Origin: Candidatus Fimimonas merdipullorum
GTDB lineage: Bacteria; Bacillota; Clostridia; Christensenellales; CAG-314
DNA length: 54,979 nt
Assembly: GCA_018713905.1 (NCBI GenBank)
Contig: DVOC01000065.1
Location: forward strand, 1-54,979
Reading direction: 5' to 3'
Numbering within the stretch: position 1 is the first letter of the stretch; every line of letters begins with the position of its first letter. The position numbers and the translations under genes were made by a program. Below are positions 1-54,979 of this stretch, piece after piece. The notes beneath the pieces are model-generated. The model had not been told where the DNA came from and made no database searches. It saw only the letters and a program-made list of their open reading frames with translations.

Positions 1-107
1 TCGGCATATTGTTTTTTGTTAAGAACGGGAATCAAAAAATAAATTCCGACGCCTGCGCCCACCAACAGCAGACAGACTATCAGAAAAGCAATGTCAACCG
101 GACTCAT
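1..107 (-). CDS. 5' end (35 codons) of a membrane-anchored protein of unknown function; gene runs off the left edge of the window
   Basis: ATG at 107-105 (rc) with AAGGAGA (rc of 114-120) 6 nt upstream. Translation MSPVDIAFLIVCLLLVGAGVGIYFLIPVLNKKQY is one hydrophobic helix. Too short to appear in the ORF track. Confidence 0.3.
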   Translation of the reverse strand, partial: MSPVDIAFLIVCLLLVGAGVGIYFLIPVLNKKQYA

Positions 108-257
108 AATATTTCTCCTTATAAGATTCGTTTCCACGCGGACGTCCGCGATTATGCAAACGGACAAGCCCGTTTGCAAAGGTCTTATATGAGGGCTGAG
201 TCGCACCTCAAAAATACAGCGTGACAATAATGGAAAGAATAATTCTTTTCCACGTTG

Positions 258-286
258 ATTATACCATCTGCGCAAGGAAAAATCAA
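258..286 (-). promoter_or_regulatory. Sigma-70-type promoter for the partial gene at 1-107 (TTGATT-17-TATAAT)
   Basis: On the minus strand, TTGATT (286-281), a 17-nt spacer, then TATAAT (263-258). Implies a leader of about 145 nt. Confidence 0.4.
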
Positions 287-611
287 TGCTTTAAGAAAAA
301 TATTTGACTCTAAAATTTCACTGTTGCCAACAAAATGCGACAAATTGCGCTCACAGTCATTGCATATTTTGCCGTTTGTTGCCTTTTCCGAAATAATTTT
401 CGCTTATTTCCTCCCCTTTTGGCGCCCGTGCCGAGGTAAGCGACCGCAAAACGCGGCATAGCTACGACCAAAAAAGCGCCGCGCAAAACGCCGAGTGCAT
501 ACCATACTCGTTGTTAGCTTCCGCTTTAATTAGAGGCGGACAAGTACACTCCGTAGAAAGCGCGGCGCATATTTTTGTCGCCCGTTATCGGCTTTTGTTT
601 TAATAGCGGCA

Positions 612-643
612 AACAAAAAAGCACTCCGCGGTAAACGGAGCGC
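612..643 (-). terminator. Rho-independent terminator downstream of hpt
   Basis: Minus-strand RNA GCGCUCCG-UUUACCG-CGGAGUGC (8-bp stem, one G-U pair) followed by UUUUUUGUUUG. Lies 45 nt after the hpt stop. Confidence 0.5.
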
Positions 644-687
644 ATACGCTTTTACCTTGTTTGTTTTTTTGCTTTATTAAATGTTTG

Positions 688-1233
688 TTACTTTTTATAC
701 TCTTCCTCTTTCAATACGCACACTTCGGGCAGGCCGCGAAGCTTTTCGGCAAAGTCCATGCCGTAGCCCACCACAAACTTGTCGGGGATTTCGAACCCGA
801 CGTATTTTACCTCCACCTGCGTTTTGCGACGGGAGGGCTTGGAAAGCAGCGCCGTTATTTCCACGCTTTGAGCCTGACGCGCGGCGATGGCGTCGCGCAG
901 CTTGGAAAGGGTGACGCCGCTGTCTATTATGTCTTCCACTATGAGCACGTTTCTGCCGCGGCAGTCGCAGGAAAGGTCTTTAAGCACCTTGACTTCGCCG
1001 CTGGACTCCGTGCCGCTGCCGTAGCTGGATACCATCATAAAGTCCACGTCGCAGTCGATGGTAAGCTCCCTTACCAGATCCGCCATATACATCCAGCCGC
1101 CTTTAAGCACGCCCACCAGCAGCAGGTCTTTGCCCTCGTAGTCGCGGGAAATTTCCGCCGCCAGCTGTTTTATGCGCGCGCTTATTTTGTCTTTTCCTAT
1201 GAGCACGCCGCTTGTTCTGTCGTACATTTTCAT
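688..1233 (-). CDS. hpt: Hypoxanthine phosphoribosyltransferase
   Basis: PRPP-binding loop VLIVEDIIDSGVTL and overall HPRT-like sequence (ORF 688..1332). Start moved to ATG 1233 (MKMYDRTSG..., GAGG 8 nt upstream), 18 nt after the tilS stop. Classic Firmicutes tilS-hpt pairing. Confidence 0.9.
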   Translation of the reverse strand: MKMYDRTSGVLIGKDKISARIKQLAAEISRDYEGKDLLLVGVLKGGWMYMADLVRELTIDCDVDFMMVSSYGSGTESSGEVKVLKDLSCDCRGRNVLIVEDIIDSGVTLSKLRDAIAARQAQSVEITALLSKPSRRKTQVEVKYVGFEIPDKFVVGYGMDFAEKLRGLPEVCVLKEEEYKK

Positions 1234-1250
1234 ACACCGTACCTCGTTTT

Positions 1251-2522
1251 TCAGTCCGTTATCAGATTTTTGATATATCTCACGGAGGAATTTTGCTCCA
1301 CCTTGACGTGGTCGGAAATTTCCACTCCGCAAATTATAAGCACGTTGCTGCCGTCCGCCACCAGCACAAGGCTGTCACGCAGACGGGCGGGTATTTTTTT
1401 GTCTATCAGATACCTGTTGAGCGCCTTTGTGCCGCCGCCGTACTTGCAGAAGACGTCCCCCTTGCGGCGCGTTCTGAATACCGCCGTGGGAGGGATTTTG
1501 CCTACGTCGAACTTGAGGGCGTCCTTTTGCCTGTGCCTGTACACCGCCACCGTGCCCACGGGAGTTTTTACAGTGCCTTCGCCGAAGGGCATTTCAAAGT
1601 CGAAAAACTTTTCCTCTGTCTGTTTGAGAATGGTCACCTTGTCGTAGTCGTTTACCGCCACGAGGTTGAAGGGCAAGGACAGCTTTTTTCCCCCGAAGTT
1701 GTCCGCCAGCTGAATTATGGCGTCGAAGTGCTGTTTTTCTATGTCGTACCAGATGTTGAGGCGCAAAAACACCTTGCGCAGCACGCGGTAGGCAATGGGT
1801 TTGGGCTGGGTGAGCAGATAGGAGGGTATTTCCGCTCTGTCACCGAATATCTTTACGTCGCCGTCGTCGGCAAGGCTTTCCAGATAGGCGTTGTCCTGCG
1901 CGACGTTTTCCGCCGTGCGCGTTATGTTGGAGGGGGCGTTTTCGTTTATTTTGCACAACAGAGGTATCACTTCGTTGCGCAGAAAGTTTCTGGCGTACTT
2001 TACCTGACTGTTGGTGGCGTCGTACACGTGCGGCACGCCGTGCTCGGCGGCGTATTGCTCGATATCCGCGCGGGAAAGGTGCAGCATGGGACGCAGAAAT
2101 TTGCCCCGCTCCCTGCGTATGCCTTCCAGCCCGTTGGCTCCGCTGCCCCGTATGAGGTGCATGAGTATGGTTTCGGCGTTGTCGTCGGCATGGTGCGCCG
2201 TGCACACCCTGTCCACTTCCAGCGAATTGAGCACCCCCATGCGCAGCAGTCTTGCGCCCGTTTCCTCCGAAACCTTCATCGCCTGACAATAAGAGGGAAC
2301 GTCTATGTTGAAGGTGCGACATTTAACTTTTAGCTTTCGGCAGTAGTCCTGCACGAACTTGCAGTCCGCCGACGCCTCCTTGCGCAGATTGTGGTTTACC
2401 GTCACCACGAAAAAATGCGGACGGGGCTTCATGGACGCAAACATATGCAGCATTACCATGGAGTCTATGCCGCCGGACACCGCCAGCGCATAGGACAGGG
2501 AAAGATCCACCTCTACGTTCAT
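1251..2522 (-). CDS. tilS: tRNA(Ile)-lysidine synthase
   Basis: N-terminal PP-loop ALAVSGGIDSMVMLHMF; 423 aa. Its ATG overlaps the rsmA stop (ATGA at 2519-2522). Confidence 0.9.
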   Translation of the reverse strand: MNVEVDLSLSYALAVSGGIDSMVMLHMFASMKPRPHFFVVTVNHNLRKEASADCKFVQDYCRKLKVKCRTFNIDVPSYCQAMKVSEETGARLLRMGVLNSLEVDRVCTAHHADDNAETILMHLIRGSGANGLEGIRRERGKFLRPMLHLSRADIEQYAAEHGVPHVYDATNSQVKYARNFLRNEVIPLLCKINENAPSNITRTAENVAQDNAYLESLADDGDVKIFGDRAEIPSYLLTQPKPIAYRVLRKVFLRLNIWYDIEKQHFDAIIQLADNFGGKKLSLPFNLVAVNDYDKVTILKQTEEKFFDFEMPFGEGTVKTPVGTVAVYRHRQKDALKFDVGKIPPTAVFRTRRKGDVFCKYGGGTKALNRYLIDKKIPARLRDSLVLVADGSNVLIICGVEISDHVKVEQNSSVRYIKNLITD

Positions 2523-3340
2523 AAGTTTTCTCCTACGATGCGTGAAAGATTTACAAACTGCTCTACGGAAAGCTGTTCGCCTCGGCAGCCTGCGGGCAGT
2601 CCCGCCTGCGAAAGCACCTCCTCCGCCTGCTTTTTGTCAAAACCCAACGCGCACAAATTGTTTGCCAAAGTTTTGCGGCGCATGGCGAACGCCGCCTTTA
2701 CCGTACGGCGGAACGTATCCCTGTCGGCAACGTCGTACTTGTCCCTGCGCAGAGTAATCCTTATGACGGCGCTGTCCACCTCCGGCGAGGGATAAAACGC
2801 TTCCTTGGGCAGCAGCCGCACTATTTCGGTGTCGGCAACGGCGTTGACCGCCACCGTTATGGCTCCGTACTGCTTGCTTGCCTCTTTGGCGCACAGCCTT
2901 TCCGCCACTTCCTTCTGCACCGTCAGCGTAAGACTTTTTACCTGCTTGCCCTGTTCCAGAAAATTCATAATGAGGGGCGTGGTGACGTAGTAGGGAATGT
3001 TTGCCACCACCGAATACTCCCCTCCGCACAGCTTTTCTATTTCGGAAACGGGATACTTCATTACGTCCCCCATTATCAGCGTGACGTTGTGCCTGTCCTT
3101 GAGCGTTACGTCCAGCACCTTTTTGAGGTTTTTGTCAATTTCAAAGGCTATGACCTTTTTTGCCCGCGCCGAAAGCGCCCTCGTAAGAGTGCCGGCGCCC
3201 GCGCCCACCTCCACTACGGTGCCCTTTTCGCCGGAGGCTTCGGCTATGCCGTCCAGTACGTCCTCGTCCAGCAGAAAGTTCTGCCCGAACTGCCTGTTGA
3301 AGCGAAAAGCTTTTTCTTTGAGTATGGTTTTGACGTCCAT
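2519..3340 (-). CDS. rsmA: 16S rRNA (adenine1518/1519-N6)-dimethyltransferase
   Basis: FGQNFL motif and SAM-binding VVEVGAGAGTLT. Start set to ATG 3340 (MDVKTILKEK...), 5 nt after the upstream stop. Confidence 0.9.
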   Translation of the reverse strand: MDVKTILKEKAFRFNRQFGQNFLLDEDVLDGIAEASGEKGTVVEVGAGAGTLTRALSARAKKVIAFEIDKNLKKVLDVTLKDRHNVTLIMGDVMKYPVSEIEKLCGGEYSVVANIPYYVTTPLIMNFLEQGKQVKSLTLTVQKEVAERLCAKEASKQYGAITVAVNAVADTEIVRLLPKEAFYPSPEVDSAVIRITLRRDKYDVADRDTFRRTVKAAFAMRRKTLANNLCALGFDKKQAEEVLSQAGLPAGCRGEQLSVEQFVNLSRIVGENL

Positions 3341-3345
3341 GCGCG

Positions 3346-4524
3346 TTAATCCTTTATGACTTTCAAAAATACCTGAGTGAATTTCTTTTCGTCCCACAGC
3401 TGCGGTACGGGGTAAAGGGGGTTTGCCTCCCTTGCCGCATGCGCCGCAAGAAAGGGCACGTCCGCCCTGCGCGCTTCGGCAAACGCGTCGGGAATGCCCG
3501 TTTTTTCGTTGAGGGCGCGAATTGCCTCAATAAATTTTTTTGCGGCGACGGACGCCTCGTCGGAAGAATGCGCCACGTTACACAAAACCGCAAGACGTGC
3601 CAGCTTTTTGTGTACGCATTTACCGTATTCTTCCAGCACCACCGGCAACAGCACGGCGTTTGCCACTCCGTGCGCAGTGCCGTATCTGCCGCCCAAGGAA
3701 TGCGCCATTGCGTGAACGTTGCCCACGTAGGCGCGGGTAAAGGCAAGCCCTGCAAGATACGCCGCCCGCTGCATTTGCTGCCGCGCTTCTACGTTGCCGC
3801 CGTCGCAATAGGCCGCGTACAGATATCGGAAGATAAGCTCTGTCGCTTCCTCCGCCTGTTTTTTGGTGGCGGAAGTGTTGCTTCTGCCCACGTACGCCTC
3901 TACCGCGTGCGTCAGCGCGTCCATGCCGGTGGAAGCCGTGAGATGTGCGGGAAGTCCCACCGTCAGCAGAGGATCCAGCACGGCATACCGCGGAATAAGC
4001 GCAAAGTCGTTTATGGCGTATTTGTCCTGCTTTTCCGAGTCCGTTATCACGGCGGCGACGGTACATTCGCTGCCCGTGCCCGCCGTTGTGGGCACGGCGT
4101 ACAGCGTAGGTATGGCTTTGCGCACTTTCAGCAGTCCGCGCAGTTGGTTTACGCTCTTATCGGGACGTGCGACGCGCGCCCCCACCGCTTTGGCGCAGTC
4201 CATAACGGAGCCGCCGCCCACGGCGACAATGCAGTCGCACCCGTTTTTTTCGTACAGCTTTACCGCTTCTTCCACCTGCGCTACGGTGGGGTTAGGCAAA
4301 ACTCCGTCGTACAGGGGATAGTTCTCCAAGCCTTTGGTGACGCCGCGCGCCACACCCGATTTGTCGCATATCACGAGGGGAAAGCCCTTGCCCACCTTTT
4401 GCGGCAGCGACCTGAAACAGCCCTCGCCCGTAATAAGCTCCGGCTGACGCCACGGCATGAACACCATTGCCGTGCGCACCGCTGCCTGATATACTCTGCA
4501 AAAAACCTTTTTGTAAAACTTCAT
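3346..4524 (-). CDS. Iron-containing (group III) alcohol dehydrogenase
   Basis: GGGSVMDCAKA motif and His-rich metal site HAMAHSLGGRYGTAHG. Start set to ATG 4524 (MKFYKKVF...). The 64 extra N-terminal codons in the ORF track are Arg/His-rich and unsupported. Confidence 0.85.
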   Translation of the reverse strand: MKFYKKVFCRVYQAAVRTAMVFMPWRQPELITGEGCFRSLPQKVGKGFPLVICDKSGVARGVTKGLENYPLYDGVLPNPTVAQVEEAVKLYEKNGCDCIVAVGGGSVMDCAKAVGARVARPDKSVNQLRGLLKVRKAIPTLYAVPTTAGTGSECTVAAVITDSEKQDKYAINDFALIPRYAVLDPLLTVGLPAHLTASTGMDALTHAVEAYVGRSNTSATKKQAEEATELIFRYLYAAYCDGGNVEARQQMQRAAYLAGLAFTRAYVGNVHAMAHSLGGRYGTAHGVANAVLLPVVLEEYGKCVHKKLARLAVLCNVAHSSDEASVAAKKFIEAIRALNEKTGIPDAFAEARRADVPFLAAHAAREANPLYPVPQLWDEKKFTQVFLKVIKD

Positions 4525-4850
4525 AACGCCTCGGAAGGTAATTTGAAGTATTATACAACAAATAACTGCGTTTGTAAACACCGAAAGAGCCATTATGCCG
4601 CGCGGCGCATGCCGTGCACGAAAAACGCCCGAATTGCTTTCGTCTTTGCCCGTATGCGCTCGGTGCGGTGTGCGCCGATACAAAACGCCCGCACGCCTCG
4701 GCGCTTTGCGGGACAAGCGTGCAAGCCTCTTTCTTTACGCAAATACGTATGCCCGCAAATGCTTTTTAATCCATTGCCCCGACCGTTCGTGCCACTATGG
4801 CAAGAGGGCGGCTGCGCCGCACCTGTTTCGGAAAGCATATAAAAAGGGTA

Positions 4851-4882
4851 TAAAAAAATCTCACCGCGAAAGTGAGATTTTT
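4851..4882 (-). terminator. Rho-independent terminator of the rpsF-ssb-rpsR operon (symmetric, possibly bidirectional)
   Basis: AAATCTCAC-CGCGAAA-GTGAGATTT hairpin flanked by an A-run and a T-run, 8 nt after the rpsR stop. Confidence 0.6.
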
Positions 4883-4889
4883 GATTACG

Positions 4890-5135
4890 TCAGTCTGCCA
4901 CGTAAGGAATGAGAGCCATCTGACGGGCGCGCTTGATTGCCACGGCAAGCTCTCTCTGGTGACGGGCGCATACTCCCGTCATACGGCGGGGAAGAATTTT
5001 GCCGTTTTCCATAAGATACTTTCTGAGTTTTGCCACGTCCTTGTAGTCGATGGTTTCAGCCTTTTCCACGCAGAAATTGCACACCTTGCGGCGGGCAGGC
5101 TTTCTGACAGGCCTTTTGATTTCCTTGTTTTCCAT
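4890..5135 (-). CDS. rpsR: 30S ribosomal protein S18
   Basis: 81 aa. The segment [11 protein letters not shown]...[13 protein letters not shown]...[27 protein letters not shown] is typical S18. Confidence 0.95.
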
Positions 5136-5153
5136 AATTATATCTCCTTATGT

Positions 5154-5555
5154 TTAGAAGGGCATGTCGTCGTCGGAATCGTCCACTTCTTTAAGCGTAT
5201 CCACCGTCTTGGAGGAATTGCCCGTCGCCTGCGAAGAACCGCCGCCTGCGCGGGAAAGGAATTCCACCTGATCGGCGCGGATGTCGAAGGTCTGACGTTT
5301 GATACCGTCCCGCTCGTAACTGCCCGTTTGAATGCTGCCCATAACAGCCACCTGACTGCCTTTTTCCAGATATTTTACGCAGTTTTGCGCCAGAGTGTCC
5401 CACGTGATGATGTTGATGAAATCTGCGCGGCTTTCGCCGTCACGGGAAGAATAGCGGTTTACCGCAATGGAAAACCTGCAATAGGAATGTCCGGAAGCAA
5501 CGGTGGATGCCGTCGGGTCTTGGGTGAGTCTGCCGATAAGAAATACTTTGTTCAT
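5154..5555 (-). CDS. ssb: Single-stranded DNA-binding protein
   Basis: MNKVFLIGRLTQDP OB-fold N terminus, Gly/Ser-rich linker and acidic tail DDSDDDMPF. Sits between rpsF and rpsR. Confidence 0.95.
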   Translation of the reverse strand: MNKVFLIGRLTQDPTASTVASGHSYCRFSIAVNRYSSRDGESRADFINIITWDTLAQNCVKYLEKGSQVAVMGSIQTGSYERDGIKRQTFDIRADQVEFLSRAGGGSSQATGNSSKTVDTLKEVDDSDDDMPF

Positions 5556-5564
5556 GATATTCTC

Positions 5565-5846
5565 CTATTTTTTAACAACCAAAAACCGAACTACGCCGTC
5601 GGTGATACGCAAAACGCGTTCCACTTCGCTGGGCAGAGTTGCGGGGGCGGTGAAGTTTACCAAAACGTAGTAACCTTCCGACTTGTAGTTGATGGGATAC
5701 GCCAGCTTTCTGGTGCCCCACTTGTCTACGCCGTCCACGGTGCCGCCATTATCGGTAACAACGGCGGATATCTTGGCGACGAGGTTTTCCTTGGCTTCGT
5801 CGGACAGGTCGTTGTCGATAATGTACAACAATTCGTAACTGTTCAT
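5565..5846 (-). CDS. rpsF: 30S ribosomal protein S6
   Basis: 93 aa, MNSYELLYIID... S6 signature. First gene of the rpsF-ssb-rpsR operon; AAGGAGG RBS. Confidence 0.95.
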   Translation of the reverse strand: MNSYELLYIIDNDLSDEAKENLVAKISAVVTDNGGTVDGVDKWGTRKLAYPINYKSEGYYVLVNFTAPATLPSEVERVLRITDGVVRFLVVKK

Positions 5847-5917
5847 ATTTTTTTACCTCCTTATGGTCTTTTGGCCGCGGCAGGGTGCGCCGCAGCAAGG
5901 TCTTTTCAGACAGAGGT

Positions 5918-5946
5918 ATTATAGCGCAAAGCGTTTTTTTTTGCAA
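5918..5946 (-). promoter_or_regulatory. Promoter of the rpsF operon (TTGCAA-17-TATAAT)
   Basis: Minus strand: TTGCAA (5946-5941), 17-nt spacer, TATAAT (5923-5918). About 70 nt upstream of the rpsF ATG. Confidence 0.5.
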
Positions 5947-6099
5947 GTAAAAATGAACGTTTTATTTAATAATATACGTCACGGCAAAAAACAGGCCGCA
6001 CGGGCGGCGTTTGAGACGTCATTTTCGCGGCGGAGTGAAAAATAGCAGTCGCCGTGCAACGCCGCGTAAACCGACGTCGGCAAAGCCCGTCCGTTTTTA

Positions 6100-6136
6100 C
6101 AAAAACAGCCGAGCCTCTTGCATTAAGAGGCTCGGC
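6100..6136 (-). terminator. Rho-independent terminator downstream of the M32 carboxypeptidase gene
   Basis: Long GC-rich hairpin GCCGAGCCTCTTAATGCAAGAGGCTCGGC (minus-strand reading) followed by TGTTTTTGT. Confidence 0.6.
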
Positions 6137-6146
6137 AAGCGTCGTT

Positions 6147-7634
6147 TTATCCGAATTTTTTCACAAGGTAATCTACGTAGTAGTGAGCGTCGAAGTCCTC
6201 GCCGGTGGCAAGGCGCAGTATCTCGTCGGGATATTTGCTGCAACCGTAACGGTGGATATGGGACGCCAGCCACTCGTTTATGCGCTGCGTGGTGCCGCTT
6301 TCCAAGCTCTTTTCCACGTCGAAATCCCTTTGCATGGCGGCGTACAGCTGCGCCGCAATTGCCGAGCCCAACGCGTAGGTGGGGAAATAGCCGAAGTTGC
6401 CGTACGCCCAATGCACGTCCTGCAACACGCCCAAAGTGTCGTTAGGGGGAGTTATGCCGAAGTACTGCGTAAACTTTTCCTTCCACGCCGCGGGCAGGTC
6501 TTCCGCCTGCAAGCTGCCCTCGATAAGCATTTTTTCCAGCTCGTAGCGCACCATGATGTGCAGCGGATAGGTCAGCTCGTCCGCCTCGGTGCGCACGAAT
6601 GTGCGTTCGGTGCGGTTTACGTATTTGACGAACTGACTTTCCGAAACGTGCTTCAACTGCACGGGGAAGTGCTGCTGCAAGTGCTTGTAGTGCACCTTCC
6701 AGAAGGCGGCGCTTCTGCCTATCATGTTTTCGTAAAAGCGGGATTGGCTTTCGTGCATGCCCATGCTCGCCCCGCCGTAGGACAGGGTGCCGTTAAGACT
6801 TTTGTCGCACTGCTGCTCGTAAAGGGCGTGTCCCGTTTCGTGAATGACGGAAAAGATGGAGGAGGTGAAGTTGTTTTCGTAGTAGTGATTGGTTATACGC
6901 ACGTCCTCGGTGCCGAAGCCGCTGGTGAAGGGGTGTTCGCTCTCCTTCATTATGCCGCGCGACTTGTCGAAGCACATAACGTCCCGCAGATATTCGCAGA
7001 ACTTGCGCTGCCCCTCCTTGTAGTAGGGCTGCGTTGCCCATTCCGGCACCGACTCCGTTTTCGCCGTCGCCTTTTTTATTACGGGTACTATCTTTTCCTT
7101 CAACAGCGCAAAAAACTCGTCGTACTGCTTTTGAGTGTAGTTGGGCTCGAACATATCCAGCAGCACGTCGTAGCCCGAAAGCTTGTCCGTTTGGAGCCAC
7201 TGCGTCGTTTTGCGCGCGTACTCCACCACCTTTTTGAGGTAGGGCAAAAAGGACGCGAAATCGTTTTTCCGTTTTGCCTCGACGTACACGGGATACGCTT
7301 CGGCAGTCAGCCTCTGGTAGGCGGCGTACTCCTCTTTGGGTATCTTTGCCGTTTCGTCGATGTGCTTTTTCATATCCGTCACTTCGTGACGCAGCACCTC
7401 GTCCAGCTCTGCCGCGCAGCCGCACAGCGTTTCCACCGCCTCGCGGAAGCAAGCGTCGGCGAAAAGCTCGTACTCCTGCTCGCCCAGCACGCCCATCTGC
7501 TCGGAATCGGCAATGACGCTTTGCGGAGCGGCGTCCGTCTGCATATCCCACGAGCACACGAAAGAGGCGTATCTGTTAGCCAACATTTTTCTTCTTTGTT
7601 TTGTGTAAACTTCCAATGCCTGTTGTTTGTTCAT
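6147..7634 (-). CDS. M32 family (Taq-type) metallocarboxypeptidase
   Basis: HETGHALYEQ zinc motif plus HESQSRFYEN, VRTEADELTYPLHI and GVLQDVHWAYGNFGYFPTYALG, the hallmark M32 blocks; 495 aa. Confidence 0.9.
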   Translation of the reverse strand: MNKQQALEVYTKQRRKMLANRYASFVCSWDMQTDAAPQSVIADSEQMGVLGEQEYELFADACFREAVETLCGCAAELDEVLRHEVTDMKKHIDETAKIPKEEYAAYQRLTAEAYPVYVEAKRKNDFASFLPYLKKVVEYARKTTQWLQTDKLSGYDVLLDMFEPNYTQKQYDEFFALLKEKIVPVIKKATAKTESVPEWATQPYYKEGQRKFCEYLRDVMCFDKSRGIMKESEHPFTSGFGTEDVRITNHYYENNFTSSIFSVIHETGHALYEQQCDKSLNGTLSYGGASMGMHESQSRFYENMIGRSAAFWKVHYKHLQQHFPVQLKHVSESQFVKYVNRTERTFVRTEADELTYPLHIMVRYELEKMLIEGSLQAEDLPAAWKEKFTQYFGITPPNDTLGVLQDVHWAYGNFGYFPTYALGSAIAAQLYAAMQRDFDVEKSLESGTTQRINEWLASHIHRYGCSKYPDEILRLATGEDFDAHYYVDYLVKKFG

Positions 7635-7641
7635 AACTACC

Positions 7642-10107
7642 TCACTGTTTAAGTGCTTTGCGCTTTTCTATGGCTTTCATTATCAATTTGCCGCATATTA
7701 TCAACAGCGCCATTACCACGGCGTTTATTGCGATGAACAGCACGGCGTTGCCGTCGATATCCACGTACATGGGGGTGGGCTCCTCGCCGCCCGTCCAGCT
7801 TGCTATAAGTCCCAGCGCCCACGGGAACACAAAGTAACACGCCACCGTGCCCACGGTGCCCAAGGCGCCTATGCCTACGTTTATCAGGTCGTAGGGATAA
7901 AGCAGTATCCACAGCGCGAACACGCCGGTGACCGTCATGGAAAACATTGCCACGGTGCTTATTTTGTCGGCGTCGTTCTGTATGCCCAGCACGTTCATAA
8001 ATGCGTAGGTCATGGCTACGGAAAGGAACATGGCTATGCCGCTGGGCAAAGTGCTTTTCAGGGTGTTTGCCACAAACCTGCCCTTGATGATATTGTGGTT
8101 AGGCTTCAGCGCCAGCAGGAAGGAGCAGATACCTATCACGAAAAATTCCATTGCGTACAGGTGCTGCGGCTCGAAGGGATAGGTGCGCTGCATTATGAGG
8201 CAGAGCACGGTGGTAAGCACCGTCATGGAGGTTTTCATCAAAAACAGCGAGGAGCTGTTCTGAATGTTGTTGACCACCTGCCTGCCCTCCGCCACTACCT
8301 TGGGCATAGAGCTGAACTTGTTGTTCATAAGCACGAGGTTGGCAACCGTCTTGGCTGCGTCGGTGCCGCAGCCTACGCTTATGGCGCAGTCGCTCTCCCT
8401 CATGGCGAGAATGTCGTTGACGCCGTCCCCCACCATGGCGACGGTTTTGCCCGCCGCTTTCATTGCCTTTACCAAAATTGCCTTCTGGTCGGGAGTGACT
8501 CTGCCGAAAACCGTATACCGAGTGGCTGCCTCCGCCACCTGTTGGTCGTCCATTCCTTCCAGCGAAACGTACTTGTCGGCGTTTCGTACTCCCACCTTGG
8601 CGGCAATTACCGACACCGAAAGGGGGTTGTCGCCGGAAATTATCTTTACGTCCACGTCGTTGTTTTTGAACCAGCCTATTATTTCCGTGGCGTCGTCGCG
8701 CACGGTGTCGGAAAGGGCGATGATGGCTGCCGGCACAAGTTGGGAAACGCCCTCTTCGATACCCTTGGAGGAAACGCCCACCGCCAGCACGCGCAAGCCC
8801 TGTCTGAGCAGTTCTTGGCTTTCTTTTTCAAATACGTCGTTTGTTTTTTTGAACATGAACTCCGCCGCGCCCACCGCTACGGTGCCGCTTTCCAGCCGCG
8901 CTGCGGAATATTTGCGCTGGGAGGAAAAGGGCAGAAACTCCGACGCTGCGGGAACGTCGCAGTCGCCGCAAAACCTTTTTAACGCCTGTGCGGTGGCATT
9001 GTCGTCGCCGGTGGCGTTTACCACGCCGCACACCATGGATTTTATCTGCTGCTCGGTAAAGCCCCTCAAAGGAATGACCTTTTCCACCGTCATGGTGCCG
9101 TCGGTGATGGTGCCCGTCTTGTCCAGACAGAGGGTGTCCACACGGGCAAGCATTTCTATGCAGGGAAGCTCCCTCACAAGCACCTTTTTGAGGGCAAGCT
9201 TCAATGCGGCTACGGCAAGGGCGACGCTGGTAAGCAGCACCATGCCGCTGGGCACCATGCCTATCATAGAGCCGCTCATTGCCTTTATGGCTTCGTTGAT
9301 TTGGTACACCACGTCGGGATCGGGACTGACTACGTAGTTCTGCCACAGATTTACCCCTTCGCCCAGCAGTCCGCGCACCTGCGCGCTGGAAAAGAAGGTG
9401 GCGATGCCCAACGGGAAGATTATGACGGAGATGACCTTTATTATGCTCTTTATGCCCTTGATAAGTTGCGAGTTAGGCGTTTTGGATTTCTTTACCCGTT
9501 CGGAAAGCTGCTCTACGTAGTTTTCCTTGCCCACCTTGTCGCACCGCGCCACGCACCTGCCCGACACGACGTAGCTGCCGCTGTAAAGCACGTCGCCCGC
9601 GCGCTTTTTGACGGAGTCGCTTTCCCCCGTCAGCATGGATTCGTTTACCTCGACCTCGCCTTCCAGCACCACCGAGTCGGTGCATATCTGTCTGCCGGAG
9701 GAAAAAATGAGTATGTCGTCCAGCACTATGTCGCGGGTGGCGATTTCCTCTTCCTTGCCGTCGCGCACCGCAGTTGCCGTAGGCTCGCTGACTATGGACA
9801 GCTTTTCCACCGCGCGCTTGCTGCGTATTTCCTGAAAAATACCTATTACGGTGTTTGCCAGAATGATGACGATGAACATCATGTTGGTGACGCTTTTGCA
9901 CAGCAGCATAAGCAGAAAGATGATGAAGCCCAACAAGTTGAAGAAGGTAAAAATGTTGCTTGCAAATATTGACAGGTAACTTTTTCCCACCACTTTTTTA
10001 GTCTTGTTGGTAAGCTTTTCCGCCACGCGCTGCTTTACCTGTTCGGAGGTCAATCCCTCTTTGGAGGGGCTGAACCGCGTTACGGTAGTTGCCGTTTTGT
10101 TTTTCAT
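7642..10107 (-). CDS. Cation-transporting P-type (HAD-IC) ATPase
   Basis: Phosphorylation site CLDKTGTITDG, hinge VGDGVNDILAM and multiple TM helices. Start set to ATG 10107 (MKNKTATT...) with an AAGGAGAA RBS; the upstream 47 codons of the ORF track are unsupported. Confidence 0.9.
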   Translation of the reverse strand: MKNKTATTVTRFSPSKEGLTSEQVKQRVAEKLTNKTKKVVGKSYLSIFASNIFTFFNLLGFIIFLLMLLCKSVTNMMFIVIILANTVIGIFQEIRSKRAVEKLSIVSEPTATAVRDGKEEEIATRDIVLDDILIFSSGRQICTDSVVLEGEVEVNESMLTGESDSVKKRAGDVLYSGSYVVSGRCVARCDKVGKENYVEQLSERVKKSKTPNSQLIKGIKSIIKVISVIIFPLGIATFFSSAQVRGLLGEGVNLWQNYVVSPDPDVVYQINEAIKAMSGSMIGMVPSGMVLLTSVALAVAALKLALKKVLVRELPCIEMLARVDTLCLDKTGTITDGTMTVEKVIPLRGFTEQQIKSMVCGVVNATGDDNATAQALKRFCGDCDVPAASEFLPFSSQRKYSAARLESGTVAVGAAEFMFKKTNDVFEKESQELLRQGLRVLAVGVSSKGIEEGVSQLVPAAIIALSDTVRDDATEIIGWFKNNDVDVKIISGDNPLSVSVIAAKVGVRNADKYVSLEGMDDQQVAEAATRYTVFGRVTPDQKAILVKAMKAAGKTVAMVGDGVNDILAMRESDCAISVGCGTDAAKTVANLVLMNNKFSSMPKVVAEGRQVVNNIQNSSSLFLMKTSMTVLTTVLCLIMQRTYPFEPQHLYAMEFFVIGICSFLLALKPNHNIIKGRFVANTLKSTLPSGIAMFLSVAMTYAFMNVLGIQNDADKISTVAMFSMTVTGVFALWILLYPYDLINVGIGALGTVGTVACYFVFPWALGLIASWTGGEEPTPMYVDIDGNAVLFIAINAVVMALLIICGKLIMKAIEKRKALKQ

Positions 10108-10121
10108 ACTTTTCTCCTTTT

Positions 10122-11171
10122 TCAGTCGTGAGGTTTTTCGCCACGCAGCCGCAGCGTGGGGCAGGCGTTGAGGGTGAAGTCGGCAAACTGCCCTTTGAGG
10201 TAGTGAAAATACCCCCTCGACGCTATCATCGCCGCGTTGTCGCCGCACAGGTCAAGCCGAGGCAGGCACACGCGCACGCCGTCGTTCATTTGCAAAAGCC
10301 GTTTGCGCAGATAGCTGTTTGCCCCTACGCCCCCTGCCACAGCCACCGTATTCATGCCGCTTTTTTGCCTTTCCTGCTCCAGAGCCGTCACAAGTCCGTC
10401 CACGGCGGCAACGTTGAAGCTGGCGGCAACGTCCGCAGCGTTCAGCGCTTCGCCCCGTTGCTCGGCGTTGTGCACAAGGTTTATCACTGCGGTTTTAAGC
10501 CCGCTGTAACTGAAATTTCCGTTGGATATTACGACCGAATGAAAGTTGTACGTCCTTTCGCCCTGCGACGCCAGCCTGTCTATCTGCGGCCCGCCCGGAT
10601 AGGGAAGTCCCAACACGCGCGCCACCTTGTCGAAGGCTTCGCCCACGGCGTCGTCCACGGTGCTGCGCAGCACGCATATGCCGTCGTAGTCGTCCACCCG
10701 CACCACCGCGGTGTGTCCCCCGCTGGTGAGCAGGCACATGTACGGCGGCTGTAAATCGGGATAGGTAAGGTAGTTGGCGCAGATATGCCCCTCGATATGG
10801 TTTACGGCAATCAAGGGCAGCCCCGACGCCTGACACACCGCCTTGGCGAAGGACACCCCCACCAGCAGCGCTCCCACAAGCCCCGCCCCGTAGGTGACCG
10901 CCACGGCGGAGATATCGGACAGAGTGACGCCTGCCTGTTGCAGCGCAAGCTCCGTCACCTTGTCGATGACGGCGATATGGTTGCGGCTGGCAATTTCCGG
11001 CACCACTCCCCCGTAAAGGCGGTGAACGTCTATCTGCGACCATACGACGTTGGACAGAATTTCCCTTCCGTTTTTGACGACGGACGCCGCCGTTTCGTCG
11101 CAGGAAGTTTCTATGCCCAAAATCAGCACGTCGCTTTTTTTGTCCGATTTGCAGTTGAAAACAGTTTGCAT
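10122..11171 (-). CDS. tsaD: tRNA N6-adenosine threonylcarbamoyltransferase
   Basis: ILGIETSCDETAASVV, GHICANY and CGDNAAMIA motifs of Kae1/TsaD. Start set to ATG 11171 because a consensus promoter ends 9 nt upstream (apparently leaderless). GTG 11192 is the ORF-track alternative. Confidence 0.9.
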   Translation of the reverse strand: MQTVFNCKSDKKSDVLILGIETSCDETAASVVKNGREILSNVVWSQIDVHRLYGGVVPEIASRNHIAVIDKVTELALQQAGVTLSDISAVAVTYGAGLVGALLVGVSFAKAVCQASGLPLIAVNHIEGHICANYLTYPDLQPPYMCLLTSGGHTAVVRVDDYDGICVLRSTVDDAVGEAFDKVARVLGLPYPGGPQIDRLASQGERTYNFHSVVISNGNFSYSGLKTAVINLVHNAEQRGEALNAADVAASFNVAAVDGLVTALEQERQKSGMNTVAVAGGVGANSYLRKRLLQMNDGVRVCLPRLDLCGDNAAMIASRGYFHYLKGQFADFTLNACPTLRLRGEKPHD

Positions 11172-11180
11172 ACAATAAAG

Positions 11181-11209
11181 ATAATACGACACTGAAAGTT
11201 TTTTGTCAA
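11181..11209 (-). promoter_or_regulatory. Promoter of tsaD (TTGACA-17-TATTAT), ATG 9 nt after the -10
   Basis: Minus strand: TTGACA (11209-11204), 17-nt spacer, TATTAT (11186-11181), then CTTTATTGT and ATG. No Shine-Dalgarno sequence. Confidence 0.5.
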
Positions 11210-11546
11210 TTTTTTTAAGGAAAAAGAGCCCTTACGTCCGCCCCCTTCGTCCCGTTCGGATTTTGCTTTTCCGCACATTCGCTCTGCTTGCCCTTTTGCC
11301 CCTTGTTTCGCCGCCCGACAAACGGCGCCAAGCCGAGGAAATGGCAGGACGCGCCCATTTTTACGATAAACCGCATACGCCGTGCCTTTTTCGTTTACTC
11401 TCCGTTCGGGGCGAAACGTGTTTTCGCGTTTAGCGGCAAACGTTACGACGGTTGCCGGCGATGAATACCCGTATATACCGCCAAGGTAAAACGTCCTCGT
11501 CAGACGATAAGCTGCAAGCCGCCGCGCAATAAAAAAAAAACGAGTG

Positions 11547-11575
11547 TTGCAATTTGTGCCGTTATTTGGTAAAAT
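11547..11575 (+). promoter_or_regulatory. Promoter of cls (TTGCAA-17-TAAAAT)
   Basis: TTGCAA 11547-11552, 17-nt spacer, TAAAAT 11570-11575. AAAGGAGAAG RBS before ATG 11608. Confidence 0.5.
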
Positions 11576-11607
11576 ATATGTTACGGCAATAATCAAAGGA
11601 GAAGAGT

Positions 11608-13110
11608 ATGGGAAAAGTCCTGCGACTGATATTCAGCAGATTCACGTTGGTGTTTCTTGCCATTGTTTTGCAGGTGGCGGCGGCGATAGCCGTGGCGTAC
11701 TACCTGAGCAGCTACTACCGCGTGATGAGCATAGTTTCCACGGCGGTGATGATATTTACGCTGCTGCTTATCATAAACCGCGACATGACGTGCGACGCAA
11801 AATTGCCGTGGTCCATTCTCGTTTCCATTGTGCCCATAGTGGGATTTTTGCTGTACCTGATGTTTTCCCGCAACTACGCCTCCTTGTCGGAACGCAAAAT
11901 GTTTCGCCTGCTGCCGCAGATGAAGTTTGTGGAGCACCACCCCAACGCTCCGGCAAAGTACCTGCGGCAGGTGGAATACCTCAAAAGCGTGGGCGCGCCC
12001 ACCTTTTCCGAAACGGACACAAGGTATTTCAGCTGCGGCGAGCAGTTTCTGGAAGACTTTTTGCAGGAGCTGGACAAGGCGCAGAAGTTTGTGTTTTTGG
12101 AGTATTTTATCGTAGAGGAAGGCAAAATGCTGTCTTCCATACTGGAAGTTCTGCGCAGAAAAATCGCCTGCGGGGTGGAAGTAAGACTGCTGTACGACGA
12201 CGTGGGCAGCCTTACGCACGTAAAGCGCAAATTTTACAAACAAATGCGCAAGGAGGGTATATGGTGCGCCAAGTTTGCACCGCTGCGCCCCATGGTGTCC
12301 GCCGTGTACAACAACAGGGATCACCGCAAAATTGCCGTTATCGACGGCAAGGTGGGGTATATGAGCGGCCTTAACATTGCCGACGAATACATCAACCACA
12401 CCCACCCCTTCGGCTATTGGAAGGACAGCGCAGTAAAGCTTTCGGGCAATGCGGTGACATCTCTTTGCACCATGTTTTTGCAGATGTTCGACATGGCGGT
12501 GAAGCAAAGGGAGGACTTTGACAAATATCTTGTGCGTTCGGAAACGGACGACTTTGCCGATAAAGGGCTGGTGACGCCCTTCGGGGACGGCCCCAACCCC
12601 CTTTACCCCGAACAGCTGGCAAGAGGAGTGTACCTCAACCTGATAGATCAGGCTTTGTACGACCTGTATATCTCCACTCCCTACCTTATCGTGGACGAAT
12701 CGGTGACGGAAAGCCTGCGGCGGGCGGCAATGAGAGGGGTGAACGTGAACGTCATAATACCCGCCATACCGGACAAAAAGACGGTGTACGCCATGACAAA
12801 GCAAAGCTGCAAAAAGCTTATCAAGGCGGGGGTGAAAATTTACAGCTATACCGACGGCTTTATTCACGCCAAAAATATCGTGGCGGACGGCATAGCCGGC
12901 GTCGTGGGTACGATAAATCTGGACTACCGCAGTTTTGTGCACCACTACGAGTGCGGCGTGTATATGTACGACACGCAAGCGGTGCGGCAGATGTACGAGG
13001 ATCTCACAGAAACGTGCAAAAAAAGCAAGCTTTTGGACGGCTCCTTCCGCCTTAAACTGTGGGAAAAGCTGGTGTGCATGGTGACGTACGTGTTCCGTCC
13101 CATGCTGTAA
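11608..13110 (+). CDS. cls: Cardiolipin synthase (two PLD/HKD domains)
   Basis: Two N-terminal TM helices and two HKD motifs (HRKIAVIDGKVGYMSGLNI and IHAKNIVADGIAGVVGTINLD); 500 aa. Confidence 0.9.
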   Translation: MGKVLRLIFSRFTLVFLAIVLQVAAAIAVAYYLSSYYRVMSIVSTAVMIFTLLLIINRDMTCDAKLPWSILVSIVPIVGFLLYLMFSRNYASLSERKMFRLLPQMKFVEHHPNAPAKYLRQVEYLKSVGAPTFSETDTRYFSCGEQFLEDFLQELDKAQKFVFLEYFIVEEGKMLSSILEVLRRKIACGVEVRLLYDDVGSLTHVKRKFYKQMRKEGIWCAKFAPLRPMVSAVYNNRDHRKIAVIDGKVGYMSGLNIADEYINHTHPFGYWKDSAVKLSGNAVTSLCTMFLQMFDMAVKQREDFDKYLVRSETDDFADKGLVTPFGDGPNPLYPEQLARGVYLNLIDQALYDLYISTPYLIVDESVTESLRRAAMRGVNVNVIIPAIPDKKTVYAMTKQSCKKLIKAGVKIYSYTDGFIHAKNIVADGIAGVVGTINLDYRSFVHHYECGVYMYDTQAVRQMYEDLTETCKKSKLLDGSFRLKLWEKLVCMVTYVFRPML

Positions 13111-13131
13111 AACACTTGGAGAAATATTCTT

Positions 13132-13157
13132 AAGGGCGGTGCGCCGCCCTTTTTTTG
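13132..13157 (+). terminator. Rho-independent terminator of cls
   Basis: AAGGGCGG-TGCG-CCGCCCTT hairpin followed by TTTTTTG, 22 nt after the stop. Confidence 0.65.
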
Positions 13158-13364
13158 CGCCTCTTTTTACCGCCTGCGGCAATTCCTAAAGCTGCATACG
13201 TCACAAATTGCCGCCGCATTGCAACGTTGCCGCAACCGCATGGCGAAAGTCGGTGCGCGGACTGACGTTTGCGACAGACGGCTTGCGGTAACAAAACTTC
13301 TGCGCCGCGCATACATTGTGTTGAAGCAATTACCGCCGCACCGTGCCGCAAAGGCTGCTGCGGA

Positions 13365-14441
13365 ATGAGTCAACAAGGAGGTGTTATTTTGGCGGCATAC
13401 TACATAGGCGCTAACGACGAACACGGGCAAAATCCGCCCACCGCAGGCAAACGGACGCCCGTTTTGCCATACGTAAACAGATCCTTTTACGAAAACGAAT
13501 ACAACCGCCCCGCAAAAAACTGCTTTATTCAGGCGTGTCTCAGGTGCGGGTTTGATGTTTTCGACGTCAAGCCGGAGCTGACGGATATTTCCGTGAGCAG
13601 GCGGGTGCAACGCATAAACGCCCAACGGCTGACGCTGCTGGTCACCTTCGGCTACAATGCCTTCGGCAGCGGAAGCTCCTTCAATTCGGCGGCGGGAATA
13701 CTTACCTTTTACGCGCCGCAGGGCAGACGCCCCGAGGAAAGCAGAGTGCTGGCGGAGGAAACGTACCGCAGGCTTTCGGAAAACTCCTCGCAGCCGGGCA
13801 GAGGAGTGGCGCCGCTGTACAACGTGGGGGTGCTGCAAAGCGTAAACTGCCCCTCCACCCTTGTGGAGCCGGGGTTTATGACCAATTTCGACGAGGCAAA
13901 GCTGATGTTAGACCCCGACTACCACGTGCTGACGGCGGAGGACTGCTGCCAAGGCGTGTGCGAGTGTCTGGGTGCGGACTACCTGCCCCGCCACAGAGAA
14001 AACCTGCCCCTTTTAAGGACGGGCAGCAGAGGCAATTTTGTGGAGCTTTTGCAGTTTACGCTGAACACCGTGGGCTTTTCCCTTTCGGTGGACGGCATTT
14101 TCGGATCGGCTACCCGACAGGCGGTGACGCGCTACCAGACGGACAACGGACTCGTTGCCGACGGCATAGTGGGCAAAAACACGTGGAAAACGCTCATGTT
14201 CATGCCAACCTACCCCACCCTGCGCAGGGGCAACCGCGGCAGCTACGTCAGGTACCTTCAAAGCAAGCTTACCACCAAGCTTTACCCCTGCGGAATTATA
14301 GACGGCATTTTCGGCGGCGATACAGAAAGGGCATTGAAGCAATTTCAGCAGGAGAACGCCCTCGCGGCGGACGGCATAGCGGGCAAAAACACGTGGGAGG
14401 TGCTGAGCAAAATAGGCGGAGGCAGACCGCTGACGCAATAA
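13365..14441 (+). CDS. Cell-wall amidase-like protein (Amidase_3-like N domain plus two PG_binding_1 repeats)
   Basis: The N domain resembles MurNAc-L-Ala amidase (VLQSVNCPSTLVEPGFMTNFDEA). The C terminus has two LxxGxxGxxVxxLQ...DGIFGxxTxxAVxxFQ peptidoglycan-binding repeats. In-frame TTG 13389 with AAGGAGG 7 nt upstream is the more likely start. No signal peptide. Confidence 0.7.
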   Translation: MSQQGGVILAAYYIGANDEHGQNPPTAGKRTPVLPYVNRSFYENEYNRPAKNCFIQACLRCGFDVFDVKPELTDISVSRRVQRINAQRLTLLVTFGYNAFGSGSSFNSAAGILTFYAPQGRRPEESRVLAEETYRRLSENSSQPGRGVAPLYNVGVLQSVNCPSTLVEPGFMTNFDEAKLMLDPDYHVLTAEDCCQGVCECLGADYLPRHRENLPLLRTGSRGNFVELLQFTLNTVGFSLSVDGIFGSATRQAVTRYQTDNGLVADGIVGKNTWKTLMFMPTYPTLRRGNRGSYVRYLQSKLTTKLYPCGIIDGIFGGDTERALKQFQQENALAADGIAGKNTWEVLSKIGGGRPLTQ

Positions 14442-14601
14442 AACGCATACGTATGGCGTTTTTCGGTACGCCTACGGCGTAACGCAGGCGGTAGCGCGGC
14501 AAAACGCCGTGGCGCAAGCACCCCCAAAAGCCGCGCTCGCACGGCACGCTTTGCTTGCGCCTTTTGCACAACAAAAAAGCGCCCTTAGTACACAAAGGCG
14601 C

Positions 14602-14654
14602 AAAAAAAACGAGGACAAAACCCTCGTTTTTAGAACGAGGACAAAACCCTCGTT
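14602..14654 (-). terminator. Tandemly duplicated rho-independent terminator of rpmE
   Basis: Two identical hairpins ACGAGGGUUUUGUCCUCGU (26-bp period, copies at 14608-14628 and 14634-14654). The distal one is followed by UUUUUUUU. Confidence 0.6.
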
Positions 14655-14666
14655 TTCATCATCAAG

Positions 14667-14879
14667 TTATTTCTTGTCGAAGCCGTACTTTTTGTTGAAC
14701 TTGTCTACGCGTCCGCCTGCGTCTACCAACTTTTGCTTGCCCGTAAAGTAGGGGTGACACTTATTGCAAATTTCCACCTTGATAACGTCGGTGTCTTTGG
14801 TAGTACCCGTCTGGAACGTGGCGCCACAAGCACATACAACAGTCGCCTGATGATAATTCGGATGTATACCTTGTTTCAT
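14667..14879 (-). CDS. rpmE: 50S ribosomal protein L31 (Zn-ribbon type)
   Basis: MKQGIHPNY...CACG...[13 protein letters not shown]; 70 aa. Confidence 0.95.
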
Positions 14880-14963
14880 GCTGCCATACCTCGCTATAAT
14901 ATTTTTGCTTTCACGCTAAAATATTCTACCCCAACGGGGAAAATAAGTCAAGCGTTTTGAAGG

Positions 14964-16055
14964 TCAGCCGAACATAATAAAATCGGCGTCCTTGCCCACC
15001 TCGATGGTGCCTATGCGGGAATCCAGCCCTATAAGCTTTGCGGGGTTGACCGTCCACAGCTTTATTGCCCTGTACAACGGCAGTCCGGAAAACTCCACTA
15101 CGTTTGCCAGCCCCGTGTAGGCGTCCAGCGTGCTGCCGGCGCGCACCCCGTTGCTTTTCAGGCGGGCGTCGCCGTTTTTCACGGTGACCTCGTTGCCTGC
15201 CAGCGTATAGTCGCCGTCGGGAAGCCCCGTCGCCATTATGCTGTCCGTAATGCCCACTATTTTGTCCTCGCCTTTGGCTTTGAGCAGCAGACGGAAAACG
15301 TCCTTGTCCACGTGCTTGCCGTCGCAGATGACTTCACAGAAGTTGTCGTAAAGCAGCGCGCTGCCCGCCATGTTGAGGTCGTGCCTGTCCAGCGGCGACA
15401 TTGCGTTGCCCCAATGCGTGAAGGAGCGCGCCCCCGCGCCGATAGCGCTTTTCACCCTTTCGCCGTCGGCGGCGCTGTGCCCCAGCGACACCGTCACTCC
15501 CGTTTGAGATACCTTGCGGATAAACTCTAACGCACCGTCCAATTCGGGCGCAACGGTGATAAGACGTATCATGCCCTGCGCCGCCTGCTGAAATTGCAAG
15601 AATTTGTCAAAATCAGGCTTTTGCAGATACCTGACGGGCATGGCGCCACAGTACTTTTCCGACAAAAACGGCCCCTCGAGGTGTATGCCCTTTATTTCCG
15701 GATAGCGCTTGGCAAGCTCGCATATAAGCTGCAACTGACGCATGATACGCCCTTCGTCGTCCGTCATTACCGTGGGCAGCACCGTGCCCACCCCGTGGGA
15801 CACGTAAAACTTCATTATCTTTTGCATGCCCTCCGCGTCGGCGGTGTTGAAGTCGTAGCCGTCCGCGCCGTGAGTGTGCACGTCTACCAGCGCAGGCAAA
15901 ATGTACTTGCCCGTGCAATCCACTATTTCCGTCTGTTGATCGGGAACGATGCCTCCCCATTCGGCAATTTCTATTATCTTGCCGCGGTTGACGAGTACGT
16001 CCCTTTTGACTAATCCCGCGCCGATAAGCGCCAATCCGTTTTTGTAAAGTATCAT
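14964..16055 (-). CDS. nagA: N-acetylglucosamine-6-phosphate deacetylase
   Basis: Amidohydrolase metal motifs VDVHTHGADGYDF and HLEGPFLS, and later HWGNAM; 363 aa. Confidence 0.85.
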   Translation of the reverse strand: MILYKNGLALIGAGLVKRDVLVNRGKIIEIAEWGGIVPDQQTEIVDCTGKYILPALVDVHTHGADGYDFNTADAEGMQKIMKFYVSHGVGTVLPTVMTDDEGRIMRQLQLICELAKRYPEIKGIHLEGPFLSEKYCGAMPVRYLQKPDFDKFLQFQQAAQGMIRLITVAPELDGALEFIRKVSQTGVTVSLGHSAADGERVKSAIGAGARSFTHWGNAMSPLDRHDLNMAGSALLYDNFCEVICDGKHVDKDVFRLLLKAKGEDKIVGITDSIMATGLPDGDYTLAGNEVTVKNGDARLKSNGVRAGSTLDAYTGLANVVEFSGLPLYRAIKLWTVNPAKLIGLDSRIGTIEVGKDADFIMFG

Positions 16056-16479
16056 ATCACGCCCGTGCGCCGTCGCGCACGCCCCTTTACCGTTATTTTA
16101 CCACCGCCTGCCCTTGCCGTCAACGGGAAAAACGCGCAGGATAACCAAGCGTACTCTGCACGTTGAAACAAACAAAGGTAACAGGGCGCGGCACACTCGG
16201 ATATTGCGGCAACGCCTTGCTGACCGTTACGCATATGGGCGCGGGTACGCCAAAAGCGGCGGGTGCGGCGACTTACGGAATTTGCTTGTTCGTCTGTCCG
16301 CAGAAGCACGCAGGCGCGTTCCGAATGAATTTGCTGTGGGTATGGAGCTTGCGCGGCTTGTCGCTCTCCGCTTTTCACCCGCGGCGATAAACTCGATGAA
16401 GGGCAAACACGTTTCGCGCGTCGCTTCGCACCTTGTAAAATACGAGCGTTCCGCCTCTTGCTAAGCCCTACGCCGCAGA

Positions 16480-16515
16480 CACAAAGGCGGAGGCAGGAAC
16501 AAGCCCTGCCTCCGC
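16480..16515 (-). terminator. Candidate terminator about 110 nt downstream of htpG
   Basis: 11-bp GC-rich stem GCGGAGGCAGG / CCTGCCTCCGC (16487-16515), 7-nt loop, followed on the minus strand by CTTTGTGTCTG, a weak U-tract. Confidence 0.4.
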
Positions 16516-16625
16516 AACAATGGAGGATACTTATTTTTGTTTTTGTCTGTGTTTTGCCGCCCTGCGGAGCGCACCTTGACGTCGGTATGCGCCGCGCTTA
16601 TTCGCAACGGCTGTCCTGCCGAAAA

Positions 16626-18446
16626 TTATTCCGCCTTGGCGATAAACCGCGCCACAAGGTCGGCAAGGCGGGCGGCGTTATCGACGGGAAGCCCCTCTAT
16701 TATCCTTGCCTGCTGATACAACACTTCGGCGGCTGTTTTAAGCTGCTCTTTGTCCTTTTCCAGCAGCTGCGTAAGCTTGGCGTACACGGGGTGGTTGACG
16801 TTTATTTCCAGCACCTTGGCGGCGGAAACCTTGCCGCCGTTGGGCATGGCGTTTAACACCTTTTCCATCTCGATGGAAAGCTCGCCTTCCGTGGTAAGGC
16901 AAACGGGATACTCTGCGGCGTTTTTGCAGCATTTTACCTTTGCCACCTCGTCGCCCAGCGCCTGTTTTATGAATGCCGACAGATCGGCGTTTTCCTCCGC
17001 CTGCTCGCTGTTGGCGTCGGACACCGAACGGAAGGGCTTGTCGGCGTACTTTTCCAGCATTTTTACGGCAAACTCGTCCACGTCGTCGGTGAAGCACAGC
17101 ACGTCTGCGCCCTTTTCCCTTGCCTTTGCCACCTGCGGCAGGTTTTTGACGCTTTCGACGGTGGCGCCCGCGGCGTAGTAGATGGCGTCGCCGCACCCCT
17201 CCGCTTGGACGTATTCCTTGAGCGTCACGTACTTTTGCTGTTGCAGCGAATAGAACATCAGCAGATCTTTAAGCTGATCCTTTTTGGCGCCCCAACCGTC
17301 GTACACACCGAATTTGAGCTGCAAACCGAACTGCTGCCAGAAGGTGAGGTATTTTTCCCTGTCGTTGGCAAGCATATCGGCAAGCTCCGCCGTTATTTTC
17401 TTTTCGAGGTTTGCCGCAATAAGCTTTAGCTGTCTGTTTTGCTGAATGGTTTCTCGGGAAATGTTGAGGGAAAGCTGACAGTCCACTATGCCTCTGACAA
17501 AGCTGTAACAGTCGGGGAGCAAATCGGCGCATTTGTCGGTGATGAGCACGCCGTTGGTGTACAGTTTAAGCCCTTTTTCGTAGCTTTTGTTGTAGAAGTT
17601 GTAGGGAGCGTGAGAAGGCACGTACAACAGCGCCTTGTACTCTACTGCGCCTTCGGCGGAGGTATGTATCACCTTGAGAGGCTTTTCGTAGTCGAAAAAG
17701 TTTTCCTTGTAAAACTCGTCGTACTGCTCGGCGGTGATATCCTTTTTGTTCTTTTTCCACAAGGGCACCATGCTGTTTACCTTTTCGTACTGCTTTTCGG
17801 TGTGCTCGGCGCCGTCCTCGTGGGTGTGAGTGTGCTCGCACAGCAGCATTATGGGATAACGCACGTAGTCGGAATACTTTTTGATGAGGCTGCGCAGAGT
17901 GTACTCGTCCAGATACTTGGAGTAATCTTCCTCGTCGTCCTGTTTCAGGGTGAGGGTGACCACCGTTCCCCGCGTCGCCGCGGGCGCTTCCGTTATTTCG
18001 TACCCCTCGGCGCCGCTGCTGCTCCACAAATATGCCTTATCCGCCTTTTGCGAAAGCACCTGCACCTTGTCCGCCACCATAAAGGCGGAATAAAAGCCCA
18101 CGCCGAACTGACCTATTATTTCCACGTCGCCGCTGTCCAGCCCCTGCTTGAACGCCTCGCTGCCGCTTTTGGCGATGGTGCCGAGGTTGTTTTCCAACTC
18201 CTCCTTGCCCATGCCTATGCCGTTATCCGATATGACAAGGGTGCGCGTCTGTTTGTCGGCGGAAATTTTTATTTCCAGCGTGCTCCTGTCCAGACCGCTG
18301 CCGTCGGTGAGGCTTTGATAGGCAAGTTTGTCCAGCGCGTCGCTGGCGTTGGAAATAAGCTCGCGCAGAAAAATGTCCTTGTTGGTGTAGATGGAATTTA
18401 TCATTATGTTGAGCACTTTCTGCGATTCTGTTTTGAATTTTTTCAT
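16626..18446 (-). CDS. htpG: Molecular chaperone HtpG (Hsp90)
   Basis: N-terminal GHKL ATPase signature IFLRELISNASDALDKL and GQFGVGFYSAFMVADKV; 606 aa. Confidence 0.95.
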   Translation of the reverse strand: MKKFKTESQKVLNIMINSIYTNKDIFLRELISNASDALDKLAYQSLTDGSGLDRSTLEIKISADKQTRTLVISDNGIGMGKEELENNLGTIAKSGSEAFKQGLDSGDVEIIGQFGVGFYSAFMVADKVQVLSQKADKAYLWSSSGAEGYEITEAPAATRGTVVTLTLKQDDEEDYSKYLDEYTLRSLIKKYSDYVRYPIMLLCEHTHTHEDGAEHTEKQYEKVNSMVPLWKKNKKDITAEQYDEFYKENFFDYEKPLKVIHTSAEGAVEYKALLYVPSHAPYNFYNKSYEKGLKLYTNGVLITDKCADLLPDCYSFVRGIVDCQLSLNISRETIQQNRQLKLIAANLEKKITAELADMLANDREKYLTFWQQFGLQLKFGVYDGWGAKKDQLKDLLMFYSLQQQKYVTLKEYVQAEGCGDAIYYAAGATVESVKNLPQVAKAREKGADVLCFTDDVDEFAVKMLEKYADKPFRSVSDANSEQAEENADLSAFIKQALGDEVAKVKCCKNAAEYPVCLTTEGELSIEMEKVLNAMPNGGKVSAAKVLEINVNHPVYAKLTQLLEKDKEQLKTAAEVLYQQARIIEGLPVDNAARLADLVARFIAKAE

Positions 18447-18530
18447 AACACACCTTCTTTGTTTGCATTTTGCCGCCGCAAAAAACCAAATTGGTACGCA
18501 AAAACGGCAACCGTTTGCGTTTTTTTATAC

Positions 18531-18578
18531 AAAAAAAGACAAACCCTTCGTCGGCGGTCTGCGCCGCACGGCGAAGGG
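18531..18578 (-). terminator. Rho-independent terminator between hsp20 and htpG
   Basis: Minus-strand hairpin CCCUUCGCC...GACGAAGGG (about 9-bp outer stem) followed by UUUGUCUUUUUUU, 31 nt after the hsp20 stop. Confidence 0.55.
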
Positions 18579-18608
18579 AAAAAGTCTTGCCGACCTGCCG
18601 CAAAGCCG

Positions 18609-19010
18609 TCAGTCTATGGTGATGGAATGACTGGTCTCCTGCGGTTTTTCTTTGGGAACGACGATTTGCAGCACGCCGTTCTCGTACTTTGCCTTTATGC
18701 TCTTTTCGTTTACGTCGCCAAGGTAGTAGCTTCTGCTGCAGCTGCAAGCGCGCTCTCTGCGAATGTACTTGCCCTCTTCCTGTTTGTCCGTCTTTTTGGC
18801 GGAAACGGTGAGGTAGCCCTTGTCGAATTTAAGCGTTATTTCGTTCTTGTCGAAACCCGCCATCTCAACGTCCATAAGATAGGCGCTGTCCGTCTCCTTG
18901 ATGTCCGTTTTCATAAGATCCGCTTCCTCCTCGACGTAGAAAGGACGGAAAAAGCTGTTGAAAGTATCTTCGAATATGTCGTTGTTTCTTCTGGTAACAT
19001 AGTTTTTCAT
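18609..19010 (-). CDS. Hsp20/alpha-crystallin family small heat-shock protein
   Basis: Alpha-crystallin domain (DIKETDSAYLMDVEMAGFDKNEITLKFDKGYLTVSA...AKYENGVLQIVVPKE). Start set to ATG 19010 (MKNYVTRR...) with an AAAGGAGA RBS. Confidence 0.9.
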   Translation of the reverse strand: MKNYVTRRNNDIFEDTFNSFFRPFYVEEEADLMKTDIKETDSAYLMDVEMAGFDKNEITLKFDKGYLTVSAKKTDKQEEGKYIRRERACSCSRSYYLGDVNEKSIKAKYENGVLQIVVPKEKPQETSHSITID

Positions 19011-19079
19011 GGTTTGGTATCTCCTTTTATAAGATTTGGTCAAGCTTGTCGGCACTTTGGCAATCTTCGTTTTAGATTG

Positions 19080-19106
19080 TTAGCACTCGCTCGCTTCAAC
19101 TGCTAA
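19080..19106 (-). promoter_or_regulatory. CIRCE operator (HrcA binding site) in the hsp20 leader
   Basis: Minus strand TTAGCAGTT-N9-GAGTGCTAA versus consensus TTAGCACTC-N9-GAGTGCTAA (16/18). Located immediately after the -10 box. Confidence 0.6.
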
Positions 19107-19107
19107 C

Positions 19108-19135
19108 ATTATACCACCTTTCGGGGAATTGTCAA
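19108..19135 (-). promoter_or_regulatory. Promoter of hsp20 (TTGACA-16-TATAAT)
   Basis: Minus strand: TTGACA (19135-19130), 16-nt spacer, TATAAT (19113-19108). CIRCE starts 2 nt downstream. Confidence 0.6.
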
Positions 19136-19458
19136 TAGTTTTTACAAAATTTTTTCCGTTTTTTTTGAAAAAATTCACAAAAAATGAAATTTGCGCCCTG
19201 CGACGGGCGCGTTTTTCGATTTTTGCGTGCTGCCGACGCTTTTGCGGCTTTGAATTTTGCCTGAAAGCAAACGCTTGCGGCGAAGTTGCAGGCGGAAAAG
19301 CTATAAATTGCTTGGCGCAACGATACTTTTTGCAAGTGCGACGGAATTTGGCCGTCGGGCGCAGCCATTGGAGCGGTCATTGTCCTTTGCGGCGTACGGA
19401 CGCTGCCTGACGCTATGCGCAACGCCGTAAAATCGGAGCGTATCCTCGCAATAAACCT

Positions 19459-20066
19459 CGAAAATCGTTTCTAACGCCACTCGTCCCGCACGTGAAACGA
19501 TTTTCGTGGAGAAACAAAGTATAAAAACAAACTTGAACACCACGTCATTGGTAAACACTTTTTAAGCCAACGTCATAAAGGTCAGCCACACATAGATACA
19601 CCACTCGTCCCACAAGTGAAACGATTTTCGTAGAGGAACAAAGTATAAAAACAAACTTGAACACCACTTCATTGGTAAACACTTTTTAAGCCAACGTCAT
19701 AAAGGTCAGCCGCACATAGATACACCACTCGCCTCACCGTTAAATATCTTTTAAGTCAATGACATAAACGACAGTCGTAGACGAATACGCCACTCGTCCC
19801 GCCGACAAGGCGCGTCCCACCGTTAAACACCTTTCAAACCGAAGACAGAAATGTCAGGCGCACACAAATATGCCACTCGTCCAACACGTGAAACAATTTT
19901 CGCAGAGAAACAAAGCATAAAAACAGACTTAAACGCCACTTCATTGTTAAATACCTTTTAAGCCAGCGGCATAAACGACAGTCGTAGACGAATACGCCGG
20001 TCGCCCCACCGGCGAGGCGCGCCCCACCGGCGAGGTGCGGCGAGGTGAAAGGCGCGGCGAGGTGAA
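19459..20066 (+). repeat. Array R1 of a modular intergenic repeat family (about 5 units, 124-bp period, ends in CACCGGCGAGGTG mini-repeats)
   Basis: Units begin at 19477, 19601 and 19725 (CCACTCGTCCC...GTGAAACGATTTTCG...TTTAAGCCAACGTCATAAAGGTCAGCC...). Shorter units follow. The terminal CCGGTCGCCCCACCGGCGAGG motif is iterated. A 13-bp inverted repeat (19459-19471 / 19494-19506) marks the left edge. Confidence 0.85.
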
Positions 20067-20072
20067 ATAGCA

Positions 20073-20101
20073 TTGCAATGTAGCGGCGGGTATGGTATAA
20101 T
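20073..20101 (+). promoter_or_regulatory. Promoter of the glycolipid cluster (TTGCAA-17-TATAAT)
   Basis: TTGCAA 20073-20078, 17-nt spacer, TATAAT 20096-20101. Lies 6 bp after the end of array R1. Confidence 0.45.
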
Positions 20102-20133
20102 AGAAGGCAGTTAACAATATATCGGCGCTTTTT

Positions 20134-21351
20134 ATGGAAGAACAACGGCAAAACAACGCTGACGAGCAGCAAATAGGACAGGACGCCGCAGGCAACGAAA
20201 AGTGTGCGGAAGTTTTGTCCTGCAAAAAAACGGACGAACTGGAAGAAGCAAAGCGCAACTTTGCCGACAGGGACGTTGAAGAGCCAAAGCGCAAAAGGGC
20301 GTGGCTGGGCAATTTGTTTTTCGTTGTGGTGCTGGCGGTGACGCTGGTGCTGGTGTATCAGCTTTCGGCAAACGCCGCCGAGGGCGAGCAGAAAACGCTG
20401 AAAGAGATATTCGGCAATATGCGCACCGACTACGCCGTTATGGCGGTGGGCGCGCTGTTTGTGATGATATTTTTGGACAGCATGAAGTATTTTGTCATTC
20501 TGCACGCCACCAGCGGCAAAAAATACTTCGGCACCTCGCTGAAAACGAGTCTGTTAGGCAAATACTACGACAACATTACCCCTTTTGCCAGCGGCGGACA
20601 GCCTTTTCAGATACACTACCTGCACAAAAAAGGCTTTTCCGGCGGCGAAAGCACGGCGGTGATATTCATAAAATTCTGCTTTAACATACTCATCTGGCTG
20701 GCGATATGTCTTTGCCTGATGGTGTTCAACCGCGGCGCGCTGGACGTTTACGTCGCCGACGACACGCAGCGCAGGCTGTTTGTGGTGTTGGGCTGGATAG
20801 GCTTTGCCATAAATTGCAGCATTCCCATGGTGATAATTGCCTTTGCCGTTTTTCCTAAGCTTATGGAAACGCTGACGAGGTGGTTTTTGGCGTTGGGGCA
20901 CAAGCTGAAAATCGTCAAAAGCCGCGACGCCGTGGTGATAAAGGCAAAGCGCATTGCCAAGGATTTCCGCGCCGCATTTGTAATAATGATACACAAGCCG
21001 CTGCACGCCTTGGGGCTGGCGCTGATTTGTGTTTGCGAGCAGTTTTTGTCCATAATGCTGCCCTACCTTGTAGTTGTTGCCATGGCGGGAGCGACGATAG
21101 AGCCCAACGTGCAGCTGATGTTTGCGATAATGACGATGAACGTGTACGTATCCATGAGCGTAACGGCGGTGCCCACGCCGGGCAATTCCGGCGCGCTGGA
21201 AACGGCGTTTTCGCTCGTGCTGACGTCTGTGGCGGAAGGCGTGCTGTTCTGGACAGTGTTCGGGTGGAGATTTTTGTCCTACTACTCCTTTATACTGATA
21301 GGACTTTGCATATTTATAGCCGATTTTATCAGGAAAAAAGCCAAACGATGA
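20134..21351 (+). CDS. Lysylphosphatidylglycerol-synthase-TM-like (flippase-like, UPF0104) membrane protein
   Basis: Polytopic membrane protein with the characteristic YYDNITPFASGGQPFQIHYLHKKG block; 405 aa. Its stop overlaps the next ATG (ATGA at 21348-21351). Confidence 0.75.
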   Translation: MEEQRQNNADEQQIGQDAAGNEKCAEVLSCKKTDELEEAKRNFADRDVEEPKRKRAWLGNLFFVVVLAVTLVLVYQLSANAAEGEQKTLKEIFGNMRTDYAVMAVGALFVMIFLDSMKYFVILHATSGKKYFGTSLKTSLLGKYYDNITPFASGGQPFQIHYLHKKGFSGGESTAVIFIKFCFNILIWLAICLCLMVFNRGALDVYVADDTQRRLFVVLGWIGFAINCSIPMVIIAFAVFPKLMETLTRWFLALGHKLKIVKSRDAVVIKAKRIAKDFRAAFVIMIHKPLHALGLALICVCEQFLSIMLPYLVVVAMAGATIEPNVQLMFAIMTMNVYVSMSVTAVPTPGNSGALETAFSLVLTSVAEGVLFWTVFGWRFLSYYSFILIGLCIFIADFIRKKAKR

Positions 21352-22487
21352 AGTGCACCATTTTTACCATGACCTCCGGCGAGGGGCACAACAGAATAGC
21401 CAAAGCCGTCGCAGAGGAATTTGAACGGCGAAGCGTACAGTGCAAAATAATAAACATTTTCCGCCACGACGGCATAGAGTACCGCTTTAACGATTGGGGC
21501 TACCGCTTTGTGTGCGAACGTTTTCCGCGCAGTTACGACTACTTTTGGAAAAAGCTCAAGTTTCGCGGCAACGACAAAAGGTACACGGGCATAGCGCAGA
21601 AGGAGATAGAACGCGCGGCGGACAAGGTTGCCGCACAGGTAGAGGACTGCGACTTTTTTTTGTGCGTCCACCCCTACTGCGCGGTGCTGTGCGACTACTG
21701 GAAGCGCACGGGCAGGTTCGGACAGAAAGTGTACGCGCTGCTGACGGACATTTTGCCCCACCCGCTGTGGGAATCGGCAGTAAAGTGCGACGTGGTGCTT
21801 ACGCCCACACCTCACGCGCGGGAGCAGCTGATACAAAAGGGCTTTTCGTCGGAGCAGATAGAGGTGTGCGGGTTTCCCGTAGACAAAAAATTCGTCACGC
21901 GGCAGGACAAGGCACAGGCGCGAAAACAGCTGGGACTGCAAGACAAATTTACGGTGCTGGTGGCAAGCGGCGGCTACGGCATAGGCAAAAACTACAAGGT
22001 GGCGAAGCTGCTTTCGGGGGACGTGCAGGTAATATGCGCCAACGGCAGAAACAAAAGAGCGTTTGAAAGAACGGCAAAGCTGCAAAAGCGCAACGGCAAC
22101 CTGGTAAACCTCGGATTTGTGAACAATATGGACAGCTACATGGACGCGGCGGACGTCGCCGTGACAAGGGCGGGCGCCACCACTTTGTTTGAATGTATGA
22201 GCAAAGGGCTGCCCGTAGTGATAAGGGAAAACGCCATAATCAACGAGAGGGAAAACGCCGAGGTGTTGGAAAAAGAGGGGTGCGCCGTCAGGCTGAAAAG
22301 GTTGAAGGACGTGCAGCAGACGATTGCCTGCCTCACGGAAGAGAAACGGGGAAAAATGCGGGACGCAGGCAAAGCGCTTACGCAGGGCAAATGCGTGGCA
22401 GATCTGTGCGAGTTCGTTTTGCGGGACGCAAGCAAACAGACGAATGAAATTTCTGGTAATAGATACGGAGACAAATTGGAACAATAG
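21348..22487 (+). CDS. MGDG-synthase/GT28 family diacylglycerol glycosyltransferase (UgtP-like)
   Basis: N terminus MKCTIFTMTSGEGHNRIAKAVAEEF (GxGH motif of MGDG_synth) and a C-terminal GT28 fold (TRAGATTLFECMSKGLPVV). The first 156 codons of ORF 20880..22487 overlap the preceding gene and are discarded. Confidence 0.8.
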   Translation: MKCTIFTMTSGEGHNRIAKAVAEEFERRSVQCKIINIFRHDGIEYRFNDWGYRFVCERFPRSYDYFWKKLKFRGNDKRYTGIAQKEIERAADKVAAQVEDCDFFLCVHPYCAVLCDYWKRTGRFGQKVYALLTDILPHPLWESAVKCDVVLTPTPHAREQLIQKGFSSEQIEVCGFPVDKKFVTRQDKAQARKQLGLQDKFTVLVASGGYGIGKNYKVAKLLSGDVQVICANGRNKRAFERTAKLQKRNGNLVNLGFVNNMDSYMDAADVAVTRAGATTLFECMSKGLPVVIRENAIINERENAEVLEKEGCAVRLKRLKDVQQTIACLTEEKRGKMRDAGKALTQGKCVADLCEFVLRDASKQTNEISGNRYGDKLEQ

Positions 22488-23019
22488 GGTGATGTCCATA
22501 GGCGTTGTGGTTTCGGGCGAAGGCATGACGCCCGAAGAATACGCTTACTTTTTGCTTGCGCCGGAATACACCGTGGGCGGAATGTATTCCTTTTCGCTGT
22601 TTGTCAGAGGCGCAATGCCCAAAATATGCGGCAGGGAGGAGGCGATAGCGGACATATCCGATATCTGCCGCCGCCACGGCATAACGGAAATTTTTGCCTA
22701 CAACGCCGTATTTGACAAATTTATGCTGCCGGAGCTGCACTCTTTTTGCTGGCGGGACATAATGAGCGTTGCGGCGTATGCACAGTATAACACCAAAATA
22801 CCCGTCGGCGCGCCGCTGTACTCGACGGGAAGGCTGAAACGCGGCTACGGCGTGCAGTCGGTGATGCGCATGCTGACGGGCGCAAGGTACTTTGAAACGC
22901 ACAACGCCCTTTACGACGCTTTGGACGAATTGGAGATAATGCGGCTTTTGGGGTGCGCCGCCGAAAAGTACGGAGTTGTGCCTGCGGGAAAGTCGCAGGC
23001 GGAACGCCAACAAAAATAA
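22444..23019 (+). CDS. DEDDh (DnaQ-like) 3'-5' exonuclease domain protein
   Basis: ExoI VIDTETN, ExoII YNAVFDKFML, ExoIII HNALYDALDE. The start must be ATG 22444 to keep ExoI, so the gene overlaps the glycosyltransferase by 44 nt. Confidence 0.65.
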   Translation: MKFLVIDTETNWNNRVMSIGVVVSGEGMTPEEYAYFLLAPEYTVGGMYSFSLFVRGAMPKICGREEAIADISDICRRHGITEIFAYNAVFDKFMLPELHSFCWRDIMSVAAYAQYNTKIPVGAPLYSTGRLKRGYGVQSVMRMLTGARYFETHNALYDALDELEIMRLLGCAAEKYGVVPAGKSQAERQQK

Positions 23020-23026
23020 TTGCAGG

Positions 23027-23055
23027 AAAAAAGCCGACGAAACGTCGGCTTTTTG
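23027..23055. terminator. Bidirectional terminator shared by the convergent exonuclease and prfB genes
   Basis: AAAAAA-GCCGACG-AAA-CGTCGGC-TTTTT, a perfect 7-bp stem with an A-run and a T-run on either side. Confidence 0.7.
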
Positions 23056-23133
23056 TGTTGCGGTTTTATTGCTCCGAAACAAACGCGCGGTTTATCCGCG
23101 CCGCATTCGGCGTATGACTTTCGCAGTCGCACG

Positions 23134-24225
23134 TCACAGCGCCTTTTGCAGATAGTCTTCGATGAAGGGCTGAATGTTGCCGTCCATTACGTCGGCGATG
23201 TTGGCGTTTTCAAAGTTGGTGCGATGATCCTTTACGAGGGTGTAGGGACAGAACACGTAGGAGCGAATCTGACTGCCCCACTCTATCTTTTTTATTTCCC
23301 CCTTTATGGCGGTGGCTTCCTCCATCTGTTCGCGCTCTTTCAGTTCGGCAAGCTTGCTTTTGAGCATAAGCATTGCCTGCTCTCTGTTTTGTATCTGACT
23401 GCGCTGCGTCTGGCAGGACACCACAATGCCCGTGGGAATATGCGTTATGCGAATGGCGCTTTCCGTCTTGTTGATGTGCTGTCCCCCCGCGCCGCTGGAA
23501 CGGTAGGTATCTACCTTCAAGTCTTTGTCCTCTATCACTATGTCGTTGTCCTGCGGCAGTTCCGGCATGACTTCGAGGGAGGCAAAGCTGGTGTGGCGGC
23601 GTTTTTGCGCGTCGAAGGGGGAGATGCGCACCAGACGGTGCACGCCCTTTTCCGCTTTGAGATAGCCGTAGGCGTTTGCCCCGATAATGTTGAAGGTGAC
23701 GGATTTTATGCCCGCTTCCTCGCCGGCAAGAAAGTCCGTTTCCTGCACCTTGTAGCCCCGTCTTTCGGCATAGCGGGTGTACATACGGTAAAGCATCTGC
23801 ACCCAATCCTGCGCCTCGGTGCCGCCGGCTCCCGCGTGCAGCGTAAGTATGGCGTTGTTGGCGTCGTACTTGCCGGAAAGCAGCGTGGCTATGTGCAGCT
23901 CGTTTATTTCCTTTTCCAGCCTGTTGACCTCTTCCGCCGTTTCCGAAAGCATTGCTTCGTCGTCGCATATTTCCAGCAGCTCCTCTGCGTCTGCCGCCCT
24001 TGCAGTAAGCTTGGAATAGTTTTCTATCTTATCCTGCAGGTTTTTGGCGCGCTGACTTACCTGCTGGGCATTTTTTACGTCGTTCCAGAAGTCGGGGCTG
24101 TGCTGCTGCTCGGTGAGCGTTTGCAGTTCCTCCTTCATTTTGGGCAGATCGAGGCTTTCGCCCACGCCGTTAAGTTTAGATTGCAGCGCCTTTAACTGTT
24201 GTTTTACGTCTTCTATCTGAATCAT
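23134..24225 (-). CDS. prfB: Peptide chain release factor 2 (single uninterrupted ORF)
   Basis: SPF tripeptide region, GGQ motif (SGAGGQHINKTESAIRITHIPTG) and DFWND block; 363 aa. Starts 1 nt after the secA stop. Confidence 0.95.
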   Translation of the reverse strand: MIQIEDVKQQLKALQSKLNGVGESLDLPKMKEELQTLTEQQHSPDFWNDVKNAQQVSQRAKNLQDKIENYSKLTARAADAEELLEICDDEAMLSETAEEVNRLEKEINELHIATLLSGKYDANNAILTLHAGAGGTEAQDWVQMLYRMYTRYAERRGYKVQETDFLAGEEAGIKSVTFNIIGANAYGYLKAEKGVHRLVRISPFDAQKRRHTSFASLEVMPELPQDNDIVIEDKDLKVDTYRSSGAGGQHINKTESAIRITHIPTGIVVSCQTQRSQIQNREQAMLMLKSKLAELKEREQMEEATAIKGEIKKIEWGSQIRSYVFCPYTLVKDHRTNFENANIADVMDGNIQPFIEDYLQKAL

Positions 24226-24226
24226 A

Positions 24227-27022
24227 TCACTTTCCCGCCTTGTCCTTTTTGCGTTGCAGGCGTTTTAAGGCGTATTCCTCCTGCTTGGTGAGCTGTTTTT
24301 CCGTCTGCTGCGCCTGTTTGGCAAGTTCTTTGGGATAGCAGCAGTTTTTGTACTTTTTGCCGCTGCCGCAGGGGCAGGGACCGTTGAGTTTTTTCTCGGG
24401 GTTTATTTCACCCTTTTGCTTGGGCTCCACCGTCACTTTGACCAACTTGCCGAAAAACAGCATACGCACCGTCCGCACCTTGATTTGTTCGTTAAGCTTT
24501 TGGAACATCTCGTAGGCTTCCTTTTTGTAGACGGAAAGAGGATCGTGCTGTCCGATAGATTGCAGTCCCACTCCCTGACGCAGTTCGTCCAGAGCCTCTA
24601 TTTCGTCCATCCAAAGGTTGTCGGTGGAGTTGAGCAGAGCAAACCTTTCCAAATCGGCAAAGTCCTCGACGTTGCGGCGCTTTTCTTCCAGCAGTTCCCG
24701 CGTTTTTTGCGCAAGCACGTCGCACACGGCGCGGGCAGAGGTGACGTCGTCTTGTACGAGAGGCTGCTCGACGGGGAAGTACATTCTGAGCTTTTTGTTG
24801 ACGGAGTCAACGTCCCACTCGGCAACGTTTTCCCGCGCGTCGCAGGCGTATTCCAGCGCATGGCGGGCGTATTCGTCGCTCATGGCAAGTATTTCGTCGT
24901 GCACGTCCGCGCCGTCCAGCACCCTGTTGCGCTCGCCGTAAATTATTTTGCGCTGCTGATTGTTTACGTCGTCGTATTGCAGCACGTTTTTGCGGGCGGA
25001 AAAGTGCATACCCTCCACCTTTTTTTGTGCGCTTTCCAGCGTTTTGCTGAACAGCGGATGCTGAATGGGGTTGTTGTCGTCGGCGCGTATGAACGCCACG
25101 GCGCGCTGCATTAAATCTCCGCCGAAGATACGCAGCAGGTCGTCCTCGGCAGACACGAAGAATATCGATTCGCCGGGATCGCCCTGACGGCCGGCACGGC
25201 CGCGCAGCTGATCGTCTATACGACGGGAATCGTGTTTGTCGGTGCCTATTACGCACAGACCGCCCGCCGCAATTACCTTTTTCTTTTCCTCGTCGGTGAC
25301 GGCGGAAAACTTTTTGACAGTCTCGCGGAAAACGCGTTGCAGCTCCTCCGTTTCCTCGTCCTTTGCCACGAAGCCCGCCGCCGCCTCTATCTGCGCGTCG
25401 TCGTAGCCCTGTTTTTTCATTTCCTGACGGGCAAGAAACTCGGCGTTGCCGCCCAGCAGAATGTCGGTGCCGCGCCCCGCCATGTTGGTGGCTATGGTGA
25501 CGGCGCCCAGACGTCCCGCCTGCGCTATTATGGCTGCCTCGCGGCGGTGGAATTTGGCGTTGAGCACGTTGTGCTGAATACCCTCGCGTTTGAGCAAGGC
25601 GGAAAGCTCTTCGCTTTTTTCCACCGTGACAGTGCCTGCCAGCACCGGCTGTCCCTTTTTGTTACGCTTTTTTATTTCCTCCACCACGGCTTTGAGCTTG
25701 CCCTGACGGGTGGCGAAGAACAAATCGTCCTTGTCTTGGCGTATCATGGGCAGGTGGGTGGGAATGACCACTACGTCTATGTTGTAGATGGTGTTGAACT
25801 CCTTTTCTTCCGTTTTGGCGGTACCCGTCATGCCGCTCATTTTGCGGTACTGACGGAAGTAGTTCTGCAAGGTTATGGTGGCGATGGTTCTGTCCTCCTC
25901 GCGCACGGTGAGGTGTTCCTTTGCCTCTATCGCCTGATGCAGTCCCTCGGAAAACCGTCTGCCCTCCATTTTGCGCCCCGTAAAGGTGTCTACTATCACC
26001 ACTTCGCCCCGCTCGACGATATAATCCTCGTCGCGGTGCATTATGGCGTGCGCCCTCAGAGCGTTGTTGATATAGTGGTTTAGCTCGATATTGTCCGGAT
26101 CGGAAAGATTTTCCAGCCCGAAAAACTTTTCCGCACGCGCTATGCCCTCGTCGGTGAGGCGGACGGATTTTGTTTTTCTGTCCACCACGTAGTGACCGTT
26201 GGGCTGTTCGTCGTCCTTGGTTTTGCCCTCGTTGTCGGTATTGGTGGAGTTGCGCAGCGTGCACACGAATCTGTTTGCCTTCTGATAGGTGTCCGCCGAA
26301 CGCCTGCCGGGGCCGGAAATGATGAGGGGAGTGCGCGCTTCGTCGATAAGTATGCTGTCCACCTCGTCTATTATGACAAAGTTAAGCCCGCGCTGAACGC
26401 AATATTTGCGGGACTGCGCCTGATTGTCGCGCAGATAGTCGAAGCCGAATTCGCTGTTGGTACCGTAGGTGATGTCGCTGTCATAGGCTTTTTTCTTTTC
26501 GGCAACGGACATCTGACTCAACGTGACGCCCACAGTAAGCCCCAAAAACCTGAACACCTTGCCCATCCACTCCATATCGCGCGTGGCAAGATATTCGTTT
26601 ACCGTCACTATGTGAACGCCTTTGCCGGTAAGAGCGTTGAGATACGCCGGCAGCGTTTCCGTAAGCGTTTTGCCTTCGCCTGTGGACATCTGGCATATGC
26701 GCCCCTGATGAATGGCAATGCCTCCCAGTATCTGCACGAAATAGTGGCGCTGATGCAGCACCCGCTTTGCCGCCTCGCGGCACACGGCAAAGGCGTCGGG
26801 CAAAAGCTTGTCCAACGATTCGCCCTTTTGGTAGCGCTGCCGAAGAATTTCCGTCTGCGCCGACAGCTGTTCGTTGTCCATCGCGGCGTAGAAAGGCTCC
26901 TTCGCCTCCACTTCCATTGCCGTTTTGTGCAGTTTTTTCACGGCGGAAGCGTTGCCGCCGCCGTATCTCTTTTTGGTGACGGCAAAAGACTTTTTGTAGT
27001 TATCGTCAACGTAGTTTTTCAT
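24227..27022 (-). CDS. secA: Preprotein translocase ATPase SecA
   Basis: Walker A MSTGEGKTL, DEAD-like DEVDSILIDEARTPLIISG and the C-terminal zinc motif CPCGSGKKYKNCC. Start set to ATG 27022, which overlaps the comFC stop (ATGA). Confidence 0.95.
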   Translation of the reverse strand: MKNYVDDNYKKSFAVTKKRYGGGNASAVKKLHKTAMEVEAKEPFYAAMDNEQLSAQTEILRQRYQKGESLDKLLPDAFAVCREAAKRVLHQRHYFVQILGGIAIHQGRICQMSTGEGKTLTETLPAYLNALTGKGVHIVTVNEYLATRDMEWMGKVFRFLGLTVGVTLSQMSVAEKKKAYDSDITYGTNSEFGFDYLRDNQAQSRKYCVQRGLNFVIIDEVDSILIDEARTPLIISGPGRRSADTYQKANRFVCTLRNSTNTDNEGKTKDDEQPNGHYVVDRKTKSVRLTDEGIARAEKFFGLENLSDPDNIELNHYINNALRAHAIMHRDEDYIVERGEVVIVDTFTGRKMEGRRFSEGLHQAIEAKEHLTVREEDRTIATITLQNYFRQYRKMSGMTGTAKTEEKEFNTIYNIDVVVIPTHLPMIRQDKDDLFFATRQGKLKAVVEEIKKRNKKGQPVLAGTVTVEKSEELSALLKREGIQHNVLNAKFHRREAAIIAQAGRLGAVTIATNMAGRGTDILLGGNAEFLARQEMKKQGYDDAQIEAAAGFVAKDEETEELQRVFRETVKKFSAVTDEEKKKVIAAGGLCVIGTDKHDSRRIDDQLRGRAGRQGDPGESIFFVSAEDDLLRIFGGDLMQRAVAFIRADDNNPIQHPLFSKTLESAQKKVEGMHFSARKNVLQYDDVNNQQRKIIYGERNRVLDGADVHDEILAMSDEYARHALEYACDARENVAEWDVDSVNKKLRMYFPVEQPLVQDDVTSARAVCDVLAQKTRELLEEKRRNVEDFADLERFALLNSTDNLWMDEIEALDELRQGVGLQSIGQHDPLSVYKKEAYEMFQKLNEQIKVRTVRMLFFGKLVKVTVEPKQKGEINPEKKLNGPCPCGSGKKYKNCCYPKELAKQAQQTEKQLTKQEEYALKRLQRKKDKAGK

Positions 27023-27765
27023 ACGTCCTCCTCTATTTCCCATACGGTGCGCTCCTCGCGGGAGGCGACCGTTATGCACACCACCGAGCGCGCTCCTTTG
27101 CGTTTGAGCGCCTGCGCGCACCTGTTGAGGGTGGAGCCGGTGGTTTTTATGTCGTCTATAAGCAGCACGTTTTTGCCCTTTGCCTCCGCCGAGGCGGCGA
27201 AAGCGCCCACAAGGTTTTCCTCACGCTGCTTTTTGTTAAGCGTTTCCTGACGCTGCGTTTCCTTTATCTTGGCAAGCAGCGCCACGGGAGGCGCTTTTTC
27301 CAGTATATCACAAAAGCTTTCGGCAAGCAACTGCGCCTGATTGTAGCCGCGGCTTTTCTGCGCGGCGGCAGTCATGGGCACAAAGGTGACGACGTCGAAG
27401 CCGACGTTGTTTTTGACGGCGCAATACGCCAGATACCGCGCCAGTACCTTGGCGTTGGTAGCAATACCGCCGAACTTCATCTGCAATATCGCCTGCTGCA
27501 CCGCCCCTTCGTAGCAAAAGGGAGAATAACACCTGTCGAAATAATTCTTCTCGAAGGCGCACCTGCCGCAGTAGTTTTCCGCGCCGTGCAGCGCAACTCC
27601 GCACAGCAGACAGGTTTTGCCGTTGTTGAACTTGACCTTTTTGAGGCAGCGGGTGCAAAAGCCCGTTTGGTCGAATACGTCTGCTCCGCAGCTGACGCAG
27701 CGGAACTCGGCGGGAGCGACGGCTTCCTGAAAGCCTTCGTAAAGTTTTTTGAAAAAGCCTTTCAC
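27019..27765 (-). CDS. comFC: ComF family protein (ComFC-type phosphoribosyltransferase with N-terminal zinc fingers)
   Basis: CxxC pairs (CVSCG...CTRC...CLLCG...CGRC) and the PRTase loop VLLIDDIKTTGSTL. Start set to GTG 27765 (AGGAGG 4 nt upstream), which overlaps the recD2 stop (GTGA). Confidence 0.8.
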   Translation of the reverse strand: MKGFFKKLYEGFQEAVAPAEFRCVSCGADVFDQTGFCTRCLKKVKFNNGKTCLLCGVALHGAENYCGRCAFEKNYFDRCYSPFCYEGAVQQAILQMKFGGIATNAKVLARYLAYCAVKNNVGFDVVTFVPMTAAAQKSRGYNQAQLLAESFCDILEKAPPVALLAKIKETQRQETLNKKQREENLVGAFAASAEAKGKNVLLIDDIKTTGSTLNRCAQALKRKGARSVVCITVASREERTVWEIEEDV

Positions 27766-30038
27766 TGCTCCTCCTGCTGCGCAGAGGTGGACGTCGTGCC
27801 GAAAAACTTGCTGAAGCTGTCCTTCTGCTCCTTCAGAAATCTGCACAGATTGGTGGTTCTTGCCGCAACGTAGTTGTTGTGCACCATCATGGCAAGCACC
27901 TTTTTGCTGCCCACCAGCACCACGGCGCGCTTTGCGCGGGTAATTGCCGTGTACAGCAGATTTCTGTTTATGATGGTGGGCGGCCCGCTGAGCAGCGGCA
28001 TCACCGCTACCTCGAACTCGCTGCCCTGACTTTTGTGTATGGTAATGGCGTAGGCGGGCTGTATGTCCCCCAAGTCCTGACGGGAATAGTACGCCCGTCT
28101 GCCGTCGTCGTACAGCACCGTCATGGCGCCCTCCGCTTTGTTTATGTCGAGCACCACCCCTATGTCGCCGTTAAACACTCCCTTGCCCTGTTCCGTACTG
28201 CCGTTTGCGCCAAGCTTTTCGTAGGGAAGCTCGTAGTTGTTCACCGTCTGCATCACCCTGTCCCCTTCGCGTATGACGTTTTTGCCCAGCAGCAATTCGT
28301 TTTTGCCGTAAGAGAAGGGATTCAATGCGTCCTGCAACATACGGTTGAGGTTTTCCACTCCGCACACGCCCCCCTTGAGGGCGGCGAGCACCTGTATTTC
28401 CGACGGGGGAAGTCCCGTAAACTTCGGCAATCTGTTTGTGACAAGGCTTACCACCGTCTGCGCCGCCTCGGCAAAGTTCGATTGGGCAAGCAGGAAAAAG
28501 TCCTTGCTGTGGTTGTTTATTTCCGGCATATGCCCGCCGTTGACGAGGTGGGCGTTGTAGGCAATGAGGCTGTCCTCCGACTGGCGGTAGATGTGCGTAA
28601 GGTACCTTACCTCCGCCACTCCGCTGTGAATAACGTCCGCCAGCACGTTGCCCGCGCCTACGCTGGGAAGCTGATCCTTGTCCCCCACGAGCACTATGCG
28701 CGTGCCCTTTTCCAGCGCCGAAAGCAGGCTGTTCATAAGGGACACGTCCACCATGGACACCTCGTCCACTATCACCACGTCGCAGGGCAAGCTTTCCCAG
28801 CGGTTGTAGCGGAAGGTCATCTGCCCGTTGACGAATTCGCACCCCAGCATGCGGTGAATGGTCTTCGCCTCGGCGCCTACGCTTTGCGACATGCGCTTTG
28901 CCGCCCTGCCCGTAGGAGCGCAAAATTCCAGCCGCAGCCCTGTTGCCGTAAGAATGTCGGCAATGCACTTGATGATGGTGGTTTTGCCCGTGCCCGGACC
29001 GCCCGTTATCACCGTCACGCCGTTTATCAGCGCGGCGCGCACCGCCCCCACCTGACTTGCGTGAAAGGTTATGCCGTTGATCTTTTCAAACTGCGCGATA
29101 AGCGCGTCGGCGTCTATCAGTATCCTCTTTGCCGAAGCGTTTAAGTCCAGCAGCTTGTAGGCAATGGATTTTTCCAGCTTGTAGTACTTTGCAAGGGAAA
29201 CGCACTGCCTGCCCTCCGCCGAAAAGCATATCACCTGCGGCTCCAGCGCCAGACGGGACAAGGCGTCGTCGAACAGATCGCTTTCTGCAAGATCCAGCTG
29301 CAACAGCTCCGAGCACCTTGCCGCAAGGTCGTCCCTGTACAGATAGGTGTTGCCCTGTTTTTCCGCCGAATCTTTCAGCGTGTACACTATTGCCGCGCGT
29401 ATGCGGAAACGGCTTTCCTGGGGCACCGACATGCTTTGCGCTATCTTGTCGGCGGTGATAAAGCCCACGCCGTTCACGTCGTCTATCAGCCTGTACGGAT
29501 TTTGCGCAATCAGCGTCTGCGTTTCCTCTTTGTATATGTTGTATATTTTTACCGCAAGATTGGTGGTGATACCAAAAGACTGCAAAAACATTACCTGCTG
29601 CTGCATATCTTTAAGCTGCGCCACGGAATTGGCTATGTCCAGCGCTTTTTTTGCCGATATGCCCTTTACCTCGGCAAGCAATGCGGGGTTGCTTTCTATC
29701 ACGCCGAAGGTATCGTCGCCGAAGCGGTCGTAAATGCGCTTGGCGGTCACCTCCCCCACGCCCTTTATCAGCCCTCCGGAAAGATAACGTATTATGCCCT
29801 CGCGGTTTGTGGGCGAGGAAATTTCGTAGCTTTGCGCCACTATCTGCTCGCCGTACTTCTGGTGAAAGGACATCTCCCCCGTCACGGTGAGCACCGCGCC
29901 TACGGTAAGCATGGGAAAGGTGCCCACGCAGACAAGATTTTCTCCGTCGGCTGCCAAAGTGACAACGGTGTAGCCGTTTTCCTCGTTGCGGAACACTATG
30001 CCCGCAACTACTCCCTTTACCGTGACTGTGCGTGTCAT
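27762..30038 (-). CDS. recD2: RecD2-type SF1B ATP-dependent DNA helicase
   Basis: Walker A ITGGPGTGKTT, DEVSMVD, VLVGDKDQLPSVGAG and the C-terminal YAITIHKSQGSEF...LLYTAITRAK; 758 aa. Its ATG directly abuts the metK stop (TAGATG). Confidence 0.9.
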   Translation of the reverse strand: MTRTVTVKGVVAGIVFRNEENGYTVVTLAADGENLVCVGTFPMLTVGAVLTVTGEMSFHQKYGEQIVAQSYEISSPTNREGIIRYLSGGLIKGVGEVTAKRIYDRFGDDTFGVIESNPALLAEVKGISAKKALDIANSVAQLKDMQQQVMFLQSFGITTNLAVKIYNIYKEETQTLIAQNPYRLIDDVNGVGFITADKIAQSMSVPQESRFRIRAAIVYTLKDSAEKQGNTYLYRDDLAARCSELLQLDLAESDLFDDALSRLALEPQVICFSAEGRQCVSLAKYYKLEKSIAYKLLDLNASAKRILIDADALIAQFEKINGITFHASQVGAVRAALINGVTVITGGPGTGKTTIIKCIADILTATGLRLEFCAPTGRAAKRMSQSVGAEAKTIHRMLGCEFVNGQMTFRYNRWESLPCDVVIVDEVSMVDVSLMNSLLSALEKGTRIVLVGDKDQLPSVGAGNVLADVIHSGVAEVRYLTHIYRQSEDSLIAYNAHLVNGGHMPEINNHSKDFFLLAQSNFAEAAQTVVSLVTNRLPKFTGLPPSEIQVLAALKGGVCGVENLNRMLQDALNPFSYGKNELLLGKNVIREGDRVMQTVNNYELPYEKLGANGSTEQGKGVFNGDIGVVLDINKAEGAMTVLYDDGRRAYYSRQDLGDIQPAYAITIHKSQGSEFEVAVMPLLSGPPTIINRNLLYTAITRAKRAVVLVGSKKVLAMMVHNNYVAARTTNLCRFLKEQKDSFSKFFGTTSTSAQQEEQ

Positions 30039-31226
30039 CTATTTCTCCGCGGCGGCGTACTTTTTCAGTTGCTCCGCCATATCAGTCTGTTCCCACGGGA
30101 ACTGCTCTCTGCCAAAGTGTCCGTAGCTTGCCGTCGCCTTGTATATGGGACGCTGCAAGTCGAATTTGTTTATTATTGCGCGGGGACGAAGGTCGAACTC
30201 CTTCGTTATCGCGTCGGAAAGCGCCCCGTCGCTTATTACGCCCGTGCCGAAGGTGTTTACGTCCACCGAAACGGGCTTGCTGCGCCCTATGGCATAGGAA
30301 ACCTGAATCTGTATGCGCTTTGCCAGCCCTGCCGCCACGACGTTTTTGCATATATACCTTGCCATGTACGCCGCCGAACGGTCCACCTTGGTGGGATCCT
30401 TGCCGGAAAAGGCGCCGCCGCCGTGCGCACAGTAGCCGCCGTAGGTGTCTACGATAAGCTTTCTGCCCGTAAGCCCGCTGTCCGCCGCGGGGCCGCCGAT
30501 TTCAAAACGCCCCGTGGGGTTGATGTAGTACTTTGTCTTTTCGTCCAGCAGCTCCAGCGGCACCACGTCGCGTATTACGAAACGTATCATGTCCCGCGCA
30601 ATGGTCTGACTGTCAACGTCGGGGCTGTGCTGTGCCGAAAGCACTATGGCGTCTACCCTTGCGGGCTTGTCGCCGTCGTATTCCACCGTCACCTGACACT
30701 TGCCGTCGGGACGAAGATAACCGAGTATGCCCTGCTTGCGCACCTCCGCCAGCCGTTTGCTTATTTTCTGCGCCAGCGTTATCGCCATGGGCATGTATTC
30801 CGACGTTTCGTCGCAGGCGTAGCCGAACATCATGCCTTGGTCGCCCGCGCCGTAAATGTCCAGCACGTCCCCCTCCGTGCGGTATTCCCCCGATTTGTCT
30901 ACGCCGAGGGCAATATCCGGCGATTGCTTATCCAGCGAGATGATTACGCCGCAGCTGTCGGCGTCAAAGCCGTACTTGGCGCGGGTGTAGCCAATTTCGC
31001 GCACCGTGTCACGCACTATGGAGGCGTAGTCCACTATCGCCGTGGTGGTTATTTGCCCCATCACAAACACCGTGCCCGTGCATACCACCGTTTCGCACGC
31101 CACGCGCGCGTCGGGATCCTGCGCTAAAATGGCGTCTAAAATGGCGTCGGAAATCTGGTCGCACATTTTGTCGGGGTGTCCTTCGGTAACGCTTTCCGAA
31201 GTGAAAAATCTTCTTTTGTTCGTCAT
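30039..31226 (-). CDS. metK: S-adenosylmethionine synthetase
   Basis: [32 protein letters not shown] and [19 protein letters not shown] motifs. Start set to ATG 31226 (AAAGGAGAAAA RBS). The ORF-track extension to 31394 runs through the riboswitch. Confidence 0.95.
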
Positions 31227-31269
31227 TTTTTCTCCTTTTAACCATCGAAGGCGTATCGGCCGAGGCAAT

Positions 31270-31424
31270 AAAAAACGGCTTGCCGCGTGGGACAAGACCG
31301 GTTTGCACTCCATTCCTTTCGCCGTCCCATCTTTCAGGGTGATTGCCCTGCGGAAATTAGCACCTAACGGTATTTTAGGTTGCTGTGACTTCATCGAGTC
31401 CGTCTCTCTGTCACTCTCGATAGG
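31270..31424 (-). promoter_or_regulatory. SAM-I (S-box) riboswitch with terminator expression platform, leader of metK
   Basis: Minus-strand RNA CCUAUCGAGAGUGACAGAGAGACGGACUCGAUGAAGUCACAGCAACCUAA..UUAGGUGCUAAUUUCCGCAGGG..CCCUGAAAGAUGGGA (31424-31325) has the P1-P4 layout and conserved AUGAA / GCAACC / GGUGCUAAUU / GAAAGAU blocks. A CGGUCUUGUCC-CACGC-GGCAAGCCG hairpin plus UUUUUU lies at 31301-31270. Confidence 0.8.
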
Positions 31425-31435
31425 TTATTGCCCAT

Positions 31436-31464
31436 ATTATACTATAAACGATCTTTCCTGTCAA
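31436..31464 (-). promoter_or_regulatory. Promoter of the metK leader (TTGACA-17-TATAAT)
   Basis: Minus strand: TTGACA (31464-31459), 17-nt spacer, TATAAT (31441-31436). The -35 hexamer is the last 6 nt of repeat array R2. Confidence 0.6.
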
Positions 31465-31606
31465 CTCACCTTGCCGCACCTTGCCGGTGGGGCGAGTAGC
31501 GCACCTTGCCGGTGGGGCGACCGACGTATCTGCTTGTGGCTGACGTTTATGCTATCGGCTTGAATGCGCTTTCGTGAAACATACGGCATTTGTGGCTGAC
31601 GTTCGT
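31459..31606 (-). repeat. Array R2 of the modular repeat family (about 1.5 units, inverted orientation)
   Basis: Contains caccttgccgcaccttgccggtggggcgagtagcgcaccttgccggtggggcgaccgacgtatctgcttgtggctgacgtttatgctatcggctt, the reverse complement of the unit seen in R3 and R4. Confidence 0.8.
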
Positions 31607-31951
31607 GTTTTACCCTTTTATATACTTAATTTGACGAACGGGTATGTTATTCGTTTGTAACTGCCTTTTATTTTGGCCAAGCTGTTTTGTCCTTAAAACA
31701 GGCGTCTTTGGCGACTTGCCTTTTGTGACAACAGAATTGCAGCTGAAAGAACGTCCATTGTTGCCCTTGCGTTTTGCAAAAATGCCTTGTCCGAACGAGC
31801 GGCGTTTGCGCCCCTTTACGTTTTGTGCAAACGCTTTTGTTTTTGAGGCGTTTATATTTGCGCCCGTGAGCTTGCGTTCGTTTGCCCGCTTTTTGACGCC
31901 TTTTGCAAGCGTAAAACTGCCGCATTGTTACAAAAAACCCAATACGTATGC

Positions 31952-31979
31952 AAAAAATAACGCCTGCAAGAGCAGGCGT
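31952..31979 (-). terminator. Rho-independent terminator of the GPH transporter gene
   Basis: ACGCCTGC-TCTT-GCAGGCGT hairpin (minus-strand reading) followed by TATTTTTTG, 12 nt after the stop. Confidence 0.65.
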
Positions 31980-31990
31980 CAGAAAAATTG

Positions 31991-33781
31991 TTATTCTGCC
32001 GAGGCTGTCTGAGCTTCGTCGGACTGTTTGCGTTTTTCTATTTCGGAAAGCATCATGTCGTAGTAGTCTTCGTCTATGATGAACTTTTTGTTTTGCACCA
32101 GCAGCGAAAGCAGCAGGAATATCATGGGCGCAACGGTGACGGACATTCTTATCCACAATCGCATGGACAGGTCGCCCTCCGCCTTGAAGTTGTCGTTGGC
32201 GGCGTTGAAGTCGTTGCCGCTGCCGTCCTTGCCGGAAATTGCCATGACGTATTTGCTGTCTGCGTCCAGCGCTACCCCCGACATATCTTTGAGGTACCCC
32301 ACAAATTCCGTGCCCTCCGCAGTCTGCTTCATTATCGCCACGTCGCCCAAAGCCGCAAGGTATTTGCCGTCTATCTGCTTGCCTTTTAGCGCGTCGTTGT
32401 TCTGCATAAGCTCCGTTATCTCGTCCAAATCGACGTTGGGATCGTCCAGCATGACGAGGTATTCCGTAACGGCGTCGATATACTGCACCTGCTCCGCCGT
32501 CGTTTCCATTCTGTCGAAATGCCCTTTTTGCACTTCCAGCGTGGAGATGTTTTGCGACAGCCCGTACACCATAGACACCGTAAGCACCAGCGTGACTATG
32601 CCGTACTTCAAAGCGTCGGCAAACTTCGCCATGAAGGGGCGCAGGGTGGAAACCACCGCTTCGTTGCGTTCGCCCCGCTTGTATTCGTTGTATTCCACGC
32701 AGTTGGTCATGTTGATGATGCTTGCCATATAGAACAGCGCCTGCCCCACAAACACGAACACGCCGAAAATACTAAGCGTTATCAGATTGAAGGGAAGAAT
32801 GTTCGTCCAGCCCAACAGCGCAATGCCGAGGTAACCGAAGCACGCCACAAGGATAGACCACGTCTGCAATTTCTTTCTGCCCAGCTTTTGCGCCAGCTTG
32901 GGATAAAACGCCTGCGCCGCAATGTTGAATATGCCGAAAATGGCAATGAACACTATGGCGTTGCCGTCGTAGCCTATTTCAAGGTAGTACAGGTTGTATG
33001 CCAATCCTACAAGCAGGCTGCTGCCCACGTTGTAGAACAGCATAGACAGCGTCATCCACAGCACCTGATCGTTTTTGCGAATGGTATCCCACATTTGCTT
33101 TAAGGACACTTTTTCGTTCTTTTCCATTGAGGCGCGGGGACGCTCCCTTATGAACAGCACCATTATCGTCTGCATTGCCACGAATATCAGCGCCACGGCA
33201 ATGGATATCCAGCGGAAAGCCTGCCGCACGTTGCCGGGATACAGGAAGGAAATTCCCCCTTGGGCGATGAAGGCGCCTACGCCGGCGAACACCACCGTAA
33301 GCATGGTGGCGGAGTTTCGCTGCTCCTTTTTGCTGGAAAGGCTGGCAAGCATGGACCAGTAGCCTATGTCGTTCATGGTGAATGCGCTTTCCCACAACAG
33401 GTACATCACCGCCATGAATACCACAAACGACCAGCCCGAAAGGCTTTGCACGTTGAACATGGCTATGATGATTGCCCCCGTAAGCACGGCGCCCATAAGT
33501 ATCCACGGACGGAACTTGCCGAACTTCATATGCGAGCCTTCGATTATCGCCCCCATCATGGGATCGTTCACCGCGTCCCAGATACGGCCGCCGACGCCAA
33601 TCAGCAGACTGATCGTGGTAAACTGCACTATGGACAGCGTCATGCCGAACTGTATGTAGGTGAGCAGGAAGGACGCAATGAGCTGATAGGACATATCTCT
33701 GCCTATGCCGGACACGCCGAACAGCCATTTGTTGCGATTGAATTGCCTGTCTTCTGCCGAGACAGCAACTGCTTTTGTCAT
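31991..33781 (-). CDS. Glycoside-pentoside-hexuronide (GPH) family sugar:cation symporter with a large extra loop
   Basis: The N terminus is typical of MelB/YicJ-like GPH carriers (GIGRDMSYQLIASFLLTY..., RIWDAVNDPMMGAIIEGS..KFGKFRPW). At 596 aa it is about 130 aa longer than usual, because of a hydrophilic insert before the last TM helix. Confidence 0.8.
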   Translation of the reverse strand: MTKAVAVSAEDRQFNRNKWLFGVSGIGRDMSYQLIASFLLTYIQFGMTLSIVQFTTISLLIGVGGRIWDAVNDPMMGAIIEGSHMKFGKFRPWILMGAVLTGAIIIAMFNVQSLSGWSFVVFMAVMYLLWESAFTMNDIGYWSMLASLSSKKEQRNSATMLTVVFAGVGAFIAQGGISFLYPGNVRQAFRWISIAVALIFVAMQTIMVLFIRERPRASMEKNEKVSLKQMWDTIRKNDQVLWMTLSMLFYNVGSSLLVGLAYNLYYLEIGYDGNAIVFIAIFGIFNIAAQAFYPKLAQKLGRKKLQTWSILVACFGYLGIALLGWTNILPFNLITLSIFGVFVFVGQALFYMASIINMTNCVEYNEYKRGERNEAVVSTLRPFMAKFADALKYGIVTLVLTVSMVYGLSQNISTLEVQKGHFDRMETTAEQVQYIDAVTEYLVMLDDPNVDLDEITELMQNNDALKGKQIDGKYLAALGDVAIMKQTAEGTEFVGYLKDMSGVALDADSKYVMAISGKDGSGNDFNAANDNFKAEGDLSMRLWIRMSVTVAPMIFLLLSLLVQNKKFIIDEDYYDMMLSEIEKRKQSDEAQTASAE

Positions 33782-34223
33782 ACGTTTTCCCCCTTGTAGG
33801 TTTTACACGGTTAGTATATCATATACGAAGGACTTTTTGTTAAAAAATGAAAAAGGGAGTTTGCGTTTCTCTTTTGACGGACAAGTTGTCGACTGCGAGG
33901 GCGGCGAGGTTTTTCGAGAAGGCCTACGGCCGCTTTTTGCCCGAAAAGGGTGCGCGGCAAAAACGTGCTTTGGCGCTTTGCAAGGGGCGCTTTACGCCCT
34001 TTGACGGGAGTGCCGCAGTTGCAGCGCAAAGGCAAAACACAAAAATATTACCGCCCGCGCCGCGGCATTGAAACAGCCTGCCGCGCATACGAAAACCGCC
34101 GCGGAACACGGCAAGCCGCAATGAGCACGTGAAATTTTCCGAGTTTTGTGCCCGCCCTCTGCCGCTTGACGCAAAAATCGTACCCGTCGATACGGACGGC
34201 GTTTTCTCCGATTGCTTCACCTC

Positions 34224-34250
34224 AAAACAAAACCCCGCAAAAAGCGGGGC
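34224..34250 (-). terminator. Rho-independent terminator of the PH-domain/GrpB gene pair
   Basis: CCCCGC-TTTTT-GCGGGG hairpin (34233-34250) followed on the minus strand by TTTTGTTTTG. Confidence 0.6.
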
Positions 34251-34275
34251 TAAAATACGATATGGGGCGCAGGCG

Positions 34276-34800
34276 TCAACGTTTTTCGCAGTCGTAGTAT
34301 TGCAATGCTTTTCTTTCCAGCTCCGTCACAAACTGCGCCTTGCCGTCGCAATAGCTTTGTATGTCGTAGGGAAACTGCGCGGCCAGACGCTTTTTCAGCT
34401 GCGCATAGGCGCTTGCTTCGTCGGGGTGGGTGCGCAGATAGTCCCTTACGGCAAGGTGACGGCAGACGTTTTGCCTGTCGGAAACGTGAAATACGTGCAC
34501 CTGATGGGTGCGCTCGTCGCCCCCTTTGCGCATATACCTTCTGCCCTTTATGCCAAATTCGCCAAGATACTCGTAGCCTGTCTGTTCAAACGCGCCTTTT
34601 ACTTCGTCCACAGCAGACAAGCTGTACACCACCGGCATGACGTCTATTATCGGCTTGGCGGCAAGTCCGTCTACGGCGGTGGAGCCTATGTGATATATTT
34701 CTGCGGCGTTATCCCCTAAAATTGACGCTATGAGCCTTTTTTCCTCTTCAAAAAGCTTTTCCCAGCGGGGGTCGTACTCTGTAACCGTTACGTGCTGCAT
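34276..34800 (-). CDS. GrpB family (UPF0157) protein
   Basis: MQHVTVTEYDPRWEKLFEEEKRLI...IYHIGSTAVDGLAAKPIIDVM... is a typical GrpB nucleotidyltransferase-like domain. The ATG overlaps the upstream stop (TAATG). The rest of the 368-aa ORF-track model overlaps the PH-domain gene and is rejected. Confidence 0.85.
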   Translation of the reverse strand: MQHVTVTEYDPRWEKLFEEEKRLIASILGDNAAEIYHIGSTAVDGLAAKPIIDVMPVVYSLSAVDEVKGAFEQTGYEYLGEFGIKGRRYMRKGGDERTHQVHVFHVSDRQNVCRHLAVRDYLRTHPDEASAYAQLKKRLAAQFPYDIQSYCDGKAQFVTELERKALQYYDCEKR

Positions 34801-35465
34801 TACTTTGTGCCGTCCTTGAACCCTTTGTCGTCCGGCGTATAGCGCGTTTCGTAGCCGCGGTTGACGTCGGGGCGCAGTTCGTTGGGGAAATAGGTGTCCG
34901 TCTTTATGTCGTGCACCACCTTTTGCAGTGCCGTTGCCACCTCGTAGGGCTTTTCCACGTCCCACAGCACCTGCGCCTTGAAGGTGCCTGTGATGTAGAT
35001 ATCCCCCACTTTGAATATTTTGTCCGAAAGCCCCACCCTCACGTTGACGTTGGACACGTCGGCGTAGTAGATGTTTACCACGTCCACGCCTATTACGCCG
35101 CTTTTGATTATTATGCGGGAATCGGTGAATACGTATTCGGTGTTCTGCTGGCGCTTTGCCGCGGTCAAGACGTTGTACAGCCATATCCACACGGGAGTAA
35201 GGTGCAGAACGAAAAATACCGCGATCGCCACAAGTAGGGGAACGGGTATTTCCTTTACCGCCCCCGTGGCAAACATTATGGCAATAAAAGCCGAATCGAA
35301 AATAAGCCAGATGACGGCAAAGGGCAGCATGCGGAACACCTGCGACATTATGAAGGCTTTTTTGTTGGGTTTGCCCCGCCACACCACCTGCTCGTTTTCC
35401 GACAGCATGTTTTCTACGTCGTAGGGCTGGCTTTCGCCGAAATATCTTTCATCGAACTTCGCCAT
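34800..35465 (-). CDS. Membrane protein with bacterial PH domain (bPH_2, YdbS/YdbT-like)
   Basis: Two TM helices followed by EYVFTDSRIIIKSGVIGVDVVNIYYADVSNVNV, the hallmark of PF03703-type proteins. Start set to ATG 35465 (AAGGAGGAAACAGCC upstream). Confidence 0.7.
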   Translation of the reverse strand: MAKFDERYFGESQPYDVENMLSENEQVVWRGKPNKKAFIMSQVFRMLPFAVIWLIFDSAFIAIMFATGAVKEIPVPLLVAIAVFFVLHLTPVWIWLYNVLTAAKRQQNTEYVFTDSRIIIKSGVIGVDVVNIYYADVSNVNVRVGLSDKIFKVGDIYITGTFKAQVLWDVEKPYEVATALQKVVHDIKTDTYFPNELRPDVNRGYETRYTPDDKGFKDGTK

Positions 35466-35785
35466 GGCTGTTTCCTCCTTGAATAAATTTACCAAATATC
35501 GCCGCCGTTGTCAATAGGGAAAGGCTTTTGGCAGGGGAAGATTGACGAGAAGCAAAAATACCTGCGCCTTGCGTCGCTTACTGCCCGCGCGCTTTTTGCC
35601 CGCGCCCGTTTACTTGCCCTTTGCCCAAACGCACGGAAGCTTTGAAAAAAGCCGCACAAACAAGCGTAATGCGGCGGCAGGTTCATCGCCTTGCCGCATT
35701 TGCGCCACAAGCGCTACGCACATGATTCTGCGGTTAAGCAAGCACGTTGCTTTGTCACAATACGCCGCCTTTGCGTTTTTACGGC

Positions 35786-35814
35786 TTGCAACGCAGCAAA
35801 ATATGTATTATAAT
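35786..35814 (+). promoter_or_regulatory. Promoter of the NCS2 permease gene (TTGCAA-17-TATAAT)
   Basis: TTGCAA 35786-35791, 17-nt spacer, TATAAT 35809-35814. GGAGAAAGG RBS before ATG 35840. The leader is too short for a riboswitch. Confidence 0.5.
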
Positions 35815-35839
35815 GTAAGAAAACGGTTGGAGAAAGGTA

Positions 35840-37255
35840 ATGAAAGGTTTTTTTGCCGATTTGGGAAGAGGGATAACCTCGGTGTTCAGAAAAGGAGGCA
35901 ACCTGTTCGAATCGGACGGCATACCCCCTTTGGGCAAAGCCATACCCTTCGGAATACAGCATATTTTGGCAATGTTCGTCGCAAACGTGACGCCTATACT
36001 TATCGTGCTGGAAAGCTTGGGACTGCAAAACAGCGACGTCGCCACGCAGGCAATGCTGGGAGCGTTGTTTATGGCGGGGCTGGGCACGGCAATGCAGCTG
36101 CTGATGGGCGCAAGGCTACCCATAGTGATAGGCACCTCCTTTACCTTTGTGGGAGTGTTCTGCACGGTGGGCGCTTCGGCAGGGGGCGGCGAAGCGGGAT
36201 ACTACACCATTTTGGGCTCGGTGCTGGCGGGCGGACTTATTTCCACCTTTTTGTGCCTGTTCGTCAGATGGTGGGGAAAGCTGATAAAGCCCGTGGTGCC
36301 CTGCGTGGTGGTGTTTGCCATCGGTCTTAGCCTGCTCAACAGCGGCGCGACGCAGTTCATAGGGGGAGAGGGAGCGCTTGCGCAGACGCAGCTGCCCTAC
36401 TTTGTCTATCCCTTGGTGGCGGCGGCTACGCTGGCGGCGGCTTTGCTGTGGCAGCTTTTGGCAAAGGGGGTATGGAAAAACCTCAACGTGGTGTTCGGCA
36501 TAGCGGTAGGCTACCTTATTTGCCTGTGCATACCCGGCATGATAGATTTTTCCGCCGTGACGGTGACGGGAGTAGAGGACGTGATAACCTATCCCCACCT
36601 TGCCGACGTGACCAAAATGAAGTTTGAGGCGGTGCCCATTGCCCTGACGACGGCGTACTTTTTGATGTCTGTGGTGGAGGGCATAGGGGACTGCACCGCT
36701 CTTTGCACCGACGTGCTGGGCAGGCAGCCCACTACCCGCGAAATCACCGGCACGGTGGTGACGGACGGATTCAATTCGGTGCTGTGCAGCCTGTTCGGGG
36801 CGCTGCCGCTGACCACCTTTGCGCAAAATGTGGGAATAGTCACCCAGACGAAGGTGGTAAACCGCTTTACGGTGCTTATAGGCGCCATTTTGCTGCTGCT
36901 TGTGTCGCTGTTTCCCGTGGCGGCAAACGTGCTGCTTACCATTCCGCAATGCGTGCTGGGCGGCGCAATGGTGATACTGTTCGGATCCATTGCCGTGGTG
37001 GGCATAAAAATGTTTGCCAAGGCGGGCTTTTCGCAAAAGAACGTGCTGATACTTTCCCTGTCGCTGTGCCTCGGCTTCGGTATAACGCTGGTGCCGCAGT
37101 TTTTTGAATATCTGCGCTCGGCAGGGCTGAACAACCTTGCGGATATGCTGTCCAACAACGTGCTGAATATGTTTGTGATAGCCTTTGTGCTGTCGTGGGT
37201 GCTGCCCGACGACATGGATATATCCTTTAAGCGCAAAAAGCAAGGGGAAGAATAA
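35840..37255 (+). CDS. Nucleobase:cation symporter-2 (xanthine/uracil permease) family transporter
   Basis: GKAIPFGIQHILAMFVANVTPILI and TTFAQNVGIVTQTKVVNR blocks typical of NCS2; 471 aa with about 13 hydrophobic segments. Confidence 0.9.
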   Translation: MKGFFADLGRGITSVFRKGGNLFESDGIPPLGKAIPFGIQHILAMFVANVTPILIVLESLGLQNSDVATQAMLGALFMAGLGTAMQLLMGARLPIVIGTSFTFVGVFCTVGASAGGGEAGYYTILGSVLAGGLISTFLCLFVRWWGKLIKPVVPCVVVFAIGLSLLNSGATQFIGGEGALAQTQLPYFVYPLVAAATLAAALLWQLLAKGVWKNLNVVFGIAVGYLICLCIPGMIDFSAVTVTGVEDVITYPHLADVTKMKFEAVPIALTTAYFLMSVVEGIGDCTALCTDVLGRQPTTREITGTVVTDGFNSVLCSLFGALPLTTFAQNVGIVTQTKVVNRFTVLIGAILLLLVSLFPVAANVLLTIPQCVLGGAMVILFGSIAVVGIKMFAKAGFSQKNVLILSLSLCLGFGITLVPQFFEYLRSAGLNNLADMLSNNVLNMFVIAFVLSWVLPDDMDISFKRKKQGEE

Positions 37256-37304
37256 CTCCCCTTGCGCCAAAAGCCCTATACCGCAAGGCGTGGGCAACGC
37301 CGCT

Positions 37305-37345
37305 ACAAAAAAAGAACTTTATCCCGCGATAAAGTTCTTTTTTTC
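37305..37345. terminator. Bidirectional terminator between the convergent NCS2 permease and dxs genes
   Basis: 13-bp perfect stem AAAGAACTTTATC-CCGC-GATAAAGTTCTTT with an A-run upstream and a T-run downstream. Confidence 0.7.
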
Positions 37346-37514
37346 AACTGTTTTTTACGTGTTTTGCGGCTACGCACGAGGGTTTCGGCATGCGCAGCTT
37401 AACGGCAACGCACGAAGGGTTTACTCCGTGTGCGAATTTGCGGCACGGATGTAGTTTTTGTACCGTGCGCAAAAATTACCGTGACGTATGCGGTTTTTTT
37501 GTGACGGGCGGCAA

Positions 37515-39257
37515 TTACGCTTTGAAGTCCGATATATAGGCGGCTATCTGTTCTGCCGTAAGTCCGTTACGGGCAAGCAACTCGTCGGGGATAAAATCTC
37601 CGAAGAAGGATTTTTCCAGACCGAAGTTTTTGACCTTGACGTCTTTGTCCCCCAGCAGGGACGCCACCTTTTGCCCGTAGCCGCCGTCCAGAATACCCTC
37701 CTCGACGGTGACGATGAGGCTGTGCGTTTCAGCAAGCTCGTTAAGCAGTTTTTCGTCCACCGACGTGAGGCATACGGGGTTTACCAGAGTGGCGTGCACA
37801 CCCTTTTGCGCCAACAGCTCCGCCGCCTGCTCCGCCGTGCGGTACATACTGCCGACGGCAAGAATGGCTACTCCGCTGCCTTTTTTTGTCACCACGCTGC
37901 GCTGTGCCGAATAGTCCGTCGCCACAAAGCTGCCGTGATAAACCTTGGCGGGTACGCGAATCGCCACCGAACGCTGCGTCTGATCTATCGCCCAGTCCAG
38001 CATGGCAAGGTATTCCTCGACGCAGGTGGGGGCAAGATACAGCAAGTTGGGAATGTTGGAAAGCTCCGCCACGTCGTAAAGTCCGTTGTGCGTCGCACCG
38101 CCCATACCGTAGACGCTGTCCCAGAAGGACAAAATTACGGCGGGGTTGTTGTCTAATGCCAGATCCTGATGCAGTTGATCGAAGCTGCGCTGCAAAAAGG
38201 AGCCGAACACGGCGTAGACGGGTTTTGCCCCGCCCTTTGCCGCGCCTGAGGCAAAAGCCACGGCGTGCTCCTCCGCAATGCCCACGTCCACAAAATTTTT
38301 GCCCATTGCCTCGCGACGAGGAGCGTCCAACGCCAGCACGGCGGGAGTGCCCGACGAAATGACGAACACGCTTTTGTCCGACGCTATTTTGTTTTGCAAA
38401 TAATCTCTCGTTATGGAGTTGTAGCTTTCCTCGGGGGCTTTGAGCATTTCTCCCGTCTGCAAGCAGAAGGGCCCGCAGGAGTGGAATTTTTCCGTATTCT
38501 GCTCGGCGGGAGGGTAGCCCTTGCCCTTTTGAGTGTGCAGGTGAACCGCCACGGGGCGAGAGCAGTCCTTTATCTTGCGGAAAAGGTTGACCAGCCTGTT
38601 GACGTCGTTGCCCTCTTCCTCGTAGAGGTAGTCCAGCCCCAAAGCCAAAAACATATTATGCTTGGCTTTGCCCTTTGTGCGGCGCAGCTCGCCAAGGTTT
38701 TTGGCGTAGCCGCCGTGATTTTCCGCAATGGACATTTCGTTGTCGTTGATGACGGCGATAAAGTTTGTGCCCTGCTCGGCAATATTGTTAAGTCCCTCGT
38801 ACGCCTCGCCTCCGGAAAGGGAGCCGTCCCCCACCACAGCCACCACGTTGTGTTTTTGCCCCAACAGGTCGCGCGCCTTTGCCAGCCCGCAGGCAAGGGA
38901 AAGGGCGGTGGAGGTGTGCCCCACCGTGAACAGGTCGTACGCACTTTCCGACGGATTGGTAAAGCCGTTGGCCTGACCGTAGCACTGCTCGTACAAAAAA
39001 GCCTGCTTGCGCCCCGTGAGCATTTTGTGGGTGTAGCACTGATGAGAAACGTCGAATACTATTTTGTCCTGCGGGGCGTCGAAAACGTAGTGAAGCGCCA
39101 CCGTCAGCTCCACCGCACCGAGGTTGGGACCGGCATGACCGCCCTTTTTGCTCAGCCTTTGCAACAGAGCCGTGCGAATTTCCTCGCACAACGACGGAAG
39201 ATCCTTGCGACGCAGTTTTTTGACATCCTTCGGACTGTTTATTTTTTCCAGAAACAT
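37515..39257 (-). CDS. dxs: 1-deoxy-D-xylulose-5-phosphate synthase family protein (short, 580 aa)
   Basis: GGHAGPNLGAVELTVALHYVF, VGHTSTALSLACGLA and the ThDP motif VGDGSLSGGEAYEGLNN. It is somewhat shorter than canonical DXS, so a DXS-like transketolase paralogue cannot be excluded. Confidence 0.75.
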   Translation of the reverse strand: MFLEKINSPKDVKKLRRKDLPSLCEEIRTALLQRLSKKGGHAGPNLGAVELTVALHYVFDAPQDKIVFDVSHQCYTHKMLTGRKQAFLYEQCYGQANGFTNPSESAYDLFTVGHTSTALSLACGLAKARDLLGQKHNVVAVVGDGSLSGGEAYEGLNNIAEQGTNFIAVINDNEMSIAENHGGYAKNLGELRRTKGKAKHNMFLALGLDYLYEEEGNDVNRLVNLFRKIKDCSRPVAVHLHTQKGKGYPPAEQNTEKFHSCGPFCLQTGEMLKAPEESYNSITRDYLQNKIASDKSVFVISSGTPAVLALDAPRREAMGKNFVDVGIAEEHAVAFASGAAKGGAKPVYAVFGSFLQRSFDQLHQDLALDNNPAVILSFWDSVYGMGGATHNGLYDVAELSNIPNLLYLAPTCVEEYLAMLDWAIDQTQRSVAIRVPAKVYHGSFVATDYSAQRSVVTKKGSGVAILAVGSMYRTAEQAAELLAQKGVHATLVNPVCLTSVDEKLLNELAETHSLIVTVEEGILDGGYGQKVASLLGDKDVKVKNFGLEKSFFGDFIPDELLARNGLTAEQIAAYISDFKA

Positions 39258-39700
39258 TACTTTTCTCCTTTCGGCAAAGCCTTGAAACAGCGCATTTTTG
39301 CCTTTTGGCGAAAATACGCATTATATTATACCATATATTGAAGGGAAAATCAGCAAATAATTGAAATTTACGGGATAAAGGGCTAAATTTTTTGCCGTGC
39401 AAAACGGAAAGGCGATTTCGGACTGTTTTGTGCAAAGGTCAGAGAAAGGGAGCAAGCGTTTTTTTGCGCAGAGGAGCACGCAAACAATTTTGCGTAAAGG
39501 ACGGCGAAAGGCTATCTTTTGCCGTGACAGGCTTTTTGAGTAATACAAAGCTTTTGCATTTTTCCTCTTTGTTTTGTCACCGTCGTACGAACCGTTGTTG
39601 CGGACATCGCACTTGACGCAATAAGCGCGGCTCGGCATTGCCTTTGCGTTCGGGTGAGCCGTGAAGGCGGGGCGTTGCGCCTGACAACGTAATTCACCGC

Positions 39701-39732
39701 AAAAAAAAGCAGGTTCCGTTGCGAACCTGCTT
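39701..39732 (-). terminator. Rho-independent terminator of the feo operon
   Basis: AGCAGGTTC-GCAAC-GGAACCTGCT hairpin (minus-strand reading) followed by TTTTTTTT, 8 nt after the stop of the Cys-rich ORF. Confidence 0.7.
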
Positions 39733-39739
39733 TAACGTT

Positions 39740-39895
39740 TTATTTCTTTTTTGCCTTGCTGCACGCCGAACAGGCGGCGCAGGAAGCGCAGTCGCAGCTG
39801 CAACCCCCTTTGCGCCTGCGTATGACGGCGGCGGCTATTGCTCCCGCCACCACGGCCACGCAGCATACTATGAGTATTATTTCCGCTGCTCCCAT
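39740..39895 (-). CDS. FeoB-associated Cys-rich small membrane protein (51 aa)
   Basis: MGAAEIILIVCCVAVVAGAIAAAVIRRRKGGCSCDCASCAACSACSKAKKK: one TM helix plus a C-terminal Cys cluster. The ATG overlaps the feoB stop (TAATG). The ORF-track model 39740..39997 is N-terminally over-extended. Confidence 0.7.
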   Translation of the reverse strand: MGAAEIILIVCCVAVVAGAIAAAVIRRRKGGCSCDCASCAACSACSKAKKK

Positions 39896-42207
39896 TATGC
39901 GTAAACCTCCCTTTTGACTGCTTTTTTGTTGCGTAACACTATCACGGCGGTCACTGCGGCGGCGACAGCCAGCCATATGAAGCAGCTCCACCACCACGTG
40001 CCGACGGTGTACACCGCCGTAGCCACAACGTAGCTTGCCGCCAGCCAGAACAGCAGCGTCATGTGATAGCGCTTTTTGCTTTGTAATTCCGCGCCTGCCG
40101 TGCCCACCGCCGCAAAGCAGGGAATGGTGGTCATGTTGAAGGCAATGAAGGAAATGAGCGCGGGTACGGAAATGCCTGTGGCAAGTATCATTGCCTGCAC
40201 CGCGTCTACGCCGTCGGCGGCGGACACGTCCAGACCGCCCAATTCCAGCCCTGCGACCTTAACAAGGCACAGCGCAAGCGTTCCGAAGGTGGCAATGACG
40301 TTTTCCTTGGCGATAAGCCCCGCCACCACCGCCACGCCGAACACCCAGCCGTAGGCGCCCAGCTGACTGCCGAAGCCCATAGGGGTAAACAGCGGCTGCA
40401 CAAGGCTGCTGATCCCTGCCAGAATGCTTTGGTTGACGTCCTCGTCGGCAAGCAGTTGCCAATTGAAAGTGAAGTGGGTAAGCACCCAGATGACTATGGT
40501 GGAGGCAAGAATTATGGTAAACGCCTTTTTAACAAAGTGCTTTGTCTTGTCCCACAGGTGCAGCATAAGGTTTTTGAACTGCGGCGCATGGTAGGCAGGC
40601 AGTTCCATTATGAAGGGAGGCGTTTCCCCCTTCAAAGAGGTGCTGCGCATAAGCAATACCGAAACTATTGCCGTAACTATGCCCAACAGATACATTCCGT
40701 AGGTGATAAGGTCGGCGTTGCCTATACCGAAAAACGCCACTATCGCCCCCGCAACCGCCGTAAGAATGGGCAGCTTTGCCCCGCAGGAGAAGAAGGGGAT
40801 CACCCTTATGGTCGCCGTGCGTTCCTTTTCGTCTGCAAGAGTGCGGGTGTTTATCATAGCGGGTACGGAGCAGCCGAAGCCCATTATCATGGGCATGAAG
40901 GCTCTGCCGGAAAGCCCGAAGCGGCGGAATACCCTGTCCAGAATGAAGGCGATACGCGCCATGTAGCCGCTGTCTTCCAAAATGGAGAAGAACAAAAACA
41001 GCACGAGTATGGGAGGCAGGAAGGACAGCACCGAGCCTAAGCCGTCAATTATACCGCTGTTGATAAGCCCTATTGCCCAATCTTCCATACCGCTGTTTTC
41101 CACCACGCCCTGCAACGCTCCCAGAGCCTCGCCCACCAGCATATCGTTCCAGATATTGTTGATGATTACGCCGGGCGAATACACCACGCCGTCGTAGAGA
41201 CAGGCAAGCCATCTGACGCCGTAGCTTATCGGCTCTCCTTCCGAATCCAGCAGTCCCAGCGTTTCCAGCGTGGGCAGGTTGAATATGCTGCCCAGATACA
41301 AAAAGTTTTCGCTGAAAGTAAGGTGGAACACGGCGAACAGTATCACCAGAAATATGGGAATACCCCATATTTTGTGAGTCAGCACCTTGTCAGCCCTGTC
41401 GGAAGCAGTCGTCTGAAACTTTTGCTGCGACTTGCGCTTTAAGGCGCTTTTGAAGTTGTCGGCTATGTACCTGTAACGCGCGTCCGCCACCAGAGCCTCG
41501 TAGTCGGAGCCGAACGCCGAATGGGGGTGCGCCTGCTGAAATTCCTCTACCATGGCAAGAAGCGAAGGGTGCTCCTTTGTTTCCAGCTCGTCCTTTTCCA
41601 CAAGCTTTACGGCGTGGAACAGCGGGTTGGGCACGTTTTGCCCTTTGAGCGCAATGGTGACGTCCTTGATGAGGTGCGAGAGCTCCGTGTGGGAAAGCAC
41701 CGTGCTGCCAGTGCGCGGACGGCTGCAATATTCGTAGGCGCGGTTCATCAGCTCCGCAAGGCCTTCGCCTTTCAAGGCGGAAATTCTTACGACAGGCACG
41801 CCCAGCGCCTTTTCCAGCTTTTTGTCCTCTATCTCGTCGCCGTTTTTGGTAAGGGCGTCCATCATGTTGAGCGCCACCACTACCGGTACGTCCAGCTCCA
41901 GCAGCTGCGTGGTGAGATACAGGTTGCGTTCCAGATTGGTAACGTCCACCACGTTGATGACGCAGTCGGGCTTTTCGTTGAGCAGATATCCGCGGGCGAT
42001 GACTTCCTCGTCGGTGTAGGGGGAAAGAGAATATATTCCCGGCAAATCTACTACGGAAACGGGCTTAGCGCACTTTTTGTACGTTCCTTCGCGCTTGTCT
42101 ACCGTTACTCCCGGCCAGTTGCCCACGTGCGCCGTAGAGCCTGTAAGGCTGTTGAACAGCGTGGTTTTGCCGCAGTTGGGATTGCCCGCCAATGCAAATT
42201 TAATCAT
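39895..42207 (-). CDS. feoB: Ferrous iron transporter FeoB
   Basis: N-terminal G domain GNPNCGKTTLFNSLTG...VDLPGIYSL and a C-terminal polytopic permease; 770 aa. Confidence 0.95.
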   Translation of the reverse strand: MIKFALAGNPNCGKTTLFNSLTGSTAHVGNWPGVTVDKREGTYKKCAKPVSVVDLPGIYSLSPYTDEEVIARGYLLNEKPDCVINVVDVTNLERNLYLTTQLLELDVPVVVALNMMDALTKNGDEIEDKKLEKALGVPVVRISALKGEGLAELMNRAYEYCSRPRTGSTVLSHTELSHLIKDVTIALKGQNVPNPLFHAVKLVEKDELETKEHPSLLAMVEEFQQAHPHSAFGSDYEALVADARYRYIADNFKSALKRKSQQKFQTTASDRADKVLTHKIWGIPIFLVILFAVFHLTFSENFLYLGSIFNLPTLETLGLLDSEGEPISYGVRWLACLYDGVVYSPGVIINNIWNDMLVGEALGALQGVVENSGMEDWAIGLINSGIIDGLGSVLSFLPPILVLFLFFSILEDSGYMARIAFILDRVFRRFGLSGRAFMPMIMGFGCSVPAMINTRTLADEKERTATIRVIPFFSCGAKLPILTAVAGAIVAFFGIGNADLITYGMYLLGIVTAIVSVLLMRSTSLKGETPPFIMELPAYHAPQFKNLMLHLWDKTKHFVKKAFTIILASTIVIWVLTHFTFNWQLLADEDVNQSILAGISSLVQPLFTPMGFGSQLGAYGWVFGVAVVAGLIAKENVIATFGTLALCLVKVAGLELGGLDVSAADGVDAVQAMILATGISVPALISFIAFNMTTIPCFAAVGTAGAELQSKKRYHMTLLFWLAASYVVATAVYTVGTWWWSCFIWLAVAAAVTAVIVLRNKKAVKREVYA

Positions 42208-42433
42208 TTTTCACCTCCATGGTTATGCAAGCCGCCTCCGTCTTGCGCAAGGTAAGCTCGTAGCCTCTTACCGTCACTTCCAGCGGATCGCCCAGAGGCG
42301 CTTTTTTGCGAAGCAGAATTTCCGCACCGGGCGTTATGCCCATGTCGAAAAGTCTGCGCCTGATTTTGTTTTCGCCGTCTACCGCAGTCACTACCCCGTG
42401 ACTGCCCACGGCAAACTTGTCTAACGTTGTCAT
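42200..42433 (-). CDS. feoA: FeoA family protein (copy 2, proximal to feoB)
   Basis: 77 aa SH3-like FeoA pattern (RRLFDMGITPGAEILLRKKAPLGDPLEVTVRGYELTLRKTEAACI). AAGGAGA RBS. Overlaps the feoB start by 8 nt. Confidence 0.9.
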   Translation of the reverse strand: MTTLDKFAVGSHGVVTAVDGENKIRRRLFDMGITPGAEILLRKKAPLGDPLEVTVRGYELTLRKTEAACITMEVKND

Positions 42434-42490
42434 AGTAGTCTCCTTTTAGTTGTATTAAAGGGCTTGCGCCCTGTTAATCGTTGTGTAACG

Positions 42491-42772
42491 GCACCTGCAA
42501 ATACATTTGAAGCCGACGACAAAAACGTCAGGCATAGGCATATACGCCAGTCGCCCCACCGGCAAGGTGCCACACCGGCAAATACATTTGAAGCCGACGA
42601 CAAAAACGTCAGGCATAGGCATATACGCCGGTCGCCCCACCGGCTAGGTGGCCTCACCGGCTAGGTGCGCCGGCAAAACAACTTAAAGCCGATAGCGTAA
42701 ACGTCGGCAACAAGCATATACGCCACTCGCCCCACCGGCAAGGTGGCCTCACCGGCTAGGTGCGGCAAGGTG
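42491..42772 (+). repeat. Array R3 of the modular repeat family (3 units, 81-95 bp) inside the feo operon
   Basis: Unit starts at 42497, 42578 and 42673 (GCAAAtACAtTTgAAGCCGAcgaCaAAAACGTCaGGCAtAgGCATATACGCCnGTCGCCCCACCGGCAAGGTG plus extra CCTCACCGGCTAGGTG mini-repeats). The first two units are nearly identical. Confidence 0.85.
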
Positions 42773-42977
42773 TGACGAATATTTTGCTGCACAGCTGTCC
42801 GTCCAAAGCCAGCTTGACGCCCTTTACAACGCACACCACGCTGCTGCCCGAGGACACCACCGTCAGCTGCGAATTGAGGGCAATGCCCAGACTTTCCAGA
42901 TAGGTTTTGGTTTTGCCCTCTACCGCCAGCCTGATCACTTTCAAAGTTATTCCCGTGGGTGCTACCGTTAACGGCAT
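42756..42977 (-). CDS. feoA: FeoA family protein (copy 1); last 5 codons and stop lie in repeat array R3
   Basis: 73 aa FeoA-like (LKVIRLAVEGKTKTYLESLGIALNSQLTVVSSGSSVVCVVKGVKLALDGQLCSKIFV). AAGGAGGAATC RBS. The C-terminal TPCRT and the TAG stop are encoded by 42756-42773. Confidence 0.8.
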   Translation of the reverse strand: MPLTVAPTGITLKVIRLAVEGKTKTYLESLGIALNSQLTVVSSGSSVVCVVKGVKLALDGQLCSKIFVTPCRT

Positions 42978-43019
42978 GATTCCTCCTTAAAATCCGAAAC
43001 ATTTTTCGCTTTCGCATTT

Positions 43020-43048
43020 ATGCTACCACCGCGAGAAAATTTTGTCAA
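43020..43048 (-). promoter_or_regulatory. Candidate feo operon promoter (TTGACA-17-TAGCAT)
   Basis: Minus strand: TTGACA (43048-43043), 17-nt spacer, TAGCAT (43025-43020). Confidence 0.4.
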
Positions 43049-43129
43049 ACAAAAATGCGAAACTTTTTTCATATTTTTCTTGTTTTTTTATGCCGCGAGG
43101 AAGCCCGCCGAAACAAAAGGAAAGAGCAT

Positions 43130-43158
43130 TTGCATTTTACGCAAAAAGATAGTATAAT
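43130..43158 (+). promoter_or_regulatory. Promoter of the TetR gene (TTGCAT-17-TATAAT), ATG 6 nt after the -10
   Basis: TTGCAT 43130-43135, 17-nt spacer, TATAAT 43153-43158, then ACGCTT and ATG 43165. No Shine-Dalgarno sequence, so the mRNA is probably leaderless. Confidence 0.5.
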
Positions 43159-43164
43159 ACGCTT

Positions 43165-43761
43165 ATGAAAAACAACGTAAGACAGCCGCAGCAGGAGCGG
43201 TCGATAGAAAAGAAGAACAAAATTATACAAGCAGGCTACAAGCTGTTTGCCGAGGTGGGCTATCACGGCACCAACACGGCGGAAATTGCCAAAGAGGCGG
43301 GAGTTTCCACGGGGGCGGTGTACGACTACTTTTGCGACAAAAGGGACATTATGATAAGCGTGCTGCACCTGTACGTGGAAAACGCCAGCCGCCCCGTGAT
43401 GCAGATACTGACGGAGGCAAAGCCGCTGGACGTACCCAAGGTGGCGGCGGAAATTTTGGACAAAACGGTGAGCATTCACCGCGAAAACGCCCGACTGCAC
43501 AACACGTTGCACGCCCTTGCCGCCGCCGACGAGGCGGTGAACGCGGCGTTTATTGCGCTTGAAGACCACGTGACGCAAAAGGTGGCGGAGGCGCTTGCGG
43601 CAAACGGCATACAACGGCAGCATGCCGCGGAAAGGGTGCACCTTGCAATGAACATGATACAGAGCTTTGCGCACGAATACGTGTTTGACAAGCACGAATA
43701 CATAGACTACGCCGCCATGCGGGACATAGTGTGCAAGCAGATAGTGTCGCTTTTCGAGTGA
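43165..43761 (+). CDS. TetR/AcrR family transcriptional regulator
   Basis: N-terminal HTH: ERSIEKKNKIIQAGYKLFAEVGYHGTNTAEIAKEAGVSTGAVYDYFCDKRDI; 198 aa. Confidence 0.9.
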   Translation: MKNNVRQPQQERSIEKKNKIIQAGYKLFAEVGYHGTNTAEIAKEAGVSTGAVYDYFCDKRDIMISVLHLYVENASRPVMQILTEAKPLDVPKVAAEILDKTVSIHRENARLHNTLHALAAADEAVNAAFIALEDHVTQKVAEALAANGIQRQHAAERVHLAMNMIQSFAHEYVFDKHEYIDYAAMRDIVCKQIVSLFE

Positions 43762-43770
43762 CTTACAACG

Positions 43771-43797
43771 AAAAAACGGGTTCGCCCGTTTTTTTGT
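43771..43797 (+). terminator. Rho-independent terminator of the TetR gene
   Basis: AAACGGG-TTCG-CCCGTTT hairpin followed by TTTTTTG. Confidence 0.7.
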
Positions 43798-44395
43798 TGC
43801 CCTTTTTCCTGTTTTCCGTTGTCGTTTTGTGGTGTTTTGTCGCCGTTTTCAGTCCCGTGCTTGCAGTAATTTTGGCACAGAAGGTATTTTGTTTTGCAAA
43901 CGTATGAGATTTTTGGTGACGATCTGCCGACAGCAAGGGGTTTTACGCAGCAGCGCCTATGATTTTTTTAACGACTGTGGAAGAACCTTGGTGAAGGGAG
44001 TGGAAAATCACCTCTTTTGCGCAGAGAATTGCAAAGCCGCATTTGCAGGCGGACTGCACAAGAAAGATAAACGCCCGATAAGCTTTGCAACGTTTTTCCG
44101 CGCGAAATTTGAAAGTCACGCCTTTTCAAAATTACGTAGTAAATATTATTTTGCAAGCGACGGAATACATTCGCGGGCGCCACAATCGTTAAGGCTGCGG
44201 AGGAACTTGACGCACCGCACGACGAAATTGTGGGGCACAAAAACCGTCAAAAACTCAACGGCATATCCGATATGCCGACGGGCTCTCGCCCTGCCATAAG
44301 AAAAACGGCATATGCCGGATTTTGATGGGAGCATAGGTCAATATTGAAAATAAATTTGTAAGGCTTCCCTATTGGCGCACAGCCGCGCCTTATTT

Positions 44396-44910
44396 ACAAA
44401 ACAATTAAAGCCGATAGCGTAAACGCCCTGCACCTTCAAACACTTAAAGGCAAGGGCAACGATAGCCACCAGCACATATGCCCTTCAAAATACGTATAAA
44501 GCCGATAGCGTAAACGTCAGCCACCAACAAATACGCCAATCGCCCCACCGGCAAGGCGCGCCAGTCGCCCCACCGGCAAGGTGCGCTCGGCGCGTAGCCG
44601 CGGCAAAGTGAAACTCTTTTAGTGGAGAACTTAAACGTAAGCCACACACTCAAACGTCACTCGCCCCACCGGCAAGGTGCCACACCGGCAAGGTGCGCTC
44701 GGCGCGTAGCCGCGGCAAGGTGAAACTCTTTTAGTGGAGAACTCAAGCGTAAGCCACACACTCAAACGTCGCTCGCCCCACCGGCGAGGTGCCACACCGG
44801 CAAGGTGCGCCGGCAAAACAACTTAAAGCCGATAGCGTAAACGTCGGCAACAAGCATATACGCCACTCGCCTCGCCGGCAAGGCGCGCCAGTCGCCCCAC
44901 CGGCAAGGTG
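44396..44910 (+). repeat. Array R4 of the modular repeat family (5-6 units, includes a 112-bp tandem duplication)
   Basis: GTGCGCTCGGCGCGTAGCCGCGGCAAnGTGAAACTCTTTTAGTGGAGAACT...CTCGCCCCACCGGCnAGGTGCCACACCGGCAAG occurs at 44581 and again at 44693. The terminal unit 44805-44871 is identical to 42665-42731. Confidence 0.85.
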
Positions 44911-44940
44911 AAAAATGCCCGCTATCGTAGATAGGGGGCA
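44911..44940 (-). terminator. Rho-independent terminator of the asnS-aspS operon
   Basis: Minus-strand GCCCCCTATC-TAC-GATAGCGGGC hairpin (one mismatch) followed by ATTTTTC. Directly abuts array R4. Confidence 0.5.
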
Positions 44941-44986
44941 TAATAGGTTATTATAGATGATTTTGCCGAAAACCGCACAGGCAGGT

Positions 44987-46285
44987 TTAGGGCTTGAGGC
45001 GGTTAGGCCCGCGGAAGAGGAAGGTGACGTCCTTTACGCTGGGCAGCTCGAACAGCTTAACCAGAGTGCGGGTGATACCCAGTCCGAAGCCGCCGTGAGT
45101 GGGCGCGCCGTAGCGGAAAAATTCCAGATACTCGCTCATGACGGCGGGATCGATGCCCTGTTCGGCAATGTTTTGTTTAAGCCGCTCGTAACGGTGCTCG
45201 CGCTGTGCGCCGCTGGTTATCTCTATGCCGCGGAACAGCAGGTCGTAGGTTTTGGTGATTTCGGGGTTATCCTCGTACTTCATAGAGTAGAAGGCTCTCG
45301 CTTTGGCGGGGAAGTCGGTGATAAACACGAAGTCGCTGCCGTACTTTTCCTTTACGTAGCGGCAGATAAGGCGCTCGCCGTCGGGATCGAGGTCGCCTTT
45401 CAGGGCACGGGGAACCTCGTGCCCCATTTGGTTTTTCAGAATATCGTACGCCTCGTACAGCGTTATGCGGGGAATTTTGCAGTCTATGTCCAGAATATCC
45501 TTGCCGAAGTACTTTTTGTACTCGTCGTTATACTGCTTTTTTATTCCCTTGACGATATACGTAAGCAGTTTTTCTTCCAGATCCATCACTTCGTGGTGAG
45601 ATTCGATAAAGGAAATTTCCACGTCTATGCCGGTAAATTCCGTGTCGTGACGGTTGGTAAAGCTGGGGTTGGCGCGGAAGTATTCGCCTATCTCGAAGGT
45701 CTTGTCGAAGCCCGCCATCATGCTCATCTGCTTGTACAGCTGAGGGCTTTGGGTGAGGTAGGCTTTTTGTCCGAAGTAGTCTTTAAGCTCGAACACCTCG
45801 CTGCCCCCTTCGCTGGAAAGCGCCGTGATTTTGGGGGTGTGGATCTCTATGAAGCCGTTGTCGTTGAAAAATTCCACGGCGTACTTTTCAAACGCCGTCT
45901 GAATTTTGAAGAGGAAGGTCTTTTTGTCGTCGCGCAGGTCTATCCAGCGATAGTCCATTCGGAGATCCTGACCGCTGTCCGCCTGAATGGGCAGCACGTC
46001 GGCTATACTCATTATTTCCAGCGCAGTGGGATAAATTTCCTTGCCGCCGTTGCGCACGTAGGTGGAGAACACGCACTGTCCCTCTACCGTGACGAAGCTG
46101 TGCGGAGTAAGTTCTTTTGCCTGTTCGTACACGTCGGGGCACTTGTCCTTTTCCACCGTCACCTGCACGCTGCCGGTAACGTCGCGTATTACCAAAAACA
46201 TTATTTTTTTGTCGCGAATGGTTTCCACCATTCCCTTTATTTTGCATTGACCTTCGGTCAGATCCTTTATATACGTTCTGTTCAT
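44987..46285 (-). CDS. aspS: Aspartate--tRNA ligase, archaeal/eukaryal-type (short class IIb, 432 aa)
   Basis: OB-fold N domain; class II motif 2 FRANPSFTNRHDTEFTGIDVEISF; motif 3 GGFGLGITRTLV; C-terminal ...FRGPNRLKP resembles the archaeal-type AspRS ending. Lacks the about 130-aa bacterial insertion domain. Confidence 0.8.
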   Translation of the reverse strand: MNRTYIKDLTEGQCKIKGMVETIRDKKIMFLVIRDVTGSVQVTVEKDKCPDVYEQAKELTPHSFVTVEGQCVFSTYVRNGGKEIYPTALEIMSIADVLPIQADSGQDLRMDYRWIDLRDDKKTFLFKIQTAFEKYAVEFFNDNGFIEIHTPKITALSSEGGSEVFELKDYFGQKAYLTQSPQLYKQMSMMAGFDKTFEIGEYFRANPSFTNRHDTEFTGIDVEISFIESHHEVMDLEEKLLTYIVKGIKKQYNDEYKKYFGKDILDIDCKIPRITLYEAYDILKNQMGHEVPRALKGDLDPDGERLICRYVKEKYGSDFVFITDFPAKARAFYSMKYEDNPEITKTYDLLFRGIEITSGAQREHRYERLKQNIAEQGIDPAVMSEYLEFFRYGAPTHGGFGLGITRTLVKLFELPSVKDVTFLFRGPNRLKP

Positions 46286-46300
46286 TATTTATTCTCCTTG

Positions 46301-47680
46301 TCAGCGAAGTTCGTTTTTGGCGCGGGGGAAGGCGATGGTATCGCGTATGTTGCCCATACCGGTGACGTACATCAGAATACGCTCCAATCCCAGCCCGAAG
46401 CCGCTGTGAGGCACGCTGCCGTACCTGCGCAGATCCAGATAGTTTTTGTAGTCGTCCAGCTTCATATGGCGGTCGGTAATGGCTTTAAGCAGCTTGTCGT
46501 AGTCCGCCTCGCGCTCGCTGCACCCTATTATTTCGCCCACGCCCGGCACAAGCAGGTCTGTGGCGGCGACGGTGCGCCCGTCGACATTTTGCTTCATATA
46601 GAAGGACTTTATATCCTTGGGGTAGTTTACCACAAACACGGGACGCTTGTACACCACGTCGGTGAGGTAGCGCTCGTGCTCCGTTTGCAGATCCTTGCCC
46701 CAATCGACGGGATACTGGAAGCTCTGACCGCTATTTTTTAGTATCTCCACCGCCTGTGCGTAGTCCACCACGGCGAAGTCGTTGTCCACCACGTTACGCA
46801 GCTTTTCGCGCAGTCCCTGTTCGTAAAATTTTTCCAAAAAGGCAAGTTCCTCGCCGCAGCCGTCCAGCACCGACGCAATTATGTGCTTGATAAAATCGGT
46901 GGCTATTTCCATGATGTCGGGCAACTCGGCAAAAGCCACTTCCGGCTCTATCTGCCAGAACTCCGCCGCGTGCCGCGTGGTGTTGCTGTTTTCCGCGCGG
47001 AAGGTGGGGCCGAAGGTATAAATTTTGCCGAAAGCCGTAGCCATAACTTCCCCTTCCAGCTGACCGGACACGGTGAGTCCGGCGCGCTGACCGAAAAAGT
47101 CCTTGGCGTCGTATTCCTGCTGCGTCTTGACGGAGGGATCGAACCCTACGGTAGTCACCTGAAAGATTTCCCCCGCGCCCTCGCAGTCGCTGCCCGTAAT
47201 TATGGGCGTGTGCACGTACAGAAAGCCTCTTTGCTGAAAAAATTCGTGTATGGCGGCGGAAAGCTTGCTGCGTATGCGGAAAACGGCGTTGAAGGTGTTG
47301 GTGCGCACCCGAAGATGTGGCAGCGTGCGCAAAAAGTCCAGCGACGTTTTGGTTTTCTGAATGGGATAGTCCTGCGGACACGCCCCCAAAAGAGTGACTT
47401 GCGAAGCGTTTACCTCCACCGCCTGATTGGCGTTGAAAGATTTTACCGCAACGCCCTTTACCGCTACCGACGCGCCGGTAGACAGCGCCGAAAGGTCGGC
47501 AGAGCAGGAATTTTTGTCCACCACTATTTGCAGGTGCTGCAAGCTCGTGCCGTCGTTCAACGCCATAAACGCCATATTTTTGCCGTCGCGGAAGGTGCGT
47601 ATCCAGCCGCACACCGTGACGTCTTTGTCAAAGTAGCTTTCGGGGCTGCCCAGAATAAGACTTATATCCGTGTGTTTCAT
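46301..47680 (-). CDS. asnS: Asparagine--tRNA ligase
   Basis: FRAENSNTTRHAAEFWQIEPEVAF (AsnRS motif 2) and GSVPHSGFGLGLERILMYVTG (motif 3); 459 aa. Sits 15 nt upstream of aspS. Confidence 0.9.
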   Translation of the reverse strand: MKHTDISLILGSPESYFDKDVTVCGWIRTFRDGKNMAFMALNDGTSLQHLQIVVDKNSCSADLSALSTGASVAVKGVAVKSFNANQAVEVNASQVTLLGACPQDYPIQKTKTSLDFLRTLPHLRVRTNTFNAVFRIRSKLSAAIHEFFQQRGFLYVHTPIITGSDCEGAGEIFQVTTVGFDPSVKTQQEYDAKDFFGQRAGLTVSGQLEGEVMATAFGKIYTFGPTFRAENSNTTRHAAEFWQIEPEVAFAELPDIMEIATDFIKHIIASVLDGCGEELAFLEKFYEQGLREKLRNVVDNDFAVVDYAQAVEILKNSGQSFQYPVDWGKDLQTEHERYLTDVVYKRPVFVVNYPKDIKSFYMKQNVDGRTVAATDLLVPGVGEIIGCSEREADYDKLLKAITDRHMKLDDYKNYLDLRRYGSVPHSGFGLGLERILMYVTGMGNIRDTIAFPRAKNELR

Positions 47681-47712
47681 ATTTACCTCTTGCGGATTTA
47701 CCGCTACCGATT

Positions 47713-47741
47713 ATTATAACATCGGGCAAAAGCGTTGTCAA
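47713..47741 (-). promoter_or_regulatory. Promoter of asnS-aspS (TTGACA-17-TATAAT)
   Basis: Minus strand: TTGACA (47741-47736), 17-nt spacer, TATAAT (47718-47713). The leader is only about 25 nt. Confidence 0.55.
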
Positions 47742-47783
47742 TTATTGTACCTTCGTTTGAAAGAGTTGCACGCCCTTTTTACG

Positions 47784-47814
47784 GAAAAAATGCGCCGCAG
47801 TTACTCTGCGACGC
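47784..47814 (-). terminator. Rho-independent terminator of the M6-like protease gene
   Basis: Minus-strand GCGUCGCAG-AGUAA-CUGCGGCGC (9 bp, one G-U pair) followed by AUUUUUUCC, 25 nt after the stop. Confidence 0.6.
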
Positions 47815-47838
47815 ACCTTGCCGAAGGAAACGCGCCCG

Positions 47839-50733
47839 TCAGTCAACAAAAGTTACCGTTACCGTGGCGCTTTGGTTGGTGATACTTTCCACCTTTACGT
47901 CGAAATTTACGGCTTTGCCGTCGTTGCGGCAGTAGTTGAACACCGCAGACAGACTGCCGCCCGCCTGCCACAAGTCGCTTGCCGCGGCGTAGCCGTTGGT
48001 GCTGCGGAACTTGGTTTCGCCGTCCGCCTCCACCAGCTTGAGCAGCGGCTCGGAGGTGAGAGAGTTGTTGCAGTCGGTAAAGGAGCCGTATTCGTCGGAA
48101 TAGGGGTTATTTGCCCACCCCGTCACGTGGTAGATACGCACGCCCTTTTGCGCCCCGCCGTAAAGCAGGCTGTCCGGCTGCATTGCGTGCATCTGGTTGA
48201 GCCCGGTCGCCGTGTAGAAGTCTATCAGCAGGTACTCGGAAAAATAGGAGTTGTCGAAGTTGAGCATTATAAGCAGGCAGTCGCCGCTTTCGGCAAAGGG
48301 GGACAGCGTAAAGGTGCCGTTTTGCGTGACTATCTGCGGAGTCGTCCACCCCAGCATTATTTTGGAATAGGCGCTGTGGTCGCCCACCGTGTAGTCCATC
48401 ATATCGGCGCCGCCCACACCCTCGTCGCTGCCGCTGTCGGGATAGTAGTCGTAGTAGTCGTCCAGCCCCAAAAGGTGCCCCGTTTCGTGAATATAGGTAG
48501 AGGCGTTTATTTGCAGCCCGTCTATTTTGCCGTTGTATTCAAAACCGTCGGCTCTGTCGGCGTCCTCGTCCATAAAGTCAAAACCGGCAAACAGATAGTA
48601 GTAGGCGTCCAGCCCGTCGTACTGTTCGGCGCCCATATACCACGTTACGTACGCCCAATAGAAGGAGTCGGCGGAATAGTCCACGTCGGCGGAATAGATG
48701 AGGTACACCGCGTCTATGCAGCCGTCGCCGTTGGAGTCGTACTGCGAAAGGTCTATTCTGCCTTCCAGCCACGCCAGCACTTCCCTGAACAAGGCGTCGC
48801 TGCCGTACTCGGTGTATTGGTAGTCGCCGTCGGAAACCGTTTCGTTGTAGTTGGCGTAGTAGGAGGAGTTGTGCTGCGCCGTGTAGACGGAATTTACCCC
48901 CGCAAGGTTGTAGCCGGCAATATCGAAGCTGACGTTCAGCTTGCCGTAGGAAGATGCGGCGTAGTAGGTGTTGACGCTTTGCCAGCCCGTGTCGTCGCCG
49001 CTGCCGTTGAAGGCAAGGTTGAGCTTGTTCAGATCCGCCGAGGTTATCGCCGCCACGTCGGAAAACTGCACCGGCACCACAAGGCAGTCGTAGGTGCCCT
49101 GCGAGGGCAGTCCCACCACGTTTTCGTACCCCATAAGCTTGTCCTGCAAGCGAGAATCGTCAAAGGTCTGCTCATCGTAGCTTTGCGACGGCATGACGTT
49201 GCCTTCGCCACCGCCGCCAAGCTTGCCGTTTATCGACACGGCGGAGATATACATGGATTTTTCCGTGTTGGTGGGGGTAAGAACTATCGTCACAAGCCCG
49301 CTCGCCTGCCCGTCAGGCACAAAGTTTAGGGTGGTGTTTTCGGAAAAATGCGTCTGCTGCGCCACCATCACTTCCGTCTGCCCGTCGCATTTGAGAGCGG
49401 CGCTGCCCACAAACACCTGAACCGTCATTCCCGTAGAGCAGTTGGTGGCTACAATTACGCTTACCGTGGTCACTTCCGTGACGGAAGCCTCGGAAACTAT
49501 GGTTACCGCGCCGTTTCTTTGCAGAAACTGCACGCCGCGGTTGCCGTCGAAGCCGTTGGACACGGCGTCCGTCGTGTAGCCCAGCTGCCCCGCCGCCACC
49601 GTAAGGCGGTTGTCGGTAAACACCGATTTCATATCCGTCGCCGACTCTACGTCCTCGCCGCCCGTGCCGCCGCTGCCGTCGTCGGGCAAAGTGAACGAGG
49701 CGTTGCCGTAGTCGGAAAATTCCGCCACGAACAGGTAGCTGCCGCCGTACTCTGCGGAGGTGTCGCTCTGCTCCGCCACTATCTTGGCTATTTTGCCCTG
49801 CTCCACGTACAGCGCAAGGGACGTCCACGTGCTGTCTTCGTACTCGCCGAAAATCAGGTTGCCCGCCGCATTTGCGTCCGCCGCAGCGTAGCCGTCGCCG
49901 TCGGCAACGAATTTAAGACTGCCCAACCCCTGAACGTTTACGTAATCCATAGAGTAGTAATAGTCCATAAAGTAGGCGTCCGTCTGGTCTATTACGGTAT
50001 AACTGCCGCCGCCGTTGTCGTAGTAGTAGAAGTAACCGTTCAGGTCCGCCCTGTATTCCAAGTAGTCGGTGTACCACGCGCCTTCGTATTCGTACGTCAT
50101 AGCCACGTCGTCGCCGTACATTTTCAAGGTGTCGGTGTAGCTTACTTCCCCTTCGTAATACATGGTGTACTGCACCTTGAAGTTGTACAGGCTTGCGTCT
50201 TCGTACTGCGCAAACACGTCGGAAAGGTCGGCGTCCTCGCCAATGGCGGGGTTGCTCCACTTGGCGTACACGTCCACGTTGCCCGAAAGGCTTTGCGGCA
50301 CGCTCCACGGAATTGTGCATGCGCTGTCGGCATACCAGCCGCCGAACACCATGCTGCCGTTGGTGGGCTGCGCCGGCAATGCAAAGTTGTCGTCGAAACG
50401 CACCACTGTGCTTTCGTCGCCGTTTTGCGGATGGAAAATTACGTAATACGCCGTCTGCGGCTCGCCCCACTTGGCGTACACCACCACGTTTTGGCTTAGG
50501 CTTTCAGGAACGCTCCACGGCGTGGTGCCTTGCTTGTCGGCAAACCACCCCAAAAATTGCTTGTCGCCGTTGGTGGGCTGCGCCGGCAACGTAAAGTTGT
50601 CGTCAAATGCCACCGTCTGCGGCTGCGTGCCGTTTTGCGCGTCGAACGTCACCGTAAAGGTGAGCGGCTGACACGCCGTAAGCACCAGACACAGCAACAG
50701 CACCGTTGCCGTTACAAAAGACAGTTTTTTCAT
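47839..50733 (-). CDS. Secreted lipoprotein: two Listeria-Bacteroides (Flg_new) repeats, an unknown middle region and an M6/immune-inhibitor-A-like metalloprotease domain
   Basis: Signal peptide plus lipobox (MKKLSFVTATVLLLCLVLTAC). Two repeats of TVxFDxQNG...FxLPAQPTNGxxxFxGWFAD...PW. HETGHLLGLDDYYDY zinc motif in the C-terminal half. Start set to ATG 50733 (AGGAG 5 nt upstream). Confidence 0.8.
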   Translation of the reverse strand: MKKLSFVTATVLLLCLVLTACQPLTFTVTFDAQNGTQPQTVAFDDNFTLPAQPTNGDKQFLGWFADKQGTTPWSVPESLSQNVVVYAKWGEPQTAYYVIFHPQNGDESTVVRFDDNFALPAQPTNGSMVFGGWYADSACTIPWSVPQSLSGNVDVYAKWSNPAIGEDADLSDVFAQYEDASLYNFKVQYTMYYEGEVSYTDTLKMYGDDVAMTYEYEGAWYTDYLEYRADLNGYFYYYDNGGGSYTVIDQTDAYFMDYYYSMDYVNVQGLGSLKFVADGDGYAAADANAAGNLIFGEYEDSTWTSLALYVEQGKIAKIVAEQSDTSAEYGGSYLFVAEFSDYGNASFTLPDDGSGGTGGEDVESATDMKSVFTDNRLTVAAGQLGYTTDAVSNGFDGNRGVQFLQRNGAVTIVSEASVTEVTTVSVIVATNCSTGMTVQVFVGSAALKCDGQTEVMVAQQTHFSENTTLNFVPDGQASGLVTIVLTPTNTEKSMYISAVSINGKLGGGGEGNVMPSQSYDEQTFDDSRLQDKLMGYENVVGLPSQGTYDCLVVPVQFSDVAAITSADLNKLNLAFNGSGDDTGWQSVNTYYAASSYGKLNVSFDIAGYNLAGVNSVYTAQHNSSYYANYNETVSDGDYQYTEYGSDALFREVLAWLEGRIDLSQYDSNGDGCIDAVYLIYSADVDYSADSFYWAYVTWYMGAEQYDGLDAYYYLFAGFDFMDEDADRADGFEYNGKIDGLQINASTYIHETGHLLGLDDYYDYYPDSGSDEGVGGADMMDYTVGDHSAYSKIMLGWTTPQIVTQNGTFTLSPFAESGDCLLIMLNFDNSYFSEYLLIDFYTATGLNQMHAMQPDSLLYGGAQKGVRIYHVTGWANNPYSDEYGSFTDCNNSLTSEPLLKLVEADGETKFRSTNGYAAASDLWQAGGSLSAVFNYCRNDGKAVNFDVKVESITNQSATVTVTFVD

Positions 50734-50775
50734 ATGCACTCCTGCGGCGCAAACTGCGCCTGTCGTTATGCCTAC

Positions 50776-50804
50776 ATTTTACTATCTCGCACGCCACTTG
50801 TCAA
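50776..50804 (-). promoter_or_regulatory. Promoter of the protease gene (TTGACA-17-TAAAAT)
   Basis: Minus strand: TTGACA (50804-50799), 17-nt spacer, TAAAAT (50781-50776). The -35 is the terminal hexamer of array R5, identical to the metK case. Confidence 0.55.
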
Positions 50805-51079
50805 CTCACCTTGCCGCACCTTGCCGCACCTCGCCGGTGAGGCGAGTAGCGTATTTGCTTGTGCCTGACGTTTACGCTATCGGCTTCAAGTTGTTTTTTT
50901 TGTGAGACGCCTTGCCGCACCTTGCCGGTGGGGCACCTCGCCGGTGGGGCGACCGGCGTATTTGCTTATGCCTGACGTTTACGCTATCGGCTTTAAGTTG
51001 CAGCATTCGCCCTGCAAGCACCGTCGGATTGTTGCCCCGCAAGCGCTTTTGACACAAAAACTCGCCACCGTATGCAAAA
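50799..51079 (-). repeat. Array R5 of the modular repeat family (2 units) plus an about 80-bp tail shared only with R6
   Basis: Two copies of gcctgacgtttacgctatcggcttnaagtt with caccttgcc/cacctcgcc mini-repeats. The tail 50997-51079 (ttgcagcattcgccctgcaagcaccgtcggattgttgccccgcaagcgcttttg...) recurs at 52998-53080. Confidence 0.85.
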
Positions 51080-51097
51080 ACTCCGCACAAGGCGGAG
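51074..51097 (-). terminator. Candidate terminator of the low-GC three-gene operon
   Basis: Minus-strand CTCCGC-CTTGT-GCGGAG hairpin followed by TTTTTGCAT, 44 nt after the stop at 51141. Confidence 0.45.
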
Positions 51098-51140
51098 CTT
51101 TTGCGTTTAACGTTGCGGCGTTCTGTTCGTCGAGAATATG

Positions 51141-51626
51141 CTATTTTGTCGCTTTAACGTTTATGATAAGCGTCAATTCTCTGTCGGGAAATTCATTTTC
51201 TCCCCAGACAGAAATTTTACGGATATATTGTCCCGGCGTATCTATTTCACTATACGGATCGGGCACATTGCCGTATCTCTCTATATATCTGTATGCTGTA
51301 TATGTGACGCGTATCGGTTCACCTGCCCCTCCTGAACCGGCAGGTGTAAACCAACTGTTATATCTCGGATCGCCGGGTACGCGAATTAATCCCTCTCCAA
51401 ACCACACGTATTCCGTCAAGTAATCCACGGTTATTTCTATCTTGTCCGTTTTGTCGTCGAAAACTATTTCCACTGGAAACGCGTACTCTATTTTAGACTC
51501 CCGTTCACCATAATAGAATGTCGGCTTAAACCAAACTGCCGGTTCGTATTTGTCGTAACATGCGGCAAGGGAGAAAGCCGCAACGAGCAACAATACCGAC
51601 ACTAAAACTACCGCTAACTTTTTCAT
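51141..51626 (-). CDS. Lipoprotein of unknown function (161 aa), low-GC island gene 3
   Basis: Signal peptide plus lipobox MKKLAVVLVSVLLLVAAFSLAAC. GAGGAGGG RBS. AT-rich codon usage unlike the flanking genes. I recognise no family. Confidence 0.65.
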   Translation of the reverse strand: MKKLAVVLVSVLLLVAAFSLAACYDKYEPAVWFKPTFYYGERESKIEYAFPVEIVFDDKTDKIEITVDYLTEYVWFGEGLIRVPGDPRYNSWFTPAGSGGAGEPIRVTYTAYRYIERYGNVPDPYSEIDTPGQYIRKISVWGENEFPDRELTLIINVKATK

Positions 51627-51636
51627 GATGCCCTCC

Positions 51637-51978
51637 TCAGTTCAGATAGGCGGAGTATCTTTCCGCCAACGCAATCAGCGTTTCTGTGTCTATCATTCCT
51701 TTGCCCACGGCAATTTTAAGATAACTGCCGTTAAACGCTTCGAATACCTGCTGCGACACGGGTACAAGCTGCGAAAATTCCTCGTAAGTGTACAATCCGT
51801 ATTCCGCTATATCTTCTGCCATTTTTGCTTGATCTATCTTCATGGTGTCTTTGTCCACTTCAAAGATATTAAACATTCCGTCTATTCCGCCCGGCACGGA
51901 CAACATTCCGTTGACGTAGTAGCACAAATGGCTGTACGTGATCGGGATGTGAGCCATGGTTACAATTTTTTTCGACAT
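51637..51978 (-). CDS. Small cytoplasmic protein (113 aa) of unknown function, low-GC island gene 2
   Basis: ATG 51978 with GAGGAG 6 nt upstream (the ORF track starts at GTG 52044). No signal peptide. The sequence HLCYYVNGMLS...YGLYTYEEF...FNGSYLKIAVGKG recalls the region after the Hint domain of large clostridial surface proteins (from memory, unverified). Confidence 0.5.
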   Translation of the reverse strand: MSKKIVTMAHIPITYSHLCYYVNGMLSVPGGIDGMFNIFEVDKDTMKIDQAKMAEDIAEYGLYTYEEFSQLVPVSQQVFEAFNGSYLKIAVGKGMIDTETLIALAERYSAYLN

Positions 51979-52043
51979 GATTATCTCCTCATCGGTTTTA
52001 GGTATATTTATGTTGTATATGCACGTCTGACTGATTTGTCGCA

Positions 52044-52559
52044 CTACTCTTCTATATCAATGTCGGCAAGTTTGATTTCGAGATGGATTTTGCGTGAAGG
52101 TACACTTTTTACTCCGGCATCAAACTCTATATCAAACACGTATATTCCTTTTCCTGACACAAGCTCAATTGCGCTGTCGGGATAAATATAATCGGGTATT
52201 CCTCCTGCAGAAGCTAACCAACTCGGATCACTGTCCTTTTCATGCTCGAGATAGTGTGAAGTCATGTGGATCGACAAGTAATCCAAGTAGTCTTCGGCGA
52301 ATTTCCATTCTCCGTCTTTGTCTTTTTGTGGAACGCAAAATTGATAGAAGCTGAGTTCTGCCGCAGGTGCGTCTATCGTCAGATAAACTCTGTTTACCCC
52401 CGGATAAAAGGTGACTATCTGCTTGTTTCCCTCCCCATACGTAATAAGCATGGAGAAGGAGGTGTGCCGCTTTTCCTCTTCGCATGCGCCAAAGGCAAGG
52501 CACGTTATCAGCAGCAGTACTGCCAATGCTACCACAGCCGACTTTTTGATTTTGGTCAT
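52044..52559 (-). CDS. Lipoprotein of unknown function (171 aa), low-GC island gene 1
   Basis: MTKIKKSAVVALAVLLLITCLAFGAC signal peptide plus lipobox. Start set to ATG 52559 (AAAGGGAGGAAG RBS). AT-rich. Confidence 0.65.
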   Translation of the reverse strand: MTKIKKSAVVALAVLLLITCLAFGACEEEKRHTSFSMLITYGEGNKQIVTFYPGVNRVYLTIDAPAAELSFYQFCVPQKDKDGEWKFAEDYLDYLSIHMTSHYLEHEKDSDPSWLASAGGIPDYIYPDSAIELVSGKGIYVFDIEFDAGVKSVPSRKIHLEIKLADIDIEE

Positions 52560-52648
52560 AGAACTTCCTCCCTTTATTTTTACGGACAGCGTCCGCAAGA
52601 ATCAAAAAATACAAATTTTGCACGAAATAAAGCCCTCGTTGCAAATAT

Positions 52649-52677
52649 ATTATATAACTTATAAATGATTTTTGCAA
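52649..52677 (-). promoter_or_regulatory. Promoter of the low-GC operon (TTGCAA-17-TATAAT)
   Basis: Minus strand: TTGCAA (52677-52672), 17-nt spacer, TATAAT (52654-52649). Lies 38 bp from the end of array R6. Confidence 0.5.
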
Positions 52678-52715
52678 TAGTAATTATCAATAATGAACCA
52701 AGTTTTTTATTGAAA

Positions 52716-53080
52716 CACCTCGCCGCACCTCGCCGGCGAGGCGACTGACGTTTGAGTTTATTACTTGCGTTCACGTCCTCTACTAAAAGAGTTTTGCCGG
52801 TGGGGCGACCGGCGTATTTGCTTGTGCCTGACGTTTACGCTATCGGCTTCAAGTTATTTTTTTGTGAGACGCCTTGCCGGTGGGGCGAGTGGCGTCTATG
52901 CCTATGACTGACGTTGGGTAATCCACTAAAAACACCTTCCGGTGGGGAGAGTAGCGTATTTGCTGCCTGTGCCTGACGTTTACGCTATCGGCTTCAAGTT
53001 GCAGCGTTCGCCCTGCAAGCACCGTCGGATTGTTGCCCCGCAAGCGCTTTTGTCGCAAAAACTCGCCGCCGTTTGCAAAA
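52716..53080 (-). repeat. Array R6 of the modular repeat family (about 3 units) plus the tail shared with R5
   Basis: cacctcgccgcacctcgccggcgagg mini-repeats, the rc of the GTGAAACTCTTTTAGTGGAG module (ctctactaaaagagtttt), two gcctgacgtttacgctatcggcttcaagtt cores, then the tail 52998-53080. Confidence 0.85.
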
Positions 53081-53122
53081 TTCCCGTCACCATGCCGACG
53101 TTCCCCACAACAAAAAAACAGG

Positions 53123-53151
53123 TTGTTTACAAACGGATTTTGTGGTAAAAT
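53123..53151 (+). promoter_or_regulatory. Candidate promoter of the ABC transporter operon (TTGTTT-17-TAAAAT)
   Basis: TTGTTT 53123-53128, 17-nt spacer, TAAAAT 53146-53151. ATG at 53177. Confidence 0.4.
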
Positions 53152-53176
53152 AGGCGTATAACCTTTGGGGGGAAAA

Positions 53177-54064
53177 ATGTTTGCCATAAAAACGGAAGGT
53201 CTTTGCAAGGCATACGGCGGCGCCGTTGCCGTGAAAGACGTCAACATTGAAATAGCCGAAGGCAGCATAACGGGGCTTGTAGGCAAAAACGGGGCGGGGA
53301 AAACCACCCTGATAAAGCTGCTGGCGGGGCTTACCAACCCCACTGCCGGCAGAGTGTGCGTTTTGCCCAACGGCAGAACTGCCGGTTCGGTGGCGGCGCT
53401 GGTGGAAAGTCCCGCGCTGTACGAAACGCTGACTGCGCGGCAAAACCTTGAGGCGCAATGCCTGCTTTTGGGAATTGCCCCCGACAGAGAGTATCTGCGC
53501 AAAACGCTGGAGCTTGTGGGGTTGCAGGAAGATGCCAAAAAGGTGAAATATTTTTCGTTGGGAATGAAACAGCGGCTGGCTTTGGCGGTGGCTTTGGTGG
53601 GAAAACCGTCGTTGCTGCTTTTGGACGAGCCCACAAACGGGCTGGACCCGCAGGGAATACACGACGTGCGGCAGTTGCTGTTGCAGATAAACGCCGCCAC
53701 TGGGGCGACGATAGTAATTTCCAGCCACCTGCTTACGGAGCTTTCCAAGCTGGCACAAACCTTTTTGTTTATGGACAAGGGCAGCATTGTGGCAACCGCC
53801 ACGGCGGAGCAGCTGCAAAGCCTGAACCTGCGCCGCACGAGAATTGTCTTTGCCGACGCGTCGGAAGCGCAAAAGGCTTTGCCCCTTTTGAGCGAATTTG
53901 GCGAAACAAGCGTTATGGGCGCCATTGCCGAGGTGCAGACGCAAGCTCCCCTGACGCAGATACTGCTTGTTTTGGCACAGCAGGGGGCAAAGGTCACAGG
54001 CGTTTCCGAAAGTACAGACGGACTGGAAGAATACTTTTTGCGGCTGGTGGGAGGTAACAAATGA
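53177..54064 (+). CDS. ABC transporter ATP-binding protein (ABC-2 exporter type)
   Basis: Walker A GKNGAGKTTL, signature-like FSLGMKQRLALA, Walker B LLLLDEPTNGLD, H-loop ISSHLL. Start set to ATG 53177. The stop overlaps the permease ATG (ATGA at 54061-54064). Confidence 0.9.
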   Translation: MFAIKTEGLCKAYGGAVAVKDVNIEIAEGSITGLVGKNGAGKTTLIKLLAGLTNPTAGRVCVLPNGRTAGSVAALVESPALYETLTARQNLEAQCLLLGIAPDREYLRKTLELVGLQEDAKKVKYFSLGMKQRLALAVALVGKPSLLLLDEPTNGLDPQGIHDVRQLLLQINAATGATIVISSHLLTELSKLAQTFLFMDKGSIVATATAEQLQSLNLRRTRIVFADASEAQKALPLLSEFGETSVMGAIAEVQTQAPLTQILLVLAQQGAKVTGVSESTDGLEEYFLRLVGGNK

Positions 54065-54897
54065 TAAATTTGCTTCGCGTACAGTTTTTTCGCATAAAGA
54101 GGGCGGCGTATTTTTGGATAATGCTGGCTTTGTGCGCCGCTTTGCCGCTGCTTTCGGTGGGGGTGCTTTACCTTTCGGCTTTGGCGCTTTCGGTCACGGG
54201 CGGCGTGCCCGCAGATAGCGTTATGTCGCAGCTTAAAAGCAGCGATCTGACCTCGGCGCAGCTGTCGGGCATGGCGTATTTGCCCTCTAACTCGACGATT
54301 ATGGCGGCAATTTGCGTTGCCGTGCTGCTTTGCGCGGAATTTCGTCAGCACACCGTGCGCAACGCCGTTACGGCGGGGGTGACTGCCCGTGAAACGGGTT
54401 TTGCCTACCTTTTGACGTCGCTGTTTGTGGGGGCGGTGTATTTTTTGACGGAGTTTGTCTTTACGTTGACCTTTTTCGGCATATTTTTCGGCTTTGGCAA
54501 CACCGCCGCCGGCACGGCGACTACGCAGGTGCTGATAAGCTTTGCGGGAGGCATGGCGTGCACGGCGTTTTCCGTCTGCCTGACCTGCGCTTTCGTGCTG
54601 GGCACGCGAAGAACCTCCGTTGCGGTGACGCTGCCGCTGGTGATACTCGCCTTGGGCATAAGCATGATTTCGTCGGCATGCCACTACGCCGCTACGGCGA
54701 TATTGAAAAACGCCTCGTCGCAGCTACTGCAATGCCTGCCCTTGGTGAACGTGGCGGAAGCCACCGCCGCTGTCACGCAAGGAGCATTACCCACCCACCT
54801 GAACGTGGCGATGACGGCTTTGTACTACCTTTTGGGCGGGGCGGCGATAATTTTGCCGATGACGCTATCCACCTTTCCCAAAAACAACGTCAACTGA
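54061..54897 (+). CDS. ABC-2 family transporter permease
   Basis: 278 aa with about 6 hydrophobic helices. The N terminus MINLLRVQFFRIKRAAYFWIML is typical of ABC-2/lantibiotic-immunity-type permeases. Translationally coupled to the ATPase. Confidence 0.75.
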   Translation: MINLLRVQFFRIKRAAYFWIMLALCAALPLLSVGVLYLSALALSVTGGVPADSVMSQLKSSDLTSAQLSGMAYLPSNSTIMAAICVAVLLCAEFRQHTVRNAVTAGVTARETGFAYLLTSLFVGAVYFLTEFVFTLTFFGIFFGFGNTAAGTATTQVLISFAGGMACTAFSVCLTCAFVLGTRRTSVAVTLPLVILALGISMISSACHYAATAILKNASSQLLQCLPLVNVAEATAAVTQGALPTHLNVAMTALYYLLGGAAIILPMTLSTFPKNNVN

Positions 54898-54979
54898 CCT
54901 TTGGCAAAACACACGCCACCTTGCCTGAACGCAAAAGCTATATATTTGCGAACGTAAAGTCGAAAATACGCAAATATAA

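Follow-up and report, generated by a model that had tools for sequence, protein, structure and literature searches.

In the 54,979-nt window analyzed here, the whole of contig DVOC01000065.1 of Candidatus Fimimonas merdipullorum, three genes lie close together on the minus strand. The first, g1 (52044..52559), codes for a 171–amino acid (aa) predicted lipoprotein with the lipobox FGAC and is known only from the source species. The second, g2 (51637..51978), codes for 113 aa and, judged by alignment with homologues, is an in-frame deletion remnant of a gene for a ~1,200-aa surface protein. It is separated by 10 nt from g3 (51141..51626), which codes for a 161-aa predicted lipoprotein with the lipobox LAAC, modeled as an Ig-like beta-sandwich. 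Ribosome-binding sites (RBSs) are located 6 to 9 nt before each ATG: AAAGGGAGG for g1, GAGGAG for g2, and GAGGAGGG for g3. Between the upstream repeat block and g1, the minus strand has a single promoter-like site, a sigma-70–like promoter with the sequence TTGCAA-17-TATAAT (52649..52677). Just past g3, a terminator-like hairpin, CTCCGC-loop-GCGGAG, is followed by TTTTT on the minus strand (51081..51097). Both calls were made from position and not from statistics, since a pattern scan yielded no more promoter and terminator sites than in shuffled sequence. The GC content of the operon is 0.44, compared to 0.54 for the window and 0.55 to 0.59 for the flanks. The layout described in an earlier note on this DNA, i.e., three minus-strand genes with RBSs, one promoter, one terminator, and low GC, was thus present as stated. 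The three genes are real: at least 15 contigs that stem from independent samples carry the exact g2 protein, and g1 and g3 are intact on all of them. None of the three products matched a family in Pfam or NCBIfam, and an Rfam scan of the whole window revealed a SAM riboswitch elsewhere and no match in the repeats described below.

At least 1,972 cluster representatives end in ~106 residues that match residues 7 to 112 of g2, and almost all of these proteins are 500 to 3,700 aa long. Identity to the C termini of the 150 best representatives is 55 to 68%, with E values down to 1e-43. When a 1,240-aa protein from the same genus was used, g2 residues 3 to 112 aligned to its residues 1130 to 1239 (E 2e-44). 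As the earlier note had suspected from a resemblance to the region after the Hint (intein-like) domain of large clostridial surface proteins, residues 7 to 112 correspond to the Hint end and the post-Hint region at the extreme C terminus. A profile of the Hint domain and the tail following it matches g2 at positions 123 to 233 of 234 only, i.e., at the last strands and the tail, and g2 is the sole match of this profile in the window’s own genome. No second Hint or tail copy was found in that genome, which is 91% complete. As can be seen from the profile match and the model of a relative, residues 8 to 31 (MAHIPITYSHLCYYVNGMLSVPGG; 51886..51957, minus strand) would form the last Hint-fold strands; the conserved helical tail domain that follows Hint in the family is predicted at approximately residues 49 to 113 (51640..51834, minus strand) from the relative’s AlphaFold2 model and alignments. 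In g2, as in the family, the Hint fold ends with ...YYVNGMLS(M/V)PGG, with neither the intein C-terminal His-Asn (HN) nor a +1 Cys/Ser/Thr nucleophile. The conserved protein-ending tail NIFEVD...YGLYTYEEF...YLK(V/I)A(I/V)GKG...RY is present in g2, including its invariant columns K, G-K-G, and Y. Searches of family and solved-structure databases with the g2 sequence itself returned only noise.

What g2 retains of the gene for a roughly 1,200-aa secreted protein is its initial 7 codons, the final two Hint strands, and the helical tail. A complete Hint beta-fold (~140 to 150 residues) is not found in it: the region corresponding to the position 1 nucleophile (Cys/Ser) is deleted, and the block-B His (TxxH-type motif) lies in the deleted part. 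Having neither residue, g2 would be incapable of autoprocessing. Signal peptide and large cargo are missing too; only 7 residues precede the Hint remnant, with no hydrophobic segment, confirming that g2 has no signal peptide, and its product is probably cytoplasmic. By these alignments, g2 is an in-frame deletion stump of a ~1,200-aa surface-protein gene from which ~1,100 codons are gone, and it is most likely functionless.

By itself, g2 is an ordinary, dead remnant; tracing it led to results at the level of the family to which it belongs. This Hint-tail family forms the ends of large surface proteins of uncultured gut Clostridia and comprises more than 1,900 clusters. Our literature search found no paper describing a bacterial Hint-tail family, and the family is very large and apparently undescribed. 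Mean column identity of the Hint+tail module in family alignments is 57 to 71%, while the N-terminal cargo varies. Cargo domains among relatives include trypsin-like, M64, C39-like, S8, alpha/beta-hydrolase, and LRR_5 domains and are often hydrolases. At least 90% of relatives have the Cys at alignment position 4 (Cys4), and relatives also carry an ISEH(G/A)FW motif whose His is near-invariant. The sequence profile of the family matched PDB sequences only marginally (DnaB intein, E 0.11; ataxin AXH, E 0.035), and a hit to Pfam PF01079 was weak (E 0.011). The Hint+tail of one relative was modeled by AlphaFold2 with a pLDDT of 94.4. In this model, the last Hint strands are located at residues 111 to 149 and six short tail helices at 171 to 233 (pLDDT 83 to 98). 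Foldseek matched the model to BIL2 (6y75), DnaB and RecA mini-inteins, and hedgehog (1at0), with E values from 1e-8 to 1e-6 and TM scores of 0.75 to 0.82.

Two known systems resemble the intact module. The Hog domain of Hedgehog and related proteins combines Hint with a sterol/adduct-recognition region (PF01079, PDB 1at0; PMC2362128, PMC7906309). Like it, the Hint-tail family has variable N-terminal cargo, a Hint starting with Cys, and a short conserved C-terminal region with no His-Asn, and the relative’s Hint+tail matches 1at0 itself with E 6e-7 and TM 0.75. Unlike Hog proteins, Hint-tail proteins are bacterial, Sec-secreted surface enzymes and adhesins. Six helices make up their tail domain, in which no similarity to the sterol-recognition region was detected, and no acceptor is known. 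With nothing but the final Hint strands and the tail left, g2 cannot act as a Hog domain. Bacterial intein-like (BIL) domains, such as those of Clostridium thermocellum (2lwy) and Tetrahymena (BIL2, 6y75), also place a Hint fold in secreted or surface proteins, cleave and do not splice, and are the top structural matches of the relative’s model. BIL domains sit inside proteins with variable flanks, whereas the Hint of the family is always joined to the same tail and ends the protein.

Alleles of g2 in the same species reveal how the stump may have arisen. Two of them, P0017 (178 aa) and P0032 (153 aa), begin with g2’s MSKKIVT and continue through a signal peptide and N-terminal domain that align to residues 2 to 114 of the same-genus 1,240-aa protein (E 1e-18). 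From there, the alignment skips to residue 1166 or 1186 and runs on through residue 1239; P0017 retains the signal peptide and, of the N-terminal domain, ~70 residues. Between P0017 and the window allele, no sequence is shared beyond the first 23 nt and the last ~228 nt. One allele can thus not be derived from the other, which argues for at least two independent deletions; judged by these junctions, the g2 gene was truncated at least twice. Other junction alleles are likewise replicated. All known deletion alleles, collected by a protein-based search that is blind to out-of-frame alleles, keep the frame, start, RBS, and stop, and the chance that both primary junctions fall in frame is 1 in 9. 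Three sites differ between alleles in the g2 tail, yielding a dN/dS of 0.13 from too few sites to separate constraint from neutrality. The in-frame state of all deletion alleles could mean that the stump is in use.

No full-length allele of the source species was detected in a JGI metagenome scan with P0017. Public contigs with g1/g3 alleles are all ~2 kb long or carry deletion alleles, and none of them carries a full-length gene; a long-read contig (L104) was left out because of too many errors. Standalone 111- to 124-aa open reading frames (ORFs) of the g2 type recur in other lineages. Other decayed Hint-tail copies were found at at least 6 of ~78 loci; short ORFs of this kind elsewhere are the ends of big genes that have undergone a frameshift or a partial deletion. 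In gut Clostridia with small genomes, Hint-tail genes have been lost repeatedly through deletion and frameshift.

The operon lies within a 2,001-bp indel (51080..53080) that comprises the operon and one copy of a direct repeat of ~290 nt and is delimited by empty sites in other strains. The left repeat (50830..51085, core 50963-51079) is also the upstream region of a neighboring 966-aa gene; the right repeat (52790..53085) has a 93% identical core (52964-53080), at a distance of exactly 2,001 bp from that on the left. Of the core, the initial ~38 nt belong to a genome-wide repeat unit, and the remaining ~80 nt are unique to the two copies. At empty sites (L113-L116 and 17 similar places), an ABC gene is located ~420 bp from a 964-aa gene, and the single repeat copy present aligns to both copies of the window. 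Empty sites occur in strains with an identical ABC protein, and most strains of this gut bacterium have no islet. The islet is an insertion/deletion polymorphism, and what the earlier note had called a foreign-GC cassette is a real accessory islet with low GC and empty sites in other strains. The islet can be lost by recombination between the repeats, and the finding that most strains lack it is in line with this.

The islet shares with direct-repeat islets and dimorphic surface-antigen loci a 2-kb indel, ~290-nt repeats, single-copy empty sites, and two allele classes. Unlike them, it has no integrase, transposase, or att-type core, and its repeat belongs in part to a genome-wide intergenic repeat family found upstream of promoters. 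Such a compact, strain-variable surface locus can be used to tell strains apart in gut metagenomes and offers an example of balanced surface polymorphism.

From their N termini, g1 (MTKIKK...LAFGAC) and g3 (MKK...FSLAAC) are predicted lipoproteins, each with a basic start, a hydrophobic stretch, and a lipobox Cys, which is invariant in the alignment with related lipoproteins. The g3 lipobox, LAAC, is canonical; FGAC is taken as the true lipobox of g1 because its b allele has Ser in place of an earlier Cys20 and keeps FGAC. The proposal that these are lipoproteins of no recognized family agrees with the lipoboxes and with the Pfam and NCBIfam results; that the two are distant paralogues found no confirmation (BLASTP E 1.7, hhalign E 0.11). 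No homologues of g1 or g3 were found outside the source species. g3 models as an Ig-like beta-sandwich (pLDDT 76.6), and a fold search returned only generic Ig-like/E-set matches with TM scores of 0.43 or less and no specific relative.

Both lipoproteins occur in two allele classes (a and b) that are 70% identical, deeply diverged inside otherwise 98 to 99% identical genomes. Synonymous divergence (dS) reaches 1.29 in g1 residues 81 to 160 and 0.60 in g3 residues 36 to 150, compared to 0.03 to 0.09 in flanking genes. Over the variable patches of g1 and g3, dN/dS is 0.37 to 0.54 with dS of 0.6 to 1.3 (Nei-Gojobori). A diversity-generating retroelement or in situ positive selection was considered for these patches and rejected, given dN/dS below 1 and very high dS. 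With these values, the patches are old or imported alleles and not a product of fast local evolution. Although the big gene is lost, g1 and g3 are intact on every contig seen. Being intact without their supposed partner, the lipoproteins may have a function of their own.

The neighborhoods of Hint-tail genes in relatives were surveyed for similar genes. A small lipoprotein ORF was present within 700 nt upstream, on the same strand, of 21 of 50 Hint-tail genes; among 132 control ORFs, 4 had one (odds ratio 23, p 2e-10). Lipoprotein family and cargo type vary together, as in the case of S8 subtilase cargo, which goes with one lipoprotein family. In two same-genus relatives and in Ca. Limihabitans, two lipoprotein genes lie directly upstream of the homologous big gene. 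This enrichment, together with the tracking of cargo type by lipoprotein family, suggests that the small lipoproteins are cognate partners of Hint-tail proteins. At the sequence level, the signal of g3 was weak: it scored 10.9 bits against an HMM of the same-genus partner lipoprotein cluster, where the best decoy scored 11.4. By hhalign, the same comparison gave E 0.004, a probability of 8%, and 95 collinear columns, with controls at E 0.03 to 0.7. No signal was obtained for g1 against the partner lipoproteins of relatives by BLASTP, iterated HMM search with decoys, or hhalign, and the shared motifs (W, G-x-Y, and R-x3-L-x-I-x-V) were seen only by eye.

Overall, we consider the locus a decaying accessory surface-protein operon, which is the best explanation and a probable one. 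The ancestral operon would have coded for a Sec-secreted ~1,200-aa protein and accompanying small lipoproteins. The ancestral protein would have consisted of a signal peptide, a conserved ~100-aa N-terminal domain, a large Listeria-Bacteroides–repeat cargo, a C-terminal Hint, and the small helical tail. In intact relatives, Hint should form a thioester at its first Cys, and cargo should be cut free or passed to an acceptor, a step that we infer from the Hint fold and from the conservation of Cys and His. In the source strain, a deletion would have fused codon 7 to approximately codon 1,130, leaving a 113-aa polypeptide. Because of its position between g1 and g3, g2 would still be transcribed. 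Expression of g1 and g3 from the single promoter would continue, with both lipoproteins exposed on the outer side of the membrane; they probably are cognate partners of the N-terminal cargo that was lost, which they may bind or inhibit. Recombination between the ~290-nt direct repeats would delete the whole 2-kb unit.

An extension of this explanation is that the lost gene coded for a secreted effector enzyme, to which g1 and g3, anchored at the cell surface, would be the inhibitors or immunity proteins; effector-less strains would keep them against kin that still produce the effector. The strong enrichment of small lipoproteins upstream of Hint-tail genes, the tracking of cargo type (e.g., S8 subtilase) by lipoprotein family, and the frequent hydrolase domains in cargo are in line with it. 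So are the loss of the effector at least twice with both lipoproteins intact on every contig seen, and the two old allele classes, which fit a coevolving interface. However, no inhibitor or immunity family was detected in any partner lipoprotein, and the cargo of g2’s subfamily has no recognized enzyme domain. No strain of the source species with an intact effector was found, hence no attacker is known; dN/dS of the variable patches is 0.4 to 0.55 and not above 1; and the co-variation of lipoproteins with cargo may reflect only inheritance of whole operons. We therefore regard this extension as possible but unlikely. Somewhat more doubtful still is the general form of the idea, in which the small lipoproteins encoded beside Hint-tail genes are anchored in the membrane and serve as cognate inhibitors of, or immunity proteins against, the variable enzyme cargo, the islet being an immunity-only remnant. 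If true, the Hint-tail family would be a secreted effector-immunity system of gut Clostridia with a polarity opposite to that of polymorphic toxins: the N-terminal effector would be variable and the C-terminal release module constant, with the effector deleted at least twice and old protective alleles maintained. The adjoining lipoprotein genes are the first contextual clue to the Hint-tail family, and a partner, inhibitor, or immunity role for them is testable.

Alternatively, g2 could be a functional small protein in which the tail has a new, cytoplasmic use, or it could be half of a split Hint. Many samples have in-frame alleles whose RBS is intact, and similar 111- to 124-aa ORFs exist in other lineages. 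Yet comparable short ORFs elsewhere are big-gene ends with a frameshift or a partial deletion, and the junctions differ among sister alleles, removing different surroundings of the tail. In addition, the tail domain works extracellularly in the parent protein, and no N-terminal half of a Hint was found anywhere in the 91%-complete genome. Functionality of g2 is thus improbable.

The earlier note had read g2 as a detached toxin-associated module in an immunity or orphan-module locus. In HINT polymorphic toxins, the body of the protein is constant, and what varies is the toxin tip that follows the HINT domain (PMC3482391); g2 would then be an orphan cassette, a Hint end with a toxin tip, stored beside immunity genes and available to be recombined later into a complete toxin gene. 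The locus has points in common with polymorphic toxins and their orphan cassettes (PMC3482391): a Hint near the C terminus of a large secreted protein, strain variability, and a small ORF that begins within the C-terminal Hint strands, where toxin cassettes are expected to start, and adjoins small genes; a gene directly follows g2, and GC is low. The reading fails because the post-Hint tail is constant: it is a single conserved domain over more than 1,900 clusters, with no variable tip, and it is the N-terminal cargo that varies. g2 has no toxin domain, the genome holds no full-length Hint gene as a recombination target, and the lipoprotein genes of relatives are upstream and not downstream. 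A Pfam scan of 15 full-length relatives for LXG, Rhs, filamentous-repeat, or toxin domains found none. The start codon and RBS of g2 are those of the full gene, and sister alleles have its signal peptide, the same start, the same stop, and other junctions, all of which point to an internal-deletion product of a resident gene. The orphan-module part of the proposal did not hold, and a cassette of this kind is very improbable; immunity-like partners gained indirect support from the neighborhood survey.

Last, there is next to no chance that the short g2 was produced by a metagenome assembler collapsing a long gene: although the window comes from a 103-contig assembly and many public islet contigs are only ~1.9 to 2.0 kb long, ending at the flanking repeats, at least 15 contigs obtained in independent runs and with independent assemblers, among them contigs of 24 kb and 83 kb with the same neighbors, carry the identical 113-aa protein.

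The three-gene operon described in the earlier note was found as placed. All genes are on the minus strand: g1 (52559..52044, an ORF of 171 aa), g2 (51978..51637, 113 aa), and g3 (51626..51141, 161 aa), g1 and g3 encoding predicted lipoproteins. As read from the sequence, a TTGCAA-17-TATAAT promoter (52677..52649) and, after g3, a GC-rich hairpin followed by a T-run (51081-51097) lie on the same strand, and inspection revealed a strong Shine-Dalgarno motif ahead of each ATG. The GC content of the operon is 0.42-0.46, compared to 0.55-0.59 on both sides. None of the three genes has a family match in Pfam or NCBIfam. The best explanation of the whole locus is a decaying accessory surface-protein operon, whose large Hedgehog-like gene would have been cut down to a dead stump, g2, and whose lipoprotein genes would both still be in use after this loss.

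Among 1.84 billion representative proteins, 1,972 match g2; almost all of them span 500-3,700 aa, and g2 residues 7-112 always align to the final ~106 residues. The N-terminal parts (cargo) of these proteins are variable and include trypsin-like, M64, C39-like, and S8 peptidases, alpha/beta-hydrolase, BspA-type LRRs, and Listeria-Bacteroides repeats. The constant part is the last ~235 residues, with the consensus C-(V/I)-A-x-G-T-L-I-T-L-A-D-G ... I-S-E-H-G-F-W ... Y-I-G-H-W-F ... H-L-C-Y-Y-V-N-G-M-L-S-M-P-G-G followed by a tail. Sequence methods gave only hints of a Hint (Hedgehog/intein) domain (PF01079, E 0.011; DnaB intein, E 0.11). The corresponding region of a relative was modeled confidently by AlphaFold2 (58 sequences, pLDDT 94.4). 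Structural matches to its first ~150 residues are BIL domains, mini-inteins, and the hedgehog autoprocessing domain (E 1e-8 to 1e-6, TM 0.75-0.82), and residues 171-233 form six short helices. Therefore, g2 consists of the C-terminal end of a Hint domain and the region after it, which bears out the resemblance seen in the earlier note. Its further proposal of a polymorphic-toxin module is wrong because the variable tip that defines such systems (PMC3482391) is absent; here, the C terminus is instead constant and the N-terminal part varies. A literature search found no paper describing this bacterial Hint-tail family.

Two homologs of g2 from the same species, the sister alleles P0017 (178 aa) and P0032 (153 aa), share its MSKKIVT start. 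Their signal peptide and N-terminal domain match residues 2-114 of a full-length 1,240-aa protein from the same genus (41% identity, E 1e-18), after which they jump to its residues 1166 or 1186 and continue through 1239. In the window allele, codon 7 is joined directly to about residue 1130. At the DNA level, this allele has just its first 23 nt and its final ~228 nt in common with P0017, and each retains a segment missing from the other, so the two arose by separate deletions in a full-length ancestor. Losing the 75 nt that separate two 13-nt near-repeats, GCGGA(G/A)TACGGAT, is enough to turn P0017 into P0032. The window g2 is without a signal peptide, the Cys nucleophile, and the block-B His; intact genes of 834-1,249 aa are present in same-genus relatives. 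A Hint+tail profile found no match besides g2 in its own 91%-complete genome, which leaves no partner for a split Hint. An assembly artefact was rejected because the identical 113-aa protein recurs in independent samples (at least 15 contigs). A further 113-aa homolog, P0004 (916-bp ENA contig), has the same MSKKIVT|MAH junction as g2 and a tail only ~71% identical and nearer other family members, which suggests recombination inside a g2-type remnant.

Decay is common in the family: copies are frameshifted or partly deleted in at least 6 of about 78 species-representative loci. In one of these, from Ca. Limihabitans stercoravium (DVLO01000008.1; L002 4660-8441), the homologous large gene is broken by a frameshift within the Hint domain into ORFs of 1,114 and 146 aa that overlap by 4 nt; when both protein sequences were set beside those of intact relatives and compared by eye, they pointed to the loss of 1 nt (…FWDFDLNG|YVYM…). 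In other lineages, 121-147-aa ORFs start at Hint position ~107 (L055 5153-8330 and L097 7878-8321). The one in L055 comes immediately after a 943-aa lipoprotein-type surface protein, with which it overlaps, suggesting that the Hint domain has lost its first two thirds with the cargo gene still open. One rabbit-gut MAG carries two convergent Hint-tail gene ends at most 2.3 kb apart (L080 8001-8333, plus strand, and 9927-10619, minus strand).

Direct repeats of about 290 nt flank the operon on both sides. Each contains a 117-nt core (50963-51079 and 52964-53080), and the two cores share 93% identity at a spacing of exactly 2,001 bp. Within the core, a genome-wide intergenic repeat accounts for the first ~38 nt, and the other ~80 nt were found only in these two copies. 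Among contigs encoding an identical neighboring ABC ATPase (23 read), the site is empty in L113-L116 and 17 similar places: about 420 bp separate the ABC gene from a 964-aa Flg_new gene, and the only repeat copy there matches both copies of the window. The islet is present at one locus, where it contains the P0017 allele. Thus, the 2-kb islet is an insertion/deletion polymorphism absent from most strains, in line with the foreign-GC cassette of the earlier note. Its GC content is 0.44, versus 0.54 for the window (about nine points lower). Hint-tail genes generally lie ~5.5 GC points under their surroundings (51 of 59 loci). The intergenic repeat unit (~38-68 nt; …GCCTGACGTTTACGCTATCGGCTTCAAGTT…) frequently forms short arrays immediately upstream of promoters. 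It has 16 matches in the 1.3-Mb assembly (window 50817-51007, 52716-53008, 44405-44910, 42679-42716, and 31531-31564; own-genome contigs C52 and C72), and many of the islet's public contigs built from short reads stop at such repeats. The adjoining lipoprotein gene (47839-50739, minus strand; 966 aa, Flg_new repeats by per-contig Pfam look-ups) varies in length: 964-966 aa in most strains and 770 aa, with residues ~177-360 gone, in P0017-allele strains.

No relatives of g1 or g3 outside their own species were found among 5.8 billion proteins; g3 gave only weak N-terminal matches in same-genus genomes (E ~0.002-0.003). Both genes occur in two allele classes (a and b, 70% identical), mostly linked a-a or b-b with one mosaic, and the 113-aa g2 is found with both. 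Identity between classes is 97-100% in the flanks, promoter, g2, and gene ends, versus 50-75% in g1 codons 81-160 and g3 codons 36-150. In these patches, dS is 0.6-1.3 (0.03-0.09 in neighboring genes) and dN/dS is 0.37-0.54, so positive selection was rejected and the patches are old alleles, either retained under balancing selection or brought in through recombination. The g3 model is an all-beta Ig-like sandwich (pLDDT 76.6), for which no specific structural relative was found.

The homologous large gene of two same-genus relatives, and that of Ca. Limihabitans, has a pair of small lipoprotein genes immediately upstream; in the latter (L002), the pair is itself preceded by two unassigned genes and an ECF sigma factor gene. 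Across species representatives, a lipoprotein ORF (120-260 aa, same strand, ending at most 700 nt upstream) precedes 21 of 50 Hint-tail genes, compared to 4 of 132 other long ORFs at the same loci (odds ratio 23, p 2e-10). Homology of g3 to the relatives' lipoproteins is weakly suggested; for g1, the comparison did not show it. The partners fall into several families without sequence relationship, and the family tracks cargo type: 223-aa and 181-aa families with LRR/Flg_new cargo (cluster 1), a 16-member family with S8 subtilase (cluster 2), and the family that g3 weakly resembles with the window's type (cluster 3). Common descent of entire operons could explain such co-variation, which nevertheless shows that the lipoprotein and Hint-tail pair stays together. 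A partner that varies with cargo should contact the cargo and not the constant Hint and tail, so that a role as binder or inhibitor is favored over one as acceptor in Hint-mediated transfer. One possible reading is that g1 and g3 are inhibitors or immunity proteins kept after effector loss.

The S8-subtilase proteins (L029, L041, L045, L065, L067, L100, and other cluster 2 loci) are each preceded by a member of one uncharacterized lipoprotein family (~160-195 aa, motif GxFY(T/S)L.EAY..GWL), which has no Pfam match and is a candidate membrane-anchored protease partner. Elsewhere in the window, a SAM riboswitch (RF00162, 76.7 bits) lies at 31324-31426 on the minus strand. One compared locus (L084, JAMPEJ010000002.1) comes from a same-genus Clostridia MAG deposited as “Corallococcus sp.”, a record that is probably mislabeled.
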